Sequence record: NC_135728.1
Origin: a phage
Direction: 5' to 3' (one strand)
Length of the DNA stretch: 64,000 nt
Translations under genes and position numbers: made by a program
In this document: piece by piece, positions 1 through 64,000 of the stretch
Layout of the letters: the number at the start of each line of letters is the position of its first letter
Numbering within the stretch: the first letter of the stretch is position 1
The notes under the pieces: model-generated
Database searches by the model: none
What the model was told of the DNA's origin: nothing
Seen by the model: the letters and a program-made list of their open reading frames with translations, nothing else

Positions 1-534
1 AACCTTGACGAGTGTAACGTTTGGCAACCCAAAAGGAAACTTGTTAGGGTCAAACTTGAAACTGGCACGTAGCCAACTGATCCCTCTACCTATCATGTCG
101 GGTGACCATGATGGGCAGTGTGTACCCATGAAAGGATCAGATGTTTTTCTGTCGTTATGTAGCTCCCACGATACCAGATCTCCATACGAGGAAATAGGAT
201 TACCGTCGATGAGTATGTCTTCTATACCTTCCAGAGGATGATTAGCAAGAACAATGGCACAATGGAGGGTTCTGTCTCTGTCCTGCTCCAAAAACGCAAG
301 CAGCCCAGACGTGCGTGTCTTCCCATACACTACAGAGCAGGGTGCAGCAGAAGATCTGAGAAGCTTTTGTCTATCTTGCTGACTTCTGTAAGATTTGTTG
401 CCCTCAAAAATCTTATCCAGAGTTCTGGTGGTAACAGTGTTCAGGCTGTCAGCCAGAGCTGCCTTGGATGCGTTCCAGTCATAACTTGAAGATCTTGCAG
501 AAGCAACGATGTTATCAATCATTGCAATTGGCAT
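1..534 (-). CDS. hypothetical structural protein, N-terminal ~177 codons only (gene runs off window start); possible tail-tip/host-specificity-like protein
   Basis: Minus-strand frame open from ATG at 534-532 to position 1; ATG overlaps the stop of the upstream gene (TAATG coupling); absent from the ORF track because no stop lies in the window. Confidence 0.45.
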   Translation of the reverse strand, partial: MPIAMIDNIVASARSSSYDWNASKAALADSLNTVTTRTLDKIFEGNKSYRSQQDRQKLLRSSAAPCSVVYGKTRTSGLLAFLEQDRDRTLHCAIVLANHPLEGIEDILIDGNPISSYGDLVSWELHNDRKTSDPFMGTHCPSWSPDMIGRGISWLRASFKFDPNKFPFGLPNVTLVKV

Positions 535-971
535 TAATACCTCCAGACATCAACAACGATAGAATCTTTCATGTCGAACATAAAGACCCCTTTATCACCT
601 TTCGCCCAAATCTGGTTGTTCCAGAACACACCAGCGGTGAGCCCGTTCAGACCTTCGAAAATGACAATATCTCCACGCTGAACCTGTTTAGGAGTATCCA
701 GCCGAGTCATAAAGAGATCAAAAATAGTAGGCAGGTGTGTGGTTTTGAAACGGAGCATGCACCATCTTTTGCTTTCCAACTCTGTTTTATACGTTCCTTC
801 GAAGTTAGAAAGAAAATCTGTTCCGTACTGGGCATCAACACACTTAGCTGCAAAGGTGCAACAATCGTGGAATCCCCATTCAAAAGGTATGGTGGCCTCT
901 TCGTCAAACACTTTCCACAATCTTTCTTGCCAATCCACTAAACGAGGGTGTGTGCTCATTAAACCTCCCAA
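534..971 (-). CDS. hypothetical protein (145 aa), possible cysteine-peptidase-like tail-associated protein
   Basis: ORF track; tight overlaps with neighbours indicate an operon; HDCC and GDIVIF motifs loosely resemble the NlpC/P60 fold. Confidence 0.45.
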   Translation of the reverse strand: MGGLMSTHPRLVDWQERLWKVFDEEATIPFEWGFHDCCTFAAKCVDAQYGTDFLSNFEGTYKTELESKRWCMLRFKTTHLPTIFDLFMTRLDTPKQVQRGDIVIFEGLNGLTAGVFWNNQIWAKGDKGVFMFDMKDSIVVDVWRY

Positions 972-1525
972 ATGATCGGGCGGCTCGCCACCTGATCCAC
1001 ATATTTAAAAAATCTGTCATTATCGTTTCTTGAGCTGTGGCTTTCCTCCGTGTACCTATAAGGAAAACCTCTTAACCAACTGTTGAAGATGGAAGAGATG
1101 GATATGGACAAAGCACTATTCTCACCTGTCTGAATAGCCATATCTGTTATAAGGCCGTCAAACAAGCCATTAGTTGTAACAGGCAGACCATTCTCCATAG
1201 CGGTAATGTACAACGTGGCACGACAACCAGAATACTCCGTCTTCAGCAGATCACCAACATACTTAGGATCAAACCCGTTCAATGTTGCTACCACAGATCC
1301 GAAGTTGGTGGCATCTTTCTCAGACACAGCAGTTAATGTTGCTGATCCACCTATCCCTATAAAATGTTGCCCCTCAATTACTACAACACCAGTGCCTGAG
1401 CACACCCTGACAGTTCCTGTCGGTAGCTCCAGCTTTGCAGCAATTAAGATCTCAACACCATCAAGCTCCAGCTTTTCAAGAAATAAATTATCTAATGGCG
1501 CTCTGATCATCTTAGAAATCCTCAA
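959..1525 (-). CDS. hypothetical protein (188 aa), tail-module associated
   Basis: ORF track; 13-nt overlap with downstream gene, same strand as tail genes. Confidence 0.45.
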   Translation of the reverse strand: MRISKMIRAPLDNLFLEKLELDGVEILIAAKLELPTGTVRVCSGTGVVVIEGQHFIGIGGSATLTAVSEKDATNFGSVVATLNGFDPKYVGDLLKTEYSGCRATLYITAMENGLPVTTNGLFDGLITDMAIQTGENSALSISISSIFNSWLRGFPYRYTEESHSSRNDNDRFFKYVDQVASRPIIWEV

Positions 1526-2102
1526 AGAAGTTGATAACTATATTATCACCTTTTTGCATAGCATCGACTTTTTGCTTAATTTTATAAATATCTCTGATAT
1601 GAAACCTACCCTTTGGGGATTGAGTTATTATCTTCATAGTATCCCCTGCGGCAATAGGTTTCCTAAGTCTTGGAGATATGCTTATAACAGCAGCCCCAAC
1701 ACCATCGCTGCGTACTGGAGCTGTTACTACTTTCAACTCATCGTTCACAGATATTTTATCACCAGCTCTGGCTATGTCTCTGTTTGGCTCCCACCCGACC
1801 GTCTTCAAAAAATCGTCGTTACCAGTAGGCCCAAGAGCGATTGGCTCATTAGCTGTTACCGAGTGACCGTAAGTTTTAATGAGAAATATGTTCCCATCTT
1901 TATATACCTGATCAACAAAGCTCTTAAGCTCTAACAACTGTGACTCGCTGATATTGGAAACCGTCAAAGTGCCTTTCCAGTTAGGTGTGGCATAGGTTAC
2001 TTTTTGCGTTTTACCTGTAAACGGACTTTTAAACGTAACAATATCTGCTAGCAGCTCCAATCTAATATCTGGAAGGTATCTAGGCCTTTCCCATAAAAAC
2101 AT
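1512..2102 (-). CDS. hypothetical protein (196 aa), tail-module associated
   Basis: ORF track; operon arrangement. Confidence 0.45.
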   Translation of the reverse strand: MFLWERPRYLPDIRLELLADIVTFKSPFTGKTQKVTYATPNWKGTLTVSNISESQLLELKSFVDQVYKDGNIFLIKTYGHSVTANEPIALGPTGNDDFLKTVGWEPNRDIARAGDKISVNDELKVVTAPVRSDGVGAAVISISPRLRKPIAAGDTMKIITQSPKGRFHIRDIYKIKQKVDAMQKGDNIVINFFEDF

Positions 2103-2164
2103 TGTGCCTCCAGGTTAAACAATCATGATAGTTATTTTACCAGATTTTAAGTTAATACGCAATA

Positions 2165-2194
2165 TAAACAAAAAGCCCCCGCCGAAGCGAGGGC
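2165..2194 (-). terminator. rho-independent terminator (GC hairpin with UUCG loop followed by U-run on minus strand)
   Basis: Plus-strand aaaaa-gcccccgccgaagcgagggc; on the minus strand a GC stem with TTCG tetraloop then T-run, just after the stop of the 2200-2532 gene. Confidence 0.6.
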
Positions 2195-2199
2195 AATAC

Positions 2200-2532
2200 T
2201 TAAAATACTTCCAAGGTAGACGCTGGAGGGTCGAACATGTTCAATTTCATCGACTCTACAACTTTTCCGCTTTTTGAGATAATGTTTTCTGCACCTTCGT
2301 CCAGAGTTAAAACATTAACATAAAACAATTCGCTTTTCTCACAAACAGGATAGACAACCATGTTGCCAAACTCATCTTCTGCCTCATAGGTATCTCCCGT
2401 CTCTGTGTAAACAAAGCCAGCAACCTCTACAAGAAGTGTGTTTTGCAACACCTCATTTTCGTAAAAGCCGATTTCATCCATGAAACCGTTGAAGTCCTCC
2501 CTGTCAGTGAACCCGAGGGTAAAGGTATTCAT
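2200..2532 (-). CDS. hypothetical protein (110 aa), possibly fibre assembly/tail accessory
   Basis: ORF track; start-stop overlap with upstream fibre gene at 2532. Confidence 0.45.
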   Translation of the reverse strand: MNTFTLGFTDREDFNGFMDEIGFYENEVLQNTLLVEVAGFVYTETGDTYEAEDEFGNMVVYPVCEKSELFYVNVLTLDEGAENIISKSGKVVESMKLNMFDPPASTLEVF

Positions 2533-5500
2533 TATTCAACACTCTCCATCATAAGTTGGGTATCTGTCAGCGCAGAGTTCCAAACTCTTATGTCCTTAAT
2601 ATGACCAAACAAATGTCTTTCTCCTGTTGCCGTTTGACCACCGATACGGATGAAAGCTCCTCCTGCCAGGAACTCCCAAGAAGACTGTGTTTCAGTGCTC
2701 ACCAGTCCGTTAGCAAAAGAGCAAGTTTTACCGTCTTCTTTTATCCTGAACCCCATCTTCAGTTTACGCGCTTTAGCCATCTCGTAGACACGTCTGTTTG
2801 ACCCTCCAATATCGCAGTATGGATACCCATCCTCTGCAATATTTGTTGCAGAACCAAACCCGAGAATAAAAGCTGCGCTCGTCTGGTGTCCTTCTGTGTC
2901 TATAACCCTAGGGGCTGCGTTAGGAGCTTTGCCCCAACCTCTCCAGTTAGCATCCACAGTAGCGGCGATAGTGAACGGTCTAGGTGCTAAGTTATCCGTC
3001 ATCGGGAATTTGCAAAGGTCTGCCGCTCTAGTTACAGGTGAAGATCCTGTGGGAATAAACGAGGACTCGCAAGAACCTAACTCAAATTGAGGTATTGCAA
3101 CATCAACCCAATCCCCTACAACATGCTGAGCACCTTCAGGTGGAGAAATCTGGAACTGGCACCCGATATTCTTGTCAGAGGCCACTGCCTCAAACGTAGC
3201 GGCAATCCTTACCCAAGCAGGTCCGGCTGTTTGCCATCTCTCAGCTTTTACTTTAATTCTCCCAGCTGCACCACCTGTTGTTTTAACTTCAAGTGTTGAC
3301 AGGTTAACATAAGCGTCACCTTGGAATACTGTGGTGGATCCGTCATACATGTCGAATCTTACACGTAATCTCTGGTTCGCTTTACCTCCCCTTGCAATAA
3401 TAGACCCAGTACAGAATTTCTCAGCACCTGTCACATCGGCACCTCTGGTGGCTGGAACTGTAGCAAGGTTTAACGCTGTTGTTTCCACACCGGATGCAGT
3501 GTTTACTGTAAATCTTGCACCTTTTGTGCCGTTGGTGTTTGTTACAGTACCACCAACAGTAATCTGTTGACTGGCTCCCCATTTACTAGGGTCTTCACTG
3601 TTAAGCATTAGGTTTGTCCTTTGCCCTTCAATAAGCAGACCATCTCTTTCAAACCGAGGATGATCGTTCTGAGCAGTAACCATCACACCGCGTTTAGAAA
3701 AGTATGTTGCTGTAGAAGGTCTGGAGAATACCATCTCTCCCTCACCAAGTGCAGGTTTTAAGTTGGAGGTCAAAGGTAACCAAAGATCAGGCATAACTGG
3801 GGCGGTTGTGCTTTCCGGGAAGCTTGTTCTCTTCCAAGGACTCCAAGCCATTCCACTACCAGTGTTATTATAATACCTTTCCCATGTTCCACCAAGGTAC
3901 ATCTTGTAGATCTGAATACAGCCCGTGCCCTCGTTAGCAGAGTTTCTAAGCACAATCAGCGTACCAGCCATCTGCTGTCCAGGCGGGTAATGTCTTTCAG
4001 CTGTAGCGTTAGCATTCGCCTCTTGATGGTAGATACCTTCACGATCTGCTTTATAATCGTTAAGGTCGCTATTCCCCAGTCCTTGACCACGGTGCTGAAT
4101 AACCTTGTTCCACGCTCTGTGATTTCCCTGCTCTATGGAACGGGTATATAGCTGATCTAATCGACCTGCTATCTGGAAAGCATAGTTCCCAGAGAATGCC
4201 ACAGACAACCCGCCAACAACCATCGAACCTTCAGGCCCGTTAACATTACCAGCCATTATTTTAGAAGGGTTGTTATTCCCGAACTGGTTGTTCCAGTCTG
4301 CACCTGTGTGGCATACAAAACCACCAGGAGCTGAGAAAGTGCCATCTTTGTTGAAGTTGTAGAATCTATGGGATGAACCAACAACATCTCTAACAATGAC
4401 CTGACCAGCCTCTGGGGTAGACCTGAACTCTGCCTGACCTTTGAGACCAGCACCATTACCGCATTTAGAGGTAAATGTACCGTTAGTTAAGTCCTCTGTC
4501 CCATCTGATGCACACTGGAATCCTGCATTAGAGAATAAAGCCTTTCTAGGGCTGCCGTAGCACAAATAGTCAAGACCGTCTGCCCATAGCTCGACTTTTG
4601 GCATATTCATTTTGCTCATCACAGCATAGCGTTCAGCAGTGCCTATATAGTGCCACTGTGTACCGCCGCCAGTGTAGAATCCAGAGGTACCTTTGAAGTC
4701 AACAATAGGTCTGGTGTTGGTATTGTTATCTCCAAGAACAGCAAGATTCAAATCTGCCGACTGGAGAGGTGCAACAAACTTAACCCCGTCCTGATTGTTT
4801 GTTACAGAACCAACCTGGTAGTCTTGTTCTTTGGTAAACACCTCTAAAACATTTCTACTTGCGTATATGCTGACAGGGAAAGCACGCGCCTCTGCATAGA
4901 AAGCAACATATTCTTGTTTACCCCTTGTTGGAGCAACCATCCCAAGAATTGCTTTTTCATTCTGGTAGAAATTTACTACTCCGTAGAAAGAGTCCCCTCT
5001 ATCTGTCCACCCACCAGTTCTATAATGACACTGTAAGGTAGCACAGTTCATGGGGTCACCACCAGATGACGACCTAGTAACTATGGTAATATCGGTGCCA
5101 GTAGCTGGAGCATAATACGGATCTGTTCTAACTATAATTGGGTAGTATTTCCCATCTTCCATCCCTGCGGTTCTTGGCAGCGTTAAGAAATCTTTTACGC
5201 CTGCAGCTATAGGAACTCTAAACAGATTCTGAGCCTCTGCCAAAGTTGTAGCCCCAGTACCACCTGCGGCTTGCGGTAAAGGTTCCCACTTGGCCTTCCG
5301 GTTGTTATAAACACCCCATTCCAGAGTGCCGTTACCGGATTCATCCATCCCGCCATCCCAGATGACCATCTTGGCGGCTTTCTTGGATCCCCAGAAGCCT
5401 CTTTCTGCTCCTGAACTACGGATCCACTCTCCGAGTCCCCAGTTTGTCAGCTGACCAGTAAGATCCCCAACCTGCATGTATTTAGGGCAGTCTAGCACGC

Positions 5501-6971
5501 CGTCTTCTCGGAAACCTAAATATCTATGGGTTTCAGATCCTTTTGCACCTTTGTGCAGGTGGATTGTCAACCAAGCCTTATTGTCGTTTCTTACCTCAGA
5601 ATAGATCCTATAACCATGCTCAAGAACACCATCAGTATTATATTTATCTCCATGGAGAATACCTGAGGCAGATTTAACATCTCCAGAGTATTGAGCTAAG
5701 TAAAGGTGCCCGAAGGCTGGTGAGTTGTTTTTACCAAGGCCGATATGAGATCTGAAGGTATCATCGTTACGAGGTCTGACCATCGGCTGCCATGCAGTCC
5801 ACTGATTTGTGTTGGCCTGATAGGTTCTCAAATACCAAACATCTACGTTAGAGAATGGATAGTATTCCTGACGACAACCTGCACCGCCGTTAGCATTGTT
5901 CTGCCAAACAATCAGGTGACCAGCACCAGAACCTGCTGGGTAACCATTTGCCTCGGTGGCATTGGCAGTCATGGGCTGGTAGTATACACCATCCTGATTG
6001 CCAGTCAAATTGTTAATATTGAAATTTGCCTCAAGGGCTGCACGTTGTTTATAAAAAGTTCCTAAATTAATACGTGCACCTGCGGCATCTCTGGCACCTG
6101 TACCACCTTGCTCTATAGCAAGAGGTTGCCATGAAGATGTCTGTTGGTTCCACATGCCCCAACGACCTGTTGCATCAAGCTGCAAGTACCCGGCTGTGTT
6201 TACATCATCACCAGCACGAATAACGGTTCTTGTTGGGTTGTTTGCCTCTAGGCGTTTAAATTCATCACGAAGTGCTATTCTTTTTGTTGTTGCTACACCG
6301 TTGGTTACTGCAATGGTGTACATAGCTCCGGAGGTAGCGCCACGGAAAATACCATCAACAGTTGTAGTATCACGACGAGATACCACACCGTTCAGGAATT
6401 TTTCACCAGCTGCTACGGAAGGGTAGTTAGTAGTTCTTCCCTCTTCAATAACTGCAGGGCCAACAAAATTGACAAGGTGAATAACATCGCCTACAGTGTG
6501 CACGGTACCAAAATCTACCCGCTGTGCAAGTGCTTTAGCATCGTTGGCGGTCTTAACTGTAACATCCATTACATCCTGGACAGACTGACCTTCAGCTGTC
6601 ATAATCATGGATGCGCCAATAGTTGATTCCAGCTCCTCTCTTAATGATGGATCTGTATATACCATCCATGCAGCATCAGTAATCCCACCATCGGAGTACG
6701 GTGAAGATAGTGCAGGAACGGTGTGCGGAAATTCGCCTTTCCAACGCAGGTAGAGGTCTTCCTCTTCGAAGTAGGCAAAATCCATTGGGCCGTTTAACTT
6801 ACCACCTTCCTTAAAGGAGATTACATGAGAAACAGTCCCATCCACATGGACAACATCGCCAATTTTTACACGACGAGTCAGGTCTGGTTGTTGAACAACC
6901 AGGTAATCATCCTCTGTCACTGCGGTAGTGGCAGGAAGAGATTCAATTCTGACAACTTTAATATCAGCCAT
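2532..6971 (-). CDS. long tail fibre protein (1479 aa)
   Basis: Very large ORF in tail module; internal duplicated segments (NNANGGAGCRQEYY / NSANEGTGCIQIYK); C-terminal lectin-like region; N-terminal motif shared with the 9606-10274 protein. Confidence 0.75.
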   Translation of the reverse strand: MADIKVVRIESLPATTAVTEDDYLVVQQPDLTRRVKIGDVVHVDGTVSHVISFKEGGKLNGPMDFAYFEEEDLYLRWKGEFPHTVPALSSPYSDGGITDAAWMVYTDPSLREELESTIGASMIMTAEGQSVQDVMDVTVKTANDAKALAQRVDFGTVHTVGDVIHLVNFVGPAVIEEGRTTNYPSVAAGEKFLNGVVSRRDTTTVDGIFRGATSGAMYTIAVTNGVATTKRIALRDEFKRLEANNPTRTVIRAGDDVNTAGYLQLDATGRWGMWNQQTSSWQPLAIEQGGTGARDAAGARINLGTFYKQRAALEANFNINNLTGNQDGVYYQPMTANATEANGYPAGSGAGHLIVWQNNANGGAGCRQEYYPFSNVDVWYLRTYQANTNQWTAWQPMVRPRNDDTFRSHIGLGKNNSPAFGHLYLAQYSGDVKSASGILHGDKYNTDGVLEHGYRIYSEVRNDNKAWLTIHLHKGAKGSETHRYLGFREDGVLDCPKYMQVGDLTGQLTNWGLGEWIRSSGAERGFWGSKKAAKMVIWDGGMDESGNGTLEWGVYNNRKAKWEPLPQAAGGTGATTLAEAQNLFRVPIAAGVKDFLTLPRTAGMEDGKYYPIIVRTDPYYAPATGTDITIVTRSSSGGDPMNCATLQCHYRTGGWTDRGDSFYGVVNFYQNEKAILGMVAPTRGKQEYVAFYAEARAFPVSIYASRNVLEVFTKEQDYQVGSVTNNQDGVKFVAPLQSADLNLAVLGDNNTNTRPIVDFKGTSGFYTGGGTQWHYIGTAERYAVMSKMNMPKVELWADGLDYLCYGSPRKALFSNAGFQCASDGTEDLTNGTFTSKCGNGAGLKGQAEFRSTPEAGQVIVRDVVGSSHRFYNFNKDGTFSAPGGFVCHTGADWNNQFGNNNPSKIMAGNVNGPEGSMVVGGLSVAFSGNYAFQIAGRLDQLYTRSIEQGNHRAWNKVIQHRGQGLGNSDLNDYKADREGIYHQEANANATAERHYPPGQQMAGTLIVLRNSANEGTGCIQIYKMYLGGTWERYYNNTGSGMAWSPWKRTSFPESTTAPVMPDLWLPLTSNLKPALGEGEMVFSRPSTATYFSKRGVMVTAQNDHPRFERDGLLIEGQRTNLMLNSEDPSKWGASQQITVGGTVTNTNGTKGARFTVNTASGVETTALNLATVPATRGADVTGAEKFCTGSIIARGGKANQRLRVRFDMYDGSTTVFQGDAYVNLSTLEVKTTGGAAGRIKVKAERWQTAGPAWVRIAATFEAVASDKNIGCQFQISPPEGAQHVVGDWVDVAIPQFELGSCESSFIPTGSSPVTRAADLCKFPMTDNLAPRPFTIAATVDANWRGWGKAPNAAPRVIDTEGHQTSAAFILGFGSATNIAEDGYPYCDIGGSNRRVYEMAKARKLKMGFRIKEDGKTCSFANGLVSTETQSSWEFLAGGAFIRIGGQTATGERHLFGHIKDIRVWNSALTDTQLMMESVE

Positions 6972-7006
6972 TCTTTCTCCTGAAAGGGGGCAAACAGCCC
7001 CCTATG

Positions 7007-9604
7007 TTAAAGGTACAATCCACGGTATTGAGCATAAAGGCCCAGACCGCGAAGGATTTCGCCAGAGTGATAGCCAACCGGATCAGAAACTGCCCAGCAG
7101 CCGTTTAAAACATTATCCCCATTAATGAAGTGGTGCTTTTGCAGTAGCTTCACACAGGCCTCTACAACAATATCTATTTGGGGTATTGTCTCTGAATACC
7201 CGCACAGACCTAGCCAGCAGCAACCTGCAAGCCATTCACCTACCACCCACATCCTGTCGCCTCTATCTTGATAAGAATATCCCCCAGAGGTGTTAAAGTC
7301 TGTAGGTAGGTTTCCTGAATGAGATGACTGGAATCTGTTGAGAAACCATGCCCATTTCTGGCAGAACAGGAATAATCTTTCATCAACAGGTTCTTTATGT
7401 TTCTTGAGCTCATAGATTGTGCGGCACGCAGCAACAAAAGATCTTGACTGGAGTTTAGAGTTATCTACCATCTCCCACCAACCAGTCAACCCTTCATTAC
7501 CTCTTTGCCATACATAACGTGAGGCAACTGGACCCTCTGTCTTAAATGTATTATTATACCAGACTTGAGCGTCATACAGAAAGCCTATTGTATTTGACAA
7601 TCTATGGCGATCTATGTTTTCTGCACCCATGCAGTATACTGCTGGGTATTGCATGCCAGGGTAGGGCCAATTTGGCTTTTCCTCTAAGAGATAGTTTTCC
7701 TTATCTATCACCTTTCCGGCAGGGAACACACCTGGTGTGTGCCTGTATGCACCTTGCTTGTAGTTTCTGACATAGCAATCACCAACCTTAGCGGTTGATT
7801 CTGTCTTGCTTGCCATCCATACGCTAAACCATATTAGATAAGCATCCCTATCTGCAATATAGAACTGCGGCAGCGTGTTTACGCAGTACAGATCAAACAA
7901 GCCATTGCCTATCTGCCTGTCGCTTAGGCTGAAATCTACAGAGGTGAGTCCCTTAGGATTAGCAAAGAAAGGTTTAATCTCTTCTTCGGTGTGATGAGGT
8001 TGTGTCGGATCTAGTTTGAAATCTCCTAGAGTAAGAGTTTCTGTTATCCATTGTCCATTAGTGGCATATAGATCAGCATACCATAACCACCTATCTTTGT
8101 CAAGAAATTTGACCCTTACCATCTCATCATCTGATCGATAAGTTACTGAGTTTAAAGAAATCTCTCTCCCAAAATTGAAAGTTACTTTACCTCTTGCTAT
8201 ATTACAACGGGTGAAGTTGTCAGAGTGGTTGTAAATGTCGGTATCATACTGCATACTAACACTAGCGCCACCGCTTACGACAATGTTTTCCTCTTTAGGT
8301 AAGAGATACGGATTACCGTCTTTACCAACTACCTCTACGAAATCAGTAACCTTGGCAACTATTTCTGTTACCTCTGCCCCTCCAAAAGGAACCCCTATCC
8401 TGTACTGTTTTTTGTTATTGTTGCCATCATTAAGGATGAAATGTGGCTGGAACAGAACCCCTTCTCCTCCGAAATTCATAACAATTTCAGCATCTCTGCC
8501 TATTTTGTATGTAGTCCCTTTTTGAATTATTTCGCAAGGCTGGCGTGCGTTCATTCTAAAATTGATATACCCGTCACTGTCCCTGCTCATGGCAGGAACT
8601 GTTCCTGCAACAAGGCAAGTACCATCTGTAAACGGTGCCTTAATCAACGTGGTCTTCCTAAACAGTTTGTCGTAGGCGTTTATATCACTGAAATTAAGCA
8701 ATTTGTTGTAAGACTGTTTAAACGCGGTGTAATACTTTTCCTCACCTGTCAAGGTGTAGAGTTGATAACAAGCGTCACACCACATTTCTTCCCCGTCCAA
8801 CTCTGGGGCCTGATTATCTGCAACCACGTTTATAGGATTTACAATTACAGGGGATCCTGCAGGTATCACCGATCCGCCCTGCTCTTGAGGTAATCTTACA
8901 CAATAGGTCACCTTGTGGCTGCCTGTAACACCCTTATCTTGTAATTGGATTGTGCCGAACTCTACAGACGTATGACCACTGTCGGCTATGCTACCGTTAG
9001 CCCAATAGCGGTTACCATCCCATGCTATGTACCACTCAACCCCCCAACTTAATCCGGATGTTGTCCAATCTGGGTTAGCATCTGTGCCACCGTAAACATC
9101 GGAGTCTACAGTATCTCTTCCTAACACACCGTTATACGCTTGGAATGCCTTGTCAAGGTATTCCCCCCATGTCGGAGATCCAGCTGGGATTTTTCCTCTA
9201 CCGTTGGTAAAAGACACCACCACATCTTTAAACCCACCATGTGATGGAACCCCATCTGTGGATAGAGGGTAGTGGGACAATCTTTGCATTTTACTTTCTA
9301 CTGCATATGCACCCAGAAGATGACTATTGTAAGCTTCCCAAGCATCTTTTGCCCTATCCAGATAGAAATCGCTTTTCGATGCCCTGTATGCTTCAATGTA
9401 TCCCAGAATCAACACAGCTTGGGACTCATGCATTGCCCAATCATTATTTATCTTATTACCTGCCCACCCTGCAGCTATAAGACCATCAGGGTTTACTAAC
9501 TTATTTTGAGTATGGGTGTTGGTAATACCTGTGTTGTTATCGAGGCACTTCCTGTGCCCCTCAATCATCTGAAATACGTTATCAATGTTGTGTTGAATAC
9601 GCAT
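7007..9604 (-). CDS. tail fibre/tailspike-like protein (865 aa), possible carbohydrate-active domain
   Basis: Large ORF between baseplate and fibre genes; composition suggests a glycoside-hydrolase-like fold (weak, by eye). Confidence 0.4.
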   Translation of the reverse strand: MRIQHNIDNVFQMIEGHRKCLDNNTGITNTHTQNKLVNPDGLIAAGWAGNKINNDWAMHESQAVLILGYIEAYRASKSDFYLDRAKDAWEAYNSHLLGAYAVESKMQRLSHYPLSTDGVPSHGGFKDVVVSFTNGRGKIPAGSPTWGEYLDKAFQAYNGVLGRDTVDSDVYGGTDANPDWTTSGLSWGVEWYIAWDGNRYWANGSIADSGHTSVEFGTIQLQDKGVTGSHKVTYCVRLPQEQGGSVIPAGSPVIVNPINVVADNQAPELDGEEMWCDACYQLYTLTGEEKYYTAFKQSYNKLLNFSDINAYDKLFRKTTLIKAPFTDGTCLVAGTVPAMSRDSDGYINFRMNARQPCEIIQKGTTYKIGRDAEIVMNFGGEGVLFQPHFILNDGNNNKKQYRIGVPFGGAEVTEIVAKVTDFVEVVGKDGNPYLLPKEENIVVSGGASVSMQYDTDIYNHSDNFTRCNIARGKVTFNFGREISLNSVTYRSDDEMVRVKFLDKDRWLWYADLYATNGQWITETLTLGDFKLDPTQPHHTEEEIKPFFANPKGLTSVDFSLSDRQIGNGLFDLYCVNTLPQFYIADRDAYLIWFSVWMASKTESTAKVGDCYVRNYKQGAYRHTPGVFPAGKVIDKENYLLEEKPNWPYPGMQYPAVYCMGAENIDRHRLSNTIGFLYDAQVWYNNTFKTEGPVASRYVWQRGNEGLTGWWEMVDNSKLQSRSFVAACRTIYELKKHKEPVDERLFLFCQKWAWFLNRFQSSHSGNLPTDFNTSGGYSYQDRGDRMWVVGEWLAGCCWLGLCGYSETIPQIDIVVEACVKLLQKHHFINGDNVLNGCWAVSDPVGYHSGEILRGLGLYAQYRGLYL

Positions 9605-9605
9605 C

Positions 9606-10274
9606 TTAGATAGCTCCTGCGATAATCAGTGCTCCGTACCAAGTTAACCCGTTGTCGTAGGTTTCCAACTTGAAAATGTCTGTTGCACCAGCTGTAAATG
9701 TTAGGATAGGATCTCTTCCGTAGGCCCATTTAACATTATCAGGCCAATAGACTTTGTTGCCGCCAGCGGTCTGAGTAATGCATACGGTTATAGTTCTCGC
9801 CACCCCTTCAAGACCTTCTGTTTGATTTTCAAAAGAGATTGTGGTATTTGAAGTTAGTCGAACTTTAAAGGTGTCTGCAACTTCAAGATCCATATCAAGC
9901 TGACCACCGATAGATCCGTAATCAACTATCCTGCCAGAAGAAGTTGCAGCAAGCTCACCAAAAACAGACCATGCTTTTGCAGACACACCCCCAGCACCCT
10001 CTACAGTGGAGTCTGGGAGGATTATTTTAGGATAATCCCCGTTCCACGTGTAGTAGCGCTTGGTCTCTGGATCATAGGCAAAGTCCTTCTTGCTCTTAAG
10101 ATAACCACCCTCTGTGAAATAGATTATTTTAGTAATGCTGAGATCGTTGACAACATCATCAATCTTAGCCTTTCTTGTCCCATCAGTCTGGTTGACAACC
10201 AAGAAGTCATCACTCAGGACTGTTTCTGCATCTTCAAGATCTGGAATTGGTATTGTAGGATAAGCTACAGCCAT
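9606..10274 (-). CDS. tail fibre-related protein (222 aa) sharing the N-terminal attachment motif of the long fibre
   Basis: N-terminus LSDDFLVVNQTDGTRKAKIDDVV parallels DDYLVVQQPDLTRRVKIGDVV of the 1479-aa protein. Confidence 0.5.
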   Translation of the reverse strand: MAVAYPTIPIPDLEDAETVLSDDFLVVNQTDGTRKAKIDDVVNDLSITKIIYFTEGGYLKSKKDFAYDPETKRYYTWNGDYPKIILPDSTVEGAGGVSAKAWSVFGELAATSSGRIVDYGSIGGQLDMDLEVADTFKVRLTSNTTISFENQTEGLEGVARTITVCITQTAGGNKVYWPDNVKWAYGRDPILTFTAGATDIFKLETYDNGLTWYGALIIAGAI

Positions 10275-10283
10275 GATTTCTCC

Positions 10284-11000
10284 TTAGTTAACATCAATAG
10301 CACGACCAGACTGGTTGGCAATAGCCTCATCATTGGAGGTAGCAATAACACCAGAGTATTCGCGCTCATCTGGAGCAAGCGTCCAGGTATTGCGGTTAAT
10401 GGTTTGTTCTGCCTCAGTCATCAGCAGATCTTTATCCTGAGTCAACAGAGAGCCTACAGGGATCGGGTTTTCCATCTCAGGACCAGCATACTGGTTCCAC
10501 CATGTGGCATCTCCGGTTCTAGGCAATCTGAAGTTAATCAGGTAGTACAGTTTATTAGCCCACTTAATCCAACCTTCATCATCACAGAGAGAGGTTGTCC
10601 CAGAATCAGGCTGTGGGTAGGTAAACTGATCAAGACCTACGAAAGCCAGCCTTACAATCTCGTTCTCTTTGGTAACAACCTCAAAGAACGCTTGGTATGT
10701 TCTCGATCTTCGATCCATAGTAGACTGGAAGTTTATGATGTTTAGCACATCCGGCTCTTGTCTTGCCACTTCCATGATCTTGTTATCAAGAACAGTCTTC
10801 ATGACCTTCTTACTGAGAAAGTCCATATAAGGGAAGCCAAACAACTCGTCAAAGTACCAGCTCCCCTTCCACGTATTAAACCTCATCCACAAGCGCTGGC
10901 GCAGACTTACCTGGTTTGAATCTATCAACTCAAGACCTTTGTCTATCGCCAAATCGCCTGTCTGTGGGTCCATCAATATATCACTATAAAGCGTAGCCAT
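10284..11000 (-). CDS. baseplate protein (238 aa), putative
   Basis: ORF track; position between central spike and fibre genes. Confidence 0.4.
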   Translation of the reverse strand: MATLYSDILMDPQTGDLAIDKGLELIDSNQVSLRQRLWMRFNTWKGSWYFDELFGFPYMDFLSKKVMKTVLDNKIMEVARQEPDVLNIINFQSTMDRRSRTYQAFFEVVTKENEIVRLAFVGLDQFTYPQPDSGTTSLCDDEGWIKWANKLYYLINFRLPRTGDATWWNQYAGPEMENPIPVGSLLTQDKDLLMTEAEQTINRNTWTLAPDEREYSGVIATSNDEAIANQSGRAIDVN

Positions 11001-11012
11001 GAAAGCCCTCTA

Positions 11013-11690
11013 TTAGTGCGGTCCACTTGTCTCGCCATCAGGGCAAGAGTGGGTATGACCTTTATATTCTGCATAGAATGAATCCAAATCCACACCAGCA
11101 GCAGTTATAATTCTACCAGATGGGTCTATTGTGGCACCATTCATTCTGATATTTCCATCCACAGCAGCTCGCAAATTGGCAGCACCGTTAGTGAAAGAGA
11201 ACTCCCCGCTGCTGTCGCACCGTAATGTCCCACCAGGTGTTTGAAGCTCAAAATCGCCAGAAGGTGTCAGTTTAAAATAAACCCTATCATTCCATAACTC
11301 TACGTTATCAGGATCGATCTGTAAAGCGTTCGAGTCTGAATGAACAGAGGTGATTGCCCACCCAGGAAACAGGCCGTGAGTTTGTTGATCATCGTTATTG
11401 TTTTCATTTCTCTCTGAAAACTGCAATCCTACAACATCTCCAGCCTTAATAGGAAGTGTTAACCTTGCCTTTCCGCTGTTTGCAGACATCACCTGAATTG
11501 GAACGTCATAGATAAGAGGGTATCTCTCTACATCCCCGTCATCAAACGTAGTTTCAGCTATTGGCTGCACGGCTGCAGAAGGTATACTGTAGTCTACACT
11601 GACAACCCTGGCCCTGATACTGGTGTGGTAGTCCCTCATTATTTTTTCTATAAAAGATCTTACAGCAGCATCTTTCCTATTTATTGCCAT
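11013..11690 (-). CDS. baseplate central spike protein (gpV/gp5-like) with C-terminal HxH apex
   Basis: 225 aa; N-terminal OB-fold-like region (GDVVGLQFSERN); C-terminal GHTHSCPDGETSGP resembles metal-binding spike tips of P2 gpV-type spikes. Confidence 0.6.
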   Translation of the reverse strand: MAINRKDAAVRSFIEKIMRDYHTSIRARVVSVDYSIPSAAVQPIAETTFDDGDVERYPLIYDVPIQVMSANSGKARLTLPIKAGDVVGLQFSERNENNNDDQQTHGLFPGWAITSVHSDSNALQIDPDNVELWNDRVYFKLTPSGDFELQTPGGTLRCDSSGEFSFTNGAANLRAAVDGNIRMNGATIDPSGRIITAAGVDLDSFYAEYKGHTHSCPDGETSGPH

Positions 11691-12694
11691 TATACCTCCT
11701 CAGTTTTGTCAACAACTCCACCCACTGTTTCCCCAAGGCCAAGCTCTGTAGTGTAATCACCACCTTCTATGGTGCCCTTATGATGCACCGTGATCACCTT
11801 ATAGAAGCCTGTATATTGCTTGCTTTTAAGATAAATAGTGGACTCTGGGAGGATAGCTCCGTTAAGGCATGTGGTTACAGTAAGGCCAACATCCTCTCTC
11901 GGGTTTTTCTTTTTCTTTTTAGATGTCGAACCACCTTTGGCAGCAGCTTTAGCTCTTCGTTTTTTAGCAGGTTCTGGGTTTTTAGGAGTAGGAGATCCGT
12001 GCATCCCAGACTCTGCACTTATTTCAAACACAGAGTCCTTGAACCTTTTTCCAACCTTGGTCCAATACAAAGCCCCATCCTGAACGCTAAATGTTGAGTT
12101 GGTCAGCCTTGCAAACCTGCGGAGGTTCTCTGCAGTGTTTCCAGAGAAAGCCATAGAGTATTGCAAAGTCTGGTTTCCAAAACCAACAACCCTACCCTTT
12201 GGCAAGTTCATATCCTTCAGTAGGTCATTAAGCACAGAGTTCAGAGGTGTGCCTTTCTGATAAGATCTTGTGCTTTGGCACTTAATGATGTTCTCAGTGC
12301 CATCCCCAAAGATGAACTTAGTTTTTCTGGTCGGACCTTCCCATCTGTCTTCAACAAACTCCACAGTTCCGGAGAATATCAACTGGTTCTCATTATCATA
12401 GCCAGCTTCAAACATAACTGCAAGGGCATCAGCCTGATGCATATCCAAATAGTTAACTGTATCGTCAGACAGGTTGTAAACTGTCACATAACCTTTGTTT
12501 GGCTCTTTGGTATTGTCCTTTTGTATGTCAAACTCTATATTGGCAGCACCAGTGTCCGAGCTAACTTCATAAACTCCGGAATCACTCTCCCCTTTCTTTT
12601 CAACAGATTTTGGGATATTGGTTTTTGATTTGCCGCCATGTTCTACAGGACGACCAAACAATAATCGCCATGTTCTACGTCTGTACTCTGCCAT
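11690..12694 (-). CDS. baseplate protein (334 aa), putative
   Basis: ORF track; start-stop overlaps both neighbours; contains a basic tract AKKRRAKAAAKGGSTSKKKKKN. Confidence 0.4.
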   Translation of the reverse strand: MAEYRRRTWRLLFGRPVEHGGKSKTNIPKSVEKKGESDSGVYEVSSDTGAANIEFDIQKDNTKEPNKGYVTVYNLSDDTVNYLDMHQADALAVMFEAGYDNENQLIFSGTVEFVEDRWEGPTRKTKFIFGDGTENIIKCQSTRSYQKGTPLNSVLNDLLKDMNLPKGRVVGFGNQTLQYSMAFSGNTAENLRRFARLTNSTFSVQDGALYWTKVGKRFKDSVFEISAESGMHGSPTPKNPEPAKKRRAKAAAKGGSTSKKKKKNPREDVGLTVTTCLNGAILPESTIYLKSKQYTGFYKVITVHHKGTIEGGDYTTELGLGETVGGVVDKTEEV

Positions 12695-13074
12695 TATTCT
12701 AACCCTTGCTGTTCCTTGTAAAGATCAACCGGGGTGCCGTATACAAGCTGTAGCTCAGATCTCGCCCCAAGGTTATATCTTCCAACCCTGCCCCAATATT
12801 GATCGTCTTTAAACGACAGCGCCATCAGTCTACCTTTCGGTAAATCATCTCTGTAATGCAGTCCGTCTAAAATATCTTGACAAGCTGTTACTTTTCTGGT
12901 TACTAAAGGGCTGTCACCTACTGGACCAAGAGATAACCACCAGGACTCATCCCTCTCATTCCATTGCATACGCATTTCATACGTTTCATTGTCTAAAACA
13001 ACACGCATGGTTTGATCAGGAAAGCCATCAATGTCCCACACAAAAGTGATTACACACCAATCTTTAAGCTCCAT
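12694..13074 (-). CDS. hypothetical baseplate/tail protein (126 aa)
   Basis: ORF track; operon position. Confidence 0.4.
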   Translation of the reverse strand: MELKDWCVITFVWDIDGFPDQTMRVVLDNETYEMRMQWNERDESWWLSLGPVGDSPLVTRKVTACQDILDGLHYRDDLPKGRLMALSFKDDQYWGRVGRYNLGARSELQLVYGTPVDLYKEQQGLE

Positions 13075-13085
13075 TGCTGTTCCCC

Positions 13086-13997
13086 TTATTTTCCGTTAAC
13101 TTTGTCGTAGTTTCCCTGCTCTGACGGAACTATAGTGGAAGGTCTTCCATATTCCTGATAGTACCAATCGGCAGCGGACTGGGTAACACCGTTTTCATCT
13201 GTCCACATCATAGACTTGTATGGCTGCCACTCTTCTGCAGCATTTGTGGATGCAGTGTCTGCAAATGCCCCTGTATCTCTCTTGTTACCTACATTACTAC
13301 CATTCTTACAATCGTTGACAGCACCTTTTTGCTGGGTCTTCCCAACTTTTTTAGGATTGCTGTACACTGTTGCATTAACAACTTTGTTCAAGTAAAATGT
13401 GCGGAATTCTGTAAGTTCTACATCAAACACCATTGCAGCTCCTTCACCAACAGACTTGTTGGCAGAAAGGCTGGTTATGATATAGTTCTCAAGGAGTCTC
13501 TCCTCGGTAACCAAGGAAACCAACTGTCGCTTATTGATAATCTCAGTCAAAGCCTCCAATGCAGCTCCTGGTCTCATAGATGCTGCAGGGTTTTTAGAGT
13601 CAGTATTCCTATCAATGTAGTTTTGCTCATAAATTATATGTGGGGATGTATTTACCCTGCCAGTAAAAGAAAATACACCATCTTTAATTACAGCGTGGTC
13701 TGACATGGTAGATTTATCTTCCACTGCAAAACCAGTTTTATCAACAGAATGTTTGAAAGAATAGTTCTCAACCTGGTCGAAGATAATGGCAAGATCGTTA
13801 GTAAAGTTTTTACCCTTCATCTCCGTATTGCGACCACCATAGTTAAGACCGCTGACAAACATAGTGTACTTTACATCACCTTCAGTTTGCTGCTCAGCCT
13901 TTTCAGCCTTTGGAGACTTAACCTCTTGAGGCTTGTACAGATCTTTTTCATCAACTATATTATTTGGCATAACCTCTCCAGGACACTCCGATACCAT
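13086..13997 (-). CDS. hypothetical tail protein (303 aa), immediately downstream of tape measure
   Basis: ORF track; synteny with tail modules. Confidence 0.4.
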   Translation of the reverse strand: MVSECPGEVMPNNIVDEKDLYKPQEVKSPKAEKAEQQTEGDVKYTMFVSGLNYGGRNTEMKGKNFTNDLAIIFDQVENYSFKHSVDKTGFAVEDKSTMSDHAVIKDGVFSFTGRVNTSPHIIYEQNYIDRNTDSKNPAASMRPGAALEALTEIINKRQLVSLVTEERLLENYIITSLSANKSVGEGAAMVFDVELTEFRTFYLNKVVNATVYSNPKKVGKTQQKGAVNDCKNGSNVGNKRDTGAFADTASTNAAEEWQPYKSMMWTDENGVTQSAADWYYQEYGRPSTIVPSEQGNYDKVNGK

Positions 13998-14048
13998 TTA
14001 GATATTGTATCATAAAATAGCTGTTTTTACAACACCGATAAAAATAAA

Positions 14049-14066
14049 GGGGGCCGGAGCCCCCCC
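14049..14066 (-). terminator. GC hairpin (gggggccggagccccc) flanked by A/T runs, possible bidirectional terminator/attenuator
   Basis: Perfect 5-6 bp G/C stem between the tape-measure stop and the next gene start. Confidence 0.45.
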
Positions 14067-14074
14067 GCAGTTTA

Positions 14075-16414
14075 TTACCAAAGATCTGTTGACATAAAGT
14101 TAATATCTTTGCTATTCTCCCACTCAAGTTTTGCATCAAGTATTTTGCTAAACTCACCTTCATCTATAGAAATGGTGATTTTACCATCGCTGATCTCCAA
14201 AGGTAACATTTCCATGGTTCTCAGTTGAGAGGCAAAACCAGGGCCACCAGGTAGCGGAAGGGTTCCACCAGGTAAAGTGTCTAGAGGATTAACAAACCCG
14301 TTGCCACCCGATACTATATCTTTGCGGATCATGTCACTAATAGTATCCAGCTGTTGATTTCTCTCACTGAAAGGGTTGAAACGATCATTAACCATAGCCC
14401 CAGCACTCAATAATGTCCCAAGTATCCCCAACTTACCTAACATACCGGTACCTTTGATGCCTGGTGCTTTTATTCCACCACCTTTTCCTGCTGCGCCACC
14501 TACAGAACCCCCTGTGGTGATGGCACCAGCGCCAGCAGCTCCAGCTGCACCTTTCAGGGTGCTAAGGAACTTAAAAGTTTTTACAAGCATGGATGCCATG
14601 ACAAACCCTTTTGTAAGAGCGTGCACTACCAGCATAATGGCAGCAGCATACCCTGCCCATTTGGCAGTGCTGAAGGTGTCATGCAGCTCTTCGGAATACT
14701 CCTTCGTCTTAGCTGTTATGAACCCCCATTTGATGCCCCACTCAAGGAAAAACAGGCGGATCTTAACTATAGTGTTGTTTAGCTCACCAACAACCCAGTT
14801 AAGGCCTCTAATAAATCCGCTAACAAAATCACCTGAGGCATCCCACACAAATTGCAGAGTCTCACCTGTGCGGATCAAGGTGTAGTAGAACTCTGTCAAT
14901 TCATCTGCCCAACGGGTGAACAGTTTCTGACGAGACAGTTCTATGAAGGTTTTCAGTCTGTTTTCTGCCAGTACGTTAGACTTCTGCATTCTTTCATAAC
15001 CAGCTGCAGATGCCTCGTTCATGTACTTAGCCACATACTTCATGATCTTAGCTGTTTTAACCTCACCTTTCTTCATCATATCCATGAACTGATCCATGGA
15101 GAGTTCAGAAAGACCAAAAGCCTCTTTGGTGGCCTTGATAAAAGGTTCGTATGCACCAGGTAATGCTTCAGCAAGTTGTTGCTTCAGTTCTTCGGACATT
15201 ACTTGTCCCTTGCCTAGCATCTGTTGGATTGCCATGATACCACGCTGGTATTTTACCTCATCGGCACCATAAGCAGCAGCATACTGGGAGTATGCAGAGA
15301 ACAGCTCATGAACCTCCTGATTTGTCATCTGGTTTTTGGCGTTTACCGCCATCTGGGCGTAACCTTGAAGACCAGATTTGAGATCAAAACCAAGACGCAT
15401 AGCCTCTTGCTGGACAAACGCAACCTCACTGTTGGCTTTGTTTGGATCTCCAGTAACAGCAGTAAGAGCAGCACTTGCACCCTCCATCATGTGACCGGAT
15501 CTGTTAACAGCAGTAAATCCAGAAAAAGCCGTATACGCAGCTGTTGCATTAATAACAGATCTACGTAAGTCTCTCATGGCATCGCCTAGTGTAAGCGTTT
15601 GGTTGGTGGCGCTTTTAAACCCAGACTGCAGCGCTGACAGGTGGGCGTTAAAGGTTGACTTCTTCATCTCCCCGCGAGCAAACCTGGACTCTAACTCTGA
15701 GTATCCTGGCAAGCTTCCACGGAATCCGGCCCCATACTTGGCAGAAAGTCTTATCGCGGAGTTGTAGAGGTGGGTTCTCCTTGCCTCACGATCCGACATA
15801 AGCTTATTATCCATACCAGCTTTACTGTCTCTTCTTAGCTGTCTATGATAACGATTCATAGCGGCTGTCTGAGCTTTCACAAGGTTAGGGTCGGAAGCCA
15901 CACCACCCATATTAGGGTTACCGGGGATATATTTGAAAGATTTGGCATTAGCCAAAACTCTTGCCTTAGGTGCCTTATAACCACCGTAAGACACTGGTGC
16001 AGATTTGGCAGCCTTTTTGGCCTCTTTAGCTTGCTGCTGGTAGAACTTACGCATCCTAGCCATTTCTGGATTTTTAGCGGTAAGATTACCTACAGCTTGT
16101 TTACGTCTCGCATTCTCCCTACGTTCTATTGCAGCCCTTACTGCAGCCTCTTTCTTGGCCTGTGCTACGCTCTCTCTGTGCAGTTTAGCATTTGCCTGAG
16201 ATTGCTGTCTGGCAACCCTCTGCATTGTCTGCTGGGTTTTAACAGCTACCGCCTGCCATCTACTCATGGGGTTGGCTGAGTTAAAATCCTCGCCCAGTTT
16301 CCTGAACTCCCTCCCAATACTGCGAATTTTCTCTACAGCTTTTTTGTAGGAGGAGTTCTCTATCTCAAAGCCAATCTTGTTGACTGTTGTGGCAACTATT
16401 TTGTTTGTAGCCAT
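14075..16414 (-). CDS. tail tape measure protein (779 aa)
   Basis: Long, Ala/Lys/Gln-rich helical protein with a Gly-rich hydrophobic C-terminal segment; follows tube and chaperone genes. Confidence 0.8.
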   Translation of the reverse strand: MATNKIVATTVNKIGFEIENSSYKKAVEKIRSIGREFRKLGEDFNSANPMSRWQAVAVKTQQTMQRVARQQSQANAKLHRESVAQAKKEAAVRAAIERRENARRKQAVGNLTAKNPEMARMRKFYQQQAKEAKKAAKSAPVSYGGYKAPKARVLANAKSFKYIPGNPNMGGVASDPNLVKAQTAAMNRYHRQLRRDSKAGMDNKLMSDREARRTHLYNSAIRLSAKYGAGFRGSLPGYSELESRFARGEMKKSTFNAHLSALQSGFKSATNQTLTLGDAMRDLRRSVINATAAYTAFSGFTAVNRSGHMMEGASAALTAVTGDPNKANSEVAFVQQEAMRLGFDLKSGLQGYAQMAVNAKNQMTNQEVHELFSAYSQYAAAYGADEVKYQRGIMAIQQMLGKGQVMSEELKQQLAEALPGAYEPFIKATKEAFGLSELSMDQFMDMMKKGEVKTAKIMKYVAKYMNEASAAGYERMQKSNVLAENRLKTFIELSRQKLFTRWADELTEFYYTLIRTGETLQFVWDASGDFVSGFIRGLNWVVGELNNTIVKIRLFFLEWGIKWGFITAKTKEYSEELHDTFSTAKWAGYAAAIMLVVHALTKGFVMASMLVKTFKFLSTLKGAAGAAGAGAITTGGSVGGAAGKGGGIKAPGIKGTGMLGKLGILGTLLSAGAMVNDRFNPFSERNQQLDTISDMIRKDIVSGGNGFVNPLDTLPGGTLPLPGGPGFASQLRTMEMLPLEISDGKITISIDEGEFSKILDAKLEWENSKDINFMSTDLW

Positions 16415-16427
16415 GGTTTCCTCATAA

Positions 16428-16464
16428 TAAAAAGGGCCAGATCCCAGAAAAGGAATCCGGCCCT
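16428..16464 (-). terminator. rho-independent terminator (imperfect GC hairpin plus U-run on minus strand)
   Basis: agggccagatcc...ggaatccggccct hairpin preceded on plus strand by an A-run. Confidence 0.5.
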
Positions 16465-16468
16465 TAGA

Positions 16469-16717
16469 TTATCCTCTCCTGCGCTTAGCTTTCGCAGCAG
16501 CTGCGGCAGCCTTCTGCTCCCGCTCCATTTCCCTGTTTTGGACGGTATCTAGGAATTCTTCGATATCAAGATACTCACAGAGCTTCAGGAAATACGCCAT
16601 ATCTGCAAGATTTAGCGATTCAAAATTTTCCCCTTTGAAATTCTTGAGCACTCTGCACCAAAGAAAGTCGAACCAGTTGAGTGAACTGTTCTTGGCTGCC
16701 CACTCACTGGCCCTCAC
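16469..16717 (-). CDS. tail assembly chaperone, downstream frame (possible -1 frameshift extension of the 16729-17202 product)
   Basis: 82-aa ORF in the -1 frame relative to the upstream chaperone ORF, 12 nt after its stop; classic position between tube and tape-measure genes. Confidence 0.45.
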   Translation of the reverse strand: MRASEWAAKNSSLNWFDFLWCRVLKNFKGENFESLNLADMAYFLKLCEYLDIEEFLDTVQNREMEREQKAAAAAAKAKRRRG

Positions 16718-16728
16718 AACAACCTTGC

Positions 16729-17202
16729 TTATTCCTGCTCTTCCGGAGTCTGATCCAGGTTGTTCACCTGCTGAATCATACCCATCTGCTGTAACATCTC
16801 CAGAAGGCTTCCTAAACCGTCTTGTGTGAAAAAACAGCCGTAGTTAACCTCCAGAACCTTACCTGCCAGCTTAATCATCTCCAGCAGATGCCCTGCAAAC
16901 ACAACATCTGGGTTAAGCTTATCCACACCATCTACGGTAATATCTTCGAACAAGATTTTAAATAACTCTTCAATAGAGCTATCATCAAGTTCTTGGAACA
17001 GGTAAGCCAGGGCAGTAGGAAGGACCTCTGCCATATTCTGACCGCCTGAGATAATAGATCCACCGATAGCACCTAGCGGAACAGCCACAATCTTACCGAT
17101 TTTAGGCATGTTTTTCATTGCTTTCATCGGTCCCCAGTGGGTGATCACAAAGTTGTGCCCTGCTAAATCAATCTCTGTTGTAGGTCTAAAGTTTATAGCC
17201 AT
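16729..17202 (-). CDS. tail assembly chaperone (157 aa)
   Basis: Position between tube and tape-measure genes; acidic C-terminus. Confidence 0.5.
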   Translation of the reverse strand: MAINFRPTTEIDLAGHNFVITHWGPMKAMKNMPKIGKIVAVPLGAIGGSIISGGQNMAEVLPTALAYLFQELDDSSIEELFKILFEDITVDGVDKLNPDVVFAGHLLEMIKLAGKVLEVNYGCFFTQDGLGSLLEMLQQMGMIQQVNNLDQTPEEQE

Positions 17203-17313
17203 TTTATAGCATCCTTATTAGTCATGTTGTGCACCATATTTGTGTATTTTACCATGATTATGGTGCATTGTCAATTTAACCTTTCAAGCAATTCAAGAAC
17301 GTGTGTCAAAACC

Positions 17314-17348
17314 ATAAAAAGCAAAAAGCCCCACCCTAAGGTGAGGCT
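17314..17348 (-). terminator. rho-independent terminator after the tail tube gene
   Basis: gccccaccctaaggtgaggc hairpin followed on the minus strand by TTTTTGCTTTTT. Confidence 0.6.
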
Positions 17349-17365
17349 TATGCTAAAGTGTGCCC

Positions 17366-17839
17366 TTAGATAATACCTGCAAGACCTGCGAGGCCAGTGA
17401 GAGCACCAGTAATGTTATCACGGTTGAGCCATGCATCCAGAATACCGATATCCCAGTCCAGTTGACCTACTTCGGTTCCGTAAGTCAGGTCTGGTTGTTT
17501 CTGGATCCAACCGATTGTGGAAATACCAGGGCCCTGGCTACCTTCCAGCAGAACCGGGAAGAATACCAGGCCAGTAATCGATGCCTGTTTCTGCCAGTCA
17601 GAGAGGTAAGCGTTCCATACTGAAGTGTTCTGCAAAGACACAGTCATGACACCAGATTGGTTACGGGACAGAGCCGCAGACATTTCACCATCCACACCGA
17701 CGTGAGGATAAATGTTGTCTTCGTTTCTTGAAACAACAATCTTGGTGTCAGCAGCGAAGCCAGTGACACGCTGCTGCATCAGATACAGTTTGACCTTTTT
17801 AGGGTCATACGCATAAGGAGTTAAAATTTGAGTTTCCAT
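17366..17839 (-). CDS. tail tube protein (157 aa)
   Basis: Small protein directly downstream of the putative sheath gene; synteny. Confidence 0.55.
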   Translation of the reverse strand: METQILTPYAYDPKKVKLYLMQQRVTGFAADTKIVVSRNEDNIYPHVGVDGEMSAALSRNQSGVMTVSLQNTSVWNAYLSDWQKQASITGLVFFPVLLEGSQGPGISTIGWIQKQPDLTYGTEVGQLDWDIGILDAWLNRDNITGALTGLAGLAGII

Positions 17840-17849
17840 CTAGGCTTCC

Positions 17850-19226
17850 TTATTCAGTCATTGCAACAGCATTGGTGGATTTAGAACCAACTTTGTCCAG
17901 AAGGACGTTGATCCGGATACGAACGAAGTGCAGGGCGTTATTATACACCAGTTCTACTTTCACACCTTCCAGAACACGAGCAGCCAACTGATTGGTTGGG
18001 ATTTCTGCACGTTTAGGAACTGTGATGATCGGGTCGTAGAATACATTATTGTCTTCGTCGAAACCTGTCAGGATCGCACCATTCTTAATGCCAGTGTTGA
18101 TTGGGTTGTTCATCAGGACAGACTTGATAACCGGAAGATCATCATCAGACATCTTCATGCTCAGACCCATATTAGATCGGCGATGCATGTATCCAAACAT
18201 AGACTCTTCGGATCTGAATTTAATCCAGTGGGCGAAGCGGATAGCATCTGCATACTGACCAGAAGCACATTTACCTTCCCAGAAAGCACCAACACCGTTG
18301 ATTGTTCTGTAGAAGTTAATGTTGTTCTCCCAAATCGCCATGCGCTGGGTCAAGGTCAGGGATGGTGCAAGAACACCAGGCATCTGTTTTAAGTGTAAGC
18401 TGTCGCCGTAGGACGGATCGTTGGATGCCATAGCACCGATAATACCGCCCTCTGGGAAGTCTTTGTCGGCGCGAGGGTCGTACATACCAATACTGTCATA
18501 TTTTGCAGCTTTCAGTTTAGTGGCAATGTTGCTGTCTTTGCCAGTCACATCTTCTGCAGTAGAGTAGACATGCAGTTTGTAGTTAGCCTGAGCCCACTTA
18601 GCACATGCTTCAATATCTGTGTGGTCTTCATGGCACAAGAAGTACCAATTATCCTGCTCAGCGTTGATCTTGTCGATCACGGTAGAAGGTTTTTCACTAT
18701 TGGCAATGTTTTTGATCGTATAATTACCAGTATGATAACCAACAGTACAATCACCAGTGATGGTGATAACACCTTCGTCTGCCTGCACGGTGATACCGTC
18801 TAAGCTATCATCAGCCTCAATTTTTTCCTTCATTGCCTCTGCGATCTGAGTTGCCCCTGTTCCACCAGAGATAGGGACTATCAAGGCAGTATTGTAGTCA
18901 CCTTTTGCAATAGTCATTACGACATCGGTATCAGCTGCGGCAGCAATACCTTTAAAATCTACAGTGGTCTTTTCTTTGGCCTGTCTGCCGATCATAACGT
19001 ATTGTGGAGGGAATACACCACCAAAAGCTTTTGCTGCAAACTCATACGCTGCAGAGCCTTGTGCGAAACCATCTTCCACCATCTGATCCAGCTCCGCATA
19101 TACGCGAGCTCGCTCAGTAAAGTTATTGTGGATAGCGATGAACAGGGGAGTTTCGAAACCTACAGTGTCAATAGGCTGGGTTCCGAGGTTAACTGTAACA
19201 TCTACCACTTTATCTAAATATGGCAT
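17850..19226 (-). CDS. tail sheath protein (458 aa), putative
   Basis: Sheath/tube/chaperone/tape-measure gene order typical of contractile tails; size appropriate. Confidence 0.55.
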   Translation of the reverse strand: MPYLDKVVDVTVNLGTQPIDTVGFETPLFIAIHNNFTERARVYAELDQMVEDGFAQGSAAYEFAAKAFGGVFPPQYVMIGRQAKEKTTVDFKGIAAAADTDVVMTIAKGDYNTALIVPISGGTGATQIAEAMKEKIEADDSLDGITVQADEGVITITGDCTVGYHTGNYTIKNIANSEKPSTVIDKINAEQDNWYFLCHEDHTDIEACAKWAQANYKLHVYSTAEDVTGKDSNIATKLKAAKYDSIGMYDPRADKDFPEGGIIGAMASNDPSYGDSLHLKQMPGVLAPSLTLTQRMAIWENNINFYRTINGVGAFWEGKCASGQYADAIRFAHWIKFRSEESMFGYMHRRSNMGLSMKMSDDDLPVIKSVLMNNPINTGIKNGAILTGFDEDNNVFYDPIITVPKRAEIPTNQLAARVLEGVKVELVYNNALHFVRIRINVLLDKVGSKSTNAVAMTE

Positions 19227-19298
19227 TTGTTTCCTCTTAATATCTGTGCACGGATATCAAACACGCAGTGTAATCATTACACTACACAATTATAACGA

Positions 19299-19850
19299 TT
19301 ACTGACCACTGTCTGTAACCGCTTTACCAGAATTGGGTGAAGGGAAGTGTGTGGTTATTTCAGCCTTAATTCCCTGAAGATCCTCAAAAGCCCCAATGTC
19401 TGTTTCAACAAACCTTACGTTAAATGTCAGCATCACAGTGGCTCTATTTTCATACGTCTGCTTATTCAACGGCACTCTTTGAGGTGAGATTGTTGAATTG
19501 TTAGAGTAGGCAAAGCACGATCCCAGAGGGAAATACTTGTCATAAAACATTGGAAGGTTTATTGCTTGCAATACTCTGCTAAGTGCAGCATATGCCCTGC
19601 CACGATAAGCTGTTAATAGATAAGTAACAGTGTAGCTGTGGGTGACGTAAGCATTACCCTCCGCATCTTGAAATTCATTATCTTCCCAAGTGGTGGGATT
19701 GATCGCTAAGGTTTGTAAAAGTACAAACTCACCTTCCGGCTTCGGTATGGTAGAGCTTTCTGCCAGAACTACAGTTCTTCCTGTGGCAACCTTGACGAGC
19801 TTAGCAATGGTTGTTTCAAGATCAGAAAAAACTTTTTCGAAAGCTTCCAT
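19299..19850 (-). CDS. hypothetical neck/tail completion protein (183 aa)
   Basis: ORF track; start-stop overlap with upstream gene. Confidence 0.4.
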   Translation of the reverse strand: MEAFEKVFSDLETTIAKLVKVATGRTVVLAESSTIPKPEGEFVLLQTLAINPTTWEDNEFQDAEGNAYVTHSYTVTYLLTAYRGRAYAALSRVLQAINLPMFYDKYFPLGSCFAYSNNSTISPQRVPLNKQTYENRATVMLTFNVRFVETDIGAFEDLQGIKAEITTHFPSPNSGKAVTDSGQ

Positions 19851-20275
19851 CAGTTCTCTCCTTCAGGCTCTTCTACCACAAAAAATCTATATCTCCCGCC
19901 GCCGGAGGTAACATATGCATCGCATTTTAAAACGGTAAACCATTTCAAGTCACCACGGATGTCAGGCAGCTGAATTTGGTCAGCCATTGCATATGTTCCT
20001 TCGTCCGGACTATACAACTTGGTTGAGGAGTAAACTGTAAAAGCCTCGTACTGTCTGTCACCTTCAGGGTTTATTTGAGAGGAGTAATCTTTAGCTGCCC
20101 TTCCTGTCAACGGCTGCACAACACACTCTAAGACATCAAACTCTTCATACTCAAGCTCTAACCCCTCGTTGACAAAAGGACCGCCAACTGTTTTGTTATA
20201 CACTCTGTGGCGACCTTTGAATGTTTTACGAGGTATTAGTCTGTTATTTCCTATCAGCTTATAACCTGCTGCCAC
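19850..20275 (-). CDS. hypothetical head-tail joining protein (141 aa)
   Basis: ORF track; synteny. Confidence 0.4.
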   Translation of the reverse strand: MAAGYKLIGNNRLIPRKTFKGRHRVYNKTVGGPFVNEGLELEYEEFDVLECVVQPLTGRAAKDYSSQINPEGDRQYEAFTVYSSTKLYSPDEGTYAMADQIQLPDIRGDLKWFTVLKCDAYVTSGGGRYRFFVVEEPEGEN

Positions 20276-20290
20276 TCAACCCCCTTATTT

Positions 20291-20761
20291 TTACTGTCCG
20301 ATTTTAAAGGTTGCAGATTCAAGCAGCACATCGTAATGCCGCATAGCCTCGTTGAAGCCCTTTTCTTGTGCCCACTGCTCACTAACAGTAGGATTACTAA
20401 ACTGACCAGCCTCAATAACAAACTGGATAGCTTTGGCCCCTGTGTCCCCCATCTGCTTAAGAATAGCCTCTGCACTTGATCCTCTAGCCATAGCTCTCAA
20501 CAATTTTTCTGTCAAGGTCTGTAGTTGAGTGCTGTGAAATGCAAAGGCTGTCTCCATGAAATTGCGAACAGGCAGCCCGTTCCAACCGAAGTTGTGAATG
20601 GCTGCCAATGTTGCCATATTTAAGCCTGACGGGTGAGGTTCGTCATAAAAGCCGTAGGTTATTGTTTTACTTTCAAGTCTCACAAGTTCTTTGTAGAAGC
20701 TATCTAAACGCTTTAGGTTGAACCTTGTTTGACATTTAACCTTTAGCATTATATCCCTCAC
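20291..20761 (-). CDS. hypothetical head-tail connector/completion protein (156 aa)
   Basis: ORF track; synteny. Confidence 0.4.
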   Translation of the reverse strand: MRDIMLKVKCQTRFNLKRLDSFYKELVRLESKTITYGFYDEPHPSGLNMATLAAIHNFGWNGLPVRNFMETAFAFHSTQLQTLTEKLLRAMARGSSAEAILKQMGDTGAKAIQFVIEAGQFSNPTVSEQWAQEKGFNEAMRHYDVLLESATFKIGQ

Positions 20762-20802
20762 TAATGTATTTTACCACAAAGATACATCAAAAGCAACAAT
20801 TT

Positions 20803-21480
20803 TTAAAAACTGCGTTTGCGTCTTGGGTGGCGAGGAGGTTGGTTATTTAGACCACTGATAGGTGTAATACCCTGGACATCGAACGGCCCGTTGCTGTTTT
20901 CATTAAATTTAACCCGAATTCCTTCATCTACACGAACACCACCAATGATAATCATTCTGCTGTAAGCATCTAGCTCAGAATCTACATAGTCTGGGTGTGC
21001 CAGCAGCCAATCAAGGAAATCTTTCCATTGGGCGTAGGAAGATCCACCACGAATCTCTATGGTCTCATCACCTATTTTTTCCAGACGGGAAGTTATACTT
21101 GCATTACCGCTGGAAACTTCCTGCATCATCAGCCATCGCACAAGCTGCACAAGCACATTGTACTTAAGCAGTGGTAGCTTATCAGGGTCTGCCGGATAAT
21201 TTAGTTTCAGCTTCTCCATATCAAGGAATGTTTTAATTACCTCATCAGGGAGTGTTTCCTCATCAACATTGCCAAGCAATAACCTCATAATATCAATAAG
21301 AGGTTGGTCTGGATCAGGTTCCGGAGGTACAGGATCTTCTTTTGGTGGCTCTTCTGGGGTATCGACTACACCATCATGGTTAGGCGGGGACGGGATAATA
21401 TCTTCATCTTCATACCATGCCATTTGAAAATACCTCGTAAAAATAAAGCCCCATTCCTGATTTGGAAGGGGCCTTAACAA
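20803..21480 (-). CDS. hypothetical structural protein (225 aa), Pro/Glu/Asp-rich N-terminus
   Basis: ORF track. Confidence 0.4.
   Translation of the reverse strand: MLRPLPNQEWGFIFTRYFQMAWYEDEDIIPSPPNHDGVVDTPEEPPKEDPVPPEPDPDQPLIDIMRLLLGNVDEETLPDEVIKTFLDMEKLKLNYPADPDKLPLLKYNVLVQLVRWLMMQEVSSGNASITSRLEKIGDETIEIRGGSSYAQWKDFLDWLLAHPDYVDSELDAYSRMIIIGGVRVDEGIRVKFNENSNGPFDVQGITPISGLNNQPPRHPRRKRSF
21439..21472 (-). terminator. rho-independent terminator
   Basis: gccccattcctgatttggaaggggc hairpin followed on the minus strand by TTTATTTTT. Confidence 0.5.
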
Positions 21481-21482
21481 AA

Positions 21483-22307
21483 TTATGCCAGTGCAGCCTC
21501 AAAATCTTTCATCATATTTTGGAAAGTTTTTGCCTTACTTAAGGTAACACCGTGCTCTTTAGCGAAGGTTTGGAGTGCATCTTTTGAACCACTTTTGTCA
21601 TCTTCGTTGTTAAGAGCTGCGGCCTGTTTAAGGATTTCATCCTTATTCTCAACAGCTGTAGATGCGAAAGAGGCTACAGCCACATCTTGTGGATCTGCTA
21701 CAGGACCTTCACCGTCACCCTCTCCAGGCGGCTCAGGCTCTGGTTCAGGCTCAGGTTCTGGTTCAGGTGCTACTGTAGAAGTCAAACCCAGATTTATAAC
21801 CTGAGAACGTTTCTTAGGCCACTCAATGGTGAAAGTTTGGGTATCTTCTTCATAAACAATGTTGCATTGCTCATCGTTTATGGTCACTTTTTTAGGCATT
21901 CCTGCAGGGTCCCATAGATGGCCCTCTGCCACGGAAACCTTGAAAGCAGCATCTACCTCTTTAAACACTGAAGGGGTAAGTGTAATGTTGACATCACCAC
22001 TTTGAAGTGTTAAAGTGCTTTCATCAAGGTTTTCTGTGAAGAACAGAAGAATAACACCCATACGGATAGTTGAAATACCAGTATCAATTGGCAGACCTGT
22101 ATGTTTTGCAATCTTCTCGAAGAAGTCTACAATCGTTCTACATGGATAGTGAACACTGCCAATAACGAATTCTGTTGGTGGCAGAAGGGCTGATAAACCA
22201 ACATTGATTTCTGGATTATATTGTGCTAAAAATTGATAAAAACTTAACTGATTGTTGAAAACTCTTAATAGAGGATCATACTCAACTGGATATACGGCTC
22301 TCTTCAC
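21483..22307 (-). CDS. hypothetical structural protein (274 aa) with (PE)n linker
   Basis: ORF track; contains APEPEPEPEPEPEPPGEGDGEGP low-complexity linker. Confidence 0.45.
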   Translation of the reverse strand: MKRAVYPVEYDPLLRVFNNQLSFYQFLAQYNPEINVGLSALLPPTEFVIGSVHYPCRTIVDFFEKIAKHTGLPIDTGISTIRMGVILLFFTENLDESTLTLQSGDVNITLTPSVFKEVDAAFKVSVAEGHLWDPAGMPKKVTINDEQCNIVYEEDTQTFTIEWPKKRSQVINLGLTSTVAPEPEPEPEPEPEPPGEGDGEGPVADPQDVAVASFASTAVENKDEILKQAAALNNEDDKSGSKDALQTFAKEHGVTLSKAKTFQNMMKDFEAALA

Positions 22308-22330
22308 GGGGCACTCCTGTTAAACCCTAA

Positions 22331-22364
22331 TAAATAAAAAGGGGAGGGGGAGAACCCCCTCCCC
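22331..22364. terminator. strong GC hairpin (ggggagggggagaaccccctcccc) flanked by A/T runs, bidirectional terminator
   Basis: Perfect G/C inverted repeat immediately downstream of the major capsid gene. Confidence 0.65.
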
Positions 22365-22391
22365 ATATGGGATGAATCACCTCAGTGATTA

Positions 22392-23399
22392 TTAATCACC
22401 TTTCAGAGTTGCTTTAACAACCAGCTCTGGACGGGTGTTAACTGCCAGCATAGAAGTTTCAGATTCAATCTTCTCTTCACGCAGGTATGCAGAGTGTTTA
22501 TACCACATATACAGTTCCTGTGCTGGGGTATTTGCTTCGTTAACATCATCTGCCGGAGCAAAGTGCAGCTGGAACATCTGATCAATACCCATCGGCAGAA
22601 TGCGAGCTTCTTTCTTAGGAATATTGCCAGAGATATCTTCGATAAAGGTGATACCTTTATGTTCGAACACACGATAAACGCTGTCCTGACCGCCAGCACC
22701 CAGACGACGACGCAGAGGTTCCTGAGCAGAGCCGTAGTAGGTGTATGCCAGCTCTACCAGCGGGTGGTGAGTGACTGCACTGAAGAACTCAGGAGAGCAC
22801 AGAGCCACGATACGGTAGCCAGCAGCGTTGTCACCAGCTTGCAGGGCGATATGCAGACGAGCGTCTTCCAGAACTTCCATCGGGTCCTGATCTGCTTTTG
22901 CAGGATCGATCTCAACAGATTTCTGAGACACACCCCACAGAGTGTAGTAATCATACTGGCAGGTAGCGTCACCAGGTGCATAGGATTTACCCAGAATAGC
23001 CTGGAACAGCGCTTTCTCACGCAGTGCTTCATGGGAAACACGGATACGGCGAACAACTCGGGTTACTACGTCCTGAACAGTTTTCGGAGCATCAGGGGTG
23101 AAGTAACGACGGAAGTTCTGAACATCTGCGGCGGTGATGCCTTTGTCCAGAGGGAAGAACGGGATGTTCAGGTTTTTAACCTGAGCACGTTCATTACCAA
23201 CGTAGTTACGCTCACCACCACGACGGCGTGCCGGAATGTCGGTTACAACTTCATCAACACGCTCGATCTGAGCAATCGTTGAGGTGCCGAGACGGGTTTC
23301 GAACAGATCCATACCAGTAATCAGTCGGAATTGGCGCGGAACAAGGTCCAGAGTAGCACCTAAATCAACAATGCCAAATTCATCTTTACGAGTAATCAT
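22392..23399 (-). CDS. major capsid protein (335 aa)
   Basis: Size and position after scaffold and small head protein; followed by a strong terminator, typical of highly expressed capsid genes. Confidence 0.75.
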   Translation of the reverse strand: MITRKDEFGIVDLGATLDLVPRQFRLITGMDLFETRLGTSTIAQIERVDEVVTDIPARRRGGERNYVGNERAQVKNLNIPFFPLDKGITAADVQNFRRYFTPDAPKTVQDVVTRVVRRIRVSHEALREKALFQAILGKSYAPGDATCQYDYYTLWGVSQKSVEIDPAKADQDPMEVLEDARLHIALQAGDNAAGYRIVALCSPEFFSAVTHHPLVELAYTYYGSAQEPLRRRLGAGGQDSVYRVFEHKGITFIEDISGNIPKKEARILPMGIDQMFQLHFAPADDVNEANTPAQELYMWYKHSAYLREEKIESETSMLAVNTRPELVVKATLKGD

Positions 23400-23447
23400 T
23401 TATTTCTCCAAAGTAAAACTTAAATATTTTCCCGAACAATTTAGGGC

Positions 23448-23837
23448 TTACTCATCACCAAGAGTCTGGACGTGAACTTTGTTACCTAAAGCTTCCAACT
23501 TATCCAGAATTCTTTGGTCTGCTTTAGTTCCACCTGCACCTAACAGCATGTCTTTTGCAAAGGTAACACCATGGACGGCAACAACCAGGTTATAGGCTTG
23601 ACCTACTTCTAAAGGTTTTGCAAGATGAACCGTACCAGCATCTTTGACAAGAGCACGGTCAACAAGAACGCCGTACACATCAGAACCGTCTGCGTTAGCG
23701 ATGGTACCTGTTTTTGTTACAACAGTGCCAGCGTGGTGATGCTCTGTCAGTGTTACCTTAATCTCTTTAAAATTGTAGCCAGCATCGCTAGAATCAACTT
23801 TGCCGAGCACGATATCAGAATATTGAGCGGTAATCAT
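23448..23837 (-). CDS. small head protein (129 aa), possible decoration/accessory capsid protein
   Basis: Position between scaffold and major capsid genes. Confidence 0.35.
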   Translation of the reverse strand: MITAQYSDIVLGKVDSSDAGYNFKEIKVTLTEHHHAGTVVTKTGTIANADGSDVYGVLVDRALVKDAGTVHLAKPLEVGQAYNLVVAVHGVTFAKDMLLGAGGTKADQRILDKLEALGNKVHVQTLGDE

Positions 23838-23857
23838 TTATTTCCCCCGTTAATGTC

Positions 23858-24835
23858 TTATTTGGCAGATTCTGCACGTGCACGAGCAAGTGCTTTTGCA
23901 ACGTTTTCAGCAAGAATTTCTTCTGCGGATTTTGCAATATCATCCACAACAGGTTCGCCATCATTACCATGTTCAGTGGTGGCAAACTCTTCTTTGGTTT
24001 TATGCACCTCTGCTTCCAGCTCTTTAATTTTGGCTTGAGCTTTCTCCAGCATAGCTACGATAGGTTCGTTAGCTTTTTCCAGCATGAAGTCAACCAGGGT
24101 TGCATGATCTTCTTCACCAACAAAGCTTAAAGCTTGAGCCTTGGTCAGCATTTTAGCTTTTTCAACTTCAACCTGGGCCTTAATAATTTCTTCAGCTTTA
24201 CTCTGGGTCGCTTTCAGCTCTTCTACTTGCTTCAGCAGGTCCAGGTACTCTTTGGTTTTGGTTACGTCCACCGGATTCTCCTCGGTATTTGCGGATTTTT
24301 CAATATCATCCACCTTGGTAGTTTTATCCACCTCAGCAGGTTCCTGTACCGCCTTAATCAGGTTCCCTTCTTTATCGAAGAGATCAGCGGTTACTTGTTC
24401 AAAAATCTGTTGTGTTTTTAACAGACTGTATTGATCTACCACACTAAGCTGCTTGCCTTCTTTTGCAGCTTTATGAATGGTCACGTTATCACAACGCTCT
24501 TCCAGCCATGCAATACAAGACTCTGCGTCAGCTTGCGCCCATTCCCAATCAGGATGCTCTTTAGCCCAAGCCTCTTCTTCAATCTCAAAGCCAAGCATGT
24601 GTGCAAGTGCTTTAGCATCATCATACCACATATCGAAGAAACGACGCAGGTATTCTTCAAAACTAAGCTCCACAGTAACTTGACGAAGTGCCTTAACAAT
24701 ATCGTCTGTTAACTGCTCAGGCTTAAGATCACTCTTCATCAAAAGAGATACAGGTCTGTTGTTAGCGCTATAGCCTTGCGCCTTGTGGCACAGGGCAATC
24801 CCCTTCTCTTTAATAGTAATCGTTTTTTCAGACAT
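23858..24835 (-). CDS. head scaffolding protein (325 aa), putative
   Basis: Highly charged Glu/Lys/Ala-rich helical sequence; position between portal/protease and capsid genes. Confidence 0.5.
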   Translation of the reverse strand: MSEKTITIKEKGIALCHKAQGYSANNRPVSLLMKSDLKPEQLTDDIVKALRQVTVELSFEEYLRRFFDMWYDDAKALAHMLGFEIEEEAWAKEHPDWEWAQADAESCIAWLEERCDNVTIHKAAKEGKQLSVVDQYSLLKTQQIFEQVTADLFDKEGNLIKAVQEPAEVDKTTKVDDIEKSANTEENPVDVTKTKEYLDLLKQVEELKATQSKAEEIIKAQVEVEKAKMLTKAQALSFVGEEDHATLVDFMLEKANEPIVAMLEKAQAKIKELEAEVHKTKEEFATTEHGNDGEPVVDDIAKSAEEILAENVAKALARARAESAK

Positions 24836-25269
24836 TATTCATTGCCCTCTTCTACAACACTGATCCCGAAGTTTACGTTGGTAATTTCACCAGTTTCTTC
24901 ATCAACATTACCTGTTGCCTGAATGCTTAGGCCACCAACAATGCCAGCCTTCTTAGCTTCCCATAATTCAGGATTATTGTATTTAACTTTAGCAACCCAA
25001 GAGCCAGCCTTGATGACCTGCTCAGTGCCAATCACTACAACATCAAACTCTTCTTGAATCCACGTCTTTTCAATGGTGAAAGCATCTGTAGAGGTCAAGT
25101 GAAAAAGGTTTTCAGAAACTAGTCCTGCGGCGTATGCTGCGTCCCAGTTATCTTTAGCCTTTTTGATGGTGTCTTTACTCATCCACTCACCGTGAGCATC
25201 TTTAGTGTCAGGCTCGTAGATGATTTCGTAGGAAATCATTTCTTCCTGTGGCATCTTATTCCCCATGTG
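24835..25269 (-). CDS. head morphogenesis protein, possible prohead protease (start uncertain)
   Basis: ORF track gives 24835-25410 but that overlaps the portal 3' end; internal Met at about 25269 proposed. Confidence 0.35.
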   Translation of the reverse strand, partial: HMGNKMPQEEMISYEIIYEPDTKDAHGEWMSKDTIKKAKDNWDAAYAAGLVSENLFHLTSTDAFTIEKTWIQEEFDVVVIGTEQVIKAGSWVAKVKYNNPELWEAKKAGIVGGLSIQATGNVDEETGEITNVNFGISVVEEGNE

Positions 25270-25321
25270 GATTATTTTATCACGCCAAAGGAGGTTTTGC
25301 AACCCCCTGTGTTGATAATTT

Positions 25322-26878
25322 TTAATTTTCCATGTTGGATATGGAATTATCTCTGGTTGATGACATCTTAGAAGTGCCGTTACCCGTGGATCCTGCAGCC
25401 ATTCCATCACCAGCTCTACTGATGTCCTGGCCCAAGAGCTTCATCAGCTCTTCCTGATCCATGTCCTCGTCAAATCTTTCATCAAACCCACCTACTTCAA
25501 GAATCTTATTAATTACTGCAGGAGTTTTTGGCAAGTAACCTACAGCACCGATCCTCTGGACAAACTTGGAGAAGCTCTCCATGTCCACCTCTTCAATCAG
25601 ACCAGGTTTCAGTTTAGGCATATCATCATCTTCAAGGATGATACCATTCAATGCCAAAAGCTGTGGAATAAGATCTTTATTGAAGGCTTCAGTGATAATA
25701 TCTATATCACGCTGAACAAAATGACCATGGATAGACTGTTTTGACTCAGACAGAGAGAAGGATCCAACGTTATCGTTACCGAGGTTAATAAAGCCAGCAC
25801 CGAAACGGTCAAGAATCGCCTTCTTACGGGCATCAATCAAATCTTTAGTGGAATACTGCTTACCCATACCGTCAACCCCCTTCAGGGTCATGGAGTAAAG
25901 CTCTTTACCAGACTTATCTCTATCAGACGGAAGTATAAAGAAACTTTGCTCACCACTATGGGCGTTTGCTGCGTCAAGCATAAGATCTGCAACCATTCTC
26001 CCTTCCATTGAATTCGGGTCAATGCTGGCCTTGTTCAAAATATTGGAAGGAATTTTCAGCTCAAGTACACCACCAAGGTCTTTGGAACAGCCAACAACCT
26101 CAAGGTTTTCAATCAGAACTTTCTCACGGAAAGATCTGTAGCAACCTATCATAGGTGACACACCTGCAGGGTTAGATTCTGTTCCTGACAGGGTCATGAG
26201 CATAAGTTTTTTAGCAGGGATGAAAATTTCAGGCTCATTAAAGCCTTTTGAAGGCATTGCAGCAAGAGGTCCAGCCCAGCGTGCATTCTGAGTGTTTAGA
26301 AATGCATTAGGTGACTGATAAATACCTGTCAGTGTTCTACTGTTCTTGTCAAAGACAAACGGCTCTGATCTAGACAGACTGGCCTGAGGTCGGAATGCAA
26401 TTTTATCAATAAGAAGCATCCCGGCATATTTACCTTCTTTCTCTCTGCGGTATACTTTCTCAAACAGTGAAAAACCATACTCGTTAAAGGTAGCTGCGCT
26501 TCTTGCAATATCCCGAAGGGTTTGTTGGTTTGCCAAATTACGCAAAGAATACTCTATAAGCTCTGCAGCTTTCTTAGAGTCTTCACTTTTAACATTATAA
26601 AGGATCTTAAAATCATTAAATGCTTTCGTGATGAAAACGTATTTTGTATCTAAGGCAGTAGCAACTGTGGAATCACATTTCATAGTCTCCACTGTGGCAA
26701 TCAGCTGAGGCCAACGCAATTCCTCAACCATCATAGATTGCGATTCTGCCATAATTTGGGAAAGTGCGCCAGAACCGATCTCACTCATACGAACATTATG
26801 AGTTGGTGCGCCTGCGTTCCCAGATTTATTCACAGTTTTGGCTGTGGCGTTGTGTTTCCTGCGGTTCTTTTTGGACAC
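25322..26878 (-). CDS. portal protein (518 aa)
   Basis: Size and position directly downstream of the large terminase. Confidence 0.65.
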   Translation of the reverse strand: MSKKNRRKHNATAKTVNKSGNAGAPTHNVRMSEIGSGALSQIMAESQSMMVEELRWPQLIATVETMKCDSTVATALDTKYVFITKAFNDFKILYNVKSEDSKKAAELIEYSLRNLANQQTLRDIARSAATFNEYGFSLFEKVYRREKEGKYAGMLLIDKIAFRPQASLSRSEPFVFDKNSRTLTGIYQSPNAFLNTQNARWAGPLAAMPSKGFNEPEIFIPAKKLMLMTLSGTESNPAGVSPMIGCYRSFREKVLIENLEVVGCSKDLGGVLELKIPSNILNKASIDPNSMEGRMVADLMLDAANAHSGEQSFFILPSDRDKSGKELYSMTLKGVDGMGKQYSTKDLIDARKKAILDRFGAGFINLGNDNVGSFSLSESKQSIHGHFVQRDIDIITEAFNKDLIPQLLALNGIILEDDDMPKLKPGLIEEVDMESFSKFVQRIGAVGYLPKTPAVINKILEVGGFDERFDEDMDQEELMKLLGQDISRAGDGMAAGSTGNGTSKMSSTRDNSISNMEN

Positions 26879-26892
26879 AAGCTTTACCCCTC

Positions 26893-26931
26893 AAAACAGT
26901 ATAACAAAATAGCCCTCGTGTTAGAGGGCTA
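26893..26931 (-). terminator. hairpin (tagccctcgtgttagagggcta) with U-rich tail on minus strand; attenuator/terminator between terminase and portal
   Basis: 8-bp stem followed on the minus strand by T-rich sequence. Confidence 0.45.
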
Positions 26932-26980
26932 GTATCTCCGATTAATCTATTCTACCACATCTAATTAAGATTGGCAACAC

Positions 26981-28102
26981 TTAGATAAAACGCTTGAACA
27001 TAGAAGGTGATGAGATTGATGGAATCACACAAGGAAGTGCTACCTCCTCTTTCTCCAGGAAATTAATTGCAGAAGCTACACAGTCAGCCCAGTCGTCTTT
27101 TCTGTTAAATGTTGATCTTTCCCCGTTGAATTTTTCAAGTTCGGTCAGAAATGCTTCCAGAGTATCAGGATGGAAACTGGATTTTACAATCCTCACCATC
27201 CCTTGTTGGGCAAGATTGGCAAAAGGTGAGAACCTTGTCAGTTTAGACTTGTTGGAAGGCATTGGGTCTTCTTCAACCCTGAACCCTTCTGCGAGCAAGG
27301 ATCTGGATGAGGTTAAGAACTCACTCTTACCTGCCTGACCAGGGTCCACAGAGAATACGATTATGCAATCATCACCATCAAACTGCGCCTGTTTCCTGAT
27401 GATCACATCTCGTTCACCAGCCTTTTTACAGAACTTGCCTTCCAGACCTGTGGAATACCTCCCGTCATCCACGTTTTCAGGACAATAATCCCCTGACAGG
27501 TAATAAAAGCCGTCGCTATCTTTACTTACCTTAATACTGGCAGTAAAGTCAGGAAATTTATTGCCAGAAGTTCTCTCGGTTCCTGCCTTATCCCATGCCC
27601 TGCAAGATACTGATCCAAGGGGTACTCTATCGGCATCACGAAGGAAAGATCTTTGAAAATAGTTTGCACCCTCAGGCTTTGCAAACCAGTTACCATGGAG
27701 AAGCTGAGCTTTTTCCAGCTCTGGTAGACCTTCGAGGAAAGCAAGGTATTCTGGGTTGTCTCTCAAACAGACAGGATTATCAAATATTGTTGCGCCTATG
27801 AACGAGAATGACAACGGTCTTGGCTTGATCTCTACACCCAGTCCGTTAACCGTGGTGTATTTCTCTATCAACTCTTCCTTAGAGTCTCCCCAAATAAATT
27901 CACCGTCGCGTCGGATAAAATATCTTTTCTTACCACATTTCTCCGGATCTGGATACCCTTCATCGTCCAACCACCATCTAACCAGTTTGGCAAGCATGTG
28001 TTCTGAATCAGGGTTACAGCTGATAACCATCCTTGATGGATACTTTGACTGAGATCGCAGACGAGACATCAGATAGTCTATCTGCTCCCATTCAAATTGT
28101 GT
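26981..28102 (-). CDS. terminase large subunit, exon 2 (nuclease half); 5' boundary approximate
   Basis: Frame continues upstream of the annotated Met (TQFEWEQIDYL-MSRLRS...); contains MVISCNPD motif; different frame from exon 1, reconciled by removing the intron. Confidence 0.75.
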   Translation of the reverse strand, partial: TQFEWEQIDYLMSRLRSQSKYPSRMVISCNPDSEHMLAKLVRWWLDDEGYPDPEKCGKKRYFIRRDGEFIWGDSKEELIEKYTTVNGLGVEIKPRPLSFSFIGATIFDNPVCLRDNPEYLAFLEGLPELEKAQLLHGNWFAKPEGANYFQRSFLRDADRVPLGSVSCRAWDKAGTERTSGNKFPDFTASIKVSKDSDGFYYLSGDYCPENVDDGRYSTGLEGKFCKKAGERDVIIRKQAQFDGDDCIIVFSVDPGQAGKSEFLTSSRSLLAEGFRVEEDPMPSNKSKLTRFSPFANLAQQGMVRIVKSSFHPDTLEAFLTELEKFNGERSTFNRKDDWADCVASAINFLEKEEVALPCVIPSISSPSMFKRFI

Positions 28103-28421
28103 CGTTTATGTTCGGGCAAGGTCGCTAGTCTTGCCCCGCCATTTTCAGGCAGCTGCATGTCTCCATGCAGACCAGACTATATCTTATAAGCGACAACAAC
28201 CGCTTACCCTCCCGTTTCGAATCGCTTGATTCTACGTCTCTCGACTAGTCGTTGAACGTTCATCCTCTCGGATGCTTCGCTGCGGATTATCTAAATTAAC
28301 ACACTGTTACCCTACCTTCGATCTCTCTTCGAAGCCTCTATCATGTTACCATGACAGGTTGGTGGTGTCAATAATAAAGATTTCCCCGCAATTAGGGAGG
28401 TTTTACGAGAGCTGCAAATTA
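28103..28421 (-). ncRNA. group I self-splicing intron (ORF-less, about 319 nt) interrupting the large terminase gene
   Basis: Minus-strand sense contains the four conserved group I core elements: P AATTGCGGGGAAA (plus 28381-28400 region), Q AATCCGCAGC (28279-28288), R GTTCAACGACTAGTC (28243-28257), S AAGATATAGTCTGG (28172-28185); in-frame stop right after the 5' splice site; intron ends in G. Confidence 0.8.
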
Positions 28422-28847
28422 ACCCTCATCGAAGCAAACCATGGTGTACTCAAGCCCCTGATGGTTAAGCTTATCTTGTACATACTCCATGTGGCAGTAT
28501 TTTACAACAGCTCCCTTTTTGCTTCTATCCCACTTACCAGTGTTCGGATCAAACCGTGGAAAAATGAACTTATGATCCTTCTCTCTGAACTTTGGCTTAA
28601 TGTTTTCAGGCAGATCACTATAAATAGCTACTGCTTTAGGCCATAGTCCACCCTCACCTTCCAACTGTGGGGTTGTTCTTCGGAACATAACCACAGAGCT
28701 GTGGGGGTCATCAATAATTTTAAGTGGCATCAACTGCAAGAGGAACGACTTGCCAGACCCTGCGGCACCTCCGATTACCAAAATATCTGCATCGTTTTCT
28801 AGGATCATCTTCTGCTTTTCAGAACACGGTCCGTAAATCTTAGACAT
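28422..28847 (-). CDS. terminase large subunit, exon 1 (ATPase half)
   Basis: Walker A GGAAGSGKS and Walker B VCFDE; ends at ...VCFDEG followed by an intron-borne stop. Confidence 0.8.
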
Positions 28848-29134
28848 TAACCTCTCTCCTTTGGAAACAGTGTTCTAATATAGTCTTGCAAAATGATCAA
28901 TTTAGCTCTATCATTACTACAAGACAGATTATTATCCCTCATAATGCCAGAATTCACCGCATCTGGCGCACCTTTCTTCAAAGGCATAGCTCTAGCAGGT
29001 GGTTTCATGGCACCTTCTGGGGGTTTAACAATCAACCTTCCTACATCTGGAGTGTCAATCCTATATTCTCTCTCAACGCTGGTTGCACACCCACATAATA
29101 ACAAGCACACAATAAACAGTGTAGCAACTCTCAT
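28847..29134 (-). CDS. o-spanin-like outer-membrane lipoprotein (Rz1-like)
   Basis: Signal peptide with lipobox LLCGC, proline-rich mature region (KPPEGAMKPPARAMP); follows and overlaps by 4 nt the i-spanin-like gene. Confidence 0.6.
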   Translation of the reverse strand: MRVATLFIVCLLLCGCATSVEREYRIDTPDVGRLIVKPPEGAMKPPARAMPLKKGAPDAVNSGIMRDNNLSCSNDRAKLIILQDYIRTLFPKERG

Positions 29135-29529
29135 CGATCCTCCTGATTGATACTCTCATTATAAATATCTATAAGCTGATCAGGGAGTGTTGACTTCTTA
29201 CCTTCAGGTGATTGGAGGTAGATAGTCTGCTTTTCTCTACCTGCCCTCTCAGCTATATTTAATTTATCCTGCAGATCAGAAAGAGATTTTTCAAGGTTTT
29301 TAACCTCCTCTGCGTGGCCCATTTTAATTTTGTCGGCCTGCTTTTGTTGCTGATCAAGGATCCGTTCCCACTTTAACTCTGTTGCTGACACACCCTCTTG
29401 GTAGGCATCATTAAGCTTAGAGTTAAACCAATACACGGCCCCAAGATAAGCTGTACCTATAGCCGCTGCAAAAACTAAACCTTTTATGATCCCTCTATAC
29501 CTACTAAGCCATGTTAAACCTGAAATCAT
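29131..29529 (-). CDS. i-spanin-like protein (Rz-like)
   Basis: N-terminal transmembrane segment followed by a charged coiled-coil-like periplasmic domain; paired with a downstream lipoprotein. Confidence 0.6.
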   Translation of the reverse strand: MISGLTWLSRYRGIIKGLVFAAAIGTAYLGAVYWFNSKLNDAYQEGVSATELKWERILDQQQKQADKIKMGHAEEVKNLEKSLSDLQDKLNIAERAGREKQTIYLQSPEGKKSTLPDQLIDIYNESINQEDR

Positions 29530-29544
29530 TTTAAGGCTCCAGAA

Positions 29545-29580
29545 ACGAAAAAACCCCGCAGCTATACAGCTAACGGGGCG
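29545..29580 (-). terminator. rho-independent terminator
   Basis: ccccgcagctatacagctaacgggg hairpin followed on the minus strand by TTTTTTCGTTT. Confidence 0.55.
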
Positions 29581-29634
29581 GGTTAAAATTGAGTAACCTA
29601 AATAGATCGAAACTAACTAAAAGGAGACTAATAC

Positions 29635-29904
29635 TTATCGAGGCACTCGGTGGATGATTCTAACAGTAACTGCATTTTCATTCATCAAGTATGCATCTAC
29701 ATCTCTGTAAATATAAAACTTCTGCTCACTATCAACAACACAAGCTACCGCCCCTTCAGAGTTGTCTTCAAAAAAGACCACCACTGCATCGCAGCTGAGT
29801 TCATGATATGACTCTCGAAGATTTACAGCCAGAGGATTGAAATCGTCACGAAAATCTACAGTATTGGTTGGATTTACACGCTCTACAATTTTAAGTGTAT
29901 ACAT
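29635..29904 (-). CDS. hypothetical protein (89 aa)
   Basis: ORF track. Confidence 0.45.
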   Translation of the reverse strand: MYTLKIVERVNPTNTVDFRDDFNPLAVNLRESYHELSCDAVVVFFEDNSEGAVACVVDSEQKFYIYRDVDAYLMNENAVTVRIIHRVPR

Positions 29905-29950
29905 TTTAAAGGTTCCTTTCGTTTGTATATGTTTAAAGTATAACTAAAGG

Positions 29951-30027
29951 TGGTCTCCACGGAGTGATTCGAACACTCGACCTCCTGATCCCAAATCAGG
30001 CGCTCTACCAAGCTGAGCTACGCGGAG
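29951..30027 (-). tRNA. tRNA-Pro (anticodon UGG)
   Basis: Manual fold: acceptor CTCCGCG/CGTGGAG, D-arm GCTCAGCTTGGTAGAGC, anticodon loop TTTGGGA, T-loop TTCGAAT, encoded CCA. Confidence 0.8.
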
Positions 30028-30038
30028 TATTTATAATT

Positions 30039-30113
30039 TGGTGGCCCTGGGTGGAATTGAACCACCATCTGGCGATTATGAGTCGCTTGCTTGAACCTTC
30101 CAGCTACAGGGCC
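30039..30113 (-). tRNA. tRNA-Met (anticodon CAU; could alternatively be a lysidine-modified Ile2-type)
   Basis: Manual fold: acceptor GGCCCTG/CAGGGCC, anticodon loop CTCATAA, T-arm GGTGGTTCAATTCCACC, encoded CCA. Confidence 0.75.
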
Positions 30114-30114
30114 A

Positions 30115-30190
30115 TGGTGCTGATGGCAGGACTTGAACCTGCAACCTATTGATTACAAATCAATTGCACTGCCAATTGTGCTACATCAGC
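30115..30190 (-). tRNA. tRNA-Thr (anticodon UGU)
   Basis: Manual fold: acceptor GCTGATG/CATCAGC, anticodon stem ATTGA/TCAAT with loop TTTGTAA, T-arm GCAGGTTCAAGTCCTGC, encoded CCA. Confidence 0.85.
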
Positions 30191-30196
30191 AAAAAG

Positions 30197-30294
30197 GTGC
30201 TAGGCGGTGGAATCGAACCACCTATGTATTCAACGACTACCTCGTCTATTTTCAGGATTAAAAATCCTCGCCCTTGCCAAAGGGCTTACCTAGC
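30197..30294 (-). tRNA. atypical tRNA-like gene (about 98 nt; canonical acceptor and T-arm, aberrant anticodon/variable region, CCA not fully encoded)
   Basis: Acceptor GCTAGGT/GCCTAGC and T-arm GGTGG-TTCGATT-CCACC are canonical; only a 4-bp AGGA/TCCT stem with loop TTTTTAA and a ~30-nt region before the T-arm; positions 8-9 are AA. Confidence 0.4.
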
Positions 30295-30392
30295 TCAGTA
30301 TGTTGACCATGTTGCTAGTCGGCGATGACGACTGTAACATTTGATAATCCGGTTCTGCTTCCGGCTTTCGCTTAATTACAAGGTCAACAATG

Positions 30393-30483
30393 TGGCGGAG
30401 AGTAATGGAATCGAACCATCATCGAGTCATCCTCAATGGGACGGTTTTCAAGACCGCTTGAGCACCATTGCTCCCTACCCTCC
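30393..30483 (-). tRNA. tRNA-Ser (anticodon UGA), class II with long variable arm
   Basis: Manual fold: acceptor GGAGGGT/ACTCTCC, anticodon stem GCGGT/ACCGT with loop CTTGAAA, long variable arm, T-loop TTCGATT, encoded CCA. Confidence 0.75.
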
Positions 30484-30598
30484 TTTATAAATTATACTGA
30501 TAATGACACTGATTTTCGAGCAGTTAGTGACTAGTATAAACGACGATAAATATCAATGCCATTATCTGTATTATTTACGCATCTAAAAAATATAAATT

Positions 30599-30685
30599 TG
30601 GTGGGGAGTGGTGGAGTCGAACCACCCGAGTCGCAATGACAATAGATTTACAGTCTACACCGCTACCTCTACGGGATAACTCCCC
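30599..30685 (-). tRNA. tRNA-Tyr (anticodon GUA), class II
   Basis: Manual fold: acceptor GGGGAGT/ACTCCCC, anticodon stem GTAGA/TCTAT with loop CTGTAAA, T-arm GGTGGTTCGACTCCACC, encoded CCA. Confidence 0.8.
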
Positions 30686-30689
30686 AATT

Positions 30690-30764
30690 TGGCACCCCGT
30701 ACTGGACTCGAACCAGTGTCAACGGCTTAGAAGGCCGCTGCTTTATCCACTAAGCTAACAGGGC
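30690..30764 (-). tRNA. tRNA-Arg (anticodon UCU)
   Basis: Manual fold: D-arm GCTTAGTGGATAAAGC, anticodon stem GCGGC/GCCGT with loop CTTCTAA, T-arm ACTGGTTCGAGTCCAGT, encoded CCA. Confidence 0.8.
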
Positions 30765-30822
30765 ACTGGGTGGCTTTCTTTTACACCTTAGCCGCCAGAA
30801 AAGGTGGGAGACCATGTTTACA

Positions 30823-30852
30823 ATATTACACTGTTAAGCAAAGTTTGTCAAG
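30823..30852 (-). promoter_or_regulatory. sigma70-like promoter upstream of the tRNA cluster
   Basis: Minus-strand TTGACA (plus 30847-30852), 17-18 bp spacer, TAATAT (plus 30823-30828). Confidence 0.5.
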
Positions 30853-30860
30853 AAAATATT

Positions 30861-31199
30861 TTAGCTATTGCTAACAGGCTGTATTTCTGTAGTAAATGGC
30901 ATAAAAGGTGCTGGTTTTTCAGCCTCTTCTACTACCACCTCTTCCTCTTCACCAAACATCTCATCATATTCTTCCTGCATTCGGTCTGCCTTATCAAGAA
31001 CATACTCTGCAATGCTTTGACGAATATTTTGTTTGGTTTTCGGGTCCAACATCAGCTCTCTTAAAACTTTGTGAGCTTCTGGAACCATCGCTATGAAAGA
31101 TTCCTTCATATCAAGGATGTTCTTCTCTAGCTGAATGGCGTTGGACTCCTCTTTCAGAGGTCTGCCTCTACGGCGACGCTTTTTAGTTGTATCCGCCAT
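30861..31199 (-). CDS. small AT-hook-like DNA-binding protein with acidic C-terminal tail (112 aa)
   Basis: Start chosen at internal Met (MADTTKKRRRRGRPLK) with GGAGG RBS 6 nt upstream and its own promoter; RGRP AT-hook motif; C-terminus EEYDEMFGEEEEVVVEEAE. Confidence 0.55.
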   Translation of the reverse strand: MADTTKKRRRRGRPLKEESNAIQLEKNILDMKESFIAMVPEAHKVLRELMLDPKTKQNIRQSIAEYVLDKADRMQEEYDEMFGEEEEVVVEEAEKPAPFMPFTTEIQPVSNS

Positions 31200-31227
31200 G
31201 TTTCCTCCATTATCACGTGATAGGTGG

Positions 31228-31256
31228 ATTTTATCATAGCAAATACTGATTGTCAA
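31228..31256 (-). promoter_or_regulatory. sigma70-like promoter for the AT-hook protein gene
   Basis: Minus-strand TTGACA, 17-bp spacer, TAAAAT, followed by GGAGG and ATG. Confidence 0.55.
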
Positions 31257-31545
31257 GTTCGCCGCAGGGTGGTATTCCCTGCGACTTGTCCAGCGTCCTG
31301 GACCAGCAAGACCCAACAAGTGGGTTACCAGAGGCCTATTACCCGCGCTTCGGCCCGACCTTGTTACAGGTTGGCTGGGGTCACATCGTCATGTGCTGGC
31401 TGCCCCTACCATTTTAAGTGTGGTGCACTATCAAGCCCTCTGAGGGGAACTCAGCTTTCTCCGAACCCTGTTTCAAAGCATCCGGAGATAAAGCCATCAA
31501 ATTCATCTTTAAATTGGATATTCATCATGATACACGAAAACAACC

Positions 31546-31788
31546 TCATTGTAAAGCACAAATAAATAAAACATACTTAATTTGTTTGTTATCAGGCTCA
31601 GGGTAGAAGTAGAAGATCTTGCTATCACCGATCTGAACACCACCATCCCAACAGCATAGCCCATAACCTGTATTCATACAAGCTAAGTCGTTGGCAAAAT
31701 CTATTGCATCATCCAGTGCACGAAATTCACCTTCATCTTCTAAATAATCCTCATTCATGGAACGAAAAACGAGCTTAACCTTAAACAT
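31546..31788 (-). CDS. hypothetical protein (80 aa)
   Basis: ORF track. Confidence 0.4.
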   Translation of the reverse strand: MFKVKLVFRSMNEDYLEDEGEFRALDDAIDFANDLACMNTGYGLCCWDGGVQIGDSKIFYFYPEPDNKQIKYVLFICALQ

Positions 31789-31864
31789 AGCATTACCTGT
31801 AGACCTCGTAAGTTAAAATTGCATCACATCATATTGCAGATCTTATCAGGTAACACTATTTTTG

Positions 31865-32074
31865 TCAACAGATTCCGGCCTTATCCTTCCTGTCTGCGTA
31901 TTCTTTAATCGCAACCTCATCTGCATTAGTGACCAGGTCTTCAAAGTAACTCTCAAGCTCCTCATCAATGTCAGGAGACCAGCTCTTTTTCCTGTCAGTG
32001 TGAATTGCAGACTTGTTGAACTTATTACAGTTCTTTGCTACCGGGTTGTTCATTAAGCGCTCCTCAGCGTTCAT
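31865..32074 (-). CDS. hypothetical protein (69 aa)
   Basis: ORF track; overlaps the start of the downstream gene. Confidence 0.35.
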   Translation of the reverse strand: MNAEERLMNNPVAKNCNKFNKSAIHTDRKKSWSPDIDEELESYFEDLVTNADEVAIKEYADRKDKAGIC

Positions 32075-32642
32075 AGTAAATCTTATTTAACATTACCTCA
32101 TCTTTTGCAGAAAGAATACCGAAATATGCATCACCGAATCTACCTGCAACAACCTCTGCATGATACATCACTTCGTTAATATCGTCAAGAGTGATAACTG
32201 GATGACCGTATCTCTCTGAGTATTGTCTCAGAGTGCGATGTAGAGAGTCATCATCATAGGCAGACTTTTTAATATCGCAAACACGACGAATAGCCTTGAT
32301 GTCGAAAAACCCTGTACGATACCAACCAAGAAAAAGGTTTCGTGCAGTGTCAACATCTACATCAATACCATCAAGAACCTTATCTACAAGATAGCTGTCA
32401 TCCTTTGGACCTGCTTCCTTAGTGCGAATGTAGTTGCCATCTTTTCCAGGTGACAGCTCCTTCTCATCACCAACCTGCATGCCATCATTTGGCGGTGTTA
32501 ACCACTTATCCGGATGCTTACGATCACGAGCGTTAGAATGATTACGCTGGAAACCTGGCTTCCACTTGAAAGTTTTCTCCATCTGTTCTTCATTCTGATA
32601 ACGTTTTGCAATCTTTTCACGGTCATCTTTGCGTGGACTCAT
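32064..32642 (-). CDS. hypothetical protein (192 aa)
   Basis: ORF track; GGAGG RBS upstream of ATG. Confidence 0.5.
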   Translation of the reverse strand: MSPRKDDREKIAKRYQNEEQMEKTFKWKPGFQRNHSNARDRKHPDKWLTPPNDGMQVGDEKELSPGKDGNYIRTKEAGPKDDSYLVDKVLDGIDVDVDTARNLFLGWYRTGFFDIKAIRRVCDIKKSAYDDDSLHRTLRQYSERYGHPVITLDDINEVMYHAEVVAGRFGDAYFGILSAKDEVMLNKIYYER

Positions 32643-33145
32643 AGCTGCCTCCTCTTCAAGTTATAGAAAAACTCACTGTATCGCTTTGTAACGAGCTTTT
32701 CTATCAAACTGGTGCGATTGCCTTACTTGGTATAGTTTATATGGCTGTGGAGCGATTTAGGGGCCTCATTGTCCGTTTCCACACATAAACTTTATCCAAA
32801 CTCGCGCGGGAATCTCTCAACCGACTCCTTACGGCGCTGGCAAGCTTTCGTCGGTGGTCCACATTAGTGCTCGGCCTTTGGCCTGCGCTATCGCTTCGCT
32901 CCCACACATGTTAACAGACCTGCATGTATGCACTTCTGTTATTGTGTGCACTATGGAGGCCCGGCATCTCGCCCCTCGTAGGCGAGTGCCAATGAAGGGC
33001 CGACACTACCTATAGAAAGTAATAAATTTAAAACATGGTACTTAGGATCTAGTATATTCTACATAAGTTAAGTATATGTACTTAGTACCATAAGTACTAG
33101 ATCTTTTATTTTTTATTATTTAGTTATTTTAGTTATATTCTTTAT

Positions 33146-33228
33146 GTGTCCGTATCACGGACAGTTAGTGTCCGTATCACGGACAGATGTGTCCGCGTGA
33201 CGGACAGTAGTGTCCGTATCACGGACAG
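33146..33228. repeat. array of four ~19-bp palindromic repeats (GTGTCCGTATCACGGACAG) at 21-22 bp spacing
   Basis: Copies at 33146-33164, 33168-33186, 33189-33207 (centre variant GCGTG) and 33210-33228; half-sites TGTCCG/CGGACA are perfect inverted repeats. Confidence 0.85.
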
Positions 33229-33302
33229 TTAATAGTTTCTGTTCCATGGTGAACATAAAACATACAAATCCTTATAGTACAGATATTTAAGTTTTTACTG
33301 GT

Positions 33303-33653
33303 CTAACCAGTTGTTGACATTCGAATAACTTCTTCTGGTGGCAAAACTTTGGAAAATGTGCATCTTTTACCTCTCCCTTGTGTGGATGTTTCAACAACTC
33401 CTGCACATTCTAAAGTTTTAACGCACGCTGCTGCTTTTGTTTTCTTTATCCCAACATCTGCTGCAATTTTCCTTGTGCTTGGTGTGAAGTGTGAATTTCC
33501 TCCAAGCTTATACCAGTTGTGCAGGTAGCAGTATACAATCTTGTCATACAAGTCAAGAACAACAACCTCCCCAGTTGTGTCATTCAAAACTTTTGACATA
33601 GATAGTATTTCAAGGGGGACTTTAAGATATAGCAGCTTATCCCCATCTTTCAT
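33303..33653 (-). CDS. putative DNA-binding protein (116 aa)
   Basis: ORF track; helix-turn-helix-like segment (TPSTRKIAADVGIKKTKAAACVKTLECAGVV); 75 bp from the palindromic repeat array. Confidence 0.4.
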   Translation of the reverse strand: MKDGDKLLYLKVPLEILSMSKVLNDTTGEVVVLDLYDKIVYCYLHNWYKLGGNSHFTPSTRKIAADVGIKKTKAAACVKTLECAGVVETSTQGRGKRCTFSKVLPPEEVIRMSTTG

Positions 33654-33700
33654 ATCTCCTGATTCTCCTTGTGTGGCAATTTTCTTTAAAATAGCAGGGA

Positions 33701-34255
33701 TTACTCCCTGCTGTCAATATCAAAACTCATTGCAATACGGTATGCCTCTTCTAATGGTAAGAGTCTCCCCCACACATCCCAACCGACATCAAACTGTCTA
33801 CCAAACAACTGTTGTGTGGTTCCGTGAGCATGACCGAACAGTTGGACTGATCCGTGATGCTTTCTGTTCCACGTTGCAAACTGGTAATGGCTCATACAGA
33901 TCAAATTCTTGTTGTGGCGAAGCTCGTAATAATCTACAACCTCATGACCGAACTCTTTCATAATTCTGACAGTCGTCCTTGTGTCATGGTTGCCACGAAC
34001 AAGAATAATATGTCCGTTCAACATATTTAGAATATCTGGAAGTAAGTTGTTGATATTCTTATCATTAGTGCACGCAATATCTCCCAGGTGGAACACAGTG
34101 TCTGCAGGTGACACAACTGAGTTCCACTCGGTGATGATTCCCGCATTCATACTGTCAAGATTGTGATCATATTGAGATCTGTGTTTTTGACATGAATCAA
34201 ACTCCATGACCCGCTGGTGGAGAAAGTGCGTATCGCTTGTTACAAAGTATTTCAT
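33701..34255 (-). CDS. calcineurin-like metallophosphoesterase (putative RNA 2',3'-phosphatase of an RNA-repair set)
   Basis: Motifs DTHF, GDIA, GNHD, GHAH; start set at internal Met with GAGGAA RBS just after the kinase stop. Confidence 0.65.
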   Translation of the reverse strand: MKYFVTSDTHFLHQRVMEFDSCQKHRSQYDHNLDSMNAGIITEWNSVVSPADTVFHLGDIACTNDKNINNLLPDILNMLNGHIILVRGNHDTRTTVRIMKEFGHEVVDYYELRHNKNLICMSHYQFATWNRKHHGSVQLFGHAHGTTQQLFGRQFDVGWDVWGRLLPLEEAYRIAMSFDIDSRE

Positions 34256-34262
34256 ACATTCC

Positions 34263-34673
34263 TCATTTAAGTTTAATGCAGTTTTTAAGCTGGCGTTCCA
34301 TACGATCCACAACCTTGTCTGGAACATCATGAATGCTTTTATTACCGTGGCGGTTTTCAACCACGATTACGGTATAACTATACCCATGACTGATTGCCAT
34401 GTCAACATATTCCTGCACATGTTTTTCTTTTGTAAACGTATTACTTACCACGATACGGTCGTATCCCATACACATCATATCTTCTACGTTATCTTTGCAC
34501 CATTTTGCTGCGAGTGTTACTTTACTTGCATCCCAGTTGTAATTGCCGTCATCGTCATACCAAAACATGTCATTCTCAAAATGTGGATACAGACCTTCTA
34601 AAGATAGCGCATTTGCCAGTGTTGATTTGCCAGACCCTGGCAGACCACGCACGATATATAGCATTTTAGACAT
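34263..34673 (-). CDS. P-loop polynucleotide kinase-like protein
   Basis: Walker A GLPGSGKST near the N-terminus; start at Met of MSKMLYIVRG with GGAGG RBS 7 nt upstream; ORF-track N-terminal extension judged spurious. Confidence 0.6.
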   Translation of the reverse strand: MSKMLYIVRGLPGSGKSTLANALSLEGLYPHFENDMFWYDDDGNYNWDASKVTLAAKWCKDNVEDMMCMGYDRIVVSNTFTKEKHVQEYVDMAISHGYSYTVIVVENRHGNKSIHDVPDKVVDRMERQLKNCIKLK

Positions 34674-34773
34674 AGCAATCCTCCGTTTTAATTTTAATGA
34701 TAGTATACCTAACTGTTTTGTTAATTTCAAGTGTTGACACCAGGTTGTTTGTGTGGCAGGATAGACTGACAAA

Positions 34774-35709
34774 ATGACAAATGAGGAACGTATGATGAAG
34801 TATTTTAATGCAGATGACCTAGTAGACAAAGGTCTTGTAACCAGTCGGTATTATCCAGATCTTGGATTAAAGATCTATAAATATGCCAGAAAAGTATTCT
34901 ACAACAATCTGTGGCATTTGTCTCCGCGTTTACTGGAGTGCCGAGGTATTGTTGTTGGCAATGAGGGGAATGTTGTGGCATGGCCTTTCACAAAAGTATT
35001 CAACTTAGGAGAAAACTCCACCAACCTACCGGACAGTAAACTTGTTACTGCGGTAGAGAAAAAGAACGGATTCCTCGGTGTGGTATCATCTCATAAAGGT
35101 GAACTATTGTTCTCAACAACCGGGTCTCTTGATTCCCCATATTGTAACCTCGCAAAAGAAACCATCAGGGAGCAATGTGGTAATTTAGATCTTATCAAGA
35201 AGGTTATGGGCAATGAAAACATGACATTCATGTTTGAAATTTGCCACCCTTCAGATCCGCATATTGTTCAGGAAGATCATGGCGCATATTTGATAGGTTG
35301 CAGATATAATGATTCTGGAATAATGCTACCAGAAGCAGCTTTAGATGGGATTGCCAAATACCTTGGTGCAAAACGTCCTCACACTGTGCGTGAAATTCCG
35401 TTCAGCTATGCAAAAGAATTAGCTGCAGAAACAAGAGGTGAAGGGTATATGATTCGTAAGCCTTACTACCCTTATGATCTGCAGCTGAAGATCAAGTCTC
35501 CATACTATCTGGCACGGAAGGCAGTAATGAGGGGTAAAGCTTGGAAGATTTGGGATGATGATATCTTTAAACGTGTTGACGAAGAGTTTTACGGTATGGT
35601 AAAATTTATTCGTAGCAACTATACAGAAGATGTGTGGAATTGCTTATTAGAGCAGGAGCGTCGTGAGATACTGGACTACTATTTCCACAACGAGGACTAT
35701 ATGCAATGA
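34774..35709 (+). CDS. RNA ligase, T4 Rnl1-like
   Basis: Stretches resembling T4 RNA ligase 1 as recalled: LECRGI, KVFNLGEN, nucleotidyl-transferase motif I KKNGFL, LFSTTGS. Confidence 0.65.
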   Translation: MTNEERMMKYFNADDLVDKGLVTSRYYPDLGLKIYKYARKVFYNNLWHLSPRLLECRGIVVGNEGNVVAWPFTKVFNLGENSTNLPDSKLVTAVEKKNGFLGVVSSHKGELLFSTTGSLDSPYCNLAKETIREQCGNLDLIKKVMGNENMTFMFEICHPSDPHIVQEDHGAYLIGCRYNDSGIMLPEAALDGIAKYLGAKRPHTVREIPFSYAKELAAETRGEGYMIRKPYYPYDLQLKIKSPYYLARKAVMRGKAWKIWDDDIFKRVDEEFYGMVKFIRSNYTEDVWNCLLEQERREILDYYFHNEDYMQ

Positions 35710-36056
35710 AGAAGTGGATTGTGTGGCTTGATGATTTTAGAGATCCGTCAGATTATGGACTCCCAGACGCTCTGTGGCTAAAGAATTCTTCTGAGTTTAT
35801 GGATTTTCTTAATGATAAGAGAAAGCTCTACAGACGCGTATCTGAGTGGTATTTTGACAATGATCTAGGTGAAGTGCTTGAAGGGTACGACTGCTTCTCT
35901 GCGCTAGAGGAGAAATTTGTATTCGGAAAGCCACCACTTATTGACAACGTGATTATTTTCGTGCATACTTCTAATCCATCGGCAGCTCGTAAATTTATGC
36001 TTGCTGCTGACTCATTCAAGAAGTTTGGAATAGAGATCAAACAAAACATCTACTAA
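35706..36056 (+). CDS. hypothetical protein (116 aa) within the ligase/Sir2 operon
   Basis: ORF track; start overlaps the ligase stop. Confidence 0.5.
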   Translation: MKKWIVWLDDFRDPSDYGLPDALWLKNSSEFMDFLNDKRKLYRRVSEWYFDNDLGEVLEGYDCFSALEEKFVFGKPPLIDNVIIFVHTSNPSAARKFMLAADSFKKFGIEIKQNIY

Positions 36057-36064
36057 GGACATTT

Positions 36065-36826
36065 ATGCGACGACTGATTATTATCTCCGGTGCTGGTTTG
36101 AGCGCTGAATCTGGTATTCCAACTTTCCGATCTGGTAGCACTGCAATGTGGGAGAATTTCAGCATCGATGAGGTGTGCAACATCCACACCTTTGCCAAGA
36201 ACTACTATAAGGTGCATGACTTTTACAATGCACGTCGTGTAGCTCTGGGCAGTGTTGATCCTAACCTTGCACATCTTCGGATCGCTGAGTGGTATTCCCG
36301 CTGGCCTGGTCGTGTGATCAACCTTACCACCAATGTAGATGATTTGCTGGAGCGTGCTGGTGTAAAACATGAAGATATTTTACATGTCCACGGGTATTTG
36401 CCTGAAATCACCTACGAAGATGCTGAAGGTAACGATGTAATTAAAAATATCGGATACACGGAGGTAGATACAGGCAAGTATACCTGGGTTAAGCCTAATG
36501 TAGTGTTCTTCGGTGAGGTTGCTCCTAAGTATACAGACATGTATGACCTGTTGACATCTCTCACAAGCAATGATATGGTGATCCTGGTAGGTTGTTCTAA
36601 CACAGTTATTAATTTTAACTGGGAATTGTTTCCTGCTACTTGTAAAGGCACAAAACTGCTGATTGTAAACAAGTATGACTCGCAGAGTGCAGATGGAAGT
36701 GGCATTTCACGTAGCGACCTTTATCAATATGAGGATCGCGGGATCCCTGTATGGTTTAACGGTGCTGTTGACGCTTTCTCTGATAAAGCATTTATTGAAA
36801 CTGTAGAAAACTTTATGGAACTTTAA
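36065..36826 (+). CDS. Sir2-family (sirtuin-like) NAD-dependent protein lacking the zinc ribbon
   Basis: Sirtuin signatures GAGLSAESGIPTFR, TNVDDLLERAG, HVHG, VVFFGE, ILVGCS; no CxxC pairs between the HG and FFGE motifs. Confidence 0.7.
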   Translation: MRRLIIISGAGLSAESGIPTFRSGSTAMWENFSIDEVCNIHTFAKNYYKVHDFYNARRVALGSVDPNLAHLRIAEWYSRWPGRVINLTTNVDDLLERAGVKHEDILHVHGYLPEITYEDAEGNDVIKNIGYTEVDTGKYTWVKPNVVFFGEVAPKYTDMYDLLTSLTSNDMVILVGCSNTVINFNWELFPATCKGTKLLIVNKYDSQSADGSGISRSDLYQYEDRGIPVWFNGAVDAFSDKAFIETVENFMEL

Positions 36827-36839
36827 AAGGAGACCTTTA

Positions 36840-37553
36840 ATGCTGAATACTAAACTGATCGACAACCTGGAAAAACTGTCTCAGCCTGAAAACTACCTTT
36901 GGTCTGCCAACTGGGTGGAAAACTGGAACCGTGTGGCAGCTAAAGTGAAAAAATCATACACACCATTCGAATTACAGCTTAGCTTCATTGAGGAAGAGTT
37001 CAATGAGGTTTTGGAAGAGCTGGAGAAAGGTGATGGTGGAGATCACCTGCTAAAAGAGGCCTGCGATCTTCACGTTGTCACAAGTTATGCCGCTTATCTT
37101 GTTAATGACAATCACGAAAAGTGGTCAAACCTGTTTGATAATCCACGAGGTCTTAAGTTCAAGATCGGTGAGTTCTATGATACACTGATCGCTGCGAAAA
37201 ACACATCCAAGCAAAGAGCGTCAGCTTACCGCTTAGCGGAGTTGTCAACAGCTTTGCTGTTCCAGCTTCGCGGAGATGTGTGTGGGATGATGCGGAAGGT
37301 TCTCAAATCTAATGACAGTAAGTTTGCACGGATCAACCATCTACGGCATTCACACGGTGCCAGTGCAGATATGCCTGCTGAACAACTCATCGAGTTGGAG
37401 ATTAAAGATCTTGAGCGTCGTTTTGGTGGTCGCTACGAAGGTTTCGTTGCTAAAGAGGAGTTCTACAACGGCAATAAAGTTATTATATTCCTTGACAGTA
37501 AAGGTAAGATTATGAAGCCTTCGAGCTTCAAGGATGTAACAGAGTATATTTAA
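36840..37553 (+). CDS. MazG-like nucleoside triphosphate pyrophosphohydrolase, putative
   Basis: EExxE-type motif FIEEEFNEVLEELEKG followed by KEACDLHVV, resembling all-alpha NTP pyrophosphatases. Confidence 0.4.
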   Translation: MLNTKLIDNLEKLSQPENYLWSANWVENWNRVAAKVKKSYTPFELQLSFIEEEFNEVLEELEKGDGGDHLLKEACDLHVVTSYAAYLVNDNHEKWSNLFDNPRGLKFKIGEFYDTLIAAKNTSKQRASAYRLAELSTALLFQLRGDVCGMMRKVLKSNDSKFARINHLRHSHGASADMPAEQLIELEIKDLERRFGGRYEGFVAKEEFYNGNKVIIFLDSKGKIMKPSSFKDVTEYI

Positions 37554-37557
37554 CAAC

Positions 37558-37584
37558 ATAGCCGGGATTACCCGGCTTTACTTA
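37558..37584 (+). terminator. rho-independent terminator
   Basis: gccgggattacccggc hairpin followed by TTTACTT. Confidence 0.6.
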
Positions 37585-37615
37585 TTATGGAAAGTATGCA
37601 GTGAGGTAGTCAGTT

Positions 37616-37924
37616 ATGTACAAGCATTCCAGAGATCTTGAAAAAGATGCTGTGTTTGGCGACCAGATGAAGGAGCTGATCAAACTTATTGGTAGAATGG
37701 AAGATAAGTTTGACACTAAAATCTACATCGATAGCAAGATCTTCAACCACAAAATATGGACAAATGTGTGTGTTGGGCTACATGGTGATAAAGATATTGT
37801 AAATTTGGTTGTAATAAAGTTCATAGTGTGGCAGAATAGGACTATACGTTATTCCGATCCACACTTACTTGTTTATCCTATAAAAGACCTACTACAGAAG
37901 GAGGACTGCAATGCCGTTATTTAA
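37616..37924 (+). CDS. hypothetical protein (102 aa)
   Basis: ORF track. Confidence 0.45.
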   Translation: MYKHSRDLEKDAVFGDQMKELIKLIGRMEDKFDTKIYIDSKIFNHKIWTNVCVGLHGDKDIVNLVVIKFIVWQNRTIRYSDPHLLVYPIKDLLQKEDCNAVI

Positions 37925-38180
37925 TCTTGCTAAACCTGTAGAAGCACACCAGTTTGACGGAAGCTCTTCATCAGTATCTGATCTGCAACGGTGGATTGAT
38001 ACTGGTGTGTTTACATCGTCGCCTGTTCGGACCAGAGATATTCGTCGCATGTGTGAGCTTATCGAGCCGTTTGGTAACCTTGTCTTGTACCAGGGAGATT
38101 GGCTAGTTGACTTTATGGGAGACTGGTTGGTAATGAGTAAAGAAGAGATGTTTAAAATTTTTAAGGAAGAGGCCGAGTAA
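37911..38180 (+). CDS. hypothetical protein (89 aa)
   Basis: ORF track; start-stop overlaps. Confidence 0.45.
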   Translation: MPLFNLAKPVEAHQFDGSSSSVSDLQRWIDTGVFTSSPVRTRDIRRMCELIEPFGNLVLYQGDWLVDFMGDWLVMSKEEMFKIFKEEAE

Positions 38181-39463
38181 TGCATCAAATCAAAACAACA
38201 CTGTACGCACTGAACAAAGATGGCAGCTACCAACAGTGGAAAGTATTCACTGATGGCGAAAAGGTTATCGTAGAGTTTGGCAAGCTTGACGGTAAATTGC
38301 AGTACAAAGAGACGGTATGCACACCTAAGAACGTAGGTCGTGCCAACGAGACTACAGCTGAGCAACAGGCCGAGCTTGAGGCTATCAGCAAGTGGGAAAA
38401 ACAAGTCCGCCTGGGGTATGTTGAAAACATGGAAGATTGCGAGCAGGGTGTTGATCTTTTACCCATGCTGGTGCATGACTACCTGAAGCGTGGCAAGGCA
38501 CTTAAATTACCTTGCTGGATCTTGCGTAAGTTAGATGGTCTTCGTCTGCTTGTTGTTTTCCAAAATGGTGAGCCTAAATTTATTTCCCGTGGTAATAAGT
38601 CCTACCCTATTCAAGGAAAGCTTTTAGAGCAACTTCGTTCTTTCCATTCTACCACTAGGATTAAACAACTTGATGGGGAACTATACATTCATGGTCTTCC
38701 TTTGCAGAAAATAGTGTCTCTTGCTAAACGGTGGCGCACACAGGAAGAGATTCAGGCCGAGATCGATAAAGACTATGAGGCAGATAAAAAACGCCGTCAT
38801 GCAGCAATTAAGGCAGGCTTATCAACATACAAAAACTTCAACAAGGTAGATATTCCTGTCGATGTTGAGCCTGTTCGTGATGATTTGCGTTACGGCGGGT
38901 ACTGTAGCTACGATCTGGAGTATCACATTTTTGATATTCCTAGCGACAAGGTGTGGTGGGATCCAGAAACAGAGTCTGGGCGCTGCAAGGATCTTATGGA
39001 TGCAGAGGATACCGTTACCACTCTGATGCTTGATCATATCAAGGTTGTTGACGCAGAGCTTGCGTACACAGTTGATCATTGCGAAGAATCTGTTGGTATA
39101 TTCATGTCCGAAGGATATGAAGGTACTATCATGCGTAATTTCTGCGGTAAATATGAGTATGGTCAGCGAACATCTGAAGCATTGAAATGGAAAAAGTTCA
39201 ACGACGCAGAGGTGAAAGTTATTGACGTTGAGAAAGATAAGAATGATGAAGGTGTTCTTATCTGTGTTGACAAGGAAGGTGTTGTTGTTAAAATGAAGAT
39301 GAAAGGCACGCACGAGGAGCGTAGCTATGACAGGATGCAGGAAATGATCGGCAAGTTTGTCACCTTCAAATACCAAGCAAGGACAGAAGACAACAACTAC
39401 CAATTCCCTGTCGGTATCTGCGTCCGAAATGTTAACCCAGACACTTGGGAGGTGCTTGAATGA
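38180..39463 (+). CDS. ATP-dependent DNA ligase
   Basis: Nucleotidyl-transferase motifs I (RKLDGLR), III (LDGELYIHG), IV (EGYEGTIMR), V (LKWKKF). Confidence 0.7.
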   Translation: MHQIKTTLYALNKDGSYQQWKVFTDGEKVIVEFGKLDGKLQYKETVCTPKNVGRANETTAEQQAELEAISKWEKQVRLGYVENMEDCEQGVDLLPMLVHDYLKRGKALKLPCWILRKLDGLRLLVVFQNGEPKFISRGNKSYPIQGKLLEQLRSFHSTTRIKQLDGELYIHGLPLQKIVSLAKRWRTQEEIQAEIDKDYEADKKRRHAAIKAGLSTYKNFNKVDIPVDVEPVRDDLRYGGYCSYDLEYHIFDIPSDKVWWDPETESGRCKDLMDAEDTVTTLMLDHIKVVDAELAYTVDHCEESVGIFMSEGYEGTIMRNFCGKYEYGQRTSEALKWKKFNDAEVKVIDVEKDKNDEGVLICVDKEGVVVKMKMKGTHEERSYDRMQEMIGKFVTFKYQARTEDNNYQFPVGICVRNVNPDTWEVLE

Positions 39464-39586
39464 TGTAGGAAGGTTCAGCAGGTAACGGTAGCCAATTGAA
39501 TGATGGTTTTCAATCGGCACCTACATAACCACACTGTGTAGTGTTGTTGATTGTGTTAGTTATGAGTAAACTGGAGAGTATGAAAA

Positions 39587-40057
39587 ATGAAACTTGATAA
39601 AAATGTTCAACGAAAAGCTTTCTTGGATATGATCGCATATTCGGAAGGCACAGATAATGGTAGGCAACCCACTAAGGATCGGGGATACGATGTCATAGTT
39701 GGTGGCAAGCTGTTTAGCGATTACAGCAAGCATCCAGGTGTGTACGTTAAGCTAAATGCTAAACTTACCTCCTCCGCTGCTGGTCGTTACCAGGTTTTGG
39801 AGAAGTTTGCTAAACACTACATGGAACAGTTAGGATTGCCAGATTTTGGCCCTGCCAGTCAGGACAAGATTGCGTTGCAACTGATCCGTGAGTGCAAGGC
39901 TCTCGCCGACATTGACGAAGGGCGTATCCACGAGGCTATCCATAAATGCCGTTCCCGCTGGGCTTCGTTACCTGGTGCTGGATATGGTCAGCATGAACAG
40001 AAGATCGAGAAGTTGATCGAGGTGTTTAAAAAGGCAGGCGGTGTTGTCCTTGATTGA
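39587..40057 (+). CDS. endolysin, lambda R-type lytic transglycosylase
   Basis: Near-colinear similarity to phage lambda R as recalled (QRKAFLDM..SEGTDNGRQ..GYDVIVGG..AGRYQ..WASLPGAGYGQ). Confidence 0.9.
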   Translation: MKLDKNVQRKAFLDMIAYSEGTDNGRQPTKDRGYDVIVGGKLFSDYSKHPGVYVKLNAKLTSSAAGRYQVLEKFAKHYMEQLGLPDFGPASQDKIALQLIRECKALADIDEGRIHEAIHKCRSRWASLPGAGYGQHEQKIEKLIEVFKKAGGVVLD

Positions 40058-40060
40058 TCA

Positions 40061-40089
40061 TTGACATAACCACAAGGACGTGGTATTGT
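40061..40089 (+). promoter_or_regulatory. sigma70-like promoter with palindromic spacer (CCACAAGGACGTGG)
   Basis: TTGACA, 17-bp spacer, TATTGT; spacer palindrome recurs at 55792-55822. Confidence 0.5.
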
Positions 40090-40120
40090 TACCTCATAAA
40101 ATGTTTAGGAGGGCTTAACC

Positions 40121-40327
40121 ATGAAAGATTTTCTGTTGGCAATTTTGTTCATGGCAGCATGTCTGGCCTGTGGTGTCGTGTTTGCAGGTGAAACAGCGTA
40201 TCTTGTCGATGTATATCGGGACAATGGTAAACGTATTTGCCTTTATGAGACAAGTCAAGGTGAGCTCTACGAGCTTGTGAAACAAGGCGAGGCTGGATCT
40301 TGTCCTCGCACCCATTTCTTTGAATGA
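40121..40327 (+). CDS. small lipoprotein (68 aa)
   Basis: Signal peptide with lipobox-like LACG; RBS GGAGGG upstream. Confidence 0.5.
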   Translation: MKDFLLAILFMAACLACGVVFAGETAYLVDVYRDNGKRICLYETSQGELYELVKQGEAGSCPRTHFFE

Positions 40328-40336
40328 GGAGAATAC

Positions 40337-40801
40337 GTGGAAGACGGACGTTTAATGAAGTCTGAACGCAGGCTTATTGTGCAACTGATCCCAGAAACAG
40401 CTTGGTATAATAACCTCCGAAACGCTGTGAAGAAGAGTGAGTGGGATAAGATCCGTAAGAAGTGCTACAGAGAAGCCAACTACACTTGCGAGGTGTGCGG
40501 AGGTAAAGGCAGCAAACATCCAGTGGAGTGTCATGAACTTTACACTTTCGAAGAAGGAGTGATCCGTCTTGTCGGACTGATAGCGTTGTGCCCAGACTGT
40601 CACACATCGGTGCATCCTGGGTTAGCAAATATCCGTGGAAAGTATGCTCAGGCAGTTAATCAGTTGGCTAAGGTGAATAAGATCACCAAGGGTATGGCAG
40701 AGGCGTATTACCGAGACTGCTTTGCAGAGTGGCGTGAGCTTAGTAAAGTTCCAGAATGGAAGACTGACTTTTCGTGGATAGAGGGTTACCTTGATGGCTA
40801 A
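40337..40801 (+). CDS. zinc-binding HNH-like protein (154 aa), possible endonuclease
   Basis: CEVCGG ... HPVECHE ... CPDCH arrangement of Cys/His pairs. Confidence 0.4.
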   Translation: MEDGRLMKSERRLIVQLIPETAWYNNLRNAVKKSEWDKIRKKCYREANYTCEVCGGKGSKHPVECHELYTFEEGVIRLVGLIALCPDCHTSVHPGLANIRGKYAQAVNQLAKVNKITKGMAEAYYRDCFAEWRELSKVPEWKTDFSWIEGYLDG

Positions 40802-41084
40802 GAAACCTGTAAAAGAGAAATTTGATAAGACAGCTTTTGTATTCGATACACCTTTGGACGATATCATCAGAGGTATGCAAGCCTTGTATCGGAAGTCTGA
40901 ATCTGAGCAGCTGTCGGAATCAGAGCTTTACTGGTTGGGTTGGTGGGAGCTTAATCTACCTAAAGCTGAAAGCTCTGATCTAAAAACCGTTAAAACGTGT
41001 GCCCAAGAAAATGCTGCACTTGGAATTTACCACAAAAGAAAAAGATCAACAAAAAGCTCTCCAAGAAAGACTAAAAAGTCTTGA
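40791..41084 (+). CDS. hypothetical protein (97 aa), basic C-terminus
   Basis: ORF track. Confidence 0.4.
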   Translation: MMAKKPVKEKFDKTAFVFDTPLDDIIRGMQALYRKSESEQLSESELYWLGWWELNLPKAESSDLKTVKTCAQENAALGIYHKRKRSTKSSPRKTKKS

Positions 41085-41111
41085 CAAATGAGTCTCTGAT
41101 CTGATATTATC
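41081..41111 (+). promoter_or_regulatory. sigma70-like promoter
   Basis: TTGACA (41081-41086), 17-19 bp spacer, ATATTA/TATTAT; followed by RBS AGGAGA and ATG at 41144. Confidence 0.5.
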
Positions 41112-41143
41112 AGTTAACTATTTATTAACTAGGAGAACTAGGT

Positions 41144-41452
41144 ATGCTTAAAATTTTTATTGTTGAAGATAAAGATATCGTCCAGTTGTATGCAAACGAG
41201 AATCACAAAGGTATGATTCTGAAGAAGGCAAAAAACCTTCATGAAAACACAATTCAACCGGGTGATGTAATTAAGATCTGTGGTTATATGATACCAGACT
41301 CCTTGATGAAAATAACCCACCACTGGGGGTCTAATCCGTTCCTTTTTGAAAAGTATTGGGATGTTGAGTCACTTATTGCAGAGAGTGATGATGCATTTCA
41401 TTACAGCATCCAACCATCTTGCAGAATAACTAACAGGAGGGGCTTTGAGTAG
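41144..41452 (+). CDS. hypothetical protein (102 aa)
   Basis: ORF track with RBS. Confidence 0.5.
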   Translation: MLKIFIVEDKDIVQLYANENHKGMILKKAKNLHENTIQPGDVIKICGYMIPDSLMKITHHWGSNPFLFEKYWDVESLIAESDDAFHYSIQPSCRITNRRGFE

Positions 41453-42584
41453 AGAATATCCACTTATTGAATCTGTAGATTGTCTTGCTGATCTTCTCGA
41501 ACCTGACGCTATAGTTTATTATGACTTCGACCAGGTTGCATATCAAGCTGCGGCAAGTTGTGAAAAAAGGACAATTGAGGTAACACACAAAGCCTCCGGA
41601 CGTAAGAAGATGTTTAAAACACGAACAGAGTTCTGGGGGCGGCAGAAAAACACCGTTGGTGGTTGGTTAAAAGCTGAGAATACCAACCGTGAAGCCGCAT
41701 GTAAAAAGGCTGGAAAGGAGTTTATTCCGTGGACACGCGAAGATTTCGATGTCTTGGATATCCAAACCCCTGATCCTGTAGAGAACTGCTTACACACAAT
41801 TAAGTGTAAAGCTAATGCAGTTCTTAACTATCTTGGTATTCCGGAAGAGCGATGTGTCGGGGTGTTGGGAGGCACAGGTAACTTCAGACTAGATCTTCCA
41901 ATGCCGGAAAGATACAAAGCCAACCGTAACAATACTCTTCGACCACTGCTGCTTGGAGATGCAAGACAGTATCTCCAAAAGCAGTATAATGCTCAAGTGA
42001 TCAACGGTATCGAGGCTGACGACTGGTTAGCTATCCAGCAATTTGAAGGTTGGAACCACTACCAAAAAACAGGTAAGTTCAACAAGTTTATTATCTCTAT
42101 TGATAAGGACCAAAGAACACTACCTGGACTTGTGTTCGATCCCATGCGAAACGATAAGGGAGATTTTGTAAGGGAAACCCCTATGCTGATCGATAACGGC
42201 ATGGGAAACATCTTCATGAAGCCTAATGGAGAGGTTGGTGGTTACGGAATGCTGTTCTTCGGATACCAAATGCTGTGTGGTGACTCTGCTGACAACATCA
42301 AGCCGTATCAAGGACTTATCGGTAAGGGTAAGTTCGGGGATGCCTCAGCATTCTACCTGCTGTCTCAGTGCAGCACTCCAAAGGAGATGTGGGTGGCTAT
42401 TATTGATCAGTACAAGAAGTGGTTCCCGAAAGGTGTTGTTAAGTATACTGACTTCAATGGCATTGATCGTAGAATTTCCGTAGGTCAATGGATGAGTATA
42501 ATTTTTGACTGTTTGTATATGAAGCGAACATTCAATGATCAAACAAAACTTGTTAACGTTCTTAGAAATGTTGGAGCAATTTGA
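41445..42584 (+). CDS. 5'-3' exonuclease / flap endonuclease (FEN family)
   Basis: Motifs IEADDWLA and GDSADNIKP typical of 5' nuclease family. Confidence 0.65.
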   Translation: MSREYPLIESVDCLADLLEPDAIVYYDFDQVAYQAAASCEKRTIEVTHKASGRKKMFKTRTEFWGRQKNTVGGWLKAENTNREAACKKAGKEFIPWTREDFDVLDIQTPDPVENCLHTIKCKANAVLNYLGIPEERCVGVLGGTGNFRLDLPMPERYKANRNNTLRPLLLGDARQYLQKQYNAQVINGIEADDWLAIQQFEGWNHYQKTGKFNKFIISIDKDQRTLPGLVFDPMRNDKGDFVRETPMLIDNGMGNIFMKPNGEVGGYGMLFFGYQMLCGDSADNIKPYQGLIGKGKFGDASAFYLLSQCSTPKEMWVAIIDQYKKWFPKGVVKYTDFNGIDRRISVGQWMSIIFDCLYMKRTFNDQTKLVNVLRNVGAI

Positions 42585-42916
42585 TGACTAAAAATGCTGT
42601 AGATAATGCAATTATGGAAGCTGTTTTTGAGGATGATCATACAACAGGGACACTTAAAACAAAAAACACATTTATTGTTGCCACAGGTATGTGGCGGTTG
42701 TACGAAGATGACACTATTGCATACATCTTGTATACTGATGATTACGCAGATGACCGTGTATGGTCTGCTGTTTTAAAAGAGGATTGTGAGCTGATTGAGG
42801 GCGAGCGGTTATGCATGTTCACCAGTGTGGAAACAGATGTTAAGCTTTGCTCTCTCGTCTTGTTCAAAGATAAGGCTTATGCTCCTGATGAAGGAGAGGA
42901 GGATGAGAGAGCATGA
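42581..42916 (+). CDS. hypothetical protein (111 aa)
   Basis: ORF track. Confidence 0.45.
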   Translation: MMTKNAVDNAIMEAVFEDDHTTGTLKTKNTFIVATGMWRLYEDDTIAYILYTDDYADDRVWSAVLKEDCELIEGERLCMFTSVETDVKLCSLVLFKDKAYAPDEGEEDERA

Positions 42917-43542
42917 GAGAGCGTCTATTATCCATAGACCAGTCGTTGACACACACAGCTTGCGTTGTATGGGACGATGGAAAGCCTGTTCATAAGGTTG
43001 TGTTACGAACTCAAAGCTCATCTGCAAAAGAGAAGAAACCAGGGACGGTTTCTTTTGCAACAGCTGCTGAGCGCATTGACTGGATCTGCAAACAGGTCAG
43101 ATATTATATCCACACGCACGGAGTTGACACCGTGGTTATGGAAGGGCTTTCCTTTGGATCACGCGGTGATGCCACACGTGAGCTGGCTGGGCTGTTTTAC
43201 GGTCTTGAAATTATGCTTTGGGATGCCTTAGCTGATTGTGAAAATGACGGCCTGTTTAAGGTCCACACAGTGACACCAACAACTGCCAAAAAGTTTGCTC
43301 GTAGTCATCTTCCTGAAGAACTTGCTTTTGAGGAGAAGAAAAAGCTTGACAAAAAGACAGGTAAAGAGCATACTGTGAAGAAACCTGTTACAATGGATAA
43401 AAAGTTGATGGTTAAGGCCTGCGAAGTATCTGAACCTGGGTTCCTAGATGGGATCAATTTGGTACAAGGTAAGGCCGATCTCGCAGATGCTTATTGGATA
43501 GGCAGGGCTCATCTGGAGGGATTATCGCAAAGCGTAAAATAA
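42913..43542 (+). CDS. RuvC-like Holliday junction resolvase, putative
   Basis: RNase-H-like start LSIDQSLTHTACVV, acidic residue in VVMEGLSFG, C-terminal DAYWIGRAHL. Confidence 0.5.
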   Translation: MRERLLSIDQSLTHTACVVWDDGKPVHKVVLRTQSSSAKEKKPGTVSFATAAERIDWICKQVRYYIHTHGVDTVVMEGLSFGSRGDATRELAGLFYGLEIMLWDALADCENDGLFKVHTVTPTTAKKFARSHLPEELAFEEKKKLDKKTGKEHTVKKPVTMDKKLMVKACEVSEPGFLDGINLVQGKADLADAYWIGRAHLEGLSQSVK

Positions 43543-44099
43543 GAAAGAAAGCTGTCAAAGCCCCAGTTCATAACGGGTGGTTAAAAGATTCTAAGGACAT
43601 AGCCAACTTTCGAAAAGAATTGTCAGAGGAGCAGGATGGTCTTGATCCGATCTTGTGCGAGCCACTTCGTAAGCCTTGTTTAGATCATGATCATCTGACT
43701 GGTCGTTGCAGGGGTGTTTTGTCTCAATGCACTAATACCTTTGAGGGATATGTGCTTAAATACTGGATGAAATACTGTAACGAGTATACAGATTGCAGTT
43801 TATCAGAGGCGTTGCGCCGGATGGCTGACTATTTGGAGAAAGACTACAGCGACTTCCCGCTCCACAAAAACTACAGAGATGATATGACAAAGTTCTTGAG
43901 GAGATGCTCTAAAGCTACGATTATTGCACGAGCAGAATCAGATCTAAATCTTGTCATTAATCCGGAGTGCACCAAGCATGAGGCTATTGAGTTCTACATG
44001 CAGGAGTTTATAAAGAAAACTGAGGAGAGAGATTTCTATGGGGATGAAAAAGGTATTCAATCCTTGCGACTCAGTCCTGATCAGGATGAAATACCGTAA
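43494..44099 (+). CDS. endonuclease VII-like recombination endonuclease (start uncertain)
   Basis: CLDHDHLTGRCRGVLSQCTNTFEG matches the Endonuclease VII zinc/HNH-like signature; ORF start overlaps the upstream gene by 49 nt. Confidence 0.6.
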   Translation: MDRQGSSGGIIAKRKIRKKAVKAPVHNGWLKDSKDIANFRKELSEEQDGLDPILCEPLRKPCLDHDHLTGRCRGVLSQCTNTFEGYVLKYWMKYCNEYTDCSLSEALRRMADYLEKDYSDFPLHKNYRDDMTKFLRRCSKATIIARAESDLNLVINPECTKHEAIEFYMQEFIKKTEERDFYGDEKGIQSLRLSPDQDEIP

Positions 44100-44259
44100 C
44101 TGGAAAGGTGTTGTTGCAGATCGCTGCGTTACTGAGCCTAATTTATGGTTTGGATCTACAGAGTATCATAAAGAAGAGCAGTGGTTGATGCGTGCCTTCG
44201 ATGTAGACAAGGGCGAATATCGTGACTTCGCTTTAAAAGACATTCTTCAGTTTTACTAA
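44038..44259 (+). CDS. hypothetical protein (73 aa or shorter)
   Basis: ORF track; overlaps 3' end of EndoVII-like gene. Confidence 0.3.
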   Translation: MGMKKVFNPCDSVLIRMKYRNWKGVVADRCVTEPNLWFGSTEYHKEEQWLMRAFDVDKGEYRDFALKDILQFY

Positions 44260-44271
44260 GGAATCTTAACG

Positions 44272-45255
44272 ATGATGACAAAGTTAACTCTTGAGCAAAT
44301 TTTAACACTAAAGCAACAGGGATACACTAATAGACAAATTGCTCGTGAATTTTTAGGCCGTGAGTCACGTGAGAGCTGGATCCGACTACAGCTTAAACGT
44401 GCACAAGAGAATATGTCAGAGATTGTAGGAGAAGCAACGGAGCGCTTCCTTGAAGAACACAAAGGTGCTAAAGTTTGGGTGTATGATACAGAGACATCCC
44501 CAACAAACGGCTGGTTCTTTGGGCACTATAAGACCAACATTCAAACCTGTGGTATTGAAGTTATGCCCTATATGCTAACTTTCGCAGGTAAGTGGTTAGA
44601 CAGCCCTAGTGTGGTTGACTGCGCTCTTCCAGATTACAAAATGTGGGATGAAGATATTCACAATGATCTCGAATTGATTCAGGATTTGTGGTATTATCTG
44701 GATAAATGCGATGTCGCAGTAGCCCACAATTCAGGTTTTGACTGCGGGTGGGCCAACCAACGATTTGCATTTCACGGGTTGCCTCCAACAAGCCCCTACA
44801 AAGAGGTTGACACCCTTAAAATGATCAAGAAGGCATTCCGTTTGAATGCAAACACTTTGGAGTATGCATGCAAATACTTCCAACTGGCCAGACAGAAACT
44901 GATTGATCACACATTTGAAATGTGGATCAAGTGTGTCCATGGCGATCTTGAGGCATTTAAACAGATGCGGGAGTATAATGTTGGTGATATCCTGTCTCTG
45001 GAAGGACTGTATTTGCTGGCTCGCCCGTTTGCTAAGCAGCACCCAAACATGTCATTGTACTACCAGGACGAGGAGCCAAAGGTTCGTTGCCCACGCTGTG
45101 GTGGAGAACACTTTCACGAGGAAGAAGCTTTGGCATATACTCAGCTGAGTGCATTTAAAACATACCGCTGCGAAGGTTGTGGATCTGTTGTTCGTGACCG
45201 TAACAACATCCGTACCAGAGAAGAAATGAAAAACACCCTGATTCAGATAATCTAA
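44272..45255 (+). CDS. DnaQ-like 3'-5' exonuclease with N-terminal HTH and C-terminal zinc finger
   Basis: DEDD motifs VWVYDTETS, VAHNSGFDCGW, YNVGDI; C-terminal CPRCGG...CEGCG. Confidence 0.6.
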   Translation: MMTKLTLEQILTLKQQGYTNRQIAREFLGRESRESWIRLQLKRAQENMSEIVGEATERFLEEHKGAKVWVYDTETSPTNGWFFGHYKTNIQTCGIEVMPYMLTFAGKWLDSPSVVDCALPDYKMWDEDIHNDLELIQDLWYYLDKCDVAVAHNSGFDCGWANQRFAFHGLPPTSPYKEVDTLKMIKKAFRLNANTLEYACKYFQLARQKLIDHTFEMWIKCVHGDLEAFKQMREYNVGDILSLEGLYLLARPFAKQHPNMSLYYQDEEPKVRCPRCGGEHFHEEEALAYTQLSAFKTYRCEGCGSVVRDRNNIRTREEMKNTLIQII

Positions 45256-45263
45256 CAATTATA

Positions 45264-45291
45264 GGGAGGCTTGCGCCTCCCTTTTCCTTTT
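45264..45291 (+). terminator. rho-independent terminator
   Basis: gggaggcttgcgcctccc hairpin followed by TTTTCCTTTT. Confidence 0.6.
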
Positions 45292-45300
45292 GGAGGCACT

Positions 45301-46119
45301 TTGAGCAAGAAAGAGTCCAACGACAAATATTACACAAACCCTGAGTATGCAGAATATCTTGTTGGTAAAGTAAAAGACAAGTATGGGAATTGTGCATACG
45401 TTGAGCCTTCTGCTGGAAGGGGTTCTTTTTCAAAACTATTTTCAAAGATACTGTCGTACGATCTAGTACCAGATCCTGAATTTGAAGGACCAACACAGTG
45501 CATTCAGGCAAACTTCTTGGAGGTGCATCCTAAGGCAGATGTCTTCATAGGTAACCCACCATTTGGCAAGAATTCATCTTTAGCTTGCAAATTCTTTAAC
45601 CATTGTGCATCATTGCTAGAGCTTGGCGGGGCTATAGCCTTCATCTTGCCACGGACATTTGAAAAAATATTTTTTGCAAACAAACTGGACATGTCTATGC
45701 ACCTTGTCTACAGCGAAAGGTGCCCTAAGAACTCGTTTTTACTTAATGGCAAACCTTACGACGTGCCATGTGTTTTCCAAATTTGGGAGAAAAAGGCGTG
45801 CAATAGGGATCCTGTAGAGATTGGAGAGAATAAGTTATTTTCTTTTAGCACTCCGGATGACTACGACTTCTGTGTAAGACGTGTTGGGTATAATGCTGGA
45901 AAAGTATTGGGGGATGATGACCCAAAATCTGAAGAATCGACATATTTCATAAAATCTTTAGTTGACGGTGTTGACAGAGTGTTTGCCGAATGCTATTCTT
46001 CTTTTCAAGAAGAAGCAGGTAAGACTGCTGGAATGAAGAGTATAGGCAAGAAAGAACTACAATACATTTTGGAGACCCGGTATGATCAAAAGCATAGACT
46101 TGACCAAAGAACTTACTGA
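45301..46119 (+). CDS. DNA N6-adenine (amino) methyltransferase; start uncertain (TTG at 45301 proposed; ORF-track ATG at 45271 lies inside the terminator hairpin)
   Basis: Motif I YVEPSAGRGSF and motif IV IGNPPFG. Confidence 0.65.
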   Translation: MSKKESNDKYYTNPEYAEYLVGKVKDKYGNCAYVEPSAGRGSFSKLFSKILSYDLVPDPEFEGPTQCIQANFLEVHPKADVFIGNPPFGKNSSLACKFFNHCASLLELGGAIAFILPRTFEKIFFANKLDMSMHLVYSERCPKNSFLLNGKPYDVPCVFQIWEKKACNRDPVEIGENKLFSFSTPDDYDFCVRRVGYNAGKVLGDDDPKSEESTYFIKSLVDGVDRVFAECYSSFQEEAGKTAGMKSIGKKELQYILETRYDQKHRLDQRTY

Positions 46120-46540
46120 TGCAAAAGCTTTTGGTGAGACAGCGGTACAAAGAGGCCAGGCGATGGGACTGGCACTACCTTTCGTCTTAAAAGAGCACTT
46201 TACAGATTTTCAACTTATCAAAGGTGATAAGGGAATGCTTATCCTGGAGCATAAGTTGAGTAAGAAACGCTACAAAGTTGTTTTTAATTCTAAAGCCCCA
46301 ACAAAACTTGGATTCAGAACTTACAATCTCAACCCATCCTATACTAAGGGTGTTGGAAGGGTAGAACAACAGCATTTCAGTGCTAGAGCTTCTTTAGCCC
46401 CTTTGATGCTAAATTTCTCAGGAGTGGCTTTAGGATACCTTGATAAGAAAAGAGTTCTTCATGTCCGTTTCACAGACTTTGTAACGCTTTTAGCTAACAA
46501 CGAAGTTGATGAAAAGGGACGTGTAAAAACAAACTTCTAA
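46082..46540 (+). CDS. hypothetical protein (152 aa)
   Basis: ORF track. Confidence 0.45.
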   Translation: MIKSIDLTKELTDAKAFGETAVQRGQAMGLALPFVLKEHFTDFQLIKGDKGMLILEHKLSKKRYKVVFNSKAPTKLGFRTYNLNPSYTKGVGRVEQQHFSARASLAPLMLNFSGVALGYLDKKRVLHVRFTDFVTLLANNEVDEKGRVKTNF

Positions 46541-46555
46541 TAACGCATAGTATGA

Positions 46556-46759
46556 TTGGAGACCGCAATGACACTAAAGTTAACAATTCCAGACAGCTTT
46601 TCAGAAAACTTTATCCCAGAAATGATGGGTAAGATGCGATCATTGCTTGATCAGATTGAGGAAGCTGTTTGGGAAGACGATGCTGTAGTGGCTAACGAGC
46701 TAGTAGATAAGTGTAAAAGTATTATTGATGCAGTTGAAGAATACTACGGAGGTTTTTGA
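46556..46759 (+). CDS. hypothetical protein (67 aa)
   Basis: ORF track; RBS GGAGA. Confidence 0.45.
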   Translation: METAMTLKLTIPDSFSENFIPEMMGKMRSLLDQIEEAVWEDDAVVANELVDKCKSIIDAVEEYYGGF

Positions 46760-47373
46760 TGGATATTATTGTTCTTAACGCCCCACCCAGCAGCGGTAAG
46801 GATCACATTGCAGATCTCTTGTTGGAAGCTATTCCTAACTCACACCATCGTGAGGTTAAGGAGATGCTCTTCAGCGTGGCAATTAAGGCAGCTGGTGTAA
46901 CTCCTCAACTCTGGAATGCACTTTATGACCGCCACTACAAAGAAGAGCCTTGCCCTTTCTTAATGATAGACGGCAAGCATGTTTCTCCGCGAGAGTGGAT
47001 GATCCATTGTAGTGAAAATCTGATTAAACCTATCTTTGGTGAAGATGCTTTCGGTAAGGCCGCAGTCACATCCTTGAAGAAAGATTTCCCTAAAGGTAAA
47101 GGGGTTGTTGTTTACTCCGATGGTGGATTTAAAGAGGAGCTGGCGTGCCTTAGTGAGTACGCATACAGCACAGGTGGAGATCTGTTGTTGTTCCGTATTC
47201 ACCGTGTCGGATATGACTGGGGAAATGATTCCAGAACCTATCTAAGTCTGGAAAAGAACGGAATAAAAGGGATTGAGTTCGATGTTGTAAATCCTGAAGG
47301 TGCACCTTGGGAATGTGCATCGGAGATTGTGTGCAAGTATATTGATGCTAAAGAGGCCCAAGAAGAATGTTAA
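46756..47373 (+). CDS. deoxynucleoside monophosphate kinase-like P-loop protein
   Basis: N-terminal LNAPPSSGKDHIAD resembles phage dNMP kinase P-loop (SGKDT). Confidence 0.45.
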   Translation: MMDIIVLNAPPSSGKDHIADLLLEAIPNSHHREVKEMLFSVAIKAAGVTPQLWNALYDRHYKEEPCPFLMIDGKHVSPREWMIHCSENLIKPIFGEDAFGKAAVTSLKKDFPKGKGVVVYSDGGFKEELACLSEYAYSTGGDLLLFRIHRVGYDWGNDSRTYLSLEKNGIKGIEFDVVNPEGAPWECASEIVCKYIDAKEAQEEC

Positions 47374-47960
47374 TCGGAATTGATGTAGATTTGACACTGG
47401 TAGATTCAGGAACAGCATGGTGGGAGTGGTTGGAGCGTTTGTATGGTCCAGCCAGTAAGACAGTCGTTAAACCTTCTAATGGGCTGATGTATTACGATCT
47501 GTCAAAGTATTGGCCTGATCGCCCCAAAGAAAACATCATAGGACCTTTTGATTTCTGGAGTGATCCGTTCCTCTACGACTTCCTTAAGCCTGAAGAGGGG
47601 GCTATTGAGGTTATGAAAGATTTGGTGGCTCGCGGTCACAAGCTCGCATTTATCTCGGTATGCAAGAAAGGTCACCTTGCATCTAAATCAAGGTTCTTAA
47701 AGCGTTGGACCAGTGATTTTATGGATCTGGATGATCACACCCAGGGTCACGGCTTCTACGCCACACATTTCAAAGGTAATGTGGCTGTAGATGTTATAAT
47801 TGACGACAGGCATGAATACCTGAACCAATTCGCTTCACGACCTGAAGTTATTAAAATCCTAAAAGACACACCTTATGAGCAATTCGAGGAGTTAAAGGTC
47901 AGTGTTGACTATACCACTAATAGCTGGTATAAAATAGGAAAGTTTTTAGAAGGTATTTGA
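47367..47960 (+). CDS. HAD-superfamily hydrolase (possible 5'-deoxynucleotidase)
   Basis: Motif I IGIDVDLTL (DxDxT) and downstream IIDDR. Confidence 0.5.
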   Translation: MLIGIDVDLTLVDSGTAWWEWLERLYGPASKTVVKPSNGLMYYDLSKYWPDRPKENIIGPFDFWSDPFLYDFLKPEEGAIEVMKDLVARGHKLAFISVCKKGHLASKSRFLKRWTSDFMDLDDHTQGHGFYATHFKGNVAVDVIIDDRHEYLNQFASRPEVIKILKDTPYEQFEELKVSVDYTTNSWYKIGKFLEGI

Positions 47961-47961
47961 A

Positions 47962-48162
47962 ATGGGCAGATGTTCTAAAGGTGGCGATCCTGTAGTCAGA
48001 TACGGTGACTGGCTGGAGGTATATGATCTGGGGGGCAAGCTAGTGTATGCCTCCAGGATCACCCAAGACATGTGCTCTGATATGTTTAACAGATACCTTG
48101 CATTTAAGGCTAACATAAGCCCAGACGAAATTTCCAAAATTAAAACAAGGAGAGCTAAATAA
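47962..48162 (+). CDS. hypothetical protein (66 aa)
   Basis: ORF track. Confidence 0.4.
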   Translation: MGRCSKGGDPVVRYGDWLEVYDLGGKLVYASRITQDMCSDMFNRYLAFKANISPDEISKIKTRRAK

Positions 48163-49145
48163 TGCTAAAACTGTGCACTGCAAAGATTATTGCTGACAGC
48201 ATTTCCGAGAAAGGTAAGCGTATCACCACTTTTGAGCTAGAGTATCCTCGAATTATTCACTCAGAGCTTATGACGCACCGAGTGTTCAGCCGAAACGCCA
48301 TGTCTTCCCGTGCAGTACCTGTCGGCAAGATGCTGCAACAGATTGTGGAGAACCCTGCAATGCCAGTACGCTTCGGTGTAAATAAGCGGGGGATGGAAGA
48401 TGGTGGAGAACACGATCAAAAGATCCGTGTAGAGTACACTGACATGGAGTTAACTCCTGAAGAGTTTTGGAAAGAAGCTGCAAAAAACGCAGCTTGGCAT
48501 GCAGAGAAGTTCGCCCTTGCTGGTTACCATAAGCAAGTATGTAACCGCTTAGTGGAGCCGTTTCAGCGCATGAAAACAGTTGTAACAAGCACAGAGTGGA
48601 ATAATTTCTTCCATCTCCGTTGCTGGCACGATGCGGACCCTACTATTCAGATGTTGGCTAATTGCATGTGGGAGGCTCTTATGAATAGCACTCCTGAAAT
48701 CCTTAAACCTGGTCAATGGCACACACCATATGTAGAGCACGTTTATTTGGACGGCGAGTTTAACTATGCTGTACGTGACACAGAAGGAAAGCTTTGCATT
48801 CTCGATACTGGAGAAGCTCTGTCTATTAGTGCTAGTTGCTGTGCACAAGTATCTTATCGAAATATTGACAGCACGTTTGAAAAGGCAGACAGTGTGGCTA
48901 AAAAATTGATTGGTGGGGATCGTATTCATGCAAGCCCTTACGAGCACCAAGCAACACCTATGGATCACGATAACGCAATGGAACGTTTAAACTACTATCT
49001 ATCTTCATGTGAAATCACACAAGACAGCTGTGTTTGGCAGGAAGGTGTAACCCATCAAGACCGTGATGGTAAATTCTGGTCTGCCAACTTTTGTGGGTGG
49101 GTTCAGCACAGACAACTGCTTAATAACCACTTCGTGAAAGGTTAA
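48162..49145 (+). CDS. thyX: flavin-dependent thymidylate synthase ThyX
   Basis: ThyX signature LMTHRVFSRNAMSSRA (RHR-x7-S type) near the N-terminus. Confidence 0.75.
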   Translation: MLKLCTAKIIADSISEKGKRITTFELEYPRIIHSELMTHRVFSRNAMSSRAVPVGKMLQQIVENPAMPVRFGVNKRGMEDGGEHDQKIRVEYTDMELTPEEFWKEAAKNAAWHAEKFALAGYHKQVCNRLVEPFQRMKTVVTSTEWNNFFHLRCWHDADPTIQMLANCMWEALMNSTPEILKPGQWHTPYVEHVYLDGEFNYAVRDTEGKLCILDTGEALSISASCCAQVSYRNIDSTFEKADSVAKKLIGGDRIHASPYEHQATPMDHDNAMERLNYYLSSCEITQDSCVWQEGVTHQDRDGKFWSANFCGWVQHRQLLNNHFVKG

Positions 49146-49174
49146 TCCTATCACAGCGATAGGTAACTTTTGTG

Positions 49175-49203
49175 TTGACTAATATTATCAGATAATCTAT
49201 AAT
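49175..49203 (+). promoter_or_regulatory. sigma70-like promoter (near consensus)
   Basis: TTGACT (49175-49180), 17-bp spacer, TATAAT (49198-49203). Confidence 0.6.
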
Positions 49204-49204
49204 A

Positions 49205-49705
49205 ATGGCTCACTTTGTTGGTGAGCCAGAAATGGAGACAGATATGAGTAATGTTATGATTCCTAAAAAGACATTTATTTCAGTTACTTTAGATTTCCTA
49301 TCTACCGTACCTGGGTTTAACGTTCGCACACGAAACGGTCTCCGAGCTGCACTCTTCGCCGTAGGCTTTGATTTAAAAAATATTGATGTTCTCCGTGGAA
49401 AAAACGTTCGATGCAAAAATAAGCCAACCCATTATCGAAAGGCAGATGTGTTTGCTGGTGTCATGCGTGCAGACTTTAGATACCCACAAATGTATAACGG
49501 TGTAGATATTTTAGATGTAGATAAAGCACCTGGTGAGGCAATGCTTGTTCAAGATCTTCCGTATGATATCCCAGTAGAAGATCGTGTTAATGTAAGAAAG
49601 TATACAAAACAATCTGAAAAGGCTGAAGATATTCATATTGTTGATGAACCTTTCAATTTTGAAGATCTGCATCGCCTAGAAAAATTATTCGGTATTGAAA
49701 GCTAA
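49205..49705 (+). CDS. hypothetical protein (166 aa)
   Basis: ORF track. Confidence 0.45.
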   Translation: MAHFVGEPEMETDMSNVMIPKKTFISVTLDFLSTVPGFNVRTRNGLRAALFAVGFDLKNIDVLRGKNVRCKNKPTHYRKADVFAGVMRADFRYPQMYNGVDILDVDKAPGEAMLVQDLPYDIPVEDRVNVRKYTKQSEKAEDIHIVDEPFNFEDLHRLEKLFGIES

Positions 49706-49946
49706 GGTGGTGAAGATGAGTCATAGCTCCAAGTGGAAGGATCTTGGTTTTGCAAGTCGGGCAGAGTATGTTGGTTGGCTTTGGTTCAACGGTCTGACAA
49801 ACGATATTAAAATGTATGATGATGTTTATTATGACGAGTATACAGGTAAAATTATAAATATCTCTGTAGAAGAGGATACCTTTATCCAGCAAGATACTGA
49901 TACCTGCCTTGATAAATACGTTAATGAAGTGGAGGAAGCAAATTGA
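49695..49946 (+). CDS. hypothetical protein (83 aa)
   Basis: ORF track. Confidence 0.4.
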   Translation: MKAKVVKMSHSSKWKDLGFASRAEYVGWLWFNGLTNDIKMYDDVYYDEYTGKIINISVEEDTFIQQDTDTCLDKYVNEVEEAN

Positions 49947-52258
49947 TCACCAAGGTAATTAAAAGCAACGGATGTGAAGTGGCATTCGATCCAGAACGTT
50001 TAAATAAGGCAGCTATTTTCGGTGACGACGGTAACGGCAATTGGTCACACATTGCACTGGATGCATACAAACGACTGTATGATGGATGTACGACCAAAGA
50101 AGTTAACCAAGCTATCATAGACTCCTGTGTTAGCCGTAAAGACGAAGCACATTCCCGTATGGCTGGTCGTGTTCTTATTGGTCAGATTTATAAAGAGGCT
50201 TTTGGAGGGTTTACAAAGATCCCTTCATTACCATCATTTTACAATACCATGGTTGAGAAAGGGTATTGGGAGGATATGGGTTATAGCTTTACCGAGCTAA
50301 ATACTTTAGGCGCTGTTATTGACCACAGTAAAGATCTCGGTTACGGCTATGCAGTCCTTAAACAGTTTCGCGACAAATACGGGATCAAGGATACTCTTAA
50401 AGACACCCTGTTTGAATCTCCCCAGATGATGTTTATGGGGATAGCAATGGCTGTCATGAAGAATATGCCGAAAGAACGTCGTATCAACGATGTTGTAAAA
50501 TTATACACTTATCTGTCCGACTTAAAGATCAATGCCCCGACACCGTACTTAAACGGGCTGCGCACAGGTAAGACAGGGTATGCATCTTGTTGTGTAATAA
50601 AAGCTGACGATACAGCAAAATCTATTGGTGTGGCACGTGAAGTTGCGTACACTATGACGGTTAACCAAGCAGGTATCGGCTACTATTTATCATCAAGATC
50701 TGCAGGCGATGGTGTTCGTGGTAACACTATTAAACACATGGGTAAGATTCCATATTATCGAGGTATTGATGCTGGGGTTAAGGAGAACAGACAACAATCA
50801 CGTGGCGGTTCTGCAACAGTATCATTCCTTGCACTGGATCCGCAGATTGATGAGCTAATCCGTTTGAGAAACCCTATGACTGTTGCTTCAAAAAGAATCA
50901 ACACCATGGACTACTCTATAGGTATTAACAGGTCGTTTATCAACCGTGTGGCTAAGAATTTAGATTGGATGCTTGTTTCTTATAAGCACGCGCCTCAACT
51001 GCATGAGGGTATCTTCACCATGTCTATGGAGGAGTTTGATGCAGAGGTTGATCGTATCGCTAAAGATGACAGTATTCCTAAAACATGGATCCGAGCTAGA
51101 GATCTTGCTGTTGAGCTGATCACGCAGCGTACTGAGGTGGGAAGACTGTACGTATACTGGACAGATGAGATGAATAGACATACACCTTTTAAAGATGTGA
51201 TCTATTCAAGTAACCTGTGTGCAGAAATAGCCCTCCCGACAAAAGGCTATTCAGATATGCGTAATATCTTCAAGTACGATGCTGATGATGGCGAGGTTGC
51301 ATTGTGCTTCCTGTCATCTCTTGTAGCTGGAAGGGTTACCCCAGAGGAGTATGAGGATGTTGCATATTACACGGTGCTTATGATTGACAATGTTATGGAA
51401 ATCATGACATATCCGTATGAAAATATGGAGAGCACTGTTAAAAAACGCAGATCCATCGGGGTTGGCCTTACCAACGTTGCACATTTTATTGCCAGCCATA
51501 AGGTTACTTACGGATCTCCTGAAAGTAAACAGCTTGTTCACGATCTTGCAGAACTTCACAGCTACAGCTTGCATAAGGCAAGTTTACGGTTGGCAAAAGA
51601 GCGTGGTGTCTGCGAGTGGATGCATAAAACAAAATATCCAGAAGGTTGGTTACCAATCGACACCTATAACAAAGAGGTCGATAGCGTGGTGAAAGATCCT
51701 TCTCTTAAACAGGATTGGGAAGGGTTACGTAAAGAAATCATTGAAAATGGTGGGCTACGTAATAGCGTTCTTGAAGCATATATGCCTAATGAAAGCTCTT
51801 CGCTGGCAACAAACACCACTAACGGGGTTTATCCTGTCCGTGAGCACATTATCTTTAAAAAATCGCCACAAGGGCAGGTGCTGTTTATCGTTCCTGAATA
51901 CGATGAGCTGAAAGAGTATTACACTTCGGCTTGGGACGTTGATACTAACGACATGATCGATATGTATGCTGTGATTCAAAAATTCACAGGCCAGGCAATC
52001 AGCGCGGATTTATACATAGACTACACCAAGTTGAAAGATGGTAAAATTTCAATGAAGGAGCAGCTAGGGTACCTTATCCGTGCCACTAAATTCGGGATGA
52101 AGACATGGTATTATTTAAACTCCAGGGTTGGTGCTGGTGACTCCTTGGCAGAGGAACTTCATGCCAAGAAACAAGCTGAAGATGAAACCAGAAAGAACTA
52201 TCCTTTGATTGCAGATAGTTCAGTTGAAGATCCGTATTGCGAAAGCTGTGCATTGTAA
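49943..52258 (+). CDS. nrdA: ribonucleotide reductase class Ia alpha subunit
   Basis: N-terminal ATP-cone (VIKSNGCEVAFDPERL), active-site NLCAEIALPT, C-terminal CESCAL cysteine pair. Confidence 0.9.
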   Translation: MITKVIKSNGCEVAFDPERLNKAAIFGDDGNGNWSHIALDAYKRLYDGCTTKEVNQAIIDSCVSRKDEAHSRMAGRVLIGQIYKEAFGGFTKIPSLPSFYNTMVEKGYWEDMGYSFTELNTLGAVIDHSKDLGYGYAVLKQFRDKYGIKDTLKDTLFESPQMMFMGIAMAVMKNMPKERRINDVVKLYTYLSDLKINAPTPYLNGLRTGKTGYASCCVIKADDTAKSIGVAREVAYTMTVNQAGIGYYLSSRSAGDGVRGNTIKHMGKIPYYRGIDAGVKENRQQSRGGSATVSFLALDPQIDELIRLRNPMTVASKRINTMDYSIGINRSFINRVAKNLDWMLVSYKHAPQLHEGIFTMSMEEFDAEVDRIAKDDSIPKTWIRARDLAVELITQRTEVGRLYVYWTDEMNRHTPFKDVIYSSNLCAEIALPTKGYSDMRNIFKYDADDGEVALCFLSSLVAGRVTPEEYEDVAYYTVLMIDNVMEIMTYPYENMESTVKKRRSIGVGLTNVAHFIASHKVTYGSPESKQLVHDLAELHSYSLHKASLRLAKERGVCEWMHKTKYPEGWLPIDTYNKEVDSVVKDPSLKQDWEGLRKEIIENGGLRNSVLEAYMPNESSSLATNTTNGVYPVREHIIFKKSPQGQVLFIVPEYDELKEYYTSAWDVDTNDMIDMYAVIQKFTGQAISADLYIDYTKLKDGKISMKEQLGYLIRATKFGMKTWYYLNSRVGAGDSLAEELHAKKQAEDETRKNYPLIADSSVEDPYCESCAL

Positions 52259-52264
52259 TTTTAA

Positions 52265-52280
52265 AGGGGCTTCGGCCCCT
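52265..52280 (+). terminator. GC hairpin with UUCG loop after nrdA (attenuator/terminator)
   Basis: aggggcttcggcccct followed by GTCTT. Confidence 0.35.
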
Positions 52281-52297
52281 GTCTTAGAGGTAGAATA

Positions 52298-53386
52298 ATG
52301 GCTGTATTTAATGCTGAGAACACTGCTCATAAAACTGGTGACTATCCGCTGTTTTTAGGACAGCAAATGGGTATGTACGACTCTATTAACAAAAAATATC
52401 CACAACTGTTCGAACTGTACAAAAAACAAAAAGAACAAGACTGGGCAGAGGATGAAGTGGATTTGTCGCAATCTATTTCAGATTTTGTAACATGCTCCAA
52501 GTCAACTTATGACGTGATGGTGCAGACCTTGATGTGGCAATGGGAGGCTGATAGCGTTGCGGCAAGATCGATCATCTGCCTCTTTTCACCATTCATCACT
52601 AATAGTGAGCTTTTCACTCTATTGATGAAACAGTCAGAGATTGAAGTTCTTCACGCACTAACCTACTCAGAGATTGTTAGACAATGCCTTCCTAATGCTC
52701 GGGAGATTATAGAAGAGATTCAGGAAAACCAGAACGTACTGAGCAGATCTGGAGTTATTGTCAAATACATGCAAGAGCTTGAGGTTATTGGTGCAAAATA
52801 TCGACTGGATCCTTTTAGTGTTGAAGAAGATACTGTGCGGAAATGCATTCTTAGAGCGCTTTTTGCACTTTTAGCTCTAGAAAGTATTGAGTTTATTGCA
52901 AGTTTTGCATGCACTTTCGCAGTAGCTGAACAGGGTATTTTTGTTCAGGTGGCACAGCTTGTTCAAAAAATCATGCTTGACGAAATGCTACATTCGAAAG
53001 GTGATTTTGCCATCATTGATATCCTGCTTAATGATCCAGCATGGGAGAAAAGCTTCCTTGAGATAAAGGGAGAGTTAAAAGAGATTCTTGATGAAGTACG
53101 GACCAAGGAGTACGGTTGGAGTGACTATATTTTCAGCGAAGGAAGAGCGATTATAGGTCTTAACTCACCGTTGCTTAAAGAATGGGTTGACTATAACTGC
53201 TCACCGATTTATGATTACTACGACATCGACAAAGACTTTGTGCCGCCAACAAAGGACCCGCTACCGTTTATGCAGGTGTGGATGAAACCTTCATTGCAAC
53301 AGACGGCTAACCAGGAAATGTCGAACACCGACTACCGAGTCAACACAACTGTTAACGACGCTGAAGAAGAAATTTGGGAGTTTTAA
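52298..53386 (+). CDS. nrdB: ribonucleotide reductase class Ia beta subunit
   Basis: Size, position after nrdA, ferritin-like helical composition and acidic C-terminus. Confidence 0.85.
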   Translation: MAVFNAENTAHKTGDYPLFLGQQMGMYDSINKKYPQLFELYKKQKEQDWAEDEVDLSQSISDFVTCSKSTYDVMVQTLMWQWEADSVAARSIICLFSPFITNSELFTLLMKQSEIEVLHALTYSEIVRQCLPNAREIIEEIQENQNVLSRSGVIVKYMQELEVIGAKYRLDPFSVEEDTVRKCILRALFALLALESIEFIASFACTFAVAEQGIFVQVAQLVQKIMLDEMLHSKGDFAIIDILLNDPAWEKSFLEIKGELKEILDEVRTKEYGWSDYIFSEGRAIIGLNSPLLKEWVDYNCSPIYDYYDIDKDFVPPTKDPLPFMQVWMKPSLQQTANQEMSNTDYRVNTTVNDAEEEIWEF

Positions 53387-53389
53387 TAT

Positions 53390-53668
53390 ATGAGCTGTGA
53401 AAAATCTTTTTTCTTTATTATTTACGGTAAAGATAACTGCCCACATTGTGTAAGAGCAAAAGAATTTGCAGTCAGTAAAGGTCTGCCTTTTGTATATAAG
53501 ACACTTGGAGAGGGATACACAAAAGAAGAGCTTATTGAGAAGTGTAGTCCAATCGTCCCAAGAACGTTACCGCAGATCTTCTTAGAAAGCGATCTTGATA
53601 GTGTCCATGTAGGTGGTGCCGACGATTTCATCTCTTTTGTTAAGAATGATTTTGGAGAGAAAAAGTGA
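53390..53668 (+). CDS. glutaredoxin/NrdH-like redoxin
   Basis: Redox-active CPHC motif near the N-terminus; placed between nrdB and nrdD. Confidence 0.75.
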   Translation: MSCEKSFFFIIYGKDNCPHCVRAKEFAVSKGLPFVYKTLGEGYTKEELIEKCSPIVPRTLPQIFLESDLDSVHVGGADDFISFVKNDFGEKK

Positions 53669-55788
53669 AAGTTGTAAAACGGGACGGTAGAGAAGAGGTC
53701 TATAACGGAATTAAGGTGATCAAGGCGGCAGAGTCCGCCTTACTTGAGTCTGGACATACTGAAGAAGAAGCTTACCGGATCGCCTGCGCGGTTAATGAAG
53801 TTGTTGCTAACAATCTACCAACCGACCAGTGCACGATCTCTGTAAAAAATATCCATATCCTTGTTGAAGACGCTCTTATGGATATGGGTTTAAAATGTGC
53901 AGCCAGAGAATACATCCAGTATAGGCAGACAAGAGATAATAACAGAGAGGCAGGTGGAAAACTGCTTGCAGATATTAGTGGCTTCTTGGATCGCACTTGT
54001 GATGAATTTACAAAAGAAAACGCAAATAAGCCTACCAACCATGTACACACTCATCGTGACCTGCTTGCAGGCATCCTTAGCAAACACCTTGCATCAACAC
54101 AGATCCTGCCAGACCGTGTCTCCGAAGAGCACAATAAAGGCTTCATCCATGTGCATGATCTTGATTATTTGATCAGTCCGTTAACAAACTGTTGTTTGGT
54201 AAATTATCCAGATATGCTGGAAAACGGATTCAACATTGGTAACGCCCATGTCAGTAAGCCGAAGTCAATAGGGGTTGCAACAACAATCCTTAGCCAAATC
54301 TCTAGTGCGGTAGCTAGTGCTCAATATGGCGGTCAGACTATGAGCCATATTGATCATTATCTGGCACAGTATGCTGAAGCAACCTATGAGAAGAACCTTA
54401 AATTTTGCCAGGAACATTGGTTGCCAGATGCTGAGACTGTTGCAATGCAAATGACAGATAAAGACGTATTTGACAGCATGCAGACTTTGCTCTATCAAAT
54501 CAATACGTTAACTTCTGTCAACGGGCAAACTCCATTCATTACATTAAGTTTGGGTCTGGACACCTCAGTATTTGGTAGAATGATTACCAAAAACTACTTG
54601 AAAGTCCACAAAATGGGTCTTGGTGAAGAACGTATCACACCTGTGTTCCCTAAAGTGCTGTTCTTCCTAGAAGAGGGTGTCAACATGAACCCTGGAGATC
54701 CTAACTATGATTTGAAACGATTAGCTCTGGAATGCTCTGCAGAGCGGATTTATCCTGACTTTGTTTCTGTTCCACTAAATCGTAAAGTGACAGGCTCGAC
54801 AGATGGCAAAGTAACGAGCATGGGTTGCCGGAGTTTTCTTAGCAAATACAATGACTTGGAAACAGGTGAGGAGAAATACCTCGGCAGATTCAATTTGGGT
54901 GTTGTTAGTCTTAACCTACCAATGATTGCGGCAAAAGCTAAGACGGAAGGTGTTGATTTCTTTGCCGTTCTTGACGAATACCTGGATCTTGCATACGAGG
55001 CTCACCTTGTAAGGGTTAACCGTCTAAAAGGAACAAAGGCAGGGCAGAACCCTATCATGTGGTGTGAAGGTGCTCTTGCTCGCCTGGATCCTGAAGAGAG
55101 TATTGATAAACTCTTCTATGACGGGTACGCTTCCATCAGTATTGGGTATATTGGTGTGTATGAAACCTGTCAGATTTTGGGCAGGGAGGGTGACAAGGCT
55201 TTAGCTCTTGGAATACTTCAGCACATGAGAGATGCTTGCGAGCGATACAAGAAGGAAAGTAGACTAGCGTTTAGCTTGTACGGCACCCCTTCTGAGAGTC
55301 TATGCTATAAAGCTGCAACCTGTCTGGATCGTGAATATCCTGAAGTGTTGAAGCACGAGCATGAATATCTCACCAACAGTTTCCATCAGCCAGTGTGGAT
55401 CAATAGCTCTCCTTTTGATAAGTGGGAATATGAGGAAGGTTTTGCTATGATCTCCTCTGGTGGCAACATCGGGTACGTAGAGACACCAAATCTGAAAAAC
55501 AACTTAGATGCTTTAGAGGCTCTTGTTGACTTCGGGTATAAACACATTATGTATTTTGGTATTAACCAACCTGTGGATAAATGTCTCAAGTGTGGTTTCT
55601 CTGGTGAGTTCAGTGCAACAGCTAAAGGCTTTGTATGCCCAGAGTGTGGAAACCATGAAGAGGGAACGATCAGTGTGATCAGACGTGTATCCGGGTACCT
55701 GTCTAGTCCAAACTCCCGTCCTTACAATAAAGGTAAGCAAGCGGAAGTTATCGAGCGGGTTAAGCACTATGGAAGTTGTAGTTGCTGA
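53665..55788 (+). CDS. nrdD: anaerobic ribonucleotide reductase (class III)
   Basis: N-terminal ATP-cone, C-terminal glycyl-radical motif RRVSGYL, zinc site CPECG. Confidence 0.9.
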   Translation: MKVVKRDGREEVYNGIKVIKAAESALLESGHTEEEAYRIACAVNEVVANNLPTDQCTISVKNIHILVEDALMDMGLKCAAREYIQYRQTRDNNREAGGKLLADISGFLDRTCDEFTKENANKPTNHVHTHRDLLAGILSKHLASTQILPDRVSEEHNKGFIHVHDLDYLISPLTNCCLVNYPDMLENGFNIGNAHVSKPKSIGVATTILSQISSAVASAQYGGQTMSHIDHYLAQYAEATYEKNLKFCQEHWLPDAETVAMQMTDKDVFDSMQTLLYQINTLTSVNGQTPFITLSLGLDTSVFGRMITKNYLKVHKMGLGEERITPVFPKVLFFLEEGVNMNPGDPNYDLKRLALECSAERIYPDFVSVPLNRKVTGSTDGKVTSMGCRSFLSKYNDLETGEEKYLGRFNLGVVSLNLPMIAAKAKTEGVDFFAVLDEYLDLAYEAHLVRVNRLKGTKAGQNPIMWCEGALARLDPEESIDKLFYDGYASISIGYIGVYETCQILGREGDKALALGILQHMRDACERYKKESRLAFSLYGTPSESLCYKAATCLDREYPEVLKHEHEYLTNSFHQPVWINSSPFDKWEYEEGFAMISSGGNIGYVETPNLKNNLDALEALVDFGYKHIMYFGINQPVDKCLKCGFSGEFSATAKGFVCPECGNHEEGTISVIRRVSGYLSSPNSRPYNKGKQAEVIERVKHYGSCSC

Positions 55789-55791
55789 TAC

Positions 55792-55822
55792 TTGACAAAA
55801 GCCACAAGGATGTGGCATATTA
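55792..55822 (+). promoter_or_regulatory. sigma70-like promoter with palindromic spacer (CCACAAGGATGTGG)
   Basis: TTGACA (55792-55797), spacer palindrome, CATATT/ATATTA; followed by RBS GGAGG and ATG at 55852. Confidence 0.5.
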
Positions 55823-55851
55823 TTGACACACAGTGAGCTAGGAGGTACAGT

Positions 55852-55968
55852 ATGTCTAAAGGTATTTATAAAATTTGCAAGTGTGGTTGTCGTTGCAATC
55901 TTCGTTGGTGCAAGGCACTTGATGATTTTATTTGGCATTGCCCTGAATGCGATGCGGAGTACTTATAA
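55852..55968 (+). CDS. small cysteine-rich protein (38 aa), possible zinc ribbon
   Basis: Not in ORF track (short); ATG with strong RBS (GGAGGT, 7 nt); encodes MSKGIYKICKCGCRCNLRWCKALDDFIWHCPECDAEYL. Confidence 0.5.
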   Translation: MSKGIYKICKCGCRCNLRWCKALDDFIWHCPECDAEYL

Positions 55969-56119
55969 GCATAAGGGGTCGAAATGCGGAAATCTATCAA
56001 GAAAATCAAGATAAGATTGTTGGTACTGAAGCGTAAGTATAAAAAGTTATACGGCTTCATTAAATGGACTTTTATAGGTTTATCTTGAATAGAAGCACAC
56101 CACAGAAGAGAGGTTCCTT

Positions 56120-56356
56120 ATGATAGGTGTCTGTGTAAAAGCTAACAGATGGTTTACATTCGGTAAGGATTACGAAATTATCTTTCATTCGGACAGAGCC
56201 ACAACAGTAGAAAGCGATGATGGGTGCTACTGGTTCGTTAGTTACCATGGTGATGGGTATTATAGATCTACTGATTCCAGAGGGGAAGAAGCTGTTTTCT
56301 TAGATAGAGCTTATTGTGGGCCTGAATATCCCTACCTCAAAGAGGATAAGGAATGA
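56120..56356 (+). CDS. hypothetical protein (78 aa)
   Basis: ORF track; start-stop overlaps nrdG. Confidence 0.45.
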   Translation: MIGVCVKANRWFTFGKDYEIIFHSDRATTVESDDGCYWFVSYHGDGYYRSTDSRGEEAVFLDRAYCGPEYPYLKEDKE

Positions 56357-56826
56357 ATGTTGTTAATATTATAGAGTGTAGCATGGTTGACGGCCCAGGC
56401 ATTAGGACAACGGTGTTCTGTTCTGGTTGCCCACATCACTGTGTCGGTTGCCAAAACAAAAGTGTTTGGTCACCAGCTAAAGGTGAACCGTTAACAAATG
56501 ACACTATTGAGAGTATACTTCACTCTATAGAGCCGAAACATATTACTGGCGTTACATTATGCGGTGGCGAACCTTTAGCGCCTTACAATATCGATGGTAT
56601 GTACTCGATCATTCGCGCTATCCGTGAACGCTTCGGCAACACAAAAACTATCTGGGTGTACACAGGGTATTTGTTTGAAGAGGTTCCCGATCACATTAAA
56701 GATAGTGTCGATTACATTATGGATGGTAAGTACGAAAAAGATAACCCTACCAAAAAAACCTTCAGAGGTAGTGATAACCAAAGAATGTTTAAAAAGGTAG
56801 CAGGCGGTTGGGTTCAGGTTGACTAA
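56353..56826 (+). CDS. nrdG: anaerobic ribonucleotide reductase activating protein (radical SAM)
   Basis: N-terminal CSGCPHHCVGC cysteine cluster; follows nrdD. Confidence 0.85.
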   Translation: MNVVNIIECSMVDGPGIRTTVFCSGCPHHCVGCQNKSVWSPAKGEPLTNDTIESILHSIEPKHITGVTLCGGEPLAPYNIDGMYSIIRAIRERFGNTKTIWVYTGYLFEEVPDHIKDSVDYIMDGKYEKDNPTKKTFRGSDNQRMFKKVAGGWVQVD

Positions 56827-56829
56827 TTG

Positions 56830-56859
56830 TTGACAAAGCTTTGTTAAGTTGGTTATAAT
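56830..56859 (+). promoter_or_regulatory. sigma70-like promoter
   Basis: TTGACA (56830-56835), 17-18 bp spacer, TTATAAT; followed by RBS GAGGAGG and ATG at 56883. Confidence 0.6.
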
Positions 56860-56882
56860 TAGGAAAGCAGAGGAGGTGCCAA

Positions 56883-56996
56883 ATGGCTAAAAAAGCCTTG
56901 AAGAAGGCGTACAAAAAAGAAATTGCGCTTGAGCTTAAGAAAAAACACAAGCGTGAAAAGAAACATCATGAGGATGAAGAGGGGGTGCAACAGTGA
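56883..56996 (+). CDS. small highly basic protein (37 aa)
   Basis: Not in ORF track (short); strong promoter and RBS upstream; MAKKALKKAYKKEIALELKKKHKREKKHHEDEEGVQQ. Confidence 0.45.
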   Translation: MAKKALKKAYKKEIALELKKKHKREKKHHEDEEGVQQ

Positions 56997-57343
56997 CACA
57001 AGAACGTATCGATTTGGCTAATAAGTTTGTAGATCTCATTTTGCCACGGTTAGTTACTCAACATGCAGACGCTATTTCTACTAATCTTGATGGCTTACGC
57101 CTAATGCTGAATCGCACAGATGACCCTCGTATTCGGGCTGATTTAGAAGCCTCTGCCAACAAACTGGAAAAGTTCTTGCAAGTAGACACGCAAGAAGCCT
57201 TACACAAGATTATGGTGGAAGGTTTCTCTAAAGAATTTACCATTAAAGAGCTTAAGGAGCTGATCCACCAAGAAGAGATGAATATCCGAGTTCAGGCTGT
57301 TGCAAGCAGCATGGAAGCGGCTATTGAAAAACTGTTGCAGTAA
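56993..57343 (+). CDS. hypothetical protein (116 aa)
   Basis: ORF track (GTG start overlapping upstream stop). Confidence 0.45.
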   Translation: MTQERIDLANKFVDLILPRLVTQHADAISTNLDGLRLMLNRTDDPRIRADLEASANKLEKFLQVDTQEALHKIMVEGFSKEFTIKELKELIHQEEMNIRVQAVASSMEAAIEKLLQ

Positions 57344-57381
57344 AAGTACTTGACACATCTCAATCTGAAAGGAGTCCCAAC

Positions 57382-58170
57382 ATGGGTCGAGCTAAAGAAA
57401 CAAAACGCATGCGTGATGAAGCTAGAGAGGCTCGCAAATCTGATCGCCTGCGTAAGGCTGCTGAGAAATTTGCTGACGAACGAGAGCACACAGCTCCAGC
57501 TCTCCGACCAATGAATAAAAAGCAGCAAAAGTATCTTGATTATCTAGGGTCACGTAAGATTATTATTGTAAACGGTGTGTTTGGATCCGGTAAGACATTC
57601 ATGGCATCTGCATATGCAGGTGATCTTCTGCGTAAGAACGAGATTGATAAGATCATTGTTGCACGTCCTTACGTTCAGACAGGAAAGACTTCAGGATTTA
57701 AACCTGGAAATGCAATGCAGAAACTGTGGCCCTATCTTAGAAGCATGATGGACACGATTTGTCGTCGTGTTGGCAAAGGTGCTTTTGCCGCAATGCTGGG
57801 AGACGGTCAGAACAGCCGTATCGAGATTTGTGAGGTTGAAAGCATTCGTGGTCGTAGTTTCGATGAGCGATGCTTTGTCCTGATTGACGAGGCACAGCAA
57901 ACTAACCCTGAAGAAATGTTGTCAATTATCACAAGGATCTCTGATCAGGCCACTCTTGTAATTATGGGAGATAATAGTCAACGTGACATCCCTGGTAAAT
58001 CTGGCCTTGCATGGGTGACAGATTTCTTTACTCGTCATCCAGATCCTGAGGTTGGAATGATCAGCTTTGATAGTCCAGACGATGTCGTTCGTTCCGGGTT
58101 GGGTCGTCAGATTGCACTCAATCTTATTGAGGATCGTGCAAATCATATTTGGACCCCTGTTTCCGAGTAA
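57382..58170 (+). CDS. phoH: PhoH-like ATPase
   Basis: Walker A GVFGSGKTF and Walker B-like FVLIDEAQ in PhoH arrangement. Confidence 0.8.
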   Translation: MGRAKETKRMRDEAREARKSDRLRKAAEKFADEREHTAPALRPMNKKQQKYLDYLGSRKIIIVNGVFGSGKTFMASAYAGDLLRKNEIDKIIVARPYVQTGKTSGFKPGNAMQKLWPYLRSMMDTICRRVGKGAFAAMLGDGQNSRIEICEVESIRGRSFDERCFVLIDEAQQTNPEEMLSIITRISDQATLVIMGDNSQRDIPGKSGLAWVTDFFTRHPDPEVGMISFDSPDDVVRSGLGRQIALNLIEDRANHIWTPVSE

Positions 58171-58214
58171 CACAGAAGGGTGGTTATTCCACCCTTAGAT
58201 ATCTAAAACAGTTG

Positions 58215-58243
58215 TTGACAAATAGGTAAGCTTTAGATATTAT
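58215..58243 (+). promoter_or_regulatory. sigma70-like promoter
   Basis: TTGACA (58215-58220), 17-bp spacer, TATTAT (58238-58243); RBS AGGAGAAGGAG before ATG 58269. Confidence 0.6.
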
Positions 58244-58268
58244 TATCGGACAAGGAGAAGGAGATAGT

Positions 58269-58580
58269 ATGGCTACAGTACAAGAGAAACTGAATAAAAT
58301 ATACTGCCTGTTTGTCTATAACGGCGAGACAATTCTGGCATATAAAGGATCCAAGAATGTATGGATCAAGGACAGTGGTGGTAATATAATCAACTTAGCG
58401 TTGCTACGTGAGCGCCGACACAGATTCTTTATCGAGTCTCGGATTATTGAAAGCAGCACCTGCTACAGAACAGGCGATAAAGTAATTGTTGACAATGATA
58501 CGTGGTATGTGGTAGACTGGCAATCATTGAGCTGTGATGCTTCTGACAATCGTAAGTATTCTATAGTGATTGCTAAATAA
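58269..58580 (+). CDS. hypothetical protein (103 aa)
   Basis: ORF track with promoter and RBS. Confidence 0.5.
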   Translation: MATVQEKLNKIYCLFVYNGETILAYKGSKNVWIKDSGGNIINLALLRERRHRFFIESRIIESSTCYRTGDKVIVDNDTWYVVDWQSLSCDASDNRKYSIVIAK

Positions 58581-58639
58581 AGGTAAATGTGAATCAGGTT
58601 TAATAAATAGCTTTCAACTTCCAATATTAAGGATTTCTC

Positions 58640-59689
58640 ATGAATTTAACACCTCGCAGCACCATGGTACACGGCATGAAAGAAAAACAGAACGGTTTCG
58701 AACCTATGAGTAATAAAATGTTTGGTATGCCAGGTGGTATTATGGAAACATACAGCTACCCAACACCAGTTGTTGACCACGTTCTTTATATCGACGATTT
58801 GGAAGACTTACAAGATCATATGTCTCGTCTACAGACGATCCGTATGGCTCAGCCGGAAGAAAGCATTCGGGTGATCATCAATAGCCCTGGGGGTTGCGTG
58901 CACATTGCAATGGCTTATCTGCAGGCATTCCGTGAGTCTCAGGCAAGCGTTGTTGCACATGCTGAAGGGATGTGCTGCTCTGCGGGAACAATCTTATGGC
59001 TGGGTTGCAAAGAGCGCACTGTTGCTCCGGACACAGAGTTTATGTTCCACTACTACCAAGGTGGCACCTATGGTAACGGTGTGAACATGAATACCCAGAT
59101 CAACTACTGGAAGAAACGTTTTGAACGCCTGATCGAAAAATACTACGGTGGGGTGTTAACAGAAGATGAGATCGCATCCATCACAGCTGGCGGTGAAGTG
59201 TGGTTAGATGGAGAAGAGCTGGCATCTAGAACTGGTGCTATCATTCTGGACGATGAAAACATTCAGCGCATTCAGAATGGACAGAAACCGAAAAAGCTTT
59301 TGGCAAAAAGTGATGAAGAAGGTGTGCTAGGCGAAGCAGGCCTGCCAGAGATTCACCAATGCACATCTCTGGACGAGCTGGTTCATGCTGTTGAGTCTGC
59401 AAAAGCAAATGGTATGAAAGATGATGTTCACACTGTGTTCCTGAATCTGCAGATGGAAAGTGGCGAGACAGTCAGGATCGCCCTGGGTGAAATTACTTCA
59501 GAAGATCTGCAGCGATTCTCTGTCGTCGAACTTCAGGATATTCTGTCTCAATTGAAGACTACTCTGAACGGCGGTGAAGAGGTTAAGGTGAAAGACAAGA
59601 CCCGCAAGCGTCTGATGGACAATATCATTAAAACAGCAAAAGAGCTCAATGAAAAAATCCTGGGTTCAGGAATTGTCGAAGAAGCTTAA
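58640..59689 (+). CDS. ClpP-like serine peptidase with acidic C-terminal extension
   Basis: ClpP-type motifs INSPGG and GMCCSAGT (Ser nucleophile context). Confidence 0.55.
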   Translation: MNLTPRSTMVHGMKEKQNGFEPMSNKMFGMPGGIMETYSYPTPVVDHVLYIDDLEDLQDHMSRLQTIRMAQPEESIRVIINSPGGCVHIAMAYLQAFRESQASVVAHAEGMCCSAGTILWLGCKERTVAPDTEFMFHYYQGGTYGNGVNMNTQINYWKKRFERLIEKYYGGVLTEDEIASITAGGEVWLDGEELASRTGAIILDDENIQRIQNGQKPKKLLAKSDEEGVLGEAGLPEIHQCTSLDELVHAVESAKANGMKDDVHTVFLNLQMESGETVRIALGEITSEDLQRFSVVELQDILSQLKTTLNGGEEVKVKDKTRKRLMDNIIKTAKELNEKILGSGIVEEA

Positions 59690-59700
59690 ACATTAATTCT

Positions 59701-59727
59701 AAAGCCCTCTTCGGAGGGCTTTTATGA
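59701..59727 (+). terminator. rho-independent terminator
   Basis: aaagccctcttcggagggcttt hairpin with UUCG loop followed by T-run. Confidence 0.6.
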
Positions 59728-59740
59728 TCTGGAGATTTGC

Positions 59741-60274
59741 ATGACTTGTGCTAGAAAACCTGATGAACAACGTAACGCATACGATGAGTATGTGACACCG
59801 GAGTGGTGTGCAGAAGGGCTGTATGACCTTATTCCGTTCCCAGAGGACTGGACCTACTTAGAGCCTTGCAGGAATAGTGCCTCAGGTGTGTTCTACTCCC
59901 GTATGCCGTTAGGATCTGCATGGGGAGAAATCCAAGAAGGTGTTGACTATCTGAATACAGAATACAACCATGTTGACTGTATTATCACCAACCCACCATA
60001 CAGTCTGGCCCGTGAGTTTGTAGACAAGGCGTTGAAAGATGCTGACGTAGTTATTATGCTTTTGCGTCTTAATTTTCTGGAAAGCAAAGCCAGATTTGAA
60101 TGGTGGCTTGATAATGCACCTACCACTGTGATCACAATATCTAAGCGTCCATCATTTCAATCAAATGGTAGAACTGACGGGCAAGCATATGCATATTTTG
60201 TGTGGGATAAGAAAAACCGTTTAGACTTGCCGCCATTTATGTGGTTGGCACCCCCAGAGGTAGACCTGAAATGA
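59741..60274 (+). CDS. DNA methyltransferase (amino-methyltransferase, NPPY motif)
   Basis: IITNPPYS catalytic motif; second methyltransferase in the window. Confidence 0.55.
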   Translation: MTCARKPDEQRNAYDEYVTPEWCAEGLYDLIPFPEDWTYLEPCRNSASGVFYSRMPLGSAWGEIQEGVDYLNTEYNHVDCIITNPPYSLAREFVDKALKDADVVIMLLRLNFLESKARFEWWLDNAPTTVITISKRPSFQSNGRTDGQAYAYFVWDKKNRLDLPPFMWLAPPEVDLK

Positions 60275-60555
60275 AAATGAGTGCTAAGGACAAATTACAC
60301 CAACTGGCGCTAAAACGTCCTGTAACGCTTCCTGACGAGCTTAACTCTATTTATGATGCGATTGTAGGGGAGATACAAAATAAAGCGTTAGCAGGCTTTC
60401 TGGGATGCGGATTTTCGATAAATCTACCCTCGCATCTCTCAGATTACTTCCCGCATATTGTTGGGGATTTGAGGGCAGGAGGTCTGCAGGTAGATGTTGT
60501 TGGCATCTCTCCAGAGAAAAATAACACGGTTGCCTACTTGACAGTAACTTGGTAG
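60271..60555 (+). CDS. hypothetical protein (start adjusted to ATGA overlap with upstream stop)
   Basis: ORF track 60241-60555; internal Met at 60271 overlaps the methyltransferase stop. Confidence 0.4.
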   Translation: MKMSAKDKLHQLALKRPVTLPDELNSIYDAIVGEIQNKALAGFLGCGFSINLPSHLSDYFPHIVGDLRAGGLQVDVVGISPEKNNTVAYLTVTW

Positions 60556-60566
60556 TTGTGTATTGT
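60538..60566 (+). promoter_or_regulatory. sigma70-like promoter
   Basis: TTGACA (60538-60543), 17-bp spacer, TATTGT. Confidence 0.45.
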
Positions 60567-60829
60567 TGTTATCAACAAGGGGGTCATTTATGTACAAGTC
60601 ATTTTCAATTTACTCAAGACAGGCGAAACATTACACAGAGATTCTAATCACTCAGAAAAAATCTGTAGAAGGTGAGTGGGAATATCATCATAAAATGTTG
60701 CGTCCAGACTGGGTTTTTGATAGGCTTATTGCTATGATCCCTCTTGGAGAAGTATACCCTCTGACAGGTCATAGGGATGCTTGGGATTTAATTGATTACA
60801 TAGATTCATTTAAGGAGCCTAGTGTATGA
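60563..60829 (+). CDS. hypothetical protein (88 aa)
   Basis: ORF track. Confidence 0.4.
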   Translation: MLLSTRGSFMYKSFSIYSRQAKHYTEILITQKKSVEGEWEYHHKMLRPDWVFDRLIAMIPLGEVYPLTGHRDAWDLIDYIDSFKEPSV

Positions 60830-61224
60830 AGATTGAGATCACTAAAGAAGGTAAGAAAGTGTCTGGCGATTATGCAACAGTAATTCGGGATGTAATGTTC
60901 GAAGTAACCCAGACTGGTACGTCTAAGGTTGGTCAAACGGTAAGTGTGCAAGGTAATATTGCCGCAGGTGAAAAGATAATCATCGTGATCAAAGGACAAG
61001 ACCCTGTGGAAGGAACAGTGGGCCGAGGAGGCTACCTGTGTATTTCTGAAGAACCTCGTATGCTGGTTGCTGATAACTCCACAGGTAAAAAGCGGGTATG
61101 TAACACGGACGAGGTGATGATTATCTATCCAGTCAACCCAGATGATCCGGCAACATGGATTGTGGGAAATGAAATCTTCTCTTTAGAAGAGTTATCCTTC
61201 CCAGCTCCGCGCTCTGTTCAGTAA
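60826..61224 (+). CDS. hypothetical protein (132 aa)
   Basis: ORF track; start-stop overlap. Confidence 0.45.
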   Translation: MKIEITKEGKKVSGDYATVIRDVMFEVTQTGTSKVGQTVSVQGNIAAGEKIIIVIKGQDPVEGTVGRGGYLCISEEPRMLVADNSTGKKRVCNTDEVMIIYPVNPDDPATWIVGNEIFSLEELSFPAPRSVQ

Positions 61225-61263
61225 TAATTTATCTTACCAGGGACGGTAGAAGTAGGAGGTAGC

Positions 61264-61497
61264 ATGAAAGTTAAATTTCTTACAGATTTAGGGTACCCTT
61301 CCTTGGTTGACTGTGTTGGTAAAATTGTGGAAGCAAAACGGCTATCTGCAAACGAGAATGTTGTCATGGTTAAGGGAAAAGATTTATTAGCTGCAGGTGC
61401 AGAGTCTGGCAGGGTCTCTCCTGACTATACGTATTACCTGTCTTTAAGTAATCTACCAGAACGAGGCGGCAAAGGCCTTGAAGTTGTGGAGGAGTGA
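61264..61497 (+). CDS. hypothetical protein (77 aa)
   Basis: ORF track; RBS AGGAGG. Confidence 0.45.
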   Translation: MKVKFLTDLGYPSLVDCVGKIVEAKRLSANENVVMVKGKDLLAAGAESGRVSPDYTYYLSLSNLPERGGKGLEVVEE

Positions 61498-62027
61498 CAG
61501 GTATGCTTCTGATTAACTGGGAAGACCTCTATGGGGACAAAGACCCTGTTGCGTTTGTTGATCGTAGATGGAGATATACTGAAGAACAACTGGCTGCAAA
61601 AAATTTAACTGCAAAACGCAGAAAGATCATCCAGTGCAAGTATAAATACGCACAGTTTGCTGCAAAAGTGTCTCCCCAAATCGAGAGCTTTGTGCTTAAA
61701 TTGTATGACGAGTACCTCAAATTCAAACTGGATTTTGTACAGGTATACCGTGCACAGATACGCCCAGATACCAGCATTTGTAGATGGAAGGTTGTTTGTG
61801 ACGGTAAAGATTTGCCACTCAGCTTGACAATTGAGCAGCGTTGGGGGTATCATGAGTGCGGTCTGTATGAGACTTGGGATGTCATTGTAGATCCTGCTAA
61901 GTACCTGAACACAGAGGAGCTGGAATATATCAATAAGGTTATTCTCGATATGTTTTTCAGATACACCTGTGAAAACTCTGAGAAAGAACGGGATAATTTT
62001 CTTGACACCATCAGCAACCATCTGTAG
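61494..62027 (+). CDS. hypothetical protein (177 aa)
   Basis: ORF track. Confidence 0.45.
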   Translation: MTGMLLINWEDLYGDKDPVAFVDRRWRYTEEQLAAKNLTAKRRKIIQCKYKYAQFAAKVSPQIESFVLKLYDEYLKFKLDFVQVYRAQIRPDTSICRWKVVCDGKDLPLSLTIEQRWGYHECGLYETWDVIVDPAKYLNTEELEYINKVILDMFFRYTCENSEKERDNFLDTISNHL

Positions 62028-62057
62028 TATACAATTTAACCTACAAAGGGAGGGCTA

Positions 62058-62294
62058 ATGAGTATAAATGTTGTGCTAATAGGTTACCTGGTAATAGCAG
62101 TTATAACAGCGGTATTCTTGACAGGTATATGCATCGTGTCTAGACGAAGGGTGAAGTTTGATGATTTTATCACCATCATCACTGCTGCACCTTTTTGGCC
62201 TATTGTTATCTTCATCGTAATAATGTGCCTAGTTGATTACTACAAGAATATCCGTAAGGAGAAAAAGGAGAGTAGGGATGGAGACCGCGCCTAA
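62058..62294 (+). CDS. small membrane protein with two predicted transmembrane segments (holin candidate)
   Basis: Two hydrophobic stretches (VVLIGYLVIAVITAVFLTGICIV and ITIITAAPFWPIVIFIVIMCLV) and charged C-terminus. Confidence 0.4.
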   Translation: MSINVVLIGYLVIAVITAVFLTGICIVSRRRVKFDDFITIITAAPFWPIVIFIVIMCLVDYYKNIRKEKKESRDGDRA

Positions 62295-62430
62295 AACTGT
62301 TTATACTGTTCTTAAAGAGATTGCGTTCTACGCAGATCTTAGCCAGGCACCTTTATGGGAAAAGAGCATGTATTTAAAATGGTGCGTTAATTTATGGAGA
62401 CCTTCCAGTGTTTCAAGCCATGTTTATTGA
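62278..62430 (+). CDS. hypothetical small protein (50 aa)
   Basis: Internal Met of ORF 62233-62430 preceded by strong RBS (AAGGAGAGTAGGG). Confidence 0.3.
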   Translation: METAPKTVYTVLKEIAFYADLSQAPLWEKSMYLKWCVNLWRPSSVSSHVY

Positions 62431-62513
62431 GATGCTATCTGGGGTATTGTTACTGGTAGCCATCTTAGGTGGTGCAGTTCTGATGTATAACTATCTTGAA
62501 AAAGGAGACAGCA

Positions 62514-62699
62514 ATGGCAAAAAATAAATCTTTAGAGCAGGCTGAAAACCTTCTCCACGAGCTAGTAAAGGAGTGGAAAGTTGAATACTCAGATTTTAAT
62601 GCACGAGAGGGTGAAGATTATTGGCCTACGGAGCGCTCAGAGGGCGAATGGTATCAAGATTTTATAGAGTGGTTATATCAGACGTGTGATGAGGGGTGA
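62514..62699 (+). CDS. hypothetical protein (61 aa; start at second Met with RBS)
   Basis: ORF track 62496-62699; AAGGAGA RBS precedes the ATG at 62514. Confidence 0.4.
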   Translation: MAKNKSLEQAENLLHELVKEWKVEYSDFNAREGEDYWPTERSEGEWYQDFIEWLYQTCDEG

Positions 62700-63157
62700 C
62701 GATGTTTGTTAAATATGTAAAAACGTGCCTCAACAGTCTTGGCAGAGAGCATTGGTACACCTTACTTGAAAAAGGAGAAATTTTAACAAAATCTGGAAAG
62801 ATAACTTTGATACCCTTGGACGATAAAGACCCGTCACTCCTTGTCATAGATGATTACGTTACAGGTGTGTCGTACGAGGTCTCTGTGGAGAGGTTAATAC
62901 GCAGATCTGGAGGTCCTTATGACCGAAGAGAGTATGTTTTCGATTCTGTTACAGAGAAGGAAGATCCGTCTCTAATGTTCAGGATGGTAATCAGAGATAT
63001 GAGGTCATCTATAGACAGGATCGTAAAGGACATTAAGGAGCCTTTTAGGGTAAAAGTTAAGAAGTTTTTTGATTCTAAGATTAACATACTTGCCGTTGTG
63101 CTAGGCGTAATTCAACTTCTGTTAATTTTGCACTATCTTGAACTGTTGTTTAAGTAG
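62696..63157 (+). CDS. hypothetical protein (153 aa), C-terminal hydrophobic segment
   Basis: ORF track. Confidence 0.45.
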   Translation: MTMFVKYVKTCLNSLGREHWYTLLEKGEILTKSGKITLIPLDDKDPSLLVIDDYVTGVSYEVSVERLIRRSGGPYDRREYVFDSVTEKEDPSLMFRMVIRDMRSSIDRIVKDIKEPFRVKVKKFFDSKINILAVVLGVIQLLLILHYLELLFK

Positions 63158-63217
63158 TGTGCAATAAGGCACAAAGGATGTGCCATAACTAAATAAACTA
63201 AGAAAGAGGTAGAGAGA

Positions 63218-63565
63218 ATGCCAAAGATTAAATCGATATTAATGTGGGTAGCTGTTGTGGCTTTTGTAGGATACTGGACTTGGGAAACTGAATTAAAAGA
63301 TATCGGATATACCAGTCTTGAGAACAAGGCGTGCATTGGCATAACCGATGCATTCAGGCAAAATGCTATGGATCACGAATGTGTCGATGCAGACATAGAT
63401 GAGAAACTGTCTAAGGACAAAGACTTCTACCACGGGTATGCTTTGCTTGATAGTGGAGACACTGTAGAGTTCTGGTCGTGGTTCCGTAAAGATGGAACAA
63501 TAAAAACAGCAGTAAAGATCTCTAACAAAGAGTTAATGCTGTTGCAGCAGAAGGAGGCTCAATGA
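63218..63565 (+). CDS. hypothetical protein (115 aa) with N-terminal transmembrane/signal-anchor segment
   Basis: ORF track; hydrophobic N-terminus ILMWVAVVAFVGYW. Confidence 0.45.
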   Translation: MPKIKSILMWVAVVAFVGYWTWETELKDIGYTSLENKACIGITDAFRQNAMDHECVDADIDEKLSKDKDFYHGYALLDSGDTVEFWSWFRKDGTIKTAVKISNKELMLLQQKEAQ

Positions 63566-63849
63566 TCTGGATATCCTATGCTGATGGCACCATGCTGTAT
63601 ACTGCAGGTACCAGATATGAGGTTCAGGAGAACGATAAAAAATTTATCGTAAGAACATTTGACAAGGACGACAACCTTTTGCTAGAATTAACTTACAAGG
63701 TTGGGGATGTATCTAGCATCCAGTTGGATTGCGGTCATAAAGATAACCCACTCAAGAAACCTGGGGTAGGTAAAGCTTCAGAAAAACGCCTGTCTCGTAT
63801 TGCAGAAAGCGTTTCTGCACAAAAATCTAAGAAGGGGACTAGAAAATGA
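63562..63849 (+). CDS. hypothetical protein (95 aa)
   Basis: ORF track. Confidence 0.4.
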   Translation: MIWISYADGTMLYTAGTRYEVQENDKKFIVRTFDKDDNLLLELTYKVGDVSSIQLDCGHKDNPLKKPGVGKASEKRLSRIAESVSAQKSKKGTRK

Positions 63850-64000
63850 AAAACTTACGTTTTAACACTTATTACTACAACACATTGAATGATTTGTATT
63901 ATATTGTTCGAAGTAAAAGTCCTGAAACAGTCCTATTCTGCCGCGAACCTTTCAAAGGGGAGGAAGTAGAGTCTGAGATGAATGTTAGCCATATTACCTC
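63846..64000 (+). CDS. hypothetical protein, 5' part only (runs off window end)
   Basis: ATG at 63846 overlapping the upstream stop; open frame to the window end. Confidence 0.3.
   Translation, partial: MKNLRFNTYYYNTLNDLYYIVRSKSPETVLFCREPFKGEEVESEMNVSHIT

Follow-up and report, generated by a model that had tools for sequence, protein, structure and literature searches.

The methyltransferase gene at 45301..46119 on the forward strand of an rV5-like E. coli phage (sequence record NC_135728.1; the window is the whole stretch of 64,000 nucleotides that was analysed) raises the question of which sequence its product may mark, and of how the gene came to lie beside the open reading frame that overlaps its 3' end. 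The phage belongs to Vequintavirus, and at this locus the window is 97.8–99.4% identical to Vequintavirus records among the matches listed. The gene is the ortholog of rV5 gp096 (YP_002003598) and of bas51_0200 of phage Bas51 (98.5% identity), and its protein is 93–99.6% identical across 120 Vequintavirus records and ~53–54% identical in the Phapecoctavirus and related records among those listed. rV5 gp096 and the Vequintavirus and Phapecoctavirus orthologs are the same gene, with the same TTG start. Public annotation of gp096-type genes as 'putative DNA N6-adenine methyltransferase' names no target sequence and makes no remark on the neighbouring ORF. The assignment to putative DNA adenine methyltransferases is already public, and what is added here is a candidate target, GTAC, together with a nuclease-like neighbour. 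In the literature, no experimental work on the gp096-type protein was found, nor any restriction-digest or methylome work on the gene beyond PMC12548924, and the rV5 genome paper says nothing of methylation.

The preliminary description of this DNA reported an ORF at 45271–46119 and doubted its first codon, which it read as an ATG inside a terminator hairpin, favouring instead a TTG at 45301 preceded by GGAGG. The ORF is present on the forward strand (282 aa if counted from 45271), and its first codon reads TTG, not ATG; it is merely the first start-type codon of a mechanically delimited ORF. As had been described, it lies within a hairpin, in the loop of AGGGAGGC-TTGC-GCCTCCCT, then TTTTCCTTTT (45263-45282; stem 45263-45270 / 45275-45282, loop TTGC; -19.3 kcal/mol, z = -1.97). 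This terminator-like hairpin and its T-rich tail extend over 45263..45292 (+), downstream of a DnaQ-like exonuclease gene (44272-45255), and the Murica record has a terminator annotated at the equivalent position, as well as a ribosome-binding site. The stem is invariant in six relatives, while the flanking sequence varies. The Shine-Dalgarno sequence GGAGG (45292-45296, +), annotated as the ribosome-binding site in Murica, is located 4 nt 5' of TTG 45301, and the equivalent of this TTG is the start of the gene in the deposited rV5 (gp096), Murica and BASEL phage records. The coding sequence that follows encodes 272 aa and ends in TGA at 46117-46119. In two relatives, HMD-6 and VB-EcoM-WM, one extra nucleotide between the hairpin and GGAGG shifts the hairpin TTG out of the reading frame, which rules out 45271 as the start codon, and in the Phapecoctavirus ortholog (54% identity) an in-frame TAA is followed by an identical GGAGG-N4-TTG AGC AAG. 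Because of this indel and this in-frame stop, together with the public annotations, the predicted start at TTG 45301 is firm, in agreement with the preliminary description.

With residues counted from TTG 45301, the predicted protein carries, in order along the forward strand, a motif X-like DKYYT (residues 8-12, 45322..45336; D8 and T12 invariant and Y11 nearly so in the homolog alignment), motif I EPSAGRGSF, the AdoMet-binding loop (residues 35-43, 45403..45429), motif IV NPPF, which is catalytic in amino-methyltransferases (residues 85-88, 45553..45564), and a C-terminal domain presumed to recognise the target (~residues 165-272, 45793..46116). Motifs I and IV had been pointed out from the letters alone; since an alignment of 48 homologs shows no variation at E35, P36, G39, G41, F43, N85, P86, P87 and F88, they are not chance matches. 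The C-terminal domain is also conserved family-wide, with R194, G196, G200, S247 and E252 invariant. The order of X, I and IV followed by a C-terminal domain is that of the gamma class (M.TaqI type), and NPPF is of the catalytic tetrapeptide form (D/N/S)PP(Y/F).

The AF2 model of the protein (pLDDT 92.8) has a two-domain, TaqI-like fold that can be superposed on solved gamma-class members. TaqI-type DNA methyltransferases align with it over 226-254 residues, including the second domain, which aligns with DNA methyltransferase recognition domains, whereas RNA methyltransferases align only over the ~150 residues of the Rossmann domain. At the level of sequence profiles, the PADLOC model MTase_II PDLC03255 gave a full-length match (E = 1.7e-34), with residues 8-253 aligned to positions 2-249 of the 269-position profile, and PDLC03256 also matched (E = 3.4e-26). 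Pfam scores all fell below the gathering cut-offs (Eco57I, PF07669, 16.5 bits versus 25.3; MTS, 15 versus 23), the Dam family model (PF05869, MethyltransfD12) did not match, and PF26055, precomputed for some homologs, was not reproduced in the Pfam search. Searches of NCBIfam and of PDB sequences gave no match, and there was no named GTAC enzyme among the matches of a BFVD fold search. Together, the invariant motifs, the modelled fold and the match to a Type II methyltransferase model bear out the earlier description of a DNA amino-methyltransferase and support its prediction as a small gamma-class N6-adenine DNA methyltransferase. It is far smaller than the M.TaqI-type enzymes compared, namely M.TaqI, M.BseCI, CamA and the methyltransferase modules of MmeI and HsdM (272 aa versus 421-750), and the sequence likeness of M.TaqI to the phage methyltransferase family profile is negligible (E = 0.2).

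A second methyltransferase had been noted at 59741-60274, and is present there on the forward strand (177 aa; PHROG 799, with weak Pfam matches that are Dam- and EcoRI-methylase-like). It is 99% identical to bas51_0176, an experimentally demonstrated GATC adenine methylase that triggers two retrons and for that reason is in fact a liability for the phage. The two methyltransferases of the window were rejected as close paralogs (BLASTP E = 0.033, with only the neighbourhood of NPP[FY] in common). Like phage orphan Dam-type methylases (bas51_0176 and the Dam enzymes of T4 and P1), the protein encoded at 45301-46119 would be a phage-coded adenine methyltransferase, yet it belongs to another family and would have another target than their GATC. 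The likeness that we propose is to the way in which bas51_0176 marks a 4-bp palindrome at nearly every site in virion DNA.

What is methylated in such DNA has been published for Bas51 on the basis of nanopore sequencing (PMC12548924). Methylated adenines in the wild type numbered 1405 in GATC and 509 in GTAC, and those in a mutant carrying T83P in the GATC methylase numbered 35 and 511, respectively, with a further 349-576 'other' methylated adenines outside the two motifs. The residues mutated in Bas51 (D69, D79 and T83) fit the 177-aa methyltransferase and not the one at 45301-46119, which, given the fall in GATC methylation from 1405 to 35 with T83P, rules out the latter as the source of the GATC mark. 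Conversely, because GTAC methylation persists in the T83P mutant, the GTAC mark is independent of the GATC methylase. There are 1406 adenines in the 703 GATC sites of the Bas51 genome and 516 in its 258 GTAC sites, and the published 6mA counts over these site counts give methylated fractions of 1405/1406 for GATC and 509/516 (~99%) for GTAC, in keeping with the preliminary suggestion that the phage methylates its own DNA.

The statement that there are two methyltransferases holds within the window. The Bas51 genome adds a Type III Mod-like enzyme with a DPPF motif, bas51_0070 (PDLC03636, E = 1.5e-205), encoded outside the window, and a gene annotated as Dcm-like; the Mod-like enzyme is its only adenine methyltransferase besides the GATC enzyme and the present one. 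Type III Mod enzymes recognise asymmetric sites of 5-6 bp and methylate one strand, and we know of no GTAC methylase in the E. coli K-12 methylome. With the GATC methylase thus excluded, and the Mod-like enzyme excluded on its type, the mark is assigned to the methyltransferase at 45301-46119, whose target, by this exclusion and by comparative signals, is most likely GTAC. Within the family, conservation of the recognition domain reaches from phages to Chloroflexota, as would fit a single simple target in common.

The comparative signals come from the company that the family keeps. In 18 of 65 bacterial loci, a family methyltransferase lies beside a restriction nuclease-like gene of one of two families: a ~210 aa protein in 13 loci, a representative of which matches PADLOC REase_II (3.8e-9), and a ~165 aa protein with a D..Y-[DE]-x-K motif in 5 loci, a representative of which matches the same model (2e-12). 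In three marine phage contigs, an intact nuclease-like gene lies beside, and overlaps, the gene of a family methyltransferase (hmmsearch 1e-73 to 1e-81), and overlapping or abutting pairs with a small PD-(D/E)xK nuclease-like gene are found across bacteria, marine phages and a giant-virus-like contig. These partner nucleases have no Pfam match at all, and therefore none is of the PabI family (RE_R_Pab1); none of Pfam, PADLOC and NCBIfam supplied a name for the enzymes, and a large protein search yielded nothing but 'hypothetical protein' entries. In the viral contigs that carry an intact nuclease, the observed over expected numbers of GTAC sites are 0/28.8, 7/34.2, 0/71.0 and 8/27.7, a pattern that host enzymes could also cause. 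For pooled bacterial restriction-modification loci the ratios are 0.49 and 0.51, versus 0.81 elsewhere; per locus, the depletion relative to the other bacterial loci did not reach significance (Mann-Whitney p = 0.09), and for this reason we rely on the viral contigs for GTAC avoidance.

In the window, the position next to the methyltransferase is taken by an ORF at 46082..46540 (+; 152 aa, PHROG 9938), which overlaps the 3' end of the methyltransferase gene by 38 nt. It is intact and conserved in Vequintavirus, and has its own ribosome-binding site, GGAG at 46071..46074 (+), seen in the sequence and annotated in Murica. In Phapecoctavirus, a nuclease-like ORF at 30% identity adjoins the methyltransferase with the gene order reversed. 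In hhalign comparisons, the profile of the downstream-ORF family, a shallow one of 6 sequences, matched the nuclease-family alignments at 94.4% (E = 9.2e-8) and 96% (E = 4.3e-9), as opposed to 0.2% for the methyltransferase alignment used as a control; significance was reached only with the family profile, the single ORF of the window scoring 3-5% against the nuclease family. A MAFFT merge of the downstream ORFs with the nuclease family reproduces the anchors. On these profile comparisons, the ORF appears remotely homologous to the PD-(D/E)xK REase_II (PDLC03550) partner nuclease. D67, D/E77 and K/R79 are conserved in 49/49 members of the nuclease family, whereas in the phage ORFs these columns read L/M/V/S, K/R and V/H/F, respectively. 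The catalytic triad is absent from them, although they retain a Y and the PS..G.GR block (residues 85-93, 46334-46360). The product is thus most likely catalytically dead.

We propose that the methyltransferase, made from TTG 45301, would act as a monomer-type, AdoMet-using enzyme, with the C-terminal recognition domain presenting the target adenine to the NPPF pocket. It would place GTm6AC on both strands of the phage DNA as this replicates, and the packaged genomes would in this way become almost fully methylated at GTAC. The enzyme would descend from a Type II restriction-modification cassette, and ORF 46082-46540 would be a diverged copy of the nuclease of that cassette, its catalytic residues lost. 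We regard this account as a whole, from the TTG start and the GTAC-specific gamma-class enzyme to the descent from a cassette and the decayed neighbour, as probable. The proposed product is that of M.HpyAXII of H. pylori, M.PabI and M.CviQI, which were compared by description only, and among themselves the known GTAC methylases share only ~15-18% identity. M.HpyAXII, too, is of the gamma class, with N87 as its catalytic Asn (N85 in the phage protein), and in most H. pylori strains it has persisted beyond its nuclease. It differs in its length of 331 aa and in its PabI-type glycosylase partner, that of the phage methyltransferase family being PD-(D/E)xK-like. An intact methyltransferase with a degenerate cognate nuclease gene is likewise the situation of solitary methyltransferases derived from restriction-modification systems, but the phage nuclease gene differs in being an intact, conserved ORF and not a pseudogene.

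It is plausible that the GTAC mark protects the phage DNA against enzymes with GTAC-containing restriction sites. To our knowledge, none of the six restriction-modification systems used in the BASEL work recognises GATC or GTAC. The finding of that study that Vequintavirinae are 'exceptionally susceptible' to the six systems tested is therefore neither for nor against an anti-restriction role.

Other readings of the locus can be weighed against the same observations. The enzyme could be an active N6-adenine DNA methyltransferase with a target other than GTAC, in which case the GTAC mark would be set by the Mod-like bas51_0070 and the present enzyme would serve some other or rarer 6mA motif. 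Bas51 does have this third adenine methyltransferase, with its DPPF motif, and does have methylated adenines (349-576) outside GATC and GTAC, but a Type III Mod enzyme acts asymmetrically and on one strand, while the mark is on a 4-bp palindrome methylated to ~99% on both strands. The family also travels with a nuclease whose carriers have purged GTAC, and the conservation of the recognition domain from phages to Chloroflexota argues in the same direction, so that we consider a different DNA target unlikely. That the substrate is RNA, with m6A placed in host rRNA or tRNA by a METTL5-, PH1948- or Erm-like enzyme that retunes translation in infection, is very improbable. RNA m6A methyltransferases (COG2263/PH1948, METTL5, Erm/KsgA) have a lone catalytic domain, or a C-terminal RNA-binding domain of Erm/KsgA type, and no restriction-modification context, and the protein does not share these features; superposition on RNA enzymes stops at ~150 residues as opposed to 226-254 for TaqI-type DNA methyltransferases, the Type II DNA methyltransferase model matches over its full length, homologs repeatedly adjoin restriction-nuclease-like genes, and the phage-dependent GTAC mark in DNA requires an enzyme.

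A neighbouring nuclease homolog devoid of catalytic residues, and the ease with which Vequintavirinae are restricted in the laboratory, would also suit a methyltransferase that is a relic of a decayed cassette, with no catalytic activity of consequence. We give this very little credence: the catalytic and AdoMet-binding residues are all intact and invariant, the protein is conserved both within the 120 Vequintavirus records and in the listed Phapecoctavirus and related ones at the identities given above, the AF2 model is confident, and GTAC is fully methylated in phage grown on K-12. An extension of the preferred account, in which the methyltransferase is an active GTAC enzyme, is that in rV5- and phAPEC8-like phages a GTAC restriction-modification cassette has been domesticated and kept, the dead nuclease being retained for its GTAC recognition or its pairing with live nuclease subunits. 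It could then serve as a dominant-negative poison or site-masking shield against host GTAC enzymes, or assist the methyltransferase as a partner in specificity or regulation. We hold this to be a speculative idea with a small chance of being right; if true, the phages would have a second tier of anti-restriction, made of protein and borrowed from the very kind of enzyme that it opposes.

Vequintavirinae rank with the E. coli phages that are most often isolated, and include therapy candidates and typing phages. The published Bas51 data contain a GTAC mark with no gene attached to it, for which the methyltransferase at 45301-46119 is a specific candidate. Knowing which gene makes which mark predicts which host restriction enzymes are evaded, and GTm6AC would also cover 6-bp sites of the KpnI, ScaI, BsrGI and BsiWI type. 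It likewise predicts which methylation-sensing defences may be triggered, as retrons are by the sister GATC methylase, and accounts for irregular results in restriction mapping and nanopore base-calling. Finally, the conservation of an intact but catalytically stripped nuclease homolog beside a methylase in two phage subfamilies would offer a handle on how phages recycle restriction-modification cassettes.

The methylase gene (45301-46119, + strand; 272 aa) lies in a replication and nucleotide-metabolism block, preceded by a gene for a DnaQ-like exonuclease (44272-45255) and followed by small ORFs and genes for a P-loop NTPase, a HAD-like protein and ThyX. The stretch 44272-47373 matches a total of 120 phage records, with 97.8-99.4% identity to Vequintavirus genomes (rV5-like E. 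coli myophages) among the matches listed, MiataMamis being the best match in the phage collection. The gene is annotated as a 'putative DNA N6-adenine methyltransferase' in rV5 (gp096) and as a 'putative N6 adenine methyltransferase' in phages of the BASEL collection, and corresponds to gp187 in Murica; gene and class were already in public annotation, and their recognition in the preliminary description was ordinary. Twenty GenBank 'Campylobacter phage' records also match this E. coli Vequintavirus stretch; the eight listed (MG0656xx, host C. jejuni) lack annotation and share 97.8-98.3% identity with it. Their host attribution looks doubtful. The exonuclease has a CxxC...CxxC zinc ribbon at its C-terminus, with several weak zinc-ribbon matches that include Lar_restr_allev (restriction alleviation; 17.7 bits, below cut-off).

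The previously noted motif I (EPSAGRGSF, residues 35-43, numbered from TTG 45301) and motif IV (NPPF, residues 85-88) were present and, together with a motif X-like DKYYT (residues 8-12), were invariant or nearly so across 48 homologs with 40-86% identity to the window protein. Pfam matches of the methylase fell below cut-off (Eco57I, 16.5 bits; MTS, 15 bits), NCBIfam and PDB sequence searches gave no match, and PHROG 5172, which matched at 4e-129, is labelled 'unknown function'. A ColabFold model based on the 48-sequence alignment (pLDDT 92.8, pTM 0.88) was compared with the PDB using Foldseek, which retrieved the gamma-class adenine DNA methylases StySJI M protein, M.BseCI, CamA and M.TaqI, and the PADLOC Type II methyltransferase model PDLC03255 matched the protein end to end (E = 1.7e-34). 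The gene product is very likely a DNA adenine methylase, and we conclude that it belongs to the small two-domain gamma-class N6-adenine DNA methyltransferases.

The mechanical ORF spans 45271..46119, and its first codon, described earlier as an annotated ATG, reads TTG. This codon sits inside the loop of a hairpin at 45263-45282 (AGGGAGGC-TTGC-GCCTCCCT, then TTTTCCTTTT; RNA fold -19.3 kcal/mol, z = -1.97), and a GGAGG (45292-45296) stands 4 nt ahead of the in-frame TTG at 45301. All curated public annotations (rV5, Murica and BASEL phages) use the start equivalent to 45301, the Murica record annotating the terminator and RBS too. HMD-6 and VB-EcoM-WM carry 1 extra nt in the T-tract that separates the hairpin from GGAGG, so that the hairpin TTG is no longer in frame, and the sequence is conserved from GGAGG on. 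The Phapecoctavirus ortholog from phage nieznany (54% identical) has an in-frame TAA followed by GGAGG-N4-TTG AGC AAG, sharing with the window methylase both this arrangement and the N-terminus MSK. With these three independent lines in agreement, the start proposed at TTG 45301 can be regarded as settled; metagenome homologs also begin at the matching point. No sigma-70-like promoter was found in 45263-45300, the interval that runs from the terminator-like hairpin to the RBS of the methylase, so methylase transcripts must read through the hairpin from the exonuclease gene.

The native DNA of Bas51 (phage WalterGehring, MZ501111), a BASEL phage, was sequenced in a 2025 PLoS Biology paper (PMC12548924), which found 6mA at GATC, ascribed it to 'the Bas51 N6 adenine methyltransferase', the trigger of retrons Asa1 and Squ1, and described the retron escape mutations D69G, D79G and T83P. 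These mutations fit the 177-aa protein that is 99% identical to the window's second methylase (59741-60274, + strand); the product of the target gene has Q69, A79 and I83 and was rejected as the retron-triggering GATC enzyme. GTAC is not discussed in the text of the paper, whose source data give methylated adenines at GATC, GTAC and other sites of 1405, 509 and 576 for wild-type Bas51 and of 35, 511 and 349 for the T83P mutant (PMC12548924). The assembled genome contains 703 GATC sites (1406 adenines) and 258 GTAC sites (516 adenines); therefore, both motifs are methylated at essentially every site on both strands, and GTAC methylation is independent of the GATC enzyme. These Bas51 counts support the proposed self-methylation, and the second methyltransferase at 59741-60274 stands as the ortholog of the Bas51 GATC methylase. 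E. coli K-12, whose methylome consists of Dam, Dcm and EcoKI, is not known to encode a GTAC methylase, and the GTAC mark is therefore phage-made.

Beyond the GATC enzyme, Bas51 encodes three candidates. The target gene's ortholog, bas51_0200, is 98.5% identical to it. A 441-aa beta-class enzyme, bas51_0070 (MZ501111 64456-65781, L076:16456-17781, outside the window), has a DPPF motif and resembles Type III Mod adenine methylases, matching a model of these at E = 1.5e-205, with the PADLOC MTase_III match covering positions 2-444 of the 575-position profile; no Res partner was noted. The third, bas51_0074, is annotated as Dcm-like and gave no matches in a model search. Type III Mod enzymes, as a rule, modify a single strand at asymmetric sites. 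For a 4-bp palindrome methylated in full, the natural candidate is therefore the Type II-like gamma enzyme. The source of the 349-576 other Bas51 6mA sites may be bas51_0070. We consider GTAC the probable target of the methylase; new here is an evidence-argued specific target for a mark that the literature had left without a gene.

A genome scan for the methylase family identified 65 bacterial loci from many phyla, some of them arranged as R-M cassettes. The methylase is abutted in 13 of these by a ~210-aa protein (representative versus PADLOC REase_II, 3.8e-9) and in five by a ~165-aa protein with an HD...Y-[DE]-x-K signature (representative versus REase_II PDLC03550, 2e-12), and is solitary or in a prophage-like context in the others. 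A search returned 255 relatives of the 165-aa nuclease-like family, and on the marine phage contigs L083, L087 and L093 the nuclease-like gene overlaps a clear methylase-family member (hmmsearch 1e-73 to 1e-81). On marine phage contigs L087-L090, an intact nuclease-like gene and a family methylase are followed directly by a small Dam-family (PF05869) methylase; in Vequintavirus the same three functions occur scattered.

In the window, a 152-aa ORF (46082-46540, + strand) with its own GGAG (46071-46074) overlaps the methylase gene by 38 nt. It had no Pfam match, its PHROG has no assigned function, and a search of 1.84 billion representative proteins found just five relatives. The counterpart in Phapecoctavirus (30% identity, pairwise E = 2e-13) adjoins the methylase too, on the opposite side. 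Using hhalign, a six-member profile of this ORF aligned with the nuclease-like family (94.4% probability, E = 9.2e-8, 108 columns) and with the five bacterial partners (96%, E = 4.3e-9), versus 0.2% in a control with the methylase alignment; the sequence of the window's ORF alone gave no significant match to the nuclease family. A separate MAFFT merge reproduced the anchors Y and PS..G.GR. In this merge, the nuclease family has D, D/E and K/R columns (49/49 each) at which the phage proteins have L/M/V/S, K/R and V/H/F, respectively, and the DGR and E invariant in the nuclease family are lost in the phage proteins. These alignments make it reasonably likely that the neighbour ORF is a catalytically dead nuclease homolog. 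Because of this homology and the replaced catalytic columns, the locus resembles a Type II M-R cassette in which the R gene persists as an intact reading frame, predicted to be non-catalytic. The proposed descent of this ORF from the nuclease of the cassette is new here; site binding, methylase regulation or host-nuclease interference are speculative roles for it.

Against a second-order Markov expectation, GTAC was nearly purged from every viral contig with an intact partner-nuclease family member (observed/expected 7/34.2 on L083, 0/28.8 on L087, 0/71.0 on the giant-virus-like L091 and 8/27.7 on L093), and it ranked first among avoided 4-bp palindromes on three of them and second on the fourth. 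Bacterial loci with a nuclease partner had pooled ratios of 0.49 and 0.51 for the two partner types, the lowest of 16 palindromes, versus 0.81 for other loci, with a per-locus comparison that was not significant (p = 0.09). GTAC is likewise the most depleted 4-bp palindrome in the window (0.56), has a ratio of 0.59 across the Bas51 genome, and falls outside the six most depleted palindromes in a 50-kb K-12 sample. These depletion signals, obtained without matched controls, tie the cassette to GTAC as a comparative indication and are no substitute for experiment.

The giant-virus-like contig (L091 and L092; JGI Ga0209534_10000160 and an ENA contig, 20 kb each) carries rhodopsin, RING, SWIB and fatty-acid desaturase genes and a 222-aa nuclease-like family member, with no methylase-family member within 20 kb; CTAG and GATC are also strongly depleted there, beside 0 GTAC versus 71 expected. 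On L083, GGCC is wholly absent (0 versus 35.8 expected) beside the GTAC depletion, a pattern suggesting that a second restriction specificity exerts pressure there. Two enterobacterial loci encoding a 35-37% methylase homolog, L034 (Leclercia tamurae NZ_JAMHKS010000078, 12.8 kb) and L043 (a Pseudescherichia MAG), contain 32 and 21 copies in 12.8 kb (chance ~0.2) of the 8-bp palindrome CAGTACTG, the centre of which is GTAC; a megablast comparison with the phage collection gave no match, and the window and Bas51 contain 0 copies.

In the proposed mechanism, transcripts arriving from the exonuclease gene would read through the hairpin, a dependence that would keep the methylase level low relative to the upstream exonuclease, and translation would begin at TTG 45301 and would probably be coupled to that of the 152-aa ORF. 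The enzyme would bind AdoMet via the EPSAGRGSF loop and, to judge from its fold, flip the target adenine into the NPPF pocket as in M.TaqI-type enzymes, so methylating each GTAC strand on replicating phage DNA; by extension from Bas51, packaged DNA would carry GTm6AC at ~99% of sites. The putative benefit would be to escape nucleases that recognise GTAC itself or a longer site with GTAC in it. RsaI and R.HpyAXII/PabI-type enzymes are blocked by GTm6AC. KpnI is likewise blocked at GGTACC. In the BASEL restriction tests, Vequintavirinae were highly sensitive to EcoKI, EcoCFT_I, EcoRI, EcoRV, EcoCFT_II and EcoP1_I. By their recognition sites, none of these six systems is known to probe GTAC or GATC. 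Since the Bas51 GATC enzyme, the ortholog of 59741-60274, is toxic when expressed alone as well as being a retron trigger, at least one of the methylases comes at a cost to the phage, besides possibly shielding it.

Follow-up and report, generated by a model that had tools for sequence, protein, structure and literature searches.

A conserved seven-cysteine small gene, probably encoding a zinc-binding protein, lies between nrdD and nrdG of rV5-like coliphages and is shared with podophages

In zinc ribbons and rubredoxin-type sites the classic knuckle is a cysteine pair of the form C-x(1-2)-C-G or C-P-x-C. Two C(P)XCG motifs characterise the zinc-finger micro-proteins of the HVO_0758/HVO_2753 class of Haloferax volcanii (PMC11241148, PMC10716476). 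The 38-codon ORF described here comes from the window, that is, the whole stretch of 64,000 nucleotides of phage DNA that was analysed (NC_135728.1), and its product resembles this class in being shorter than 70 residues, in forming a stand-alone domain without an enzyme part, and in having two knuckles, C-x(1-2)-C-G and C-P-x-C-(D/G/N), that are spaced by 18 residues, the second of them preceded by an aromatic residue. It differs in being phage-encoded, in adding the invariant cysteines 13, 15 and 20 inside the hairpin, in a first knuckle that may be CxC, and in having no detectable sequence homology to any named family. The class as treated in PMC11241148 includes micro-proteins that do not bind zinc, and zinc binding by the phage protein cannot therefore be assumed. 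A second counterpart is the 38-residue C4 ribbon of phage K1E (AQY55013.1), which is of the same length class, occupies a slot between a kinase and a ligase gene where copies of the small ORF are also found (see below), and has the same start and stop geometry. Its spacing, CxxCG-17 residues-CxxCD, is identical to that of the small ORF, but it has four cysteines only and there is no significant similarity outside the knuckles (hhalign 28-46%).

The likeness to the bacterial metallothioneins SmtA and BmtA (PF02069, PDB 1JJD) is superficial. It consists of the patterns CxCx(1-2)CxCN, KA(I/L)D and aromatic-aromatic-C, and gives a Smith-Waterman score of 50 against SmtA, compared with 27 +/- 5 for shuffled sequences (p ~0.002, for a comparison chosen post hoc). 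The small ORF lacks the C-terminal half that bears the histidine ligands, and the matched residues other than cysteine are not conserved across the BmtA family. Membership was rejected on the lack of a Pfam match and on hhalign values of 3.7% against SmtA and 1.1% against an alignment of 11 family sequences. A precursor of the ribosomally synthesised peptide type (RiPP; SCIFF/ranthipeptides) was also considered and rejected, as there is no NCBIfam match, the neighbouring NrdG has no SPASM domain, and the peptide also occurs without a radical-SAM neighbour. The hhalign matches of the small ORF are generic and at the level of the knuckle. One of them (89.6%, score 32.2) is to a zinc-ribbon family of 85 residues (A3), which an unrelated viral contig (L012) encodes ahead of its nrdG; since clostridial rubredoxin matches this family about as well (85.9%, score 31.9), we read it as probably generic knuckle similarity. 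Only four cysteines and one glycine are invariant in the 85-residue family, whose members come from differing genomic contexts, two near nrdG and two near ThyX or dUTPase.

The features of the locus are given in Table 1. The preliminary description had placed a cysteine-rich ORF with an excellent ribosome-binding site between nrdD and nrdG, and this agrees with our reading: the ORF begins with ATG, is translated as MSKGIYKICKCGCRCNLRWCKALDDFIWHCPECDAEYL, and is preceded at close range by AGGAGG, with two additional ORFs intervening before nrdG. The number of cysteines had been put at eight and is in fact seven (positions 9, 11, 13, 15, 20, 30 and 33), while the count of one histidine (His29) is correct. 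As a background for chance ORFs we used the 404 ORFs of 30-60 residues in the six frames of the window. At least seven cysteines are found in two of these, the small ORF included, and a strong Shine-Dalgarno sequence in four; the small ORF combines the two properties. The other cysteine-rich short ORF, at 3421..3582 on the minus strand, lies out of frame inside a gene of 1479 residues and was therefore read as chance.

Table 1. Features at and around the small gene, in coordinates of the window
Feature	Coordinates	Strand	Evidence or remarks
nrdD, class III ribonucleotide reductase	53665..55788	+	Pfam NRDD 4.7e-161, Gly_radical, ATP-cone
Sigma-70-like promoter match	55792..55821	+	TTGACA, 18 nt spacer, TG-n-CATATT; putative, consensus scan only
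Hairpin GCCACA-AGGA-TGTGGC, terminator- or attenuator-like	55801..55816	+	Directly 3' of the nrdD stop
Shine-Dalgarno sequence AGGAGG	55840..55845	+	Spacing of 6 nt to the ATG of the small ORF; direct sequence reading
Seven-cysteine small gene	55852..55968	+	38 codons and stop, ATG start; zinc-ribbon-like, member of phrog_20137
34-aa very basic ORF (rV5 ORF115)	55984..56088	+	16 nt 3' of the small gene
78-aa ORF (rV5 ORF116)	56120..56356	+	phrog_3249, function unknown; 'putative minor capsid protein' in records
nrdG, radical-SAM activase of NrdD, 157 aa	56353..56826	+	Pfam Fer4_12 7e-39, Radical_SAM; phrog_626

Conservation of the ORF in related phages had been proposed as a check, and it gave a clear answer. 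Seventeen fetched loci and the window provided 18 sequences, which reduce to 12 distinct DNA versions with a common core of 28 codons. Pairwise dN/dS among the 12 versions is 0.01-0.25 (about 0.05), with synonymous differences of up to ~0.8 per site, near saturation, and within the core the variable sites number 9, 4 and 19 at the first, second and third codon positions. The frame is open in 18/18 sequences, and every other frame, including that of rV5 ORF114, carries stops in some relatives. Insertions and deletions preserve the frame and are restricted to the N-terminus, which reads MSKGIY, MSSGGFKV or MAVF or consists of a Lys/Glu-rich extension of ~16 residues. A Shine-Dalgarno sequence precedes the ORF in all lineages. 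All seven cysteines are invariant, in a pattern of C9, C11, G12, C13, C15, N-L-R-W, C20, L-D-D, I-W, C30, P31, C33 and E-Y-L, while His29 is replaced by tyrosine in several homologues and is therefore not a conserved ligand. On these comparisons the small ORF is a real, strongly conserved phage gene, and the comparative case is as strong as it can be for a gene of 38 codons.

The rare combination of cysteine richness and Shine-Dalgarno sequence among the 404 ORFs and the strong purifying selection both argue against chance. The ORF might be suspected to have arisen by chance, or to be the decaying remnant of a duplicated NrdD zinc ribbon or of a homing endonuclease, because it is very short, because homing endonucleases are abundant in the region, and because it has CPEC in common with the C-terminus of NrdD. 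Such an origin is almost certainly not the explanation, as the dN/dS of ~0.05 effectively refutes it, the frame is intact throughout the comparison set, and the gene has been transferred between phage families. As for duplication of the NrdD zinc ribbon in particular, the similarity is at background (p ~0.03 against shuffled sequences; hhalign 21-24%) and BLASTP against the NrdD of the window finds only CPEC in common. The nrdD gene of the window is itself complete, with its own C-terminal zinc ribbon and glycyl-radical motif.

The family to which the encoded mini-protein belongs has members of 36-54 residues and a conserved core of 32 residues that holds the seven cysteines. The outer pairs, C9/C11(12)-G and C30-P-x-C33, are 18 residues apart and invariant in all variants, the second knuckle having the pattern (W/I)-(H/Y)-C-P-x-C. 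The zinc-ribbon-like spacing with CxC and CPEC noted earlier thus stands as far as the knuckles are concerned; the first pair is not fixed, being CxC in the window and CxxC in two diverged homologues. The inner cysteines 13, 15 and 20 are likewise invariant, make a CxCGCxC run and are without equivalent in ordinary zinc ribbons. By sequence logic a small metal-binding protein is well supported, and the gene product is probably a tiny zinc-binding protein. The three inner cysteines may reasonably be inferred to provide a second or bridged binuclear metal site. A search of Pfam and NCBIfam with the small ORF gave no match, and the best sequence match in the PDB, to the second zinc-ribbon knuckle of eL43 ('IWHCPKCG'), is not significant (E=0.47). 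AlphaFold2, run on a shallow alignment, gave a low-confidence model with two short strands only (mean pLDDT 59.5, pTM 0.26), and we therefore infer the fold from the motif only.

The window region is 95-97% identical in DNA to rV5-like coliphages (Vequintavirus), including APECc02 and rV5/V5. The peptide is found in about 120 phage records (125 by tblastn), nearly all of them rV5-like, at 80-100% identity. In a phmmer search of 1.84 billion protein representatives there were three real clusters, all of the same narrow family, the remaining matches being spurious ones to long repeat proteins whose scores were summed over repeats. A word-indexed search returned seven clusters, every one of the same family, and the family was not found in any of the 185,579 bacterial and archaeal genomes of GTDB. 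The weak tblastn matches to phages of Acidithiobacillus and Gordonia (E ~10) are due to chance. The family is thus phage-only and narrow.

The ORF had been described as unannotated, which is true of some records and not of others. It is annotated in FFH2 (ORF107), APECc02, inoa (inoa_69) and others, and matches phrog_20137 of PHROGs v4 along its whole length (E=5.3e-31, residues 1-38 on a 38-position profile). It is left out of FV3, slur16, ACG-C91 and other annotations, and in the rV5 record an overlapping ORF114 in a different frame is annotated at the site; judged by the stops in relatives, this reference record annotates the wrong frame. Where the small ORF is annotated it is often called 'ribonucleotide reductase' or 'putative anaerobic ribonucleoside-triphosphate reductase', and phrog_20137 carries the label 'ribonucleotide reductase'. 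In the same way the best PHROG match of the K1E C4 ribbon, a weak one (E=2.8e-4), is labelled 'DNA ligase'. Each label echoes the adjacent gene and so looks unreliable; that of phrog_20137 was probably propagated from record annotations based on neighbourhood, and we read the K1E case likewise. Pfam and NCBIfam searches of the small ORF for class III ribonucleotide reductase homology (NRDD, glycyl radical, radical-SAM activase) found none, and since there is no sequence support for them, labels of the 'ribonucleotide reductase' type should not be propagated. On the evidence here the ORF is already in the databases, uncharacterised and mislabelled. In the literature on nrdD and nrdG of rV5 and Vequintavirus, on transcriptomes and on small zinc proteins, we found nothing about it.

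In all rV5-like genomes examined (~118 records and uncultured relatives only ~76% identical in DNA) the small ORF lies between nrdD and nrdG, and its neighbours are interchangeable. On one side it adjoins three nrdG alleles: the rV5 type (32 records), the FV3 type, which is 52% identical, and a third in two viral contigs (L024 and L026). The small ORF is ~90% identical or more beside the two commonest alleles and 84% identical beside the third; it is little changed beside diverged alleles, which gives no sign of co-evolution. Its stop overlaps the start of nrdG (ATGA) in phages of the FFH2/FV3 type as well as in L024/L026. Of the two ORFs that separate it from nrdG in the window, the 34-residue ORF has no match in PHROGs and is kept in a lineage ~76% identical in DNA (L025), and the 78-residue ORF is missing from this lineage and from FFH2-type phages. 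On the other side nrdD has two different 3' ends and is split in some phages by a group-I-intron/HNH element, and in inoa-type phages a homing endonuclease (T5orf172/DUF723) is inserted between nrdD and the small ORF. The blocks of homology among rV5-like phages break at 55840 and ~55972, which are the edges of the small ORF, and inoa-type homology begins exactly at 55840.

A copy with 77% amino acid identity is present in K1E-like podophages (Vectrevirus, Autographiviridae) that have neither nrdD nor nrdG, namely ACG-C91 and three metagenomic contigs. It is located between a nucleotide-kinase gene like SP6 gp24 and the DNA-ligase gene, starting 1 nt past the kinase stop and overlapping the ligase ATG at its end, and the DNA similarity between the myophages and podophages is limited to the small ORF itself. 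We found this podophage slot in four states: empty (P433.1), with the seven-cysteine ORF (ACG-C91), with the 38-residue C4 ribbon (K1E), and with a 57-residue protein without cysteine (vB_EcoP_B, PDP21P6). These comparisons show that the small gene moves independently of the ribonucleotide reductase genes, and by its distribution it behaves as an optional accessory cassette and not as an enzyme subunit. A gene of ~110 bp has thus moved as a unit between the unrelated coliphage families Vequintavirus and Vectrevirus, slotting in so that it appears translationally coupled to whichever gene is downstream.

From its position the ORF had been suggested to encode a metal-binding accessory protein or regulator of the anaerobic ribonucleotide reductase operon. 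Such a protein might be a mini-rubredoxin-like electron donor, deliver metal to the [4Fe-4S] cluster of NrdG, or be a partner of NrdD. The invariable location between nrdD and nrdG in ~118 rV5-like records and their diverged relatives, the ATGA overlap with nrdG in the FFH2 type and in L024/L026, and the resemblance of the CxxCG and CPxC knuckles to those of rubredoxin would all agree with this. We nevertheless consider it unlikely, and as a specific claim it is unsupported. The decisive point is that the small ORF also occurs in phages without an anaerobic ribonucleotide reductase, which makes a dedicated role as subunit or regulator of the class III enzyme improbable. Conversely, in two viral contigs (L002 and L003) with an NrdG of 82-84% identity the nrdD-nrdG interval is taken up by other genes and lacks the small ORF, so that co-occurrence is not obligate in either direction. 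A near-constant peptide is found beside nrdG alleles only 52% identical, and a CPxC knuckle of the generic kind is all that was detected in common with NrdD, NrdG and NrdR. In the window two ORFs intervene on the nrdG side of it, and on the nrdD side there are a hairpin and a promoter-like site. In T4-type and most other phages nrdD and nrdG are annotated as direct neighbours, with no gene of this kind between them. A weak case for the link remains in that rV5-like phages consistently have the small ORF at the nrdD-nrdG junction, and the retention of this position through the replacement of both neighbours could reflect a functional tie to the class III enzyme. A role in the nucleotide pool may also be considered, as the podophage neighbours too are genes of nucleotide metabolism.

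The sequence between nrdD and the small ORF suggests that the latter is not simply co-transcribed with nrdD, as far as signals found by consensus, and not travelling with the ORF, can indicate this. The promoter-like site has 10/12 consensus matches and an extended -10 TG, and overlaps the hairpin. It is identical in FFH2 and is absent 5' of the small ORF in inoa and in Vectrevirus, and is therefore not a part of the mobile unit. The stem of the hairpin co-varies while its AGGA loop is kept (GAGAGCA/TGCTCTC in inoa, GAGCACA/TGTGCTC in L025), and in inoa a run of 14 T directly after the stem makes it a textbook intrinsic terminator. No RNA family of Rfam was found at the locus. Read-through to give a fusion with nrdD was rejected: the two ORFs are in the same frame, but two stops lie between them and the link is missing in the other arrangements.

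The immediate proximity of the small ORF to the next gene, which it often overlaps, raises the question of regulation. A nucleic-acid-binding zinc finger that acts on the downstream gene, in the manner of Mu Com or of the zinc ribbon of NrdR, would fit this location as well as the basic N-terminal half (+6) and the conserved NLRW motif. We give this little credence, since the downstream genes and their 5' sequences are wholly different in the various arrangements (ORF115, three nrdG alleles and a ligase), so that no shared RNA or DNA target travels with the small ORF. Neither model protein is matched: hhalign gives 6.4% against Mu Com and 9.7% against NrdR, the alignment with the latter is limited to HCPxC, and 38 residues leave no ATP-cone. 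We accordingly rejected both a Com-type activator and membership in the NrdR family. In a further alternative the peptide would be irrelevant and only its translation would matter, as a leader or upstream ORF that couples translation or senses cysteine by attenuation. That the ORF and the gene after it share an ATGA in three arrangements, and that 7/38 codons are for cysteine, could be seen in this light. This alternative is however highly improbable, as the entire peptide is under purifying selection, also in the NLRW, LDDFIW and EYL segments outside the cysteines, with the excess of third-position variability given above. Moreover the window type has no overlap with the next gene, and the overlapping arrangements have no alternative hairpins downstream.

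We therefore favour, with a probability of roughly 0.55, a reading in which the gene is an autonomous accessory cassette whose translated product, a metal-stabilised mini-domain, binds a partner of the host or a generic one rather than NrdD or NrdG. In outline, the gene would be expressed alongside the early or middle nucleotide- and DNA-metabolism genes of the phage and its product would act through partner binding. C9/C11 and C30/C33 would form a site of the zinc-ribbon type, with C13, C15 and C20 as extra ligands or as a second or bridged site. The partner would probably be common to both phage groups, either a factor of the E. coli host or a generic component of replication or of the nucleotide pool. 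Such a partner is likelier than the NrdD or NrdG of the phage because the E. coli host and a location among genes of nucleotide and DNA metabolism are all that the two lineages have in common.

A more speculative idea, which we think doubtful, is that 32 residues suffice to hold a binuclear Zn/Fe or Fe-S site, the product being a minimal protein of the redox or metal-cluster type that boosts deoxynucleotide supply in the anaerobic gut. It might feed electrons or metal to NrdG, of the phage or of the host, or alternatively block a host factor through which nucleotide pools are limited. If host NrdG were the target this would explain the presence of the small ORF in podophages without an nrdDG of their own, and class III ribonucleotide reductase biology would gain in this gene a new and portable accessory component. 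If the product is made and binds metal, it adds one to the very small phage proteins of the zinc-ribbon type. The rV5-like phages that carry the gene are used in the biocontrol of E. coli O157 and are present in the BASEL collection.

In rV5-like phages the nrdD-nrdG region is a hot spot for allele swapping and mobile elements, as seen in five of the compared loci (L020, L021 and L024-L026). An insert with an HNH endonuclease splits nrdD in phage FFH2 and in loci L025 and L026, and in phages of the inoa type a 310-aa endonuclease of the T5orf172/DUF723 kind is inserted 3' of nrdD. We found three distinct nrdG alleles. The rV5 type is limited to 32 records, and the FV3 type shares 52% identity with it. 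This region is also 95-97% identical to that of rV5-like coliphages in approximately 18-23 GenBank records of the MG0656xx series (for example MG065644.1, MG065690.1 and MG065654.1), which are named 'Campylobacter phage ...' and give Campylobacter jejuni as the host, a label that looks doubtful.

The 38-codon ORF with seven cysteines (7-Cys ORF) that lies between nrdD and nrdG is overlapped, in another frame, by 'ORF 114' of the rV5 reference record. On sequence grounds, ORF 114 is very likely a mis-called gene. Its frame is interrupted by stop codons in close relatives (loci L030 and L025 and the copies in Vectrevirus podophages), and the sites that vary at third positions of the 7-Cys ORF are second codon positions in the ORF 114 frame. 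The 7-Cys ORF is itself disrupted in two protein variants, each of which may have arisen as a natural knockout or through an error in assembly. In P0007 (62 aa, from a 1.4-kb ENA contig) a deletion joins the first 20 residues of the 7-Cys ORF to the C-terminal portion of ORF116, while in P0002, from phage vB_Eco_Alma, the EYL tail is replaced via a frameshift after Cys33.

Features of the nrdD-nrdG region and other loci; coordinates are those of the window unless a record or compared locus is named
Feature	Coordinates	Strand	Details
Hairpin	55801..55816; L020 2420-2452; L025 3960-3977	+ (window)	directly 3' of nrdD stop
rV5 'ORF 114'	55823..56014; rV5 DQ832317.1 87773..88000	+ (window)	rV5 reference record annotation
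rV5 ORF115, 34 aa	55984..56088	+	16 nt downstream of 7-Cys gene
ORF116, 78 aa	56120..56356	+	'putative minor capsid protein' in records; phrog_3249, without assigned function
Promoter P118	56830-56859	+	rV5 annotation; perfect 12/12 sigma-70 consensus match
rV5 ORF118, 37 aa	within 56830..56996	+	Lys/Glu-rich; phrog_7670, function unknown
Group I intron; tRNA cluster	28153..28457 and 29954..30764	-	Rfam matches
85-aa C4 zinc-ribbon family	L012 2721..2975; alignment A3		uncultured phages

ORF115 may be another real micro-gene. Its product is extremely basic (MRKSIKKIKIRLLVLKRKYKKLYGFIKWTFIGLS) and had no match in PHROG; the ORF is kept in L025, a lineage with only about 76% DNA identity, where the C-terminal 24 residues are nearly identical. 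Further downstream, P118 precedes a strong Shine-Dalgarno sequence, and ORF118 comes next. The hairpin after nrdD keeps an AGGA loop while its stem co-varies (GCCACA/TGTGGC, GAGAGCA/TGCTCTC and GAGCACA/TGTGCTC). A run of 14 T lies on its 3' side in phage inoa, where the two together form an intrinsic terminator. In the window the hairpin tail is only ATATTATT, and the hairpin is overlapped by a promoter-like site.

In Vectrevirus, the junction between the nucleotide-kinase and DNA-ligase genes is a four-state slot (L038-L042 and L027), being either empty, with a 1-nt gap, or occupied by the 7-Cys ORF (36 aa here), a C4 zinc ribbon of 38 aa or a 57-aa ORF that lacks cysteines. Every insert starts 1 nt past the kinase stop and ends overlapping the ligase ATG, so that the indels are exactly ORF-sized. 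The 7-Cys ORF is a member of phrog_20137, labelled 'ribonucleotide reductase', and in K1E the zinc-ribbon ORF that precedes the ligase gene has its best, weak match (E=2.8e-4) in phrog_13972, labelled 'DNA ligase'. Both labels coincide with the identity of the adjacent gene, and no sequence support for either was found in the present analysis.

A separate family of 85-aa zinc-ribbon proteins, which had no assignment in PHROG or Pfam, has as its invariants G, CDRCG, W, CPxC and F; two of its genes adjoin nrdG and two others adjoin ThyX or dUTPase genes. Elsewhere in the window, the Rfam matches are to a group I catalytic intron, scoring 79 bits, and to five clustered tRNA genes.

Follow-up and report, generated by a model that had tools for sequence, protein, structure and literature searches.

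A ClpP-like serine peptidase encoded near phoH and far from the head genes of an rV5-like coliphage: a probable auxiliary function

The ClpP-like gene and its neighbors

The window analyzed here, a 64,000-nucleotide stretch of phage DNA from sequence record NC_135728.1, belongs to a Vequintavirus (rV5-like phage): its DNA is 96-98% identical to that of more than 100 rV5-like coliphages (Vequintavirus), with phage Mangalyan as the top match. ORF calling on the window places a 349-aa open reading frame on the + strand at 58640..59689, with an AAGGA ribosome-binding site 7 nt 5' of its ATG. Two ClpP-type motifs given for this gene in a preliminary description of the DNA were located in the product, INSPGG at residues 80-85 and GMCCSAGT at residues 110-117. 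The protein is 99.7% identical to the "ATP-dependent Clp protease proteolytic subunit" of Mangalyan and approximately 96% identical to the proteins underlying the rV5-like tblastn matches. It also matches phrog_5410 ('ATP-dependent protease', Vequintavirinae type) at 515 bits (E 1.1e-154), with residues 24-344 aligned to profile positions 4-321 of 323, the C-terminal domain included.

The gene is the orthologue of rV5 ORF122 / rv5_gp117 (YP_002003619). Vequintavirinae orthologues have protein identities of 96-99.7% and the same 349-aa length, and the rV5-like neighbors (PhoH, a 103-aa ORF, the ClpP-like gene and a methyltransferase) are shared with the window without material difference. In the rV5 sequence records and in the 2013 rV5 paper, ORF122 is listed as "ClpP (ATP-dependent) protease subunit" with 349 aa and a pI of 5.0, and the main text of that paper makes no mention of a protease. 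Our search of the literature on the function of phage-encoded ClpP, this protein and its orthologues included, returned annotation-level statements only and no experiment. The gene is already known and annotated, and no new object is added here. It lies among nrd, phoH and methyltransferase genes, with the following features in its immediate vicinity:

57382..58170, + strand: PhoH-like P-loop ATPase gene, a recurrent upstream neighbor (Pfam PhoH, 160.9 bits)
58215..58243, + strand: sigma70-type promoter-like site, TTGACA-17-TATTAT (11/12 consensus; rV5 annotated promoter P121)
58269..58580, + strand: 103-aa ORF, phrog_5456 (E 7e-39)
58640..59689, + strand: ClpP-like serine peptidase gene, rV5 ORF122 / rv5_gp117 orthologue (ORF; phrog_5410; orthologue identity)
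59741..60274, + strand: N6-adenine DNA methyltransferase-like gene, a recurrent downstream neighbor (phrog_799, E 8e-67)

The promoter-like site likely drives the ClpP-like gene together with the 103-aa ORF that precedes it.

Family, fold and docking surface of the protein

The preliminary description had proposed profile HMM classification as a way of deciding between the S14 and S49 peptidase families, and this analysis pointed to S14. The Pfam CLP_protease model PF00574 scored 48.3 bits against a cut-off of 20.2, in a match that spans profile positions 32-143 of 182 only. No Pfam match to Peptidase_S49 (PF01343) was found in the protein at E-values up to 1, the SDH- and NfeD-type Pfam models remained under their cut-offs, and the NCBIfam model SppA_dom (TIGR00706) scored 14.2 bits against a cut-off of 155. 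In an AlphaFold2 model built with 25 homologues, residues 44-215 were predicted with a pLDDT of about 85-94 as a ClpP-fold domain, which includes a handle helix at residues 150-169 and ends near residue 200-215. A Foldseek search with this model against the PDB returned ClpP for all of the top 50 matches (160-173 aligned columns, target TM 0.63-0.72). The S49 peptidases (SppA, lambda gpC type, Felix O1 gp56) have a distantly related ClpP/crotonase-like fold, and Felix O1, a relative in structural genes, carries its S49 head protease within the head module (PMC3185647). They use a Ser-Lys dyad, whereas in the family studied here the ClpP base position is invariably a His and no Lys is invariant.

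Membership in narrower groups was not indicated by the profile scores. The clpP equivalog model TIGR00493 reached 33.9 bits against a cut-off of 308.6, and all remaining ClpP models of NCBIfam were far under their cut-offs. The model NF045542 ('head maturation protease, ClpP-related') scored 61.2 bits against a cut-off of 120, and PHROG families named 'head maturation protease' (phrog_1684 with 83 bits, phrog_94, phrog_2976 and phrog_133) were matched in the range of 53-83 bits. By its predicted fold and its motifs the protein is S14-type, yet it is no orthologue of cellular ClpP. Its predicted parts are:

58640..58768, + strand: N-terminal 43 residues, predicted disordered, with the FG-x-PG / YSYP motif (pLDDT <50, residues 1-43)
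58769..59284, + strand: ClpP-fold protease domain, approximately residues 44-215, with Ser114, His137 and Glu186 (pLDDT; Foldseek; alignments)
59285..59359, + strand: variable linker, approximately residues 216-240, mostly disordered (pLDDT <50, residues 222-240)
59360..59686, + strand: lineage-restricted C-terminal domain, approximately residues 241-342 plus tail

Bacterial ClpP (E. coli, PDB 1TYF, 1YG6) and the phage protein have in common the fold, the Ser and His motifs, the SPGG oxyanion-hole motif and the handle helix. They differ in overall sequence (approximately 20% identity), in the Glu or Gln that replaces the triad Asp, in a polar docking pocket, in an N-terminal axial-loop region that is unrelated and disordered in the phage protein, and in the extra C-terminal extension of 134-150 aa.

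Two of the catalytic residues, S114 and H137, did not vary among 25 aligned relatives and correspond to Ser97 and His122 of E. coli ClpP. The position of the catalytic Asp is occupied by E186 in a HMMER pairwise alignment to Pseudomonas aeruginosa ClpP, which was used for this residue since the C-terminal third of E. coli ClpP was wrongly positioned in a global MAFFT alignment. Across 39 homologues the residue at this position was Gln in 35 and Glu in 4; an Asp was kept in the homologues of ICP1, ValKK3, K7_rec27, Kassivere and Nahantvirus. Conservation is also lacking in the residues next to the Asp, where the invariant G184 and G185 correspond by motif to E169 and R170 of E. coli. As read from these alignments, a Ser-His pair with a relaxed third residue is how the family works, if it works, and the Gln found in 35/39 relatives leaves open a reduced or altered catalysis.

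The preliminary description had also noted an acidic C-terminal extension of about 150 aa, which agrees with the 134-150 aa determined here and with a pI of 4.9 for residues 200-349 (28 acidic and 19 basic residues, i.e., mildly acidic). With a pI of 4.7 the protease domain is no less acidic, so that acidity does not set the extension apart. Within the extension, a conserved core of approximately 80 aa (residues ~264-342) is predicted to form a beta-hairpin followed by a helix-loop-helix and contains the invariant residues F293, E297 and R322, and a helix at residues 244-256 is an insertion confined to close relatives (genus-specific). Modeled alone, the C-terminal domain gave a mean pLDDT of 75.8, and no confident fold match was obtained for these approximately 100 aa, beyond a weak HeH-like hint. 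When 1.84 billion representative proteins were searched exhaustively with HMMER, the domain turned up in 5 of them only, each a member of the same family, while other lineages with the same protease core have short or unrelated tails. The linker before it differs among relatives in both length and sequence. The domain is a lineage-restricted appendage, one that would most likely serve in the recruitment of a substrate or partner.

The widely used name of this protein implies a partnership with an unfoldase, and we compared the surface where such a partner would dock. In E. coli ClpP, the pocket for the IGF/IGL loops of ClpX and ClpA is formed by L48, F49, A52 and F82, with further residues L23, Y60, Y62, I90, M92, F112, L114 and L189 (bioRxiv 10.1101/820209). 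The comparison was a profile alignment at approximately 20% identity and is indicative, with L23, L48, F49, A52 and L189 falling outside the alignable part. At the alignable positions the replacements were Y60R, Y62I/V, F82E, I90H, M92E, F112T and L114A/S, each invariant or nearly so in 40 sequences; in phage numbering these are R77, I/V79, E99, H107, E109, T127 and A/S129. Six of the seven positions are polar here, and five of them (R77, E99, H107, E109 and T127) are invariant polar or charged residues. Because these positions are polar or charged, canonical IGF/IGL docking appears unlikely and the "ATP-dependent" part of the label is unsupported.

A bona fide ATP-dependent ClpP subunit would assemble into tetradecamers driven by host ClpX/ClpA, with these unfoldases redirected to substrates chosen by the phage. 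The ClpP fold, the retained Ser-His pair and the handle helix at 150-169 in the model are in line with such a role, as is the widespread use of the label in annotations. We nevertheless consider it quite improbable given the polar or charged pocket, the N-terminal segment that should supply the axial loops and is both predicted to be disordered and unlike that of ClpP, the TIGR00493 score far below its cut-off, and the invariant glycines in place of E169/R170. On the indicative evidence of the pocket and of the Asp that is not conserved, the designation "ATP-dependent Clp protease proteolytic subunit" does not seem justified for this protein.

The disordered N-terminal segment offered one candidate for an unusual docking element. 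Its FG-x-PG / YSYP motif, in which F28 and G29 are nearly invariant, was considered as a mimic of the IGF/IGL docking tripeptide of ClpX/ClpA. This idea was rejected, as the motif lies in a disordered segment and is conserved only in the Vequintavirus/Seunavirus group, the FG-x-PG motif being absent from the ICP1, Pakpunavirus, Otagovirus, Barbavirus and PBES02 homologues.

The head module and the question of the prohead protease

The head genes of the window are found at 22.4-26.9 kb on the - strand, 32-36 kb from the ClpP-like gene, which bears out the opposite orientation and the distance of roughly 33 kb described earlier. Two divergent transcription units are marked by a flip in the sign of the GC skew near 34 kb. 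The relevant genes of the module are:

22392-23399, - strand: capsid protein, E-type major
23858..24835, - strand: acidic 325-aa scaffold-like protein, rV5 ORF62-like (pI 4.8; same position as the ICP1 scaffold)
24835..25410, - strand: XkdF-type (Peptidase_S78_2) protease candidate, rV5 ORF63-like (PF14550, 64.6 bits against a cut-off of 24)
25322-26878, - strand: portal, Mu-type

Even without the ClpP-like gene this module is complete, comprising a TerL fragment, the portal, the XkdF-type candidate, the 325-aa protein, a decoration protein and the E-type capsid protein. Its gene order matches the capsid cluster gp122-126 of ICP1, in which gp125 is a predicted protease (PMC7567579) and experiments have demonstrated the scaffold function (PMC10945586). 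The XkdF-type candidate is located between the portal and the scaffold-like gene, and its homologues detected by tblastn include proteins of ICP1 (annotated "capsid protease"), of Otagovirus and UPEC06 ("prohead protease") and of phAPEC8-like phages; gp136 of Pakpunavirus is also XkdF-like (local blastp, E 6e-7). In RefSeq and PHROGs this gene is misnamed "DNA methyltransferase". XkdF-type proteins are putative proteases only, with no solved relative found by sequence. Based on its sequence and position, the XkdF-type candidate appears more likely to be the prohead protease than the ClpP-like protein.

In published virion proteomics of rV5, the MudPIT table lists 19 proteins, from which both ORF122 (ClpP-like) and ORF63 (XkdF-like) are absent, and ORF62 (scaffold-like) is represented by 2 weak peptides only. 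The absence of ORF122 is weak evidence, since prohead proteases often leave the head or digest themselves and since ORF63 was also undetected, and it is compatible with a brief stay of the protein in procapsids. A capsid-protein peptide in the same data, KDEFGIVDLGATLDLVPR, starts at residue 5, which indicates that the capsid protein is not trimmed at its N-terminus. If so, the 325-aa scaffold-like protein is the probable substrate of whichever head protease acts.

The suggestion in the preliminary description that this peptidase may not be the prohead protease gained support from the separate XkdF-type candidate in the canonical head-module position, and further support from other phages. In every lineage checked (ICP1, Otagovirus, Pakpunavirus, Barbavirus, siphovirus P26059A and T4-like vibriophages), a head-module protease was paired with a distant ClpP-like gene. 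Barbavirus encodes a 469-aa peptidase between its portal and capsid genes (PMC6715854), and its CLP_protease gene was found beside phoH and dam. Siphovirus P26059A has XkdF, ClpP and phoH, and its authors regarded clpP and phoH as auxiliary metabolic genes (PMC5964084). In the T4-like phage ValKK3 the ClpP-like homologue lies between frd and uvsX, and gp21 is the core prohead protease of T4-like phages, KVP40 included (PMC2993671). Expression timing is available for ICP1, where RNA-seq showed the capsid genes gp122-126, with the predicted protease gp125, peaking at 16 min, and the nucleotide-metabolism subset gp176-gp211 peaking at 12 min, a timing given for the range and not for gp211 singly (PMC7567579). 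ORF211, the last gene of this range, is the ClpP-like homologue.

The short standalone ClpP-like proteins of these phages (phrog_1827: ICP1 ORF211, KVP40/ValKK3 ORF255, Pakpunavirus, Otagovirus) have a core homologous to that of the protein studied here (29-35% identity, 139 bits). As in the window, their genes are situated among nucleotide-metabolism and replication genes, often by phoH, with another head protease in the genome. They differ from it in their unrelated or short tails and in mostly keeping Asp at the third triad position. The ClpP-related head-maturation proteases (NF045542; phrog_1684, 94, 2976, 133) likewise share the ClpP-fold serine protease core. Unlike them, the protein studied here scores under the NF045542 cut-off, is encoded outside the head module and coexists with a separate head-module candidate.

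A set of 60 weaker IMG/VR matches was considered as a group of head-module proteases, an interpretation that proved wrong for both loci tested, and the set was not used as a 'head-type' control. These two loci (L033 and L056) encode ClpP-fold proteins of approximately 190 aa with phrog_94 as best match, and their neighbors are phosphoribosyltransferase, QueE-like and exonuclease genes. Such non-head neighbors suggest that environmental phages widely encode ClpP-fold peptidases outside their head modules, and that PHROG names assigned by sequence are unreliable guides to role.

We weighed these observations against a role in capsid maturation, in which the ClpP-like protein would be the sole or an accessory protease encoded far from the head module, its C-terminal domain would target the capsid or scaffold, and the 325-aa protein would be degraded in the prohead. 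ClpP-fold enzymes are an established class of prohead protease, the protein matches phrog_1684, 94, 2976 and 133 and, weakly, NF045542, and an extension on a flexible linker is the layout expected of a targeting domain. The XkdF-type candidate is itself putative, and the capsid protein is E-type, as in lambda. Phage lambda combines an E-type capsid protein with a protease, gpC, that has a ClpP-like fold. Against this stand the dedicated protease candidate that holds the canonical head position in all lineages examined, the homologues in T4-like phages already equipped with gp21, and the placement of the gene with nrd, phoH and methyltransferase genes in the transcription unit that runs the other way. 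The ICP1 block with the homologue also peaks before the capsid genes, the NF045542 score is about half its cut-off, conservation of the protease core across lineages does not extend to the C-terminal domain, and the protein was not detected in rV5 virions. On balance, a maturation role appears unlikely.

The comparative evidence, namely the head-module candidate, the other lineages, the timing and the virion proteomics, favors a non-morphogenetic role. Our preferred reading, to which we assign a probability of roughly 0.62, is that the gene encodes an auxiliary, non-morphogenetic serine peptidase of the ClpP family (S14) that belongs to the nucleotide-metabolism/replication block and acts in the cytoplasm of the infected cell, not in the prohead. 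Such a peptidase would probably be expressed in the middle phase along with phoH and the nrd genes, from the sigma70-type promoter 5' of the small ORF. It would probably form ClpP-like rings and cleave peptides or unfolded proteins, and it would probably not dock host ClpX/ClpA in the canonical manner, the hydrophobic pocket having been replaced by an invariant polar surface. The family-specific C-terminal domain on its disordered linker most likely brings in the substrate or partner. Plausible classes of substrate would be regulatory proteins of the host or the phage, or proteins in bulk for turnover and amino-acid supply; host proteins, already put forward in the preliminary description, are plausible targets.

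Beyond the existing annotation, the contribution is modest: the docking pocket appears to have been lost, the catalytic triad is relaxed, the C-terminal domain is restricted to this family, and the gene order PhoH / ClpP-like / methyltransferase recurs. The phages of this group serve E. coli O157 typing and biocontrol, and the gene has long been annotated in them. The useful outcome lies in corrections, which concern the ClpP label, the misnamed XkdF-type gene and the practice of reading the role of a ClpP-fold protein from family names. Substrates, if found, would show the use of a private compartmentalized peptidase by large lytic phages in the middle phase.

Linkage of the ClpP-like gene to phoH

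The phoH gene was found upstream on the same strand in 18/19 of the closest IMG/VR loci. ICP1, Barbavirus, GAP31 and PBES02 have it in the same place, as does Otagovirus, in which it overlaps the ClpP-like gene. A tblastn search placed the 103-aa ORF ahead of the ClpP-like gene, at a distance of 100-900 bp, in 13 of 19 related loci. On the 3' side of the ClpP-like gene, an adenine methyltransferase gene comes next in the window and likewise in GAP31, PBES02 and Barbavirus. Adjacent phoH was absent in ValKK3, Klebsiella phage K7_rec27 and Nahantvirus, and no PhoH was found in the whole Pakpunavirus YS35 genome in a search for which the window served as positive control (418 bits). The presence of a ClpP-like gene in Pakpunavirus YS35 without PhoH weakens the idea of an obligate partnership between the two.

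A looser coupling may still be envisaged, with the PhoH-like ATPase and the ClpP-like peptidase forming a functional module in which PhoH is a non-canonical nucleotide-dependent partner that docks on the conserved polar surface or both take part in a shared pathway of RNA, ribosome or protein turnover. The upstream phoH in nearly all of the closest loci and its recurrence in ICP1, Otagovirus, Barbavirus, Seunavirus and Certrevirus would fit such a module, and the invariant residues that replace the ClpP pocket suggest a conserved interaction surface. We regard this as very improbable, in view of Pakpunavirus YS35 and of the missing adjacency in ValKK3, K7_rec27 and Nahantvirus. Many of the linked lineages have rV5/Felix O1-like gene content, and the synteny may have been inherited and not selected. 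Moreover, PhoH is not an AAA+ unfoldase. If true, the module would provide the first concrete function for viral PhoH, a very widespread phage gene, and the recurring linkage offers a modest experimental handle on it.

Gene neighborhood of the ClpP-like peptidase

The ClpP-like peptidase lies between genes for a PhoH-like ATPase and an adenine methyltransferase, in that order (window 57382-60274), and the same order was found in GAP31, PBES02 and Barbavirus, such that it recurs across genera of the Vequintavirinae and in an 80-kb Rheinheimera phage, the Barbavirus. In ICP1, phoH also adjoins the ClpP-like gene, and in the Otagovirus phiPsa300 the two genes overlap. Pakpunavirus encodes the peptidase, and PhoH was not found anywhere in its genome. 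Directly upstream of the peptidase gene in the window is a small open reading frame:

58269-58580, 103-aa ORF assigned to phrog_5456

Of 19 related loci, 13 keep this ORF immediately before the ClpP-like gene, and the two genes probably have a common promoter. Another small upstream ORF is conserved in Pakpunavirus, Kassivere and Otagovirus, with 36-45% identity among the three.

ClpP-fold proteins were also observed in two IMG/VR contigs, each with phrog_94 (named 'head maturation protease') as best match:

L033, 9866-10420, ClpP-fold protein of ~190 aa
L056, 9833-10408, ClpP-fold protein of ~190 aa

The neighbors of both genes encode a phosphoribosyltransferase, a QueE-like radical-SAM protein and an exonuclease, with no head genes alongside.

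A database search with window 57300-60600 recovered approximately 19 unannotated 'Campylobacter phage' records (MG0656xx) with ~96% identity to this region, which are probably mislabeled or contaminant rV5-like coliphage genomes.

Naming of the putative head-module protease

The head module of the window contains a putative protease of its own:

24835-25410, minus strand, XkdF-type putative serine protease (PF14550, 64.6 bits)

In RefSeq the rV5 counterpart of this gene (rv5_gp063) is named 'DNA methyltransferase', as are phrog_1530 and several further records, and gp136 of Pakpunavirus YS35 is similarly misnamed 'putative methyltransferase'. The methyltransferase name seems to be an annotation error that has spread between records and masks the likely prohead protease.

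Possibly interrupted genes, tRNA cluster and genome layout

Two genes in the window may be interrupted:

26981-28069 and upstream, minus strand, large terminase ORF
53665-55788, class III anaerobic ribonucleotide reductase (nrdD), upstream of the ClpP-like gene

The terminase ORF represents only a C-terminal fragment, matching positions 286-621 of the phrog_979 profile. The rV5 annotation assembles the terminase from three segments and places an HNH endonuclease inside it; introns or inteins therefore probably split the gene in the window phage as well. For the class III reductase, the annotation of AlexBoehm, a relative, joins two segments, which suggests that nrdD carries an intron or other interruption.

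Seven tRNA genes were predicted in one cluster:

29951-30764, minus strand, tRNAs for Pro, Met, Thr, Ser, Tyr and Arg, and one odd call

The odd call (30196-30294) is 99 nt long with a 4-base anticodon. As the rV5 annotation has six tRNA genes, compared with seven here, it could be either a pseudo-tRNA or a tRNA with an intron.

At ~34000 in the window the GC skew changes from negative to positive, at the point where structural genes on the minus strand give way to metabolism and replication genes on the plus strand. Divergent transcription units have been described in rV5, and the strand switch near 34 kb corresponds to these units.

Follow-up and report, generated by a model that had tools for sequence, protein, structure and literature searches.

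The question raised by this locus is which substrate is modified by a very short phage methyltransferase, how its target might be chosen, and what the phage gains from the modification. The open reading frame, which starts with ATG, spans positions 59741..60274 of the window, by which we mean the whole stretch of 64,000 nucleotides of phage record NC_135728.1 analysed here; like every other feature located below, it lies on the plus strand. The preliminary description of the locus had read this frame as a methyltransferase of 177 residues carrying an NPPY motif and encoded after a ClpP-like gene. The listing of open reading frames agrees, with TNPPY at residues 83-87 of the translation, and the gene immediately upstream (58640..59689) does match the ClpP-like protease family (PF00574 at 1.4e-12). 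The last 9 kb of the window resemble about 110 rV5-like Escherichia phages (Vequintavirus) at 90-95% DNA identity over most of their length, the nearest database relatives of the phage being about 95% identical in DNA and, judged by its sequence, this phage is an rV5-like E. coli Vequintavirus. Copies of the 177-residue protein at 99-100% identity are encoded in 108 phage records, where they go by the names 'putative N6 adenine methyltransferase', 'DNA methyltransferase', 'hypothetical protein' and, once, 'TrmN6'. Taken with the PHROG match and the 1,672 cluster representatives described below, these records establish that we are not dealing with a chance reading frame.

The surroundings of the gene are those of a methylase that stands on its own. 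Beside it there is no cognate restriction endonuclease, its neighbours being the ClpP-like protease and small proteins that match no Pfam family, and no partner nuclease or specificity gene was found around its relatives, whose contigs carry phage replication or structural genes (80 bacterial loci were left out of this survey). The association with the protease gene is conserved across the Vequintavirinae and their relatives, as in phages of Klebsiella, Cronobacter, Erwinia and Salmonella, where an 'ATP-dependent protease' adjoins the homologue. In the window, the two genes are separated by a predicted terminator-like hairpin (59701..59723), AAAGCCCUC-UUCG-GAGGGCUUU followed by U, with a centroid energy of -14.7 kcal/mol (z = -2.5 against shuffled sequences); it is absent from the list returned by a scan for consensus terminators. 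A GGAG element resembling a Shine-Dalgarno sequence (59731..59734) lies 6 nt 5' of the ATG and may serve in translation initiation. At the other end, the methyltransferase stop overlaps, as ATGA, the start of a 94-residue frame (60271..60555) that belongs to phrog_12158, is annotated in BASEL phages and has no Pfam match. A scan for promoters gave 8 matches, as against 6.4 +/- 2.7 in shuffled sequence, that is, no excess.

The protein itself displays the motifs in the gamma-type succession X-I-II-III-IV-VIII, M.TaqI being the nearest enzyme. Motif X is Y17-V-T19-P20 (59789..59800), aligned to E22-T-P-P of M.TaqI so that T19-P20 fall on T23-P24 in the profile register. The AdoMet loop of motif I, L40-E-P-C-R-N-S-A-S-G49 (59858..59887), aligns with LEPACAHG of M.TaqI; it departs from the family consensus LEPCxGxG by a two-residue insertion and by an alanine at the first glycine, a position at which M.TaqI has alanine too. 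Motifs II and III are represented by E63 and D69 (59927..59947), and strand beta-4 leads into the catalytic motif IV as D79-C-I-I-T83-N-P-P-Y87 (59975..60001), with T83-N-P-P-Y87 encoded by ACC AAC CCA CCA TAC at 59987-60001. In the profile register, E41/P42, E63, D69 and the NPPY motif correspond to E45/P46, E71, D89 and N105-Y108 of M.TaqI, the motifs from X to IV running in order along its residues 22-110. A segment resembling motif VIII, R136-P-S-F139 (60146..60157), opens the loop between strands beta6 and beta7 of the model (residues 134-149) and may take part in base stacking or recognition. Thirteen positions are invariant in an alignment of 32 family members: T19, T83, N84, P85, P86, L107, R109, R118, R136, F139, D146, Y150 and W155. 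Modelled with confidence by AlphaFold (pLDDT 87.6, pTM 0.85), all 177 residues fold into a single reduced Rossmann-type class I methyltransferase core, the last block of residues, in the C-terminal tail, having a pLDDT of 58. In this model no target-recognition domain follows the catalytic core, for the protein ends about 20 residues past the last core strand, and the lack of a separate recognition domain supposed from the translation is thus upheld.

Assignment of the protein to a family is unequivocal at the level of phage orthologous groups and much less so at the level of curated domain models. It matches PHROG 799 'DNA methyltransferase' over residues 1-172 (E = 8.1e-67, 227 bits) and phrog_5172 at 0.0016. 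Among Pfam models, EcoRI_methylase (PF13651) scores 20.1 for a cut-off of 26.4 and Eco57I (PF07669) 13.3 for a cut-off of 25.3; N6_Mtase (PF02384) and the KsgA/Dim1/Erm model (PF00398) do not match the protein, whose model also lacks the C-terminal RNA-binding domain of the latter enzymes. The models for small phage Dam enzymes remain below threshold as well (PF05869, 19.2 bits versus 28.1; TIGR01712, 16.1 versus 97.05), and so does the HemK model in NCBIfam (TIGR00536, 12.2 bits versus 115.5), in which no TrmN6 model was matched. The alpha-class Dam model (PF02086) yields no Pfam match, and alpha-class Dam enzymes are absent both from the PDB profile matches up to E = 10 and from the top 50 Foldseek matches. 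No Pfam model, in fact, captures the phrog_799-type family at its curated threshold. Weak matches within the 32 aligned members are to EcoRI_methylase (13/32), Dam (8/32), Eco57I (7/32) and RrnaAD (1/32), a distribution of sequence matches that leans towards DNA methylases.

This phage-borne family is large. A word-seeded search recovers 312 homologues of the protein, and a profile built on the 32 sequences reaches 1,672 clusters (at 50% identity) at E <= 1e-30 and 10,912 at E <= 1e-10 in a library of 1.84 billion proteins. Nearly all members are single-domain proteins of 160-220 residues. The few long ones (560, 448 and 357 residues) show no informative extra Pfam domain that might have hinted at the substrate; in two of them the profile matches at two places, suggesting a core repeated in tandem. 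Homologues are found in phage DNA replication modules, next to genes for DnaB, primase, Pol A and ligase, one of them being flanked by a DnaB helicase on one side and a primase-polymerase block on the other.

Structural comparison sharpens the question without settling it. A search of the PDB with the single sequence returns nothing meaningful, its best matches (E about 1) being adenylate kinases and an antibody light chain, and the matches described here hence required the family profile. With the profile, M.TaqI comes out best (E = 1.7e-5), over motifs X to IV, but ErmAM and ErmC' score close to it (3e-5 to 9e-5), with ErmC' spanning residues 11-153. The top Foldseek matches of the model are archaeal Dim1/KsgA enzymes, Pyrococcus DIMT1 among them (E = 2.5e-5, with modest TM scores of 0.5-0.6), and DNA adenine methylases (type I M subunits, CamA, BseCI and PacII) are matched too, the TM scores ranging from 0.5 to 0.63 for DNA and rRNA enzymes together. 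Since both kinds of enzyme score alike, neither fold nor profile can by itself tell a DNA from an rRNA adenine methyltransferase. The choice between DNA and RNA is made instead by a published experiment on the orthologue of this protein in phage Bas51.

That orthologue, bas51_0176, is identical to the window protein at 176 of 177 residues, the sole difference, V174A, falling in the C-terminal tail where the model has low confidence, and it likewise sits after a ClpP-like gene. Its locus tags identify Bas51 as Escherichia phage WalterGehring (MZ501111.1). All eight Bas51 escapees of Retron-Asa1 or Retron-Squ1 were found to be mutated in an N6 adenine methyltransferase, and each of the engineered substitutions D69G, D79G and T83P abolishes the defence of both retrons against Bas51 (Nakamura et al., PLoS Biol 2025; PMC12548924). 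Two Bas51 genes in this region, bas51_0176 and bas51_0200, share the name 'N6 adenine methyltransferase'. The three substituted residues, D69, D79 and T83, are present in bas51_0176, as they are in the window protein, whereas bas51_0200 has Q, A and I in their place; hence the published retron-trigger gene must be bas51_0176. The substitutions fall in motif III (D69), in strand beta-4 (D79) and just ahead of NPPY (T83), and this points to catalytic activity, rather than the mere presence of the protein, as what triggers the retrons.

When Bas51 DNA was sequenced natively on nanopores, the m6A sites formed a clean GATC logo (PMC12548924). In the wild type, methylated adenines numbered 1405 in GATC, 509 in GTAC and 576 in other contexts; in the T83P mutant, the corresponding figures were 35, 511 and 349 (PMC12548924). 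These data combine in vivo genetics with base calls from nanopore reads, the threshold being 60%, and they pertain to Bas51 rather than to the phage of the window (PMC12548924). We counted 703 GATC sites (1406 adenines) and 258 GTAC sites (516 adenines) on the assembled Bas51 genome. Set against these sites, the published counts mean that 99.9% of GATC adenines are methylated in the wild type versus 2.5% in T83P, and about 99% of GTAC adenines in both. It follows that the host Dam adds almost nothing to phage DNA and, as the GTAC counts are the same in the mutant, that GTAC is methylated by another enzyme. We therefore hold with confidence that the frame at 59741..60274 encodes an orphan, AdoMet-dependent N6-adenine DNA methyltransferase of the phage, specific for GATC (Dam-type) and reduced to a minimal single domain, on the strength of its orthology to bas51_0176. 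The preliminary description was accordingly right in calling it a DNA methyltransferase, an orthologue with one residue changed being needed for m6A in GATC (PMC12548924). Both this GATC activity and the part of the gene in triggering retrons are already known, having been published in 2025 for the near-identical Bas51 copy.

Further experiments in the same study bear on the consequences of the activity. Introduced alone into Serratia quinivorans, the methyltransferase gene causes retron-dependent growth inhibition, and the authors propose that the retrons are triggered when the enzyme methylates a GATC within their RT-DNA (PMC12548924). A second Bas51 gene in which escape from Retron-Asa1 arose encodes a glycosidase, the mutation being R87* (PMC12548924); it matches bas51_0171, a 'putative glycosidase' whose orthologue in the window, recognized by its match to the Bas51 gene, lies at 61503..62027 (phrog_13467, no Pfam match). 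When overexpressed in E. coli the Bas51 methyltransferase is toxic even without a retron (PMC12548924), and this in a host whose GATC sites are already methylated by Dam. Elsewhere, a preprint on Zorya and Druantia and a paper on the Eco2 retron touch on Vequintavirinae and methyltransferases, both in general terms only.

How such a small enzyme would work can be outlined from the alignment with M.TaqI and from general knowledge of the fold. AdoMet would be held by E41-P42...G49, E63 and D69, and the flipped adenine would enter the N84-P-P-Y87 pocket and be stacked by F139. Given that the protein has no target-recognition domain, the reading of GATC would have to fall to core loops, and the most plausible candidates are the beta6-beta7 loop (134-149) and the invariant arginines R109, R118 and R136; dimerisation on the palindromic site is conceivable. 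The enzyme methylates essentially every GATC of the replicating phage genome, and activation of Retron-Asa1 and Retron-Squ1 is a side effect of its activity.

The nearest structural relatives of the 177-residue enzyme are gamma-class DNA adenine methylases. With M.TaqI, the Eco57I-type enzymes (PF07669), type I M subunits, BseCI and CamA it shares the gamma motif order and a similar fold (TM 0.54-0.63), but M.TaqI-like gamma enzymes recognize their targets by means of a large domain or subunit, either C-terminal or separate, and the 177-residue enzyme has none. The small Dam enzymes of phages (PF05869/TIGR01712) are closer in build, being phage-borne, of like size (profile length of about 165-170) and endowed with an NPPY-type motif IV, and their C-terminal half is co-linear with the present protein (query 69-143 against profile 51-127 of PF05869). 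The N-terminal half of the latter, on the other hand, has a canonical AdoMet loop of the E-P-x-x-G-x-G type and a Y-x-T-P motif, as in M.TaqI. Phage T1 Dam and HP1 Dam, which are PF05869-type members, methylate GATC as well. E. coli Dam and T4 Dam (alpha-class, PF02086) make the same product, m6A in GATC, yet bear no detectable sequence relationship to the 177-residue enzyme; their motifs follow another order, DNA binding is the task of a domain of its own, and they are about 260-280 residues long. We would advance only tentatively, and with more doubt than conviction, the broader proposal that GATC is read by the core alone and that the large family represents an origin of Dam specificity separate from that of the alpha-class Dam, which may use core loops or dimers for recognition and may act on single-stranded or hairpin DNA, whence the triggering of retrons and the toxicity.

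With regard to the biological role, our best guess is that methylation shields phage DNA, replicated too fast for the host Dam to methylate it in time, from methylation-sensitive restriction enzymes cutting at GATC, from MutH, or from both. A less favoured but quite conceivable view is that the modification is of a housekeeping or regulatory kind and has no part in countering restriction, either by preventing nicking and breakage by MutH at unmethylated GATC or by timing transcription or packaging, as Dam does in phage P1. When T83P phage is grown on E. coli, only 2.5% of its GATC adenines pass the threshold, which is in keeping with this alternative, as it reveals a lagging host Dam. So is the fact that GATC is not avoided, the 351 sites of the window amounting to one per 182 bp, with a Markov observed/expected ratio of 1.01. 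Moreover, methyltransferase mutants of Bas51 still form plaques, at titres of 1-4e10 versus 5-6e10 for the wild type, a drop that is small but significant (PMC12548924). In the BASEL study the Vequintavirinae are described as 'exceptionally susceptible' to restriction, with no visible protection against the six systems tested. Against a regulatory part in packaging or replication stands the lack of any significant GATC cluster suggestive of a pac- or origin-like site in the window, where the densest stretch holds 6 sites per 250 bp, as expected by chance over 256 such windows. The lack of protection in BASEL speaks against the shielding that we prefer; to our knowledge, none of the six systems has a site that contains GATC, and the susceptibility fits a modification confined to GATC.

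The specificity of the enzyme admits a second interpretation. A non-specific adenine methylase as the main activity was considered, in view of the missing recognition domain, and rejected on the clean GATC logo and the sensitivity of the phages to restriction. A milder version is an adenine methyltransferase of relaxed specificity, preferring GATC and modifying near-cognate or single-stranded sites too, which would explain both the toxicity and the action on RT-DNA. M.EcoGII and Hia5, two non-specific adenine methylases derived from phages, provide precedents, and an enzyme of 177 residues without a recognition domain would seem suited to such behaviour. The toxicity observed in E. coli despite its Dam-methylated GATC sites and the fall of m6A calls outside GATC and GTAC in T83P (from 576 to 349) point the same way (PMC12548924). 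Nonetheless, the fall may reflect either off-target activity or a base caller bleeding signal into the neighbourhood of GATC, and may thus be an artefact of calling. Nor does toxicity require off-target activity, since overproduction of Dam is itself harmful in E. coli. Restriction by the BASEL panel, besides, remains highly effective against these phages; the panel reportedly includes EcoRI and EcoRV, two enzymes blocked by adenine methylation within their sites, and bulk non-specific methylation is excluded on this account. With the logo of wild-type Bas51 restricted to GATC (PMC12548924), we consider relaxed specificity unlikely and retain the GATC-specific enzyme.

Weakest of all, and to our mind exceedingly improbable, is the notion of an enzyme acting primarily on RNA (rRNA m6A as in KsgA/Dim1/Erm or tRNA m6A as in TrmN6) or of a HemK-like protein glutamine methyltransferase sharing the NPPY core, for which the Dim1/KsgA matches in Foldseek, the ErmAM and ErmC' profile matches, the one record naming an identical protein TrmN6 and a Vibrio phage homologue labelled 'dimethyladenosin transferase' might be invoked, but against which a point mutation beside the catalytic motif strips phage DNA of its GATC m6A (PMC12548924), motifs X (Y-x-T-P) and I (E-P) align with M.TaqI, the protein is all core where KsgA and Erm have a C-terminal RNA-binding domain, and profile searches assign it to no RNA or protein methyltransferase family at threshold, HemK falling far short and RrnaAD matching weakly in a single family member. 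The NPPY motif, which is found in HemK and TrmN6 as well, may be added in favour of that notion.

For the biology of phages this adds little, given that the GATC activity and the retron role were published in 2025 (PMC12548924). A modest practical consequence concerns annotation: this frame and over 100 identical database copies, widely annotated as a putative adenine methylase, with many copies now listed as 'hypothetical protein' and one as TrmN6, can be given the more precise name 'GATC-specific (Dam-type) DNA adenine methyltransferase'. As no curated Pfam model reaches threshold, genes of this type are under-called in phage and prophage annotation. The enzyme is also among the smallest tied to a defined specificity of 4 bp, and it has no recognition domain, two traits by which so compact a protein becomes a candidate for structural studies or DamID-style tools.

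The window contains another methyltransferase of the gamma type, 14.4 kb upstream of the first, and the preliminary description had taken the two for unrelated enzymes protecting different motifs. This second gene (45301..46119, with an alternative start at 45271; phrog_5172) encodes a protein of 272 residues with the motif GNPPF. A BLASTP comparison of the 177- and 272-residue proteins is not significant (E = 0.029), but the larger one matches phrog_799 at 4.9e-13 over its own residues 3-118 and follows the same gamma order of motifs (YYTNPE, EPSAGRG, GNPPF), from which we conclude that the two are remote homologues; 'unrelated' was too strong, and 'distantly related' describes them better. 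They differ in that the 272-residue protein is extended at its C-terminus by about 150 residues, which probably form a recognition domain that its smaller relative lacks. That two different motifs are methylated is well founded, GATC methylation depending on the smaller gene and GTAC being untouched by T83P; that these motifs are thereby protected stands unproven, the Vequintavirinae being sensitive to restriction in BASEL. The T83P data establish that GATC methylation is not owed to the 272-residue enzyme (PMC12548924), which is a candidate for the GTAC m6A activity. The choice of GTAC enzyme has to be left wider, because Bas51 has more methylases than the window shows: outside the region covered by the window it carries a third N6A/N4C methylase, bas51_0070 (441 residues; PF01555 at 4e-42), and a Dcm-like protein. 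In the window itself, GTAC is the most depleted of all 4-bp palindromes, with an observed/expected ratio of 0.56.

The 94-aa ORF downstream of the methyltransferase gene (59741..60274, plus strand) lies at 60271..60555 on the same strand and belongs to phrog_12158. Its start ATG shares bases with the methyltransferase stop codon (ATGA), and this overlap suggests that translation of the two genes is coupled. The cloned methyltransferase by itself sets off the retron (PMC12548924), and hence the 94-aa product is not an obligatory partner for triggering. On the upstream side, a GATC site (59726..59729, plus strand) follows a terminator-like hairpin and precedes both the Shine-Dalgarno sequence and, by 12 nt, the ATG of the methyltransferase gene, a placement that may well be due to chance, given one GATC per 182 bp.

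Upstream of this site is encoded a ClpP-like protease of 349 aa (58640..59689, plus strand), in which the Clp protease domain is limited to residues 59-168 and the C-terminal ~180 residues have no Pfam match. Many related phages likewise have, beside their methyltransferase homologue, a gene whose annotation is ATP-dependent or ClpP-like protease. In the downstream direction, the fifth gene after that for the methyltransferase is the orthologue of bas51_0171 (61503..62027, plus strand), the 'putative glycosidase' whose loss in phage Bas51 allows escape from Retron-Asa1; this phrog_13467 member yielded no match in a Pfam search.

Many homologues with 60-66% identity to the 177-aa methyltransferase, such as P0004, P0012 and P0031 from relatives among Klebsiella, Cronobacter and Erwinia phages, reach 219-227 aa instead of ~170 aa because they carry a predicted C-terminal extension of ~55 residues, charged and of low complexity, which the 177-aa enzyme lacks and which may be either a genuine tail or an artefact of gene calling.

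Among 4-bp palindromes, the strongest depletion over the whole window is that of GTAC (117 sites; Markov observed/expected 0.56). Yet in Bas51 this motif carries methyl groups on ~99% of its adenines, and this methylation does not depend on the 177-aa enzyme (PMC12548924). Candidates for the GTAC methylase are the 272-aa gamma-type enzyme (45301..46119, plus strand) and bas51_0070 (PF01555), which is encoded outside the window.

When Bas51 (stretch L093, 12574-16311) is set against L001 (10879-12789) and the matching part of the window, the anaerobic ribonucleotide reductase gene of Bas51 differs in being annotated as split by a homing-endonuclease insertion (a joined CDS), with a second homing endonuclease gene adjoining it; in CarlMeissner the reductase gene is uninterrupted. 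A megablast search with window positions 55000-64000, an E. coli rV5-like region, also matched 19 GenBank records named 'Campylobacter phage' (MG0656xx; e.g. MG065635.1, MG065654.1 and MG065666.1). Those among them that were listed have a gene for the 177-aa protein, with 100% identity, and the records appear to be Vequintavirus genomes that were given a wrong label or entered as contaminants.
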